Source of the DNA: a virus
Lineage: Duplodnaviria; Heunggongvirae; Uroviricota; Caudoviricetes
Virus record (IMG/VR): IMGVR_UViG_2585427755_000007
DNA: 5,176 nucleotides
Reading direction: 5' to 3' (one strand)
The notes beneath the pieces are model-generated. The model was given only the letters and a program-made list of their open reading frames with translations, had not been told where the DNA came from and did not search any database. Below are positions 1 to 5,176 of the stretch, piece by piece. The position numbers were made by a program, and so were the translations under genes. How positions within the stretch are numbered: position 1 is the stretch's first letter; each line of letters opens with the position of its first letter.

Positions 1-107
1 CCCCTACTCCGGTTTTCGAGACCGACCCGATCATCAAACGAAACATAAAATTAGCTCACATTATGAGGAAAGGTATCTTTTTGCGCTATGTAAATTCAAA
101 GGGTTAG

Positions 108-977
<870 letters not shown>

Positions 978-999
978 GTCTTTAAGTGATAAGCATAAA

Positions 1000-1048
1000 C
1001 CGCAGCACGATCTTCTTGCATACGACGTGCTACGGTTTCATTTATCTC
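1000..1048. terminator. Candidate bidirectional hairpin between the convergent GIY-YIG and invertase genes
   Basis: Stem CCGCAGCACG (1000..1009) pairs with CGTGCTACGG (1026..1035) across a 16-nt loop (one C-A mismatch on this strand, a G-U wobble on the other), followed by T-rich TTTCATTTATCT. Weak by eye; overlaps the invertase stop. Confidence 0.3.
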
Positions 1049-1592
1049 CGACCGGAAACTTCTTATACAGTGTCGATATACCAACATCATAGATGATCGC
1101 CACCTTCTGGCGAGGAACGCCTGATGCAATTAATCGTCCGGCCTGCTCCCATTGTTCTGGTGTAAGTTTGGGGCGACGTCCACCAATTCGTCCCTGTGCG
1201 CGAGCTGCTTCCAGTCCAGCTTTTGTTCGTTCAACAATCAGTTCACGCTCCATTTCAGCCAGGGCACCCATCACATGAAAGAAAAAGCGCCCCATTGGGG
1301 TACTGGTATCAATTGAATCCGTCAGACTACGAAAGTTGATGCCTCGTTCGCGCAACTCCTCCACCAGCACGACAAGATGCCGCATACTGCGCCCCAGTCG
1401 GTCCAGTTTCCAGACCACCAGCGTGTCACCTGCCGATAATGTCCTGAGCAGCTTTTTCAGTCCTGGTCTGTCGGACTTTGTACCGCTTATCTTGTCTTCA
1501 AAAATCAGCTCACATCCTGCACAGTTCAGCGCATTACGTTGTAGATCTGTGTTCTGGTCATTTGTTGACACACGTACATAGCCAATAAGCAT
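1038..1592 (-). CDS. pinE: Serine DNA invertase, Hin/Gin/Cin/Pin family (184 aa)
   Basis: N-terminus MLIGYVRVSTNDQ carries the catalytic Ser motif of small serine recombinases; conserved LVVWKLDRLGRS and GRFFFHVMGALAEMERELI blocks; C-terminal HTH (GVPRQKVAIIYDVGISTLYKK). The 184-aa length and the neighbouring tfa/stf cassette resemble e14 PinE; the exact paralogue (pinE versus gin/cin/pinQ/pinR) is not certain. Confidence 0.9.
   Translation of the reverse strand: MLIGYVRVSTNDQNTDLQRNALNCAGCELIFEDKISGTKSDRPGLKKLLRTLSAGDTLVVWKLDRLGRSMRHLVVLVEELRERGINFRSLTDSIDTSTPMGRFFFHVMGALAEMERELIVERTKAGLEAARAQGRIGGRRPKLTPEQWEQAGRLIASGVPRQKVAIIYDVGISTLYKKFPVGDK
1477..1577. promoter_or_regulatory. Predicted Fis-dependent recombinational enhancer inside the invertase 5' coding region (approximate)
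   Basis: In Hin/Gin/Cin systems the enhancer lies in the first 100-200 bp of the invertase gene. The 5' coding DNA here (GTGTCAACAAATGACCAGAACACAGATCTACAACGTAATGCGCTG, as read in the 3585..4139 copy) resembles what I recall of the hin 5' region. Fis sites not mapped. Confidence 0.25.
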
Positions 1593-1646
1593 GAGAAATA
1601 ACCCTGTAAAAATCCGGGATCATGCCATCTGAGCCGAATAACTGCA

Positions 1647-1672
1647 TTTTCTAAAAGGTTGGTTTGGGAGAA
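1647..1672. promoter_or_regulatory. 26-bp pix/gix/hix-like crossover site: TTTTCTAAAAGG-TT-GGTTTGGGAGAA
   Basis: Two imperfect 12-bp inverted half-sites around a 2-bp core (1659..1660). The inner half-site, read on the opposite strand as TTCTCCCAAACC, is close to the gix/hix half-site TTATCCAAAACC / TTCTTGAAAACC. The site sits 54 bp upstream of the invertase start and exactly at the repeat/cassette junction. Confidence 0.7.
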
Positions 1673-2017
1673 GCGGCAAAGAGGAATGTGGGGACAGGAG
1701 AAAATCAGGTACCGGATATGAACAGCTTTGGTAACTCATTGACCGCCAATGGATACCAGAAATTACCTGGGGGGATGATTATTCAATGGGGGAGTTTTTC
1801 TGTCTCACCAACCGGAGGAAGTGTTGGAACAGTTGATATAACATTACCTGTAGCTTTCCCTGCTGCTTGTCGTTCGGTAAACGCTCTTATTTCAACTAAT
1901 GATCCTTCTGCCCGTTCTGTGGGCTTTGATATTGGAAGTACCAACAGAACTAAAATCAGATTTACTTACACTTCTGCTACACCAAATTCAATTTACTGGA
2001 TGGCTGTGGGGTATTAA
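1664..2017 (+). CDS. Tail-fibre C-terminal variable segment (Sv), a start-less cassette exon; frame open from 1655
   Basis: Frame is open from the TAA at 1652..1654; the M in the ORF track is a TTG; first residues KVGLGE are encoded by the crossover site. Followed 2 nt later by a tfa gene. Tail-fibre assignment rests on position and organisation, not on a recognised domain. Confidence 0.55.
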   Translation: MGEAAKRNVGTGENQVPDMNSFGNSLTANGYQKLPGGMIIQWGSFSVSPTGGSVGTVDITLPVAFPAACRSVNALISTNDPSARSVGFDIGSTNRTKIRFTYTSATPNSIYWMAVGY

Positions 2018-2019
2018 CT

Positions 2020-2451
2020 ATGGAAAAGACATATTATTTTAATCCCTCTGATTCGGGATTTTATATTTCACCAGATAGCCAAACCATTCCTGAGAACGCT
2101 ACGAAAATAAACTTTACTATTTATTCTGAGTTCGCAGGAGTTGCATGGCCTGATGGTAAAATACTTGGTTCAGATAAAAATGGTTTTCCAGCATGGCAGG
2201 ATGCGCCACCACTTACCAGCGAAGAATTAATCTCAATCGCTGAATCAAATAAACAGCGATTAGTTAATCAGGCCAACGAATACATGAACAGTAAACAATG
2301 GCCTGGTAAAGCGGCGATTGGTCGTCTGAAAGGTGAGGAACTGGCGCAATATAATTTGTGGCTGGATTATCTGGACGCACTGGAACTGGTCGATACTTCC
2401 AGTGCGCCAGATATTGAATGGCCTACTCCTCCGGCAGTTCAGGCCAGATGA
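2020..2451 (+). CDS. Tail fibre assembly protein (Tfa/U family, 143 aa)
   Basis: ATG at 2020, 2 nt after the Sv stop. C-terminal motif LWLDYLDALELVDTSSAPDIEWPTPP is the conserved Tfa C-terminus. Confidence 0.8.
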   Translation: MEKTYYFNPSDSGFYISPDSQTIPENATKINFTIYSEFAGVAWPDGKILGSDKNGFPAWQDAPPLTSEELISIAESNKQRLVNQANEYMNSKQWPGKAAIGRLKGEELAQYNLWLDYLDALELVDTSSAPDIEWPTPPAVQAR

Positions 2452-3025
2452 CATCCGGCGCGGTACTGGTATCTGTTGCCGTCACCGCGTCAATGTAATC
2501 CAGCACAGTGTTAAGTCGGGTGGTCTCTGCCTGCATCAGCTTCCGCCCGGCCTGCAATTTCAGTTGAATCAGACTAATGGAAGCCATTGCAGTATCAATC
2601 AGTGACTGACGTTGTGCTTCTGCCGCGTCTACTGCGGCGCTATGCTGTGTCTCAGTATCCGTCACCCATTTCTCACCATCCCATTTATCGTATGGCGTTA
2701 ACGGGGCGATAGTGGTTGTTTTTTCGGGGTAATCACCCGGAGTTGTGATTTCTTTGGCGTCTCCCGTTTCGGTGTTATAGACGATTTCACCGCGATGGTC
2801 TGGTACATATTCCCATGAGTTAAAATCTGCAGAGCGGCAGATTGCATAACCAGCTTTGTAGGTGCCTGGAGCATCTAAACAGGAATATGCCGGAATGCCG
2901 ACACCAACAGCAAGATATTCAGTTGAAGCTGAAATATACTCCCGACTCATGACGTCAAAGTTATAAACAGTAATTTCTCCTGCCATAGTGGCAATTAATT
3001 CACTGTTTAATTCTGCGTTATTCAT
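2423..3025 (-). CDS. tfaE: Tail fibre assembly protein (Tfa/U' family, 200 aa), TfaE-like
   Basis: C-terminal motif VLDYIDAVTATDTSTAPDVIWPELP. Start ATG shares a base with the upstream stop (TAATG at 3023..3027), indicating translational coupling to Sv'. The 200-aa length matches what I recall for e14 TfaE. Confidence 0.8.
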   Translation of the reverse strand: MNNAELNSELIATMAGEITVYNFDVMSREYISASTEYLAVGVGIPAYSCLDAPGTYKAGYAICRSADFNSWEYVPDHRGEIVYNTETGDAKEITTPGDYPEKTTTIAPLTPYDKWDGEKWVTDTETQHSAAVDAAEAQRQSLIDTAMASISLIQLKLQAGRKLMQAETTRLNTVLDYIDAVTATDTSTAPDVIWPELPEE

Positions 3026-3513
3026 TATGCAGCCCTCACAATATAGTTAAAAGCGACATTTCGTGGGCGTGTTTCATTCGCACCTGCAGGTTTAGTCGTT
3101 GCCGCAACAACACCACCCTCTGTAATAGCCTGGTTGGGAATTGGGTAATTATCGAAGTCAATGGCCGGAGACAGGGGCGTGATTTGTTTTAAAATCGTGG
3201 TGCCTGAAAAACTTCCCAGAGTCTGGTCGTTAGTTCGTGAAGTCCAGATTCCCCAATAGTGGTTATGACTGACAATCGCACCGTCCTGAAGCGTTAATAA
3301 TCCCCTTCCGTTATCCACTCCACGTCCGTCATCCCAGCCACGAATAAACTCACCGCGTAAATCAGGCAATTTATTTGTCGGGTAAGCCTTTGCCAGTTCC
3401 GGGTATTCTTCAGCAGAAAAAGCCGCACCGTTGCATTTCAGCCAGCCTGTCGGCGGGGGGGCTGAAGGCCACGGAACAGGGACACCAACAGGTAATGCAG
3501 AGCCTTCTCCCAA
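3025..3513 (-). CDS. stfE: Tail-fibre C-terminal variable segment (Sv'), StfE-like start-less cassette exon; frame open to 3522
   Basis: Contains a phage-tail-collar-like block (LPDLRGEFIRGWDDGRGVD) and ends ...RPRNVAFNYIVRAA, typical of Mu S / P1 S-type fibre tips. Annotated start is TTG; the frame begins inside the crossover site with the same KVGLGE residues as Sv. About 165 aa, close to the roughly 166-aa e14 StfE fragment. Confidence 0.7.
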   Translation of the reverse strand: MGEGSALPVGVPVPWPSAPPPTGWLKCNGAAFSAEEYPELAKAYPTNKLPDLRGEFIRGWDDGRGVDNGRGLLTLQDGAIVSHNHYWGIWTSRTNDQTLGSFSGTTILKQITPLSPAIDFDNYPIPNQAITEGGVVAATTKPAGANETRPRNVAFNYIVRAA

Positions 3514-3530
3514 ACCAACCTTTTAGAAAA
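3505..3530. promoter_or_regulatory. 26-bp pix/gix/hix-like crossover site: TTCTCCCAAACC-AA-CCTTTTAGAAAA
   Basis: Mirror of the 1647..1672 site, core at 3517..3518, 54 bp upstream of the invertase ATG at 3585. Confidence 0.7.
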
Positions 3531-3584
3531 TGCAGTTATTCGGCTCAGATGGCATGATCCCGGATTTTTACAGGGTTATTTCTC

Positions 3585-4139
3585 ATGCTTATTGGCTATG
3601 TACGTGTGTCAACAAATGACCAGAACACAGATCTACAACGTAATGCGCTGAACTGTGCAGGATGTGAGCTGATTTTTGAAGACAAGATAAGCGGTACAAA
3701 GTCCGACAGACCAGGACTGAAAAAGCTGCTCAGGACATTATCGGCAGGTGACACGCTGGTGGTCTGGAAACTGGACCGACTGGGGCGCAGTATGCGGCAT
3801 CTTGTCGTGCTGGTGGAGGAGTTGCGCGAACGAGGCATCAACTTTCGTAGTCTGACGGATTCAATTGATACCAGTACCCCAATGGGGCGCTTTTTCTTTC
3901 ATGTGATGGGTGCCCTGGCTGAAATGGAGCGTGAACTGATTGTTGAACGAACAAAAGCTGGACTGGAAGCAGCTCGCGCACAGGGACGAATTGGTGGACG
4001 TCGCCCCAAACTTACACCAGAACAATGGGAGCAGGCCGGACGATTAATTGCATCAGGCGTTCCTCGCCAGAAGGTGGCGATCATCTATGATGTTGGTATA
4101 TCGACACTGTATAAGAAGTTTCCGGTCGGAGATAAATGA
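3585..4139 (+). CDS. pinE: Serine DNA invertase, Hin/Gin/Cin/Pin family (184 aa), identical second copy
   Basis: Protein identical to 1038..1592(-). Candidate RBS AGGG about 9 nt upstream of the ATG. Transcribed away from the invertible segment, as pin/gin/cin are. Confidence 0.9.
   Translation: MLIGYVRVSTNDQNTDLQRNALNCAGCELIFEDKISGTKSDRPGLKKLLRTLSAGDTLVVWKLDRLGRSMRHLVVLVEELRERGINFRSLTDSIDTSTPMGRFFFHVMGALAEMERELIVERTKAGLEAARAQGRIGGRRPKLTPEQWEQAGRLIASGVPRQKVAIIYDVGISTLYKKFPVGDK
3600..3700. promoter_or_regulatory. Predicted Fis-dependent recombinational enhancer inside the invertase 5' coding region (approximate)
   Basis: Mirror copy of 1477..1577; same reasoning. Not mapped. Confidence 0.25.
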
Positions 4140-4177
4140 AACCGTAGCACGTCGTATGCAAGAAGATCGTGCTGCGG
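4129..4177. terminator. Candidate bidirectional hairpin between the convergent invertase and GIY-YIG genes (mirror copy)
   Basis: On this strand: CCGTAGCACG (4142..4151), 16-nt loop, CGTGCTGCGG (4168..4177), then TTTATGCTTATC. A 10-bp stem with one G-U wobble. Confidence 0.3.
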
Positions 4178-4199
4178 TTTATGCTTATCACTTAAAGAC

Positions 4200-5069
<870 letters not shown>

Positions 5070-5176
5070 CTAACCCTTTGAATTTACATAGCGCAAAAAG
5101 ATACCTTTCCTCATAATGTGAGCTAATTTTATGTTTCGTTTGATGATCGGGTCGGTCTCGAAAACCGGAGTAGGGG

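Follow-up and report, generated by a model that had tools for sequence, protein, structure and literature searches.

The 26-bp site that borders the tail-fiber cassettes in this 5,176-nt stretch of viral DNA (IMG/VR record IMGVR_UViG_2585427755_000007; the whole stretch is called the window below) is a genuine invertase-proximal pixR allele of an e14-type Pin system. The window holds the site twice, at 1647-1672 and at 3505-3530, and these two copies most likely represent one physical pixR recorded with the invertible segment in two orientation states. For the explanation as a whole, namely a known Pin switch with a real pixR and a left arm that is a graph artifact of mixed orientations, we estimate a probability of about 0.92. 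We established a consensus site, an intact invertase gene 54 bp away from it, exact inversions bounded by the sites in natural isolates, and alternative fibers that are in frame in both orientations.

Architecture and gene content of the window

The window holds the right end of an e14-like cryptic prophage of E. coli with a Mu-type tail (Table 1). A repeat finder returned inverted-repeat arms at 1-1673 and 3504-5176 that are 100% complementary and lie 1830 nt apart. The arms extend to both window ends, and the entire 5176-bp window is a perfect palindrome around an 1830-bp center. The first-pass annotation of this DNA had placed the end of arm identity at 1673/3504, one base past the inner half-site of the crossover site, and the repeat finder confirmed this position.

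Table 1. Features of the window and the evidence for their assignment
Feature	Position	Strand	Mirror copy	Evidence or detail
serU fragment of tRNA-Ser(CGA), nt 29-52	5153-5176	+	1-24	Comparison with K-12 serU
LEM-3-like GIY-YIG gene	4200-4973	-	204-977 (+)	Pfam PF22945, E = 4.1e-14
pin, serine DNA invertase, 184 aa	3585-4139	+	1038-1592 (-)	Resolvase + HTH_7
Putative recombinational enhancer region	3603-3674	+	1503-1574	Homology to P1 cin enhancer
Outer (pin-side) half-site	3519-3530			CCTTTTAGAAAA
Core dinucleotide	3517-3518			AA
Inner (segment-side) half-site	3505-3516			TTCTCCCAAACC
pixR-type crossover site	3505-3530	+		Published pixR match 23/26
Mirror of pixR-type site	1647-1672	-		Reverse complement of 3505-3530
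Invertible P-type segment	1661-3516			Core to core, 1856 bp; unique part 1674-3503, 1830 bp
Alternative fiber variable C-terminal cassette, phage tail collar domain	3025-3516	-		Pfam PF07484, E = 6.4e-15
Tail-fiber assembly chaperone of collar-domain cassette	2423-3025	-		Pfam Caudo_TAP, E = 4.8e-30
Tail-fiber assembly chaperone of gp53-like cassette	2020-2451	+		Pfam Caudo_TAP, E = 4.7e-30
Tail-fiber variable C-terminal cassette, gp53-like C domain	1661-2017	+		Pfam PF21882, E = 1.4e-18

Both fiber cassettes are present in the window without a constant N-terminal part, and reading back from position 1664 of the gp53-like cassette leads to an in-frame TAA at 1652-1654. The GIY-YIG gene corresponds to a 774-bp coding sequence in the RefSeq annotation of related loci. 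The 3′ ends of the two convergent fiber-assembly genes overlap by 29 bp (2423-2451), and the same 29-bp overlap is found for tfaP and tfaE of K-12 (L005, 4518-4546). A 34-nt inverted repeat of 76% complementarity (1842-1875 and 3464-3497) lies within the two fiber cassettes; its sequence is unlike the site consensus, and chance or a shared coding motif probably accounts for it.

The 26-bp site matches published pixR

The first-pass annotation had described the two sites as TTCTCCCAAACC-AA-CCTTTTAGAAAA and its mirror and had assigned them the 12-2-12 layout of the Hin/Gin/Cin/Pin family. The letters are as described, and the 26-mer shows the family layout TTCnnnnAAACC-nA-GGTTTnnnnGAA, with two inverted 12-bp half-sites around a 2-bp core. 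Alignment to published sites, which had been proposed as a check, revealed the expected similarity and gave the best match with pixR (23/26), followed by pixL (21/26), whereas the hix, gix, cix, mix, and nix sites matched at 15 to 20 of the 26 positions. The inner half-site (12/12) and the core (2/2) are the same as in both published pixL and pixR, and the three differences from pixR are all located in the outer half-site (CCTTTTAGAAAA versus CGTTTATGAAAA). When the window was scanned for the consensus TTCN4AAACC-NN-GGTTTN4GAA with at most three mismatches, two matches were obtained, which are the two copies of the 26-mer. As 0.03 matches were expected and none of 200 shuffled sequences contained two or more, the resemblance to the consensus is not a chance effect.

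Direct comparison of the half-sites (TTCTCCCAAACC versus TTTTCTAAAAGG) reproduced the identity of 7/12 reported previously, and the absence of GG/CC next to the core in the outer half-site is likewise real. A similar degeneracy is present in published sites: the bases next to the core in the invertase-side half are CG in pixR and mix and CC in nix (PMC3241671). A degenerate invertase-side half-site lacking GG at the core is normal for the Hin/Gin/Cin/Pin family.

Real loci contain one invertase gene and a pixL partner

When 5,426 complete E. coli genomes were searched by megablast with the entire window as the query, 3,254 of them proved to contain related DNA. None of the 5,426 genomes covered 80% or more of the window, and the architecture with both arms was absent from all of them. 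The best genome matches comprised 68% of the window, corresponding to one arm plus the center, and stopped in the core, at 3518 or 1659. In the four RefSeq loci retrieved after this search and in the long contigs that encode the exact Pin protein, the invertase was found on one side only. Where the upstream region was intact, the gene order was Mu-type baseplate genes, ymfQ, a tail-fiber gene, a chaperone gene, an opposed chaperone gene, an opposed fiber C-terminus, pin, and the GIY-YIG gene; the exception was L010, which has a transposase insertion upstream of the segment.

In 15 loci the fiber-side site was pixL with the sequence CTCTCGAAAACC-TT-GGTTTGGGAGAA. The pin-side site was TTCTCCCAAACC-AA-CGTTTATGAAAA in 13 of these 15 loci, deviated by one base in L009, and had the form of the window in L013; in every locus (n = 15) it was located exactly 54 bp upstream of the pin ATG. 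The fiber-side and the prevailing pin-side sequences agree in every letter with pixL and pixR as published (PMC3241671, Table 3). The two sites are in inverted orientation and spaced by 1.6 to 1.9 kb (3.2 kb in L010), and the core-to-core length in L001 to L004 is 1856, as in the window. Within the window pixL is absent, and the only partner available there is the duplicated pixR. The view that the two window copies form a recombining pair therefore had to be given up, since the partner in every real genome is pixL inside the fiber gene.

The pixR allele of the window is natural. The 26-mer is paired with a normal pixL in QEC11-421 (L013), JE86-ST02, and JE86-ST05, and in L013, L018, and L019 the identical 26-mer precedes pin by 54 bp. 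It also occurs in 10 metagenome contigs and 13 viral contigs, while a search for the exact 26-mer in GTDB species representatives gave 0 matches.

At least six unrelated cassette starts were observed after the same inner half-site. In some of the loci L006, L011, L012, L023, and L030, the inner half-site beside pixL is degenerate (GGTTTTGGAGAA, GGAATAGGAGAA, the cix-like GGTTTAAGAGCA, and GGTTTGGGAGCA). The degenerate inner half-sites and the varied cassettes suggest an exchange of cassettes between elements, and segments with such half-sites are possibly locked.

Natural inversions bound the exchange to 15 bp

In each of two pairs of sister isolates, the members have the segment in opposite orientations. 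LCP30S3_I5 and HCP5S3_I2 (L001 and L002) stem from the same study and have chromosomes whose lengths are 1 bp apart. Within the 9,512 bp compared, their sole difference is an exact inversion with 0 mismatches in the flanks; the differing block has 1830 bp, which is the length of the window center, and the maximal reverse-complement block has 1860 bp. Similarly, an exact inversion of 1822 bp (maximally 1852 bp) is the sole difference between JE86-ST02 and JE86-ST05 over 12,144 bp, and this pair carries the exact 26-mer of the window. In both pairs, the exchange is bounded to TTGGTTTGGGAGAAG, a 15-bp interval composed of the core, the inner half-site, and one further base, and the outer half-sites stay with their own flanks. 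The inversion junctions had been predicted to lie at the core dinucleotide. They do lie within the site in both sister pairs, but they are bounded to 15 bp and not to the dinucleotide; as judged from these alignments, the interval agrees with a crossover at the core, with a resolution that stops short of the two bases.

The 1673-bp arms had been taken for a biological repeat. In the sister pairs, the real inverted repeat has 15 bp (2 bp of core, 12 bp of inner half-site, and 1 bp) rather than 1673 bp. The e14 P segment of K-12 has been described as lying between TTGGTTTGGGAGAAGG and CCTTCTCCCAAACCAA and as being inverted by PinE, PinQ, and PinR, and the published repeat, TTGGTTTGGGAGAAGG, has 16 bp (PMC12529663). 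Members of the Hin/Gin/Cin/Pin family introduce 2-bp staggered cuts at the core dinucleotide (PMC3241671), and the annotation of the P1 record places the crossover between the two core bases of cix.

Divergence had been expected at 1673/3504, where arm identity ends. Homology to real genomes instead ends at the core, at 1659/3518, and arm identity ends 13 bp inward of this point. The boundary between flank and segment that results from exchange at the core is 1659-1660 and 3517-3518, not 1673/3504. That identity persists for 13 bp on the segment side of the core is explained by the two inner half-sites, each of which has to bind Pin and encodes GLGE; the additional shared base past the inner half-site is a G, a first codon base common to both (GGC versus GCG).

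Both orientations yield in-frame fibers with intact open reading frames of 216 and 260 amino acids. Their first 101 residues are common and consist of a constant part of 100 residues, ending with ...ALENLGLGE in both orientations, and the shared first residue of the cassette. L019 contains the in-frame fusion of the 100-residue constant part with the gp53-like cassette, and L018 contains the in-frame fusion with the collar-domain cassette.

The palindrome as a probable product of assembly

We infer that the mirror site and the 1.67-kb arms almost certainly resulted from an assembler walking the same flank twice. In a sample with both orientations, both segment ends would join the same pin-flank node in the graph. 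The assembler would then follow a path of reverse-complemented flank, segment, and flank and would stop at both ends in the repeated serU fragment, and the branch into the fiber gene carrying pixL would never be taken. On the best reading, pixL, the actual partner site, ended up on a different contig.

A window-style palindrome was built from the JE86 sequences and analyzed with k = 21, 31, 55, 77, and 127. At all these values, 0 of its k-mers were missing from the union of both orientations, whereas k-16 junction k-mers were missing when only a single orientation was considered, irrespective of which one. The palindrome is thus a valid graph walk only if both orientations are present. A 15-bp repeat cannot merge nodes of a de Bruijn graph at normal k, and the pin flank therefore joins both segment ends only if the reads contained both junctions.

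Palindromic or chimeric de Bruijn contigs have identical arms that reach the contig ends and a center bounded by recombination sites, as observed for the window. The largest default k of metaSPAdes is 55. In the metaSPAdes contig L022 (5162 bp), the site occurs twice in inverted orientation, and the terminal stretch 1-55 is an exact reverse complement of the 55-nt stretch at the pixR of this contig (1885-1939). Compared to this 55-nt arm, the 1673-nt arm of the window is unusually long, because the flank node is uninterrupted up to the next repeat, the serU fragment. In the metagenome contig L025, positions 1-210 contain the 5′ part of one pin gene and the canonical pixR TTTTCATAAACG-TT-GGTTTGGGAGAA, and one segment further on, the variant pixR (2030-2055) and a different invertase gene follow. 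With its two unlike flanks, L025 is probably a graph chimera between elements. A foldback-read chimera was considered as the cause of the palindrome and rejected, as the 1830-bp center is asymmetric and has recombination sites at its borders.

Alternatively, the sample might have contained two strains or prophages, each fixed in one of the opposite orientations, and the two junction types would then have arisen without active switching in one population. We consider this unlikely, yet it is the alternative to be taken most seriously. The source appears to be an assembly of the metagenome type; the near-identical arm in L021 and similar contigs come from ERZ metaSPAdes assemblies; places related to the window number 2 in the median and up to 12 per E. 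coli genome; and in L025 one segment links two different invertase flanks. On the other hand, both e14 orientations coexist in clonal cultures of K-12 (PMC4272514), sister isolates with identical flanks differ by the inversion alone, and the invertase open reading frame is intact and includes the catalytic Ser9.

It is very improbable that the palindrome is physically real, i.e., that in a genome or a small molecule the flank with pin, the GIY-YIG gene, and the att region is duplicated in inverted orientation to either side of the segment and that two true pixR copies recombine with each other. The window as given is a clean 1673/1830/1673 arrangement, two identical inverted sites with the same AA core would be a competent substrate, and L022 and L025 also have an invertase flank on both sides. 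Against this, the arrangement was found in 0 of 5426 complete genomes and in no long contig, and all examples with both flanks are short-read metagenome contigs, one of them with an arm of exactly 55 nt, the k-mer size. Both arms stop at the same base inside a genomic repeat, their identity is perfect (1673/1673 bases), and the walk is predicted from a graph of mixed orientations. Moreover, the in-frame TAA at 1652-1654 means that both cassettes would lack an N-terminus as well as an expression site. Even less credit is given to a real molecule in which the pin/GIY-YIG/att flank has replaced the fiber side, for example by invertase-mediated pixR-pixR exchange between two chromosome copies; if it existed, the segment would lie between two identical pixR sites and two invertase genes and would switch without an expression site.

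RecA-dependent exchange would have very little to work with in a repeat of 15 bp. Inversion by RecA homologous recombination at short inverted repeats instead of by the invertase at the core is hardly credible: the isolate comparisons narrow the exchange no further than the 15 bp of shared sequence, but this repeat is a consensus invertase site adjoining an intact invertase gene, and the P segment is locked in strains lacking pinE or both pinE and pinQ (PMC12529663).

A perfect palindromic contig bounded by invertase sites should be taken to mean that the sample contained both orientations, and not that two invertase genes lie in a 1.7-kb inverted repeat. The window contig is indirect evidence of the switch, or of mixed orientation states, in the sample.

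Pin, the putative enhancer, and the proposed mechanism

The Pin protein contains the domains PF00239 (E = 1.3e-51) and PF02796 (E = 3.9e-13) and shares 96% identity with PinE of K-12, 82% with Cin of P1, and 79% with Gin of Mu. Ser9 and the invertase-specific core are invariant among these four proteins, and the open reading frame is intact. In the P1 record, a Fis-dependent enhancer is annotated at nt 19-90 of cin, and 56 of these 72 bases (78%) are the same in the window. The corresponding region is located about 85 to 95 bp from the core, comparable to the spacing of about 100 bp between hixL and its enhancer (PMC3798978), and contains two G-N13-C candidates 49 nt apart. Conservation at third codon positions showed no excess in this region over the rest of pin (0.50 versus 0.48 with P1; 0.46 versus 0.43 with Mu) and thus lends no independent support to an enhancer. 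Based on homology, 3603-3674 may serve as the enhancer.

A scan of 3400-4300 for promoters and terminators detected no sigma-70-like promoter in the 54 bp that separate pixR from the pin ATG. It returned one weak promoter-like site within the 3′ part of pin, which was not above chance.

The outer half of pixR together with the 54-bp spacer (3519-3584) forms a module that is 100% identical in L024, L027, L031, L034, and L038, whose invertase genes are only about 76 to 80% identical to pin of the window. Conversely, the loci with a pin gene 96 to 97% identical to that of the window (L001 to L012 were compared) have a different spacer. With a shared spacer next to divergent invertase genes and a different spacer next to similar ones, the pixR-spacer allele of the window looks mosaic, with apparent breakpoints at the core and near the pin ATG.

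By analogy with the family, Pin dimers would bind pixR and its partner pixL, which would lie about 1.86 kb away inside the tail-fiber gene, where it encodes ALENLGLGE. The two sites would synapse at the enhancer in the 5′ end of pin with Fis bound to it, as known for the family (PMC3798978) and as annotated for P1. Four Pin subunits would cut both sites at AA/TT with a 2-bp stagger, rotate by 180 degrees, and religate. The flip of the segment would fuse one or the other C-terminal cassette with its chaperone to the constant N-terminus of 100 amino acids. For the system described here, the sequence of synapsis, cleavage, and rotation is what the family would predict.

Relation to known inversion systems

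The Pin/pix tail-fiber switch is already known, and biologically there is nothing new in it; the allele is present in several complete genomes. Its closest relative is the e14 system of K-12 (stfP-tfaP-tfaE-stfE-pinE), which has the same inner half-site and core and the same pixL as the related real loci. The distance of 54 bp from the site to the pin ATG and the junction peptide ALENLGLGE are as in the window or the related loci, and the Pin proteins are 96% identical. The layout with two convergent pairs of cassette and chaperone and a 29-bp overlap of the chaperone genes is also the same, and the K-12 gene order ymfQ, stfP, tfaP, tfaE, stfE, pinE is that of the related real loci. Differences concern three positions in the outer half of pixR, the 54-bp spacer to pin, which is a different allele, and the gp53-like cassette of the window, which is unlike stfP of K-12. 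In addition, pinE is followed by mcrA in K-12 and pin by the LEM-3-like GIY-YIG gene in the window, and e14 is flanked by an icdC pseudogene, whereas the att remnant of the window is a serU fragment.

The C segment of P1 (Cin/cix) resembles the window system in having a 12-2-12 site with an AA core and a constant fiber part with alternative C-termini and chaperones; the enhancer annotated at the start of cin has a putative counterpart in pin. It differs in the site (19/26 for cixR and 17/26 for cixL), in the length of the segment (4.2 kb), and in the position of cix, which overlaps the 3′ end of cin, whereas the window site is upstream of the invertase gene. The G segment of Mu (Gin/gix) shows the same order of baseplate genes gp45-48, S, U, U′, S′, and invertase gene, with the site upstream of the latter. 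Its core is GA/TC instead of AA/TT, gix matches the window site at 17/26 positions, and the gix half-sites are nearly symmetric. Hin/hix of Salmonella has a 26-bp site with an AA core and a Fis- and enhancer-dependent mechanism (PMC3241671, PMC3798978), and hixR contains a degenerate half-site without ACC/GGT at the core (TTTTCCTTTTGG), like the outer half-site of the window (PMC3241671). In contrast to the window system, the DNA inverted by Hin comprises a promoter and the gene for the invertase instead of fiber cassettes, and the window site matches hixL at 19/26 and hixR at 15/26 positions. Inversion of e14 by Pin was reported to block adsorption of phage T2 (PMC12529663), which gives this type of locus renewed relevance.

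The window ends and the adjoining cargo

Both window ends (1-24 and 5153-5176) correspond to nt 29-52 of serU, as judged by comparison with the annotated serU gene of K-12 (L043, 969-1058). In L006 (about 7570-7631), L009, L015, and L021, the fragment is continued by serU nt 53-90. A 65-mer consisting of the fragment and its continuation was found in 5,422 of the 5,426 genomes at up to four places per genome, and since it is repeated within genomes, this is a place where an assembler would stop. ARAGORN detected no tRNA in the window and five loci, and an Rfam scan of the att region gave sub-threshold matches only. The fragment resembles the duplicated attachment site of a prophage that integrates at serU.

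From pin to the end of the prophage, the cargo varies: it is the GIY-YIG gene in the window and mcrA in e14 of K-12. Beyond this cargo, a Dcm-type methylase with EcoRII, an ATP-dependent nuclease, or a protein kinase is encoded, depending on the genome (L007 to L012, 7.7-10.5 kb; L004, 786-2576), and the region between pin and the prophage end looks like a hot spot for defense genes.

What the first reader, a model, noticed from the sequence alone, without database searches (positions are those of the whole stretch)
1652..1681. Both tail-fibre tip segments are headless: no ATG, frame opens inside the crossover site, TAA stop two codons upstream of the core
On the + strand the Sv frame reads TAA(1652..1654)-K-V-G-L(TTG)-G-E-A-A-K. 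The Sv' frame on the - strand is the mirror (stop at 3523..3525). In Mu, P1 and e14 these variable exons are expressed only as fusions to a constant N-terminal tail-fibre region that reads through the crossover site. Here both are preceded by the invertase promoter region and an in-frame stop, so neither receptor-binding tip can be made as a full fibre from this locus as written. The cassette may be a cryptic remnant (the e14 tail-fibre gene in K-12 is itself a fragment), an RBD reservoir served in trans, or a sign that the left flank is not the true genomic neighbour.
Basis: seen in the sequence. Interest (0 to 1): 0.65.

Follow-up and report, generated by a model that had tools for sequence, protein, structure and literature searches.

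The report
Palindromic misassembly of e14 invertible segment
The two "headless" tail-fibre tips are what you get when a draft-genome assembler walks out of the well-known flip-flop DNA segment of E. coli prophage e14 into the invertase gene on both sides; in real genomes one side is always the missing tail-fibre head, so the finding is ordinary.

Summary
The sequence observation is correct. A TAA (1652-1654, mirrored at 3523-3525) sits in frame two codons before the crossover core in front of both tail-fibre tips, and no constant exon is present. The cause is that the window is a palindrome. Bases 1-1673 and 3504-5176 are 100% reverse-complementary and reach both ends of what is one entire draft contig (JOSJ01000022.1). 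The same GIY-YIG gene, pinE-type invertase and crossover site therefore appear on both sides of the 1830-bp e14-type P segment. None of 5,426 complete E. coli genomes has this layout. All 18 real loci examined have one invertase on one side, and on the other a 99-aa constant tail-fibre exon (MHRIDTK...TALENLGLGE) that reads through the crossover site, preceded by ymfQ and Mu-like baseplate genes. Both orientations occur in nature, even between sibling strains, and published work shows they coexist in clonal cultures. That coexistence gives an assembler all four junction types. The "cryptic remnant" and "reservoir in trans" readings are not supported. The TAA itself is real: it is a minority allele of the silent, invertase-proximal end, where K-12 has an open 14-codon leader with its own ATG.

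The parts
1..1673 (.). Left arm of the perfect inverted repeat. It is the same DNA as the right arm, written in reverse complement.
   Evidence: I1: arms 1-1673 / 3504-5176, 100% complementary.
204..977 (+). LEM-3-like GIY-YIG domain protein (257 aa), copy 1. In real genomes it is the single gene just beyond pinE, convergent with it.
   Evidence: PF22945, E 3.6e-14.
1038..1592 (-). pinE-type serine DNA invertase (184 aa), copy 1.
   Evidence: PF00239 E 1.3e-51; PF02796 E 3.9e-13; Gin structure 3uj3, E 1.1e-95; 96% identical to K-12 PinE.
1622..1654 (+). Remnant leader in the tip frame: ATG 1622, ten codons, then TAA 1652-1654. K-12-type alleles have an open 14-codon leader here.
1647..1672 (.). 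26-bp crossover site of the invertase-proximal type, TTTTCTAAAAGG TT GGTTTGGGAGAA, with the core dinucleotide at 1659-1660.
   Evidence: Alignments to real genomes break here.
1674..3503 (.). Unique 1830-nt body of the invertible P segment.
   Evidence: 99.3% identical, full length, in complete genomes; found in both orientations.
1664..2017 (+). Tail-fibre tip Sv (StfP-type, Gp53-like C-terminal domain). The frame is open from 1655.
   Evidence: PF21882, E 1.5e-18; fused to the constant exon in L001 and L004.
2020..2451 (+). Tail-fibre assembly chaperone for Sv (TfaP-type).
   Evidence: PF02413, E 4.7e-30.
2423..3025 (-). Tail-fibre assembly chaperone for Sv' (TfaE-type).
   Evidence: PF02413, E 4.8e-30.
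3025..3513 (-). Tail-fibre tip Sv' (StfE-type, phage tail collar domain). The frame is open from 3522.
   Evidence: PF07484, E 6.7e-15; fused to the constant exon in L002, L003 and L005.
3505..3530 (.). Mirror copy of the invertase-proximal crossover site (core 3517-3518). It contains the mirror TAA at 3523-3525.
3585..4139 (+). pinE-type invertase, copy 2 (identical).
4200..4973 (-). LEM-3-like GIY-YIG protein, copy 2 (identical).
3504..5176 (.). Right arm of the perfect inverted repeat.

Best explanation
The window is a chimeric, palindromic contig of the ordinary e14-type Pin inversion switch of E. coli. In the real chromosome the order is: Mu-like baseplate genes, ymfQ, a 99-codon constant tail-fibre exon (Sc), a crossover site, the segment [tip Sv, chaperone, chaperone', tip Sv'], a second crossover site, pinE, and the GIY-YIG gene. 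PinE is a Gin/Hin-type serine invertase. It flips the segment between the two 26-bp sites, so Sc is fused in frame to either Sv or Sv'. The other tip then lies next to pinE without the constant exon. Flipping goes on during growth, so the sequenced DNA contained all four junctions: Sc|Sv, Sc|Sv', pin|Sv and pin|Sv'. The assembler left the segment through the pin junction at both ends, so it wrote the single pin/GIY-YIG flank twice, in opposite orientations, and stopped at the same graph node on each side. Shown here: the palindrome, the whole-contig status, the real layout in finished genomes, both orientations in nature, and the breakpoint lying in the crossover site. Inferred: the assembler's path, and the mixed orientation of this particular DNA preparation. 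The TAA is a genuine allele of the pin-proximal (silent) end. At any moment it affects only one tip.
For: (1) Arms 1-1673 and 3504-5176 are 100% complementary and reach both ends. (2) The window is the entire 5176-bp contig JOSJ01000022.1 of draft assembly GCA_000713655.1. (3) No complete E. coli genome out of 5,426 covers 80% or more of the window in one place. The best coverage is 68%, which equals one arm plus the segment, and the alignments end at 3518/3527 or start at 1650/1659, inside the crossover site. (4) The pin-proximal 81 nt are single-copy in 46 of 46 genomes that have them. (5) All 18 real loci examined have one pin 5' end. Sixteen showed one Sc-side site (CTCTCGAAAACC TT GGTTTGGGAGAA) plus one pin-side site; in L016 and L017 the pattern search found only the pin-side site. 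Only the window has two pin copies and two pin-side sites. (6) The 10 places shown for the identical invertase protein (9 chromosome-scale records and one 14-kb contig) each have a single invertase. Nine show baseplate, fibre, chaperone, chaperone', tip' (not called in L011), pin, and all but L011 have GIY-YIG beyond pin. In L015 an IS replaces the left side. (7) The same segment occurs in both orientations in finished genomes, including the sibling strains JE86-ST02 and JE86-ST05 at the same chromosomal site with the same TAA allele. (8) The exact repeat shared by the two real sites is only 15 nt (TTGGTTTGGGAGAAG). Both pin|Sv and pin|Sv' junctions can therefore appear in one assembly only if both orientations were in the reads, or if pin is truly duplicated. 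(9) Clonal K-12 cultures hold both e14 orientations at about 1:1 (PMC4272514) or with about 30% inverted (PMC12529663). (10) Palindromic contigs are a documented short-read assembly error (PMC9455707). Another assembler turned exactly this 1830-bp segment into a stand-alone circular 'plasmid' record, NZ_CP148396.1.
Against: No reads, coverage values or assembly graph for GCA_000713655.1 were available, so the artefact is inferred from comparison and not demonstrated on this sample. I could not retrieve the other contigs of this assembly to show one that ends in the Sc exon at the crossover site. A very recent real inverted duplication would also give 100% identical arms. The assembler and k-mer size are unknown: a search for the WGS accession in the literature found nothing.
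Confidence: 0.9

Rival explanations
1. The arrangement is real. In this strain a local inverted duplication put a second copy of pinE plus the GIY-YIG gene in place of the constant exon and baseplate side. The cassette is then flanked by two invertase genes, and neither tip can be joined to a fibre shaft.
For: The sequence as deposited reads this way, and identical arms fit a very recent duplication. Rearranged variants of this locus do exist: an IS replaces the left flank in L015, and L008 carries an odd pin-Sc join.
Against: 0 of 5,426 finished genomes have it, and the pin-proximal sequence is single-copy in 46 of 46 genomes. The arms end exactly at both contig ends, which is expected if the same graph nodes were written twice and would be an odd coincidence for a real duplication. 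A short-read assembler would normally collapse a real 1.7-kb perfect repeat, not resolve it. A crossover between sister chromosomes in opposite switch states would give this join only as a dicentric or acentric product (inference from geometry).
Confidence: 0.04
2. Cryptic remnant: the constant exon has been lost from this prophage, and the cassette survives only as a decaying pair of tip fragments next to the invertase.
For: e14 is a defective prophage in K-12, where stfE is annotated as a pseudogene. The TAA allele removes even the short leader ORF.
Against: Loss of Sc does not explain the duplicated 1673-nt flank. All four ORFs of the segment are intact and 99% identical to copies that are fused to Sc in finished genomes. 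Genomes with the same TAA allele (L005, L006, L018, L020) keep Sc and the full baseplate module.
Confidence: 0.03
3. A reservoir of receptor-binding domains served in trans: the tips are supplied to a constant exon located elsewhere in the genome by recombination between distant sites.
For: PinQ of prophage Qin can invert the e14 segment in trans, so the recombinase can act from a distance (PMC12529663). This concerns the enzyme, not the sites.
Against: In every real locus the constant exon is directly adjacent in cis. Gin/Hin-type invertases are known to be strongly biased towards inversion between sites on the same supercoiled molecule (established knowledge, not tested here).
Confidence: 0.01
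4. An artefact of a different kind: the genome is in a single orientation and the two crossover sites were collapsed purely because they are repeats, or a fold-back chimeric read was used.
For: It is also an assembly error and would give a similar contig.
Against: The exact repeat shared by the real sites is only 15 nt, which is shorter than any usual k-mer or overlap. A fold-back chimera would be palindromic through its centre, whereas the central 1830 nt are unique.
Confidence: 0.02

Closest known systems
Invertible P segment of E. coli K-12 prophage e14 with PinE (stfP-tfaP-tfaE-stfE-pinE)
   Same: Same gene order and gene families. The invertase is 96% identical to K-12 PinE. The inner half-site and core are the same (TT GGTTTGGGAGAA), as is the Sc-side outer half-site in the real relatives. 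The StfE-type tip and TfaE-type chaperone are the same. Both orientations are seen.
   Different: As written, the window has pinE on both sides and no stfP head, which I attribute to misassembly. The pin-proximal outer half-site is TTTTCTAAAAGG where K-12 has TTTTCATAAACG, and this creates an in-frame TAA where K-12 has an open leader with its own ATG. The gene beyond pinE is a convergent LEM-3-like GIY-YIG gene instead of mcrA. The StfP-type tip is a different allele. The segment body is 1830 nt against 1797 bp for the K-12 P segment, as each was delimited (PMC12529663).
Phage Mu G segment/Gin and phage P1 C segment/Cin
   Same: A serine invertase of the same family: the Gin crystal-structure sequence matches at E 1.1e-95. 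Two alternative tail-fibre C-terminal exons, each with its own chaperone, are switched onto one constant exon by inversion.
   Different: The constant exon of the e14-type fibre is only 99 aa, and the element sits in a Mu-like baseplate module of a largely defective prophage. The sequences of the tips differ. The comparison with Mu and P1 site sequences rests on memory and was not tested here.
Palindromic (hairpin-path) contigs in short-read assemblies
   Same: Perfectly identical arms that run to both contig ends, duplicated gene sets annotated on opposite strands, and a turning point at a repeat or recombination site (described as an assembly error in PMC9455707).
   Different: The centre here is not a simple fold-back. 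It is a genuine 1.8-kb unique invertible segment, so the artefact reflects real biological heterogeneity (two switch states in one culture) and not only a library or graph error.

Membership tests
Gin/Hin/Cin/Pin DNA-inversion switch (e14 P-segment type) | Small serine recombinase with an N-terminal resolvase catalytic domain and a C-terminal HTH | tested here: met
   PF00239 E 1.3e-51 and PF02796 E 3.9e-13. Gin (3uj3) E 1.1e-95; 96% identity to K-12 PinE.
Gin/Hin/Cin/Pin DNA-inversion switch (e14 P-segment type) | Catalytic serine in the N-terminal YVRVSTxxQ motif | tested here: met
   The sequence begins MLIGYVRVSTNDQ. That this serine is the catalytic residue is established family knowledge.
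Gin/Hin/Cin/Pin DNA-inversion switch (e14 P-segment type) | Two 26-bp crossover sites (12-2-12) in inverted orientation bounding the segment | tested here: met
   Sites at 1647-1672 and 3505-3530. In the window both are of the pin-proximal type.
Gin/Hin/Cin/Pin DNA-inversion switch (e14 P-segment type) | One crossover site lies inside a tail-fibre gene, so that a constant N-terminal exon reads through it into the tip | tested here: not met
   Not met in the window: there is an in-frame TAA before both tips and no Sc exon. Met in 16 of the 18 real relatives, where the frame reads ...TALENLGLGE-tip. In L016 and L017 the Sc-side site was not picked up by the pattern search. I take this failure as the signature of the misassembly, not as evidence against the family.
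Gin/Hin/Cin/Pin DNA-inversion switch (e14 P-segment type) | A single invertase gene adjacent to one end of the segment | tested here: not met
   The window has two identical copies. All 18 real loci have one.
Gin/Hin/Cin/Pin DNA-inversion switch (e14 P-segment type) | Two alternative tips, each followed by its own tail-fibre assembly chaperone, in opposite orientation | tested here: met
   Gp53-like_C plus Caudo_TAP on the + strand, and Collar plus Caudo_TAP on the - strand.
Gin/Hin/Cin/Pin DNA-inversion switch (e14 P-segment type) | The segment is found in both orientations | tested here: met
   L001 vs L002, L004 vs L003, and L006 vs L005 (sibling strains). Coexistence in clonal cultures is reported in PMC4272514 and PMC12529663.
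Gin/Hin/Cin/Pin DNA-inversion switch (e14 P-segment type) | Fis-bound recombinational enhancer in the 5' part of the invertase gene | not tested
   Known for Gin, Hin and Cin from the literature (my own knowledge). No scan was done here.
Palindromic-contig assembly artefact | Arms 100% identical and extending to both ends of a whole contig | tested here: met
Palindromic-contig assembly artefact | The turning point coincides with a repeat or recombination site where the graph branches | tested here: met
   The arms end at 1673/3504, at the inner edge of the 15-nt shared repeat of the crossover site. Alignments to real genomes break in the site.
Palindromic-contig assembly artefact | The arrangement is absent from finished genomes of the same locus | tested here: met
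   0 of 5,426 genomes; single copy in 46 of 46; 18 of 18 loci normal.
Palindromic-contig assembly artefact | Read depth of the arms equals that of the centre, and reads link the centre to another flank | not testable with these tools

The most novel reading that the evidence does not exclude
The deposited arrangement is real. A strain would then carry the P segment flanked by two identical, divergent pinE/GIY-YIG modules with no constant exon. That would be a free-standing two-invertase cassette whose only possible products are short, leaderless tips started at the TTG inside the crossover site. A weaker but likelier novelty also remains. The TAA allele of the pin-proximal leader, exact in 20 finished genomes, naturally abolishes the K-12-type StfE/StfE2 product, which a 2025 paper reports as an anti-T2 effector.
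Probability: 0.04. Interest if true: 0.4.

Novelty: not a real feature. Interest (0 to 1): 0.1.

Why it matters
Mainly as a caution. Actively flipping segments put both orientations into one DNA preparation, and assemblers then produce palindromic contigs. For this same locus another assembly even produced a 1830-bp record deposited as a circular plasmid. Such contigs duplicate genes and hide true neighbours, which can mislead annotation and pangenome counts. There is also a small biological point. The in-frame TAA is a real minority allele of the invertase-proximal end. In K-12 that end has an open leader whose fusion product (StfE2) was recently reported to block phage T2 adsorption. Strains with the TAA allele should be unable to make that product from the leader ATG, and this is cheap to test.

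Tried and rejected
(1) I searched the literature for the WGS accession JOSJ00000000 to learn the assembler and strain, and found nothing. (2) I tried to read Plasterk & van de Putte 1985 (PMC554175) and Mehta et al. 2004 (PMC331406) for the original pix-site and e14 descriptions. Neither is held, so the comparison with published gix/cix/hix/pix sites rests on memory and on the 16-nt repeat quoted in PMC12529663. (3) A consensus promoter scan of 900-2100 found 2 sites against 1.9 expected, and none in the pin upstream spacer 1593-1646. (4) A whole-window search of the phage collection gave at most 35% coverage (phage pro483, P2-like phages carrying an invertase) and no palindromic layout. (5) I looked up the exact 117-aa headless Sv to find other contigs of this type. 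It occurs only in this contig. (6) I considered a fold-back chimeric read and a collapse of the crossover repeats in a single-orientation genome. I rejected both, because the centre is unique and the shared exact repeat is only 15 nt. (7) I considered a sequencing error creating the TAA. I rejected it because the same 81 nt occur exactly in 20 finished genomes. (8) I did not use the large protein-homology, structure-prediction or metagenome scans, because DNA-level comparison with finished genomes already answered the question.

Full report
**Observation.** On the + strand the frame that continues into the first tip reads MPSEPNNCIF*KVGLGEAAKRNVG, with TAA at 1652-1654. On the - strand the mirror frame reads MPSEPNNCIF*KVGLGEGSALPVG, with the stop at 3523-3525. 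After each stop the only candidate start is the TTG of the 'GLGE' motif (1664 and 3513). No constant tail-fibre exon exists anywhere in the window.

The mirror is not limited to the crossover sites. Positions 1-1673 and 3504-5176 are a perfect, 100% complementary inverted repeat that reaches both ends of the window, leaving 1830 unique bases in the middle. Each arm carries a LEM-3-like GIY-YIG gene, a 184-aa serine invertase, a 54-nt spacer and a 26-bp crossover site (TTTTCTAAAAGG TT GGTTTGGGAGAA). The unique centre carries a Gp53-like tip and a chaperone on one strand, and a collar-domain tip and a chaperone on the other. The window is the reverse complement of an entire contig, JOSJ01000022.1 (5176 bp), of the NCBI draft assembly GCA_000713655.1.

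**What the locus really looks like.**
- The central 1830 bases occur at 99.3% identity and full length in finished E. coli chromosomes, inside prophage e14 and its relatives.
- In those genomes the layout is always: Mu-like baseplate genes, ymfQ, tail-fibre gene, chaperone, chaperone', tip', pinE, then mcrA or the GIY-YIG gene.
- The segment is found in both orientations: L001 vs L002, L004 vs L003, and the sibling strains JE86-ST05 (L006) vs JE86-ST02 (L005). The siblings carry the prophage at the same chromosomal position next to paoCD.
- Whichever tip faces ymfQ is fused in frame to a 99-aa constant exon, MHRIDTKTAQ...GTVKTALENLGLGE, which reads straight through the crossover site.
- The other tip lies next to pinE.
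- All 18 independent real loci I examined have exactly one pinE. In 16 of them the search found one constant-side site (CTCTCGAAAACC TT GGTTTGGGAGAA) and one pin-side site; in L016 and L017 it picked up only the pin-side site. The window alone has two pinE copies and two pin-side sites.

**Is the window's arrangement ever real?**
- No finished genome out of 5,426 holds 80% or more of the window in one place. The best is 68%, which is one arm plus the segment. The alignments stop at 3518/3527 or start at 1650/1659, inside the crossover site.
- The 81 nt between pinE and the inner edge of the site are single-copy in all 46 genomes that contain them.
- The 10 places shown for the identical invertase protein (9 chromosome-scale records and one 14-kb contig) each have a single invertase. 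Nine have the normal baseplate-to-pin layout, and in the tenth (L015) an IS replaces the left flank.

**How the contig most likely arose.** The exact repeat shared by the two real sites is only 15 nt (TTGGTTTGGGAGAAG), and PMC12529663 quotes 16 nt for K-12. That is too short to confuse an assembler by itself. The contig contains both a pin|Sv junction and a pin|Sv' junction. One genome in one switch state has only one of these. The reads must therefore have come from a mixture of the two states, which is the documented behaviour of this switch:
- about 1:1 in clonal K-12 MGY cultures (PMC4272514);
- about 30% inverted in BW25113, and about 49% when PinE is over-produced (PMC12529663).

With four junctions in the graph, the segment is a node that branches at both ends. 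A walk that takes the pin branch at both ends writes the single pin/GIY-YIG flank twice in opposite orientations and ends at the same node on each side. That is exactly what we see. Palindromic contigs are a recognised short-read assembly error (PMC9455707). The same locus defeated another pipeline in a different way: RefSeq holds a 1830-bp circular 'plasmid pZ1323HEC0010-6' (NZ_CP148396.1) that is precisely this segment and encodes nothing but the two tips and two chaperones.

The steps that are inferred and not shown are the assembler's path and the mixed state of this particular DNA preparation. I had no reads, depth values or sister contigs.

**Mechanism of the real element.**
- The invertase is 96% identical to K-12 PinE. 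It matches the Gin crystal-structure sequence at E 1.1e-95 and has the resolvase catalytic domain and HTH, with the YVRVST serine motif.
- By established knowledge of the Gin/Hin/Cin/Pin family, it cuts both 26-bp sites at the central dinucleotide (TT/AA, 1659-1660 and 3517-3518) and exchanges the halves. This flips the segment and swaps which tip and chaperone follow the constant exon.
- That the TAA-allele site is recombination-proficient is supported by the opposite orientations in JE86-ST02 and JE86-ST05, both of which carry it.

**The TAA itself.** It is real, and it belongs to the invertase-proximal end only. In K-12-type alleles this end reads ATG ATG CCA TTT GC. ... TTC ATA AAC GTT GGT TTG GGA GAA. 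That is an open 14-codon leader with its own ATG (MMPFA[RC]YF[CF]IFINV-GLGE), and it is why stfE is annotated there.
- That leader region is found in 1,784 finished genomes, 542 of them exact to the L001 query.
- The window's allele (TTC TAA AAG GTT) is exact in 20 genomes and related in 46. I also saw it in L005, L006, L018 and L020.

This matters slightly because a 2025 paper reports that the K-12 pin-proximal fusion StfE2 (stfE leader plus the Gp53-like tip) blocks adsorption of phage T2 (PMC12529663). The TAA allele cannot make that protein from the leader ATG. Whether the TTG at 1664, preceded by AAGG at 1655-1658, can substitute is unknown.

**Verdict.** 'Both tips headless' is not a property of a genome but of a palindromic misassembly of an already well-known inversion switch. 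Interest is low. The residual novelty is the minority TAA allele at the silent end, plus the practical lesson about invertible segments in assemblies.

Noticed in passing
L022 = NZ_CP148396.1, 1-1830 (equivalent to window 1674-3503): A RefSeq 'complete' E. coli assembly (strain Z1323HEC0010) lists a 1830-bp circular 'plasmid pZ1323HEC0010-6'. It is exactly the invertible P segment (99.1% identical to the window's centre) and encodes only the two tips and two chaperones. It is almost certainly an assembly-graph artefact deposited as a replicon.
   Followed up: partly
L008 = JNNF01000123.1 (2108 bp), junction at about 1217-1220: Another draft contig that encodes the identical Sv' protein joins pinE at about codon 30 head-to-head to the constant exon Sc at nt 72, with only about 3 nt of overlap. 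L008 1-1220 matches L018 6308-5089 in reverse, and L008 1218-2108 matches L018 2865-3755. This is consistent either with a real inversion of about 2.2 kb that destroys pinE, or with a second kind of chimeric contig.
   Followed up: partly
window 1622-1660 (mirror 3517-3555); L001-L004 and L009-L017 for the other allele: There are two alleles of the invertase-proximal outer half-site and leader. TTTTCATAAACG gives an open leader with its own ATG (the leader region matches in 1,784 genomes). TTTTCTAAAAGG gives an in-frame TAA (exact in 20 genomes). The second allele would prevent the K-12-type StfE/StfE2 product.
   Followed up: partly
window 204-977 / 4200-4973; L012, L013, L015-L017 at 5616-9478: The cargo beyond pinE varies. 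K-12-type e14 has mcrA in the same direction as pinE. This lineage has a convergent LEM-3-like GIY-YIG gene, often followed by a DNA cytosine methylase plus an EcoRII-like endonuclease, or in other loci by a kinase or an ATP-dependent nuclease. This looks like a variable defence-gene hotspot at the prophage end.
   Followed up: no
window 1-10 and 5167-5176: Finished genomes stop matching the arm at window position 1, 7 or 10, and carry different genes beyond it (flxA region, AraC regulator, ATP-dependent nuclease, kinase). The contig therefore ends at a mosaic boundary.
   Followed up: no
window 2423-2451: The two convergent chaperone genes overlap by 29 nt at their 3' ends, as tfaP and tfaE do in K-12 (L009 2518-2546).
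   Followed up: no
L005 (JE86-ST02) vs L006 (JE86-ST05): Two sibling clinical isolates differ at this locus only by the orientation of the segment. This shows that the deposited orientation of a 'complete' genome is a snapshot of a flipping population.
   Followed up: yes

Follow-up and report, generated by a model that had tools for sequence, protein, structure and literature searches.

Recombinases of the Hin/Gin/Cin/Pin family bind as dimers to two 26-bp sites, cut at the central dinucleotide and invert the segment that lies between them. The family depends on a Fis-bound recombinational enhancer in cis, usually located in the 5' part of the invertase gene, and the synapse formed with Fis and the enhancer strongly restricts these invertases to inverted sites on one and the same molecule. 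Three systems of the Din family, Gin/G of Mu, Cin/C of P1 and Hin/H of Salmonella, have, like the locus described here, a small serine recombinase with a C-terminal helix-turn-helix (HTH), 26-bp imperfect-dyad sites and a 2-bp core, and the two phage members, Gin and Cin, also switch the C-termini of tail fibres together with their chaperones. They are, however, separate elements with other site sequences (the consensus of the Din-family sites is quoted in Table 3 of PMC4134206). The element underlying our locus belongs to the Pin/e14 branch of the Hin/Gin/Cin/Pin switches, with which its recombinase, its sites and the occurrence of both orientations all fit. The reference system of that branch is the P-segment/PinE switch of e14 in E. 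coli K-12 (Plasterk and van de Putte 1985, as cited in PMC4272514), of which both orientations coexist in clonal cultures (PMC4272514).

Such segments have caused difficulties in genome assembly before. The invertible tail-fibre segments of EC958 gave rise to extra contigs with the alternative orientation, and the same paper warns of "artefactual duplications in phage regions" (PMC4134206); the graph topology of an "invertible segment", which fixes neither its orientation nor its flank partners, has also been described (PMC5103826). In EC958, as would be the case here, a single culture contained the segment in both orientations, and neither its orientation nor its flanks could be resolved from short fragments. 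The outcome there was additional contigs in the alternative orientation, whereas here it is a perfect palindrome that folds back into the same flank. The subject of this report is a crossover site that appears twice, as a mirror image, each time next to an invertase gene. We consider it very probable that the mirror copy is a short-read assembly fold-back and that the sites at 3505-3530 and 1647-1672 are the same physical invertase-side site.

The contig and its crossover sites

The window, by which we mean the whole stretch of 5,176 nt that was analysed, is the complete contig JOSJ01000022.1 (range 1-5176) of the draft E. coli assembly GCA_000713655.1. A repeat search found positions 1-1673 and 3504-5176 to be 100% complementary over 1673 nt, out to both ends of the window and around a unique centre of 1830 nt, so that the perfect inverted repeat spans to both ends of a whole draft contig, as a fold-back does. 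The features are the following.

1-1673: left repeat arm, with att fragment, GIY-YIG gene (204-977, plus), pin (1038-1592, minus), 54-nt spacer and site
1-24: mirror of the serU-derived 24 nt
204-977, plus strand, and 4200-4973, minus strand: LEM-3-like GIY-YIG gene
1038-1592, minus strand: identical second copy of pin
1647-1672, minus strand: mirror copy (reverse complement) of the TTCTCCCAAACCAACCTTTTAGAAAA site, centre 1659-1660
1664-2017, plus strand: Sv, tail-fibre C-terminal part, Gp53-like_C, 117-aa gene call
1674-3503: invertible segment, 1830 nt, with two convergent pairs of tail-fibre C-terminal part and assembly gene
2020-2451, plus strand: tail-fibre assembly gene beside Sv
2423-3025, minus strand: second tail-fibre assembly gene, beside Sv'
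3025-3513, minus strand: Sv', tail-fibre C-terminal part, Collar domain, 162-aa gene call
3504-5176: right repeat arm, with site, spacer (3531-3584), pin (3585-4139, plus), GIY-YIG gene (4200-4973, minus) and att fragment
3505-3530, plus strand: 26-bp Pin crossover site of the invertase-proximal (pixR) type, TTCTCCCAAACCAACCTTTTAGAAAA (pattern scan and comparison with native loci)
3585-4139, plus strand: pin, 184-aa serine DNA invertase with Resolvase and HTH_7 domains (PF00239, PF02796)
5153-5176, plus strand: start of the att fragment, which duplicates part of a tRNA gene of the host; these final 24 nt correspond to positions 29-52 of tRNA-Ser(CGA) serU (comparison with K-12 serU)

The TTCTCCCAAACCAACCTTTTAGAAAA sequence occurs exactly twice in the window, with 0 matches expected from 200 shuffles, and allowing as many as 3 mismatches brought no further match in the window. 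The site at 3505-3530 is made up of the inner half TTCTCCCAAACC, the centre AA (3517-3518) and the outer half CCTTTTAGAAAA; with the invertase ATG at 3585, the spacer of 54 nt is 3531-3584, and the mirror site is likewise 54 nt from the minus-strand ORF at 1038-1592. A preliminary description of this DNA had reported the same 26-bp site in inverted copy with an invertase start 54 bp from each, and both statements are borne out by the sites at 3505-3530 (plus) and 1647-1672 (minus) and by the ORFs at 3585-4139 (plus) and 1038-1592 (minus). The general anatomy is that of an invertase switch, with two inverted 26-bp imperfect-dyad sites with AA cores bounding a segment, and with a small serine recombinase that has an N-terminal resolvase domain and a C-terminal HTH. 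The two sites are, however, the innermost 26 nt of a single 1673-nt inverted repeat and hence not independent events, so what exceeds chance is the whole arm and not the site. A scan of the 5' part of pin gave no match to a strict Fis-like pattern, and the five matches to a loose G-N13-C pattern in 3505-3800 do not have the diagnostic spacing. The window was traced to JOSJ01000022.1 through its two rarer gene products, the 162-aa Sv' and the 117-aa Sv, and this contig is the sole carrier of the 117-aa call in the record collection.

The likeness to e14 extends over most of the switch. The window shares with it the inner half-site with the central AA (TTCTCCCAAACC-AA), the 54-nt spacer between site and pin and the convergent layout of the segment (Sv-tfa and tfa'-Sv'), and the pin product, which keeps the N-terminal YVRVSTNDQ motif, matches K-12 PinE at 177 of 185 aligned positions (stop counted). 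The native relatives of the window also have the tail-fibre-side site of e14 (GGTTTTCGAGAG). One difference, namely that the window has the invertase-side site at both ends and no constant part of the tail fibre (Sc), is attributed to misassembly. Others are true differences: the underlying prophage has a LEM-3-like GIY-YIG gene where e14 has mcrA, its att is derived from serU while e14 lies at icd, and the outer half of its site is CCTTTTAGAAAA compared with CGTTTATGAAAA in e14. This outer half matches that of e14 pixR at 9 of 12 positions and that of pixL at 7 of 12, and the 54-nt spacer matches the flank of pixR at 34 of 54 positions and that of pixL at 13 of 54. Both sites of the window are thus closer to pixR than to pixL, as the preliminary description had held, and the comparison with the e14 flanks that it had proposed gave the left site the pixR-type flank that it had predicted.

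The arrangement at the two ends has consequences for the tail-fibre genes. Both sites being of the invertase type, neither lies inside a tail-fibre reading frame in the window as written. Both Sv frames are shut by a TAA that lies in frame within the outer half of the invertase-type site (…CIF*KVGLGE…), so that no complete tail fibre can be read from the window, whichever way the segment is turned. The TAA (1652-1654 and 3523-3525) is in frame with whichever Sv copy faces pin, which closes the silent copy to any reading that enters from the side of pin. In the frame where the invertase-type site has TAA, the tail-fibre-type half-site codes for ENL, and the native frame runs through the site as …TALENLGLGE-AAKRNVG or …TALENLGLGE-GSALPVG.

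Native loci and the two flip states

Native sites were compared in a set of 13 loci that included e14 of K-12. The invertase-side site always consists of TTCTCCCAAACC-AA followed by CGTTTATGAAAA, CCTTTTAGAAAA or, in L006, CGTATATGAAAA, a one-base variant of CGTTTATGAAAA; it continues into TG(C/A)AG… and lies 54 nt from the invertase start in the ten loci with identical Pin and in e14, for which the distance was checked. The tail-fibre-side site, TTCTCC(C/A)AAACC-AA-GGTTTTCGAGAG followed by C(C/T)GTTT…, is present inside the tail-fibre frame in 11 of the 13, and in L016 and L017 the frame reads …ENLGLGE… through it; GCTCTCGAAAACCTTGGTTTGGGAGAA is the constant part of the tail fibre running into a site of this type. 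In L008 and L009 a scan that tolerated 2 mismatches in the inner half and AA together detected no tail-fibre-side site. These two loci keep the usual gene layout, and their second site may be more diverged. The pairing of an invertase-proximal site with one embedded in the tail fibre, which the preliminary description had called canonical, is thus what the native loci have, with a distinct tail-fibre-side site in 11 of 13, e14 included. Natural pixL sites with an invertase-like flank, which would have spoken against its reading, did not appear; the flanks found are tail-fibre coding and the outer half is GGTTTTCGAGAG.

The site of the window with its flank is identical to the invertase-side site of native loci L010, L016 and L017, and the right arm as a whole is 99.76% identical to L010 over 1667 nt. 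There are at least two diverged alleles of the stretch made up of outer half-site and 54-nt spacer (window 3519-3584 and 1593-1658): the window, L010, L016 and L017 have CCTTTTAGAAAA followed by TGCAGTTATTCGG…, and most other loci have CGTTTATGAAAA followed by TGCAGAAATAACG…, while Pin is identical across L003-L012. The diverged spacer alleles may reflect different promoter or regulatory regions of pin.

The native gene order in finished genomes is baseplate genes, ymfQ, tail fibre and assembly gene, then the opposed assembly gene, partial tail fibre, pinE and GIY-YIG gene, with one invertase. All ten of the listed long contigs with identical Pin (L003-L012) have a single pin, with the site at 5921-5946 and the pin start at 6001, i.e., 54 nt. 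The far side of the segment holds baseplate or tail-fibre genes in nine of these ten contigs, and in L007 a transposase interrupts. IS elements (IS3 family, IS26 and a DDE transposase) were seen in or beside the segment in H1 (NZ_CP146653.1), H4 (NZ_CP070920.1) and L007 (2922-4130), the last of which has about 3.2 kb between its tail-fibre-type and invertase-type sites. Protein look-ups placed Pin in 3416 blocks and the GIY-YIG protein in 655 blocks, so that both are too widespread to point to the source of the contig. An identical 257-aa GIY-YIG protein also adjoins tail modules that have no pin, in L015 beside a lambda-like tail fibre of 1024 aa and in L019 beside an acyltransferase.

Two native loci account for the entire window between them. 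L016, on a 311-kb contig of another assembly, corresponds to window 1-3518 with 4 mismatches (99.9%), and L017, on a 341-kb contig of another assembly, corresponds to window 1659-5176 with 3 mismatches (99.9%); each has one pin, and beyond the far site both continue into Sc, ymfQ and baseplate genes. The two differ in flip state. In L016 it is Sv' that continues the constant part, with Sv directed toward pin, and in L017 the two have exchanged places. Both orientations therefore exist in nature, with Sv toward pin in L016 and L021 and Sv' toward pin in L017 (99.8-99.9% identity to the window over 3518 nt each), and H2 and H5 show the same among finished genomes. The matches of L016 and L017 each break off at the AA in the middle of the far site, the point at which the constant region of the tail fibre begins: past it, the native sequence is GGTTTTCGAGAG-CCGTTTTCACCGTGCC… (tail-fibre coding), whereas the window has CCTTTTAGAAAA-TGCAGTTATTCGG… (pin flank). 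Every local stretch of the window is thus natural, 1-3518 as in L016 and 1659-5176 as in L017, and the long-range combination alone is not. Since the two matches overlap on window 1659-3518 (1860 nt), any window fragment of up to about 1.86 kb fits one natural state, and only longer-range information could reject a walk from pin through the segment to pin.

These contexts also bear on how the mirror copy was interpreted in the preliminary description, where the left junction was taken to have been created by copying the right one. What is copied, however, is the entire 1673-nt flank out to the contig end, and neither junction was "created": the junction pin-site/Sv is natural in L016 and L021, and the junction Sv'/site-pin is natural in L017. 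Only the co-occurrence of both junctions on one molecule is unnatural, and the copying is best explained as a computational fold-back walk and not as a biological event.

A different join was seen in L026 (JNNF01000123.1, GCA_000700605.1), a draft contig of 2108 bp in which the interior of pin, at about codon 30, is joined to the constant region of the tail fibre. The join (1190-1440, corresponding to window ~1501) is abrupt and shows no microhomology, and the last ~200 nt of the constant region then lead into the tail-fibre-type site and Sv'. This contig is either a larger real inversion or deletion that destroyed pin or another chimeric contig.

Origin of the mirrored site

The prophage from which the contig came would be an E. 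coli prophage with Mu-like baseplate genes, an ordinary Pin/e14-type tail-fibre switch and a serU-derived att fragment, and its real order would be baseplate, ymfQ, Sc, tail-fibre-side site, [Sv, tfa / tfa', Sv'], invertase-side site, pin, GIY-YIG gene and att. Pin would invert the 1.83-kb segment at the central AA, so that either Sv or Sv' joins Sc in frame. The sequenced culture was most probably mixed for orientation, in which case the reads would hold all four junctions and both ends of the segment would link to both flanks in the assembly graph. An assembler could then have taken the path from the invertase flank through the segment into the reverse complement of the same flank, and such a path would yield a palindromic contig of 5176 bp with two copies of pin and two invertase-type sites. 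A collapse of repeats was considered as the cause and rejected: the exact identity between native sites extends over only about 15 nt (one flanking C, the inner half and the central AA), and since a k-mer assembler would not be misled by so short a stretch, the fold-back requires reads from both flip states. A point that counts against the fold-back is that assemblers often break at a true four-way junction, and the artefact needs a permissive or unlucky resolution.

The ends of the contig are compatible with a short-read assembly. The prophage terminates in a 62-nt copy of the 3' part of serU (att fragment; 5718-5797 in L016 and 7570-7640 in L003). Where the window stops, L003, L006, L012, L016 and L017 continue into the rest of the serU 3' part, and the remaining native loci diverge 6 nt earlier. 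A contig that ends within a prophage-boundary repeat is a normal short-read stop and a typical graph break, and a break after 24 nt of the repeat would be compatible with a de Bruijn graph of k = 25. Neither the window nor the end of L003 gave a tRNA with ARAGORN, as only the 3' part of serU is present; Rfam likewise gave no tRNA match and a single match below threshold, to Plastid-psbl-rps4, a family that we take to be antisense to plastid tRNA-Ser. The carriers of pin and the GIY-YIG gene that diverge 6 nt earlier adjoin Dcm/EcoRII, AraC-type or other genes, and the pin/GIY-YIG module thus occupies several genomic contexts.

A layout with two invertases was found nowhere else. No single place with at least 80% of the window exists in any of the complete E. 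coli genomes (5426), phage records (50,697) and plasmid records (72,556) that were searched. Among the finished genomes this is not for want of related elements, as 3254 of the 5426 match the window partly. The exact junction patterns had no match in viral_contigs or JGI metagenome contigs, which places the source of the contig outside those collections. The best matches in finished genomes cover 68% of the window (one arm and the centre), and they have their end at 3518 or 3527, or else their start at 1659 or 1650, all positions inside the sites. The layout is thus absent from finished genomes that carry the related element, which is a further mark of a fold-back.

Another public record shows the same segment, probably mis-rendered by an assembler. 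NZ_CP148396.1 (L027), a circular record of 1830 bp named "plasmid pZ1323HEC0010-6", corresponds to window 1674-3503 end to end with 99.1% identity, and it contains neither a crossover site nor a replication gene. The chromosome of the same strain is absent among the 100%-identity matches, and the segment seems to have been left out of it; the record is probably an assembly-graph artefact in PLSDB and RefSeq. It differs from our contig in that the segment stands alone as a circle, without site or flank and without a fold-back into the pin flank.

The most plausible real route to the contig is homologous recombination within the segment between two prophages in opposite flip states. Two prophage copies would have exchanged within the 1.83-kb segment and inverted the interval between them, giving the hybrid pin'-site-segment-site-pin and the reciprocal Sc-site-segment-site-Sc'. 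Such an exchange would leave invisible breakpoints because it takes place within the shared segment, a short-read assembler would be expected to put out just such a contig, and polylysogeny of related elements does exist, as related complete genomes hold up to 12 places that match the window. The equal length of the two arms might be brought forward as proof of an artefact, but we reject it: a real inverted duplication would assemble identically, since real arms of 1673 nt would be merged into a single node and the contig would end at the divergence of the flanks, so equal lengths do not discriminate. We nevertheless regard this rearrangement as very unlikely. It would have to be missing from all 5426 finished genomes although 3254 of them carry related loci, it needs arms of 1673 nt that are 100% identical when independent native loci differ by 0.2-4.6%, and the hybrid locus that it leaves would not yield a whole tail fibre whichever way the segment lay.

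An in-silico or library chimera that has nothing to do with inversion, produced by fold-back fragments or by a scaffolding or merging error that appended a reverse-complemented contig, is to our minds equally improbable. Perfect palindromic contigs are a known class of artefact, and the authors of PMC4134206 checked the ends of their contigs for hairpin artefacts. The turn-around seen here is not random, however; the centre is bounded by crossover sites and both junctions are natural, which is what an inversion graph predicts and what disfavours a random chimera.

A real palindromic duplication that created a functional "double-invertase" cassette, through template switching or through intermolecular recombination by Pin of two sister chromosomes that differ in flip state, is hardly credible: identical inverted sites each next to an intact pin would make inversion chemically plausible by the known mechanism, but by analogy with the family its topological restriction argues against intermolecular exchange by Pin, exchange between sister chromosomes would yield a head-to-head dimer chromosome, both Sv copies are headless and offer no selectable output, and the layout is absent from all finished genomes and all phage and plasmid records searched.

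Meaning of the duplicated site

Taken together, we give very little credence to the idea that the isolate carries a real pin-site-[Sv tfa / tfa' Sv']-site-pin cassette, derived from two prophage copies or sister chromosomes that were oppositely flipped. If it did, inversion would continue but without a link to any constant part of the tail fibre, and a flipping cassette with two invertase genes and no expressed output would be a curiosity and not a new mechanism. The preferred reading remains the assembly fold-back, and the feature that drew attention to this contig, the presence of two identical invertase-proximal sites on a single molecule, is best regarded as not real.

The underlying site and switch are already known from the textbook Pin/e14 system and are of little biological weight. 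The finding matters more as a caution, since invertible prophage segments produce palindromic contigs, duplicated invertase genes and pseudo-plasmids in public assemblies, and scans for odd switch architectures should check first for a perfect inverted repeat that extends to both contig ends.
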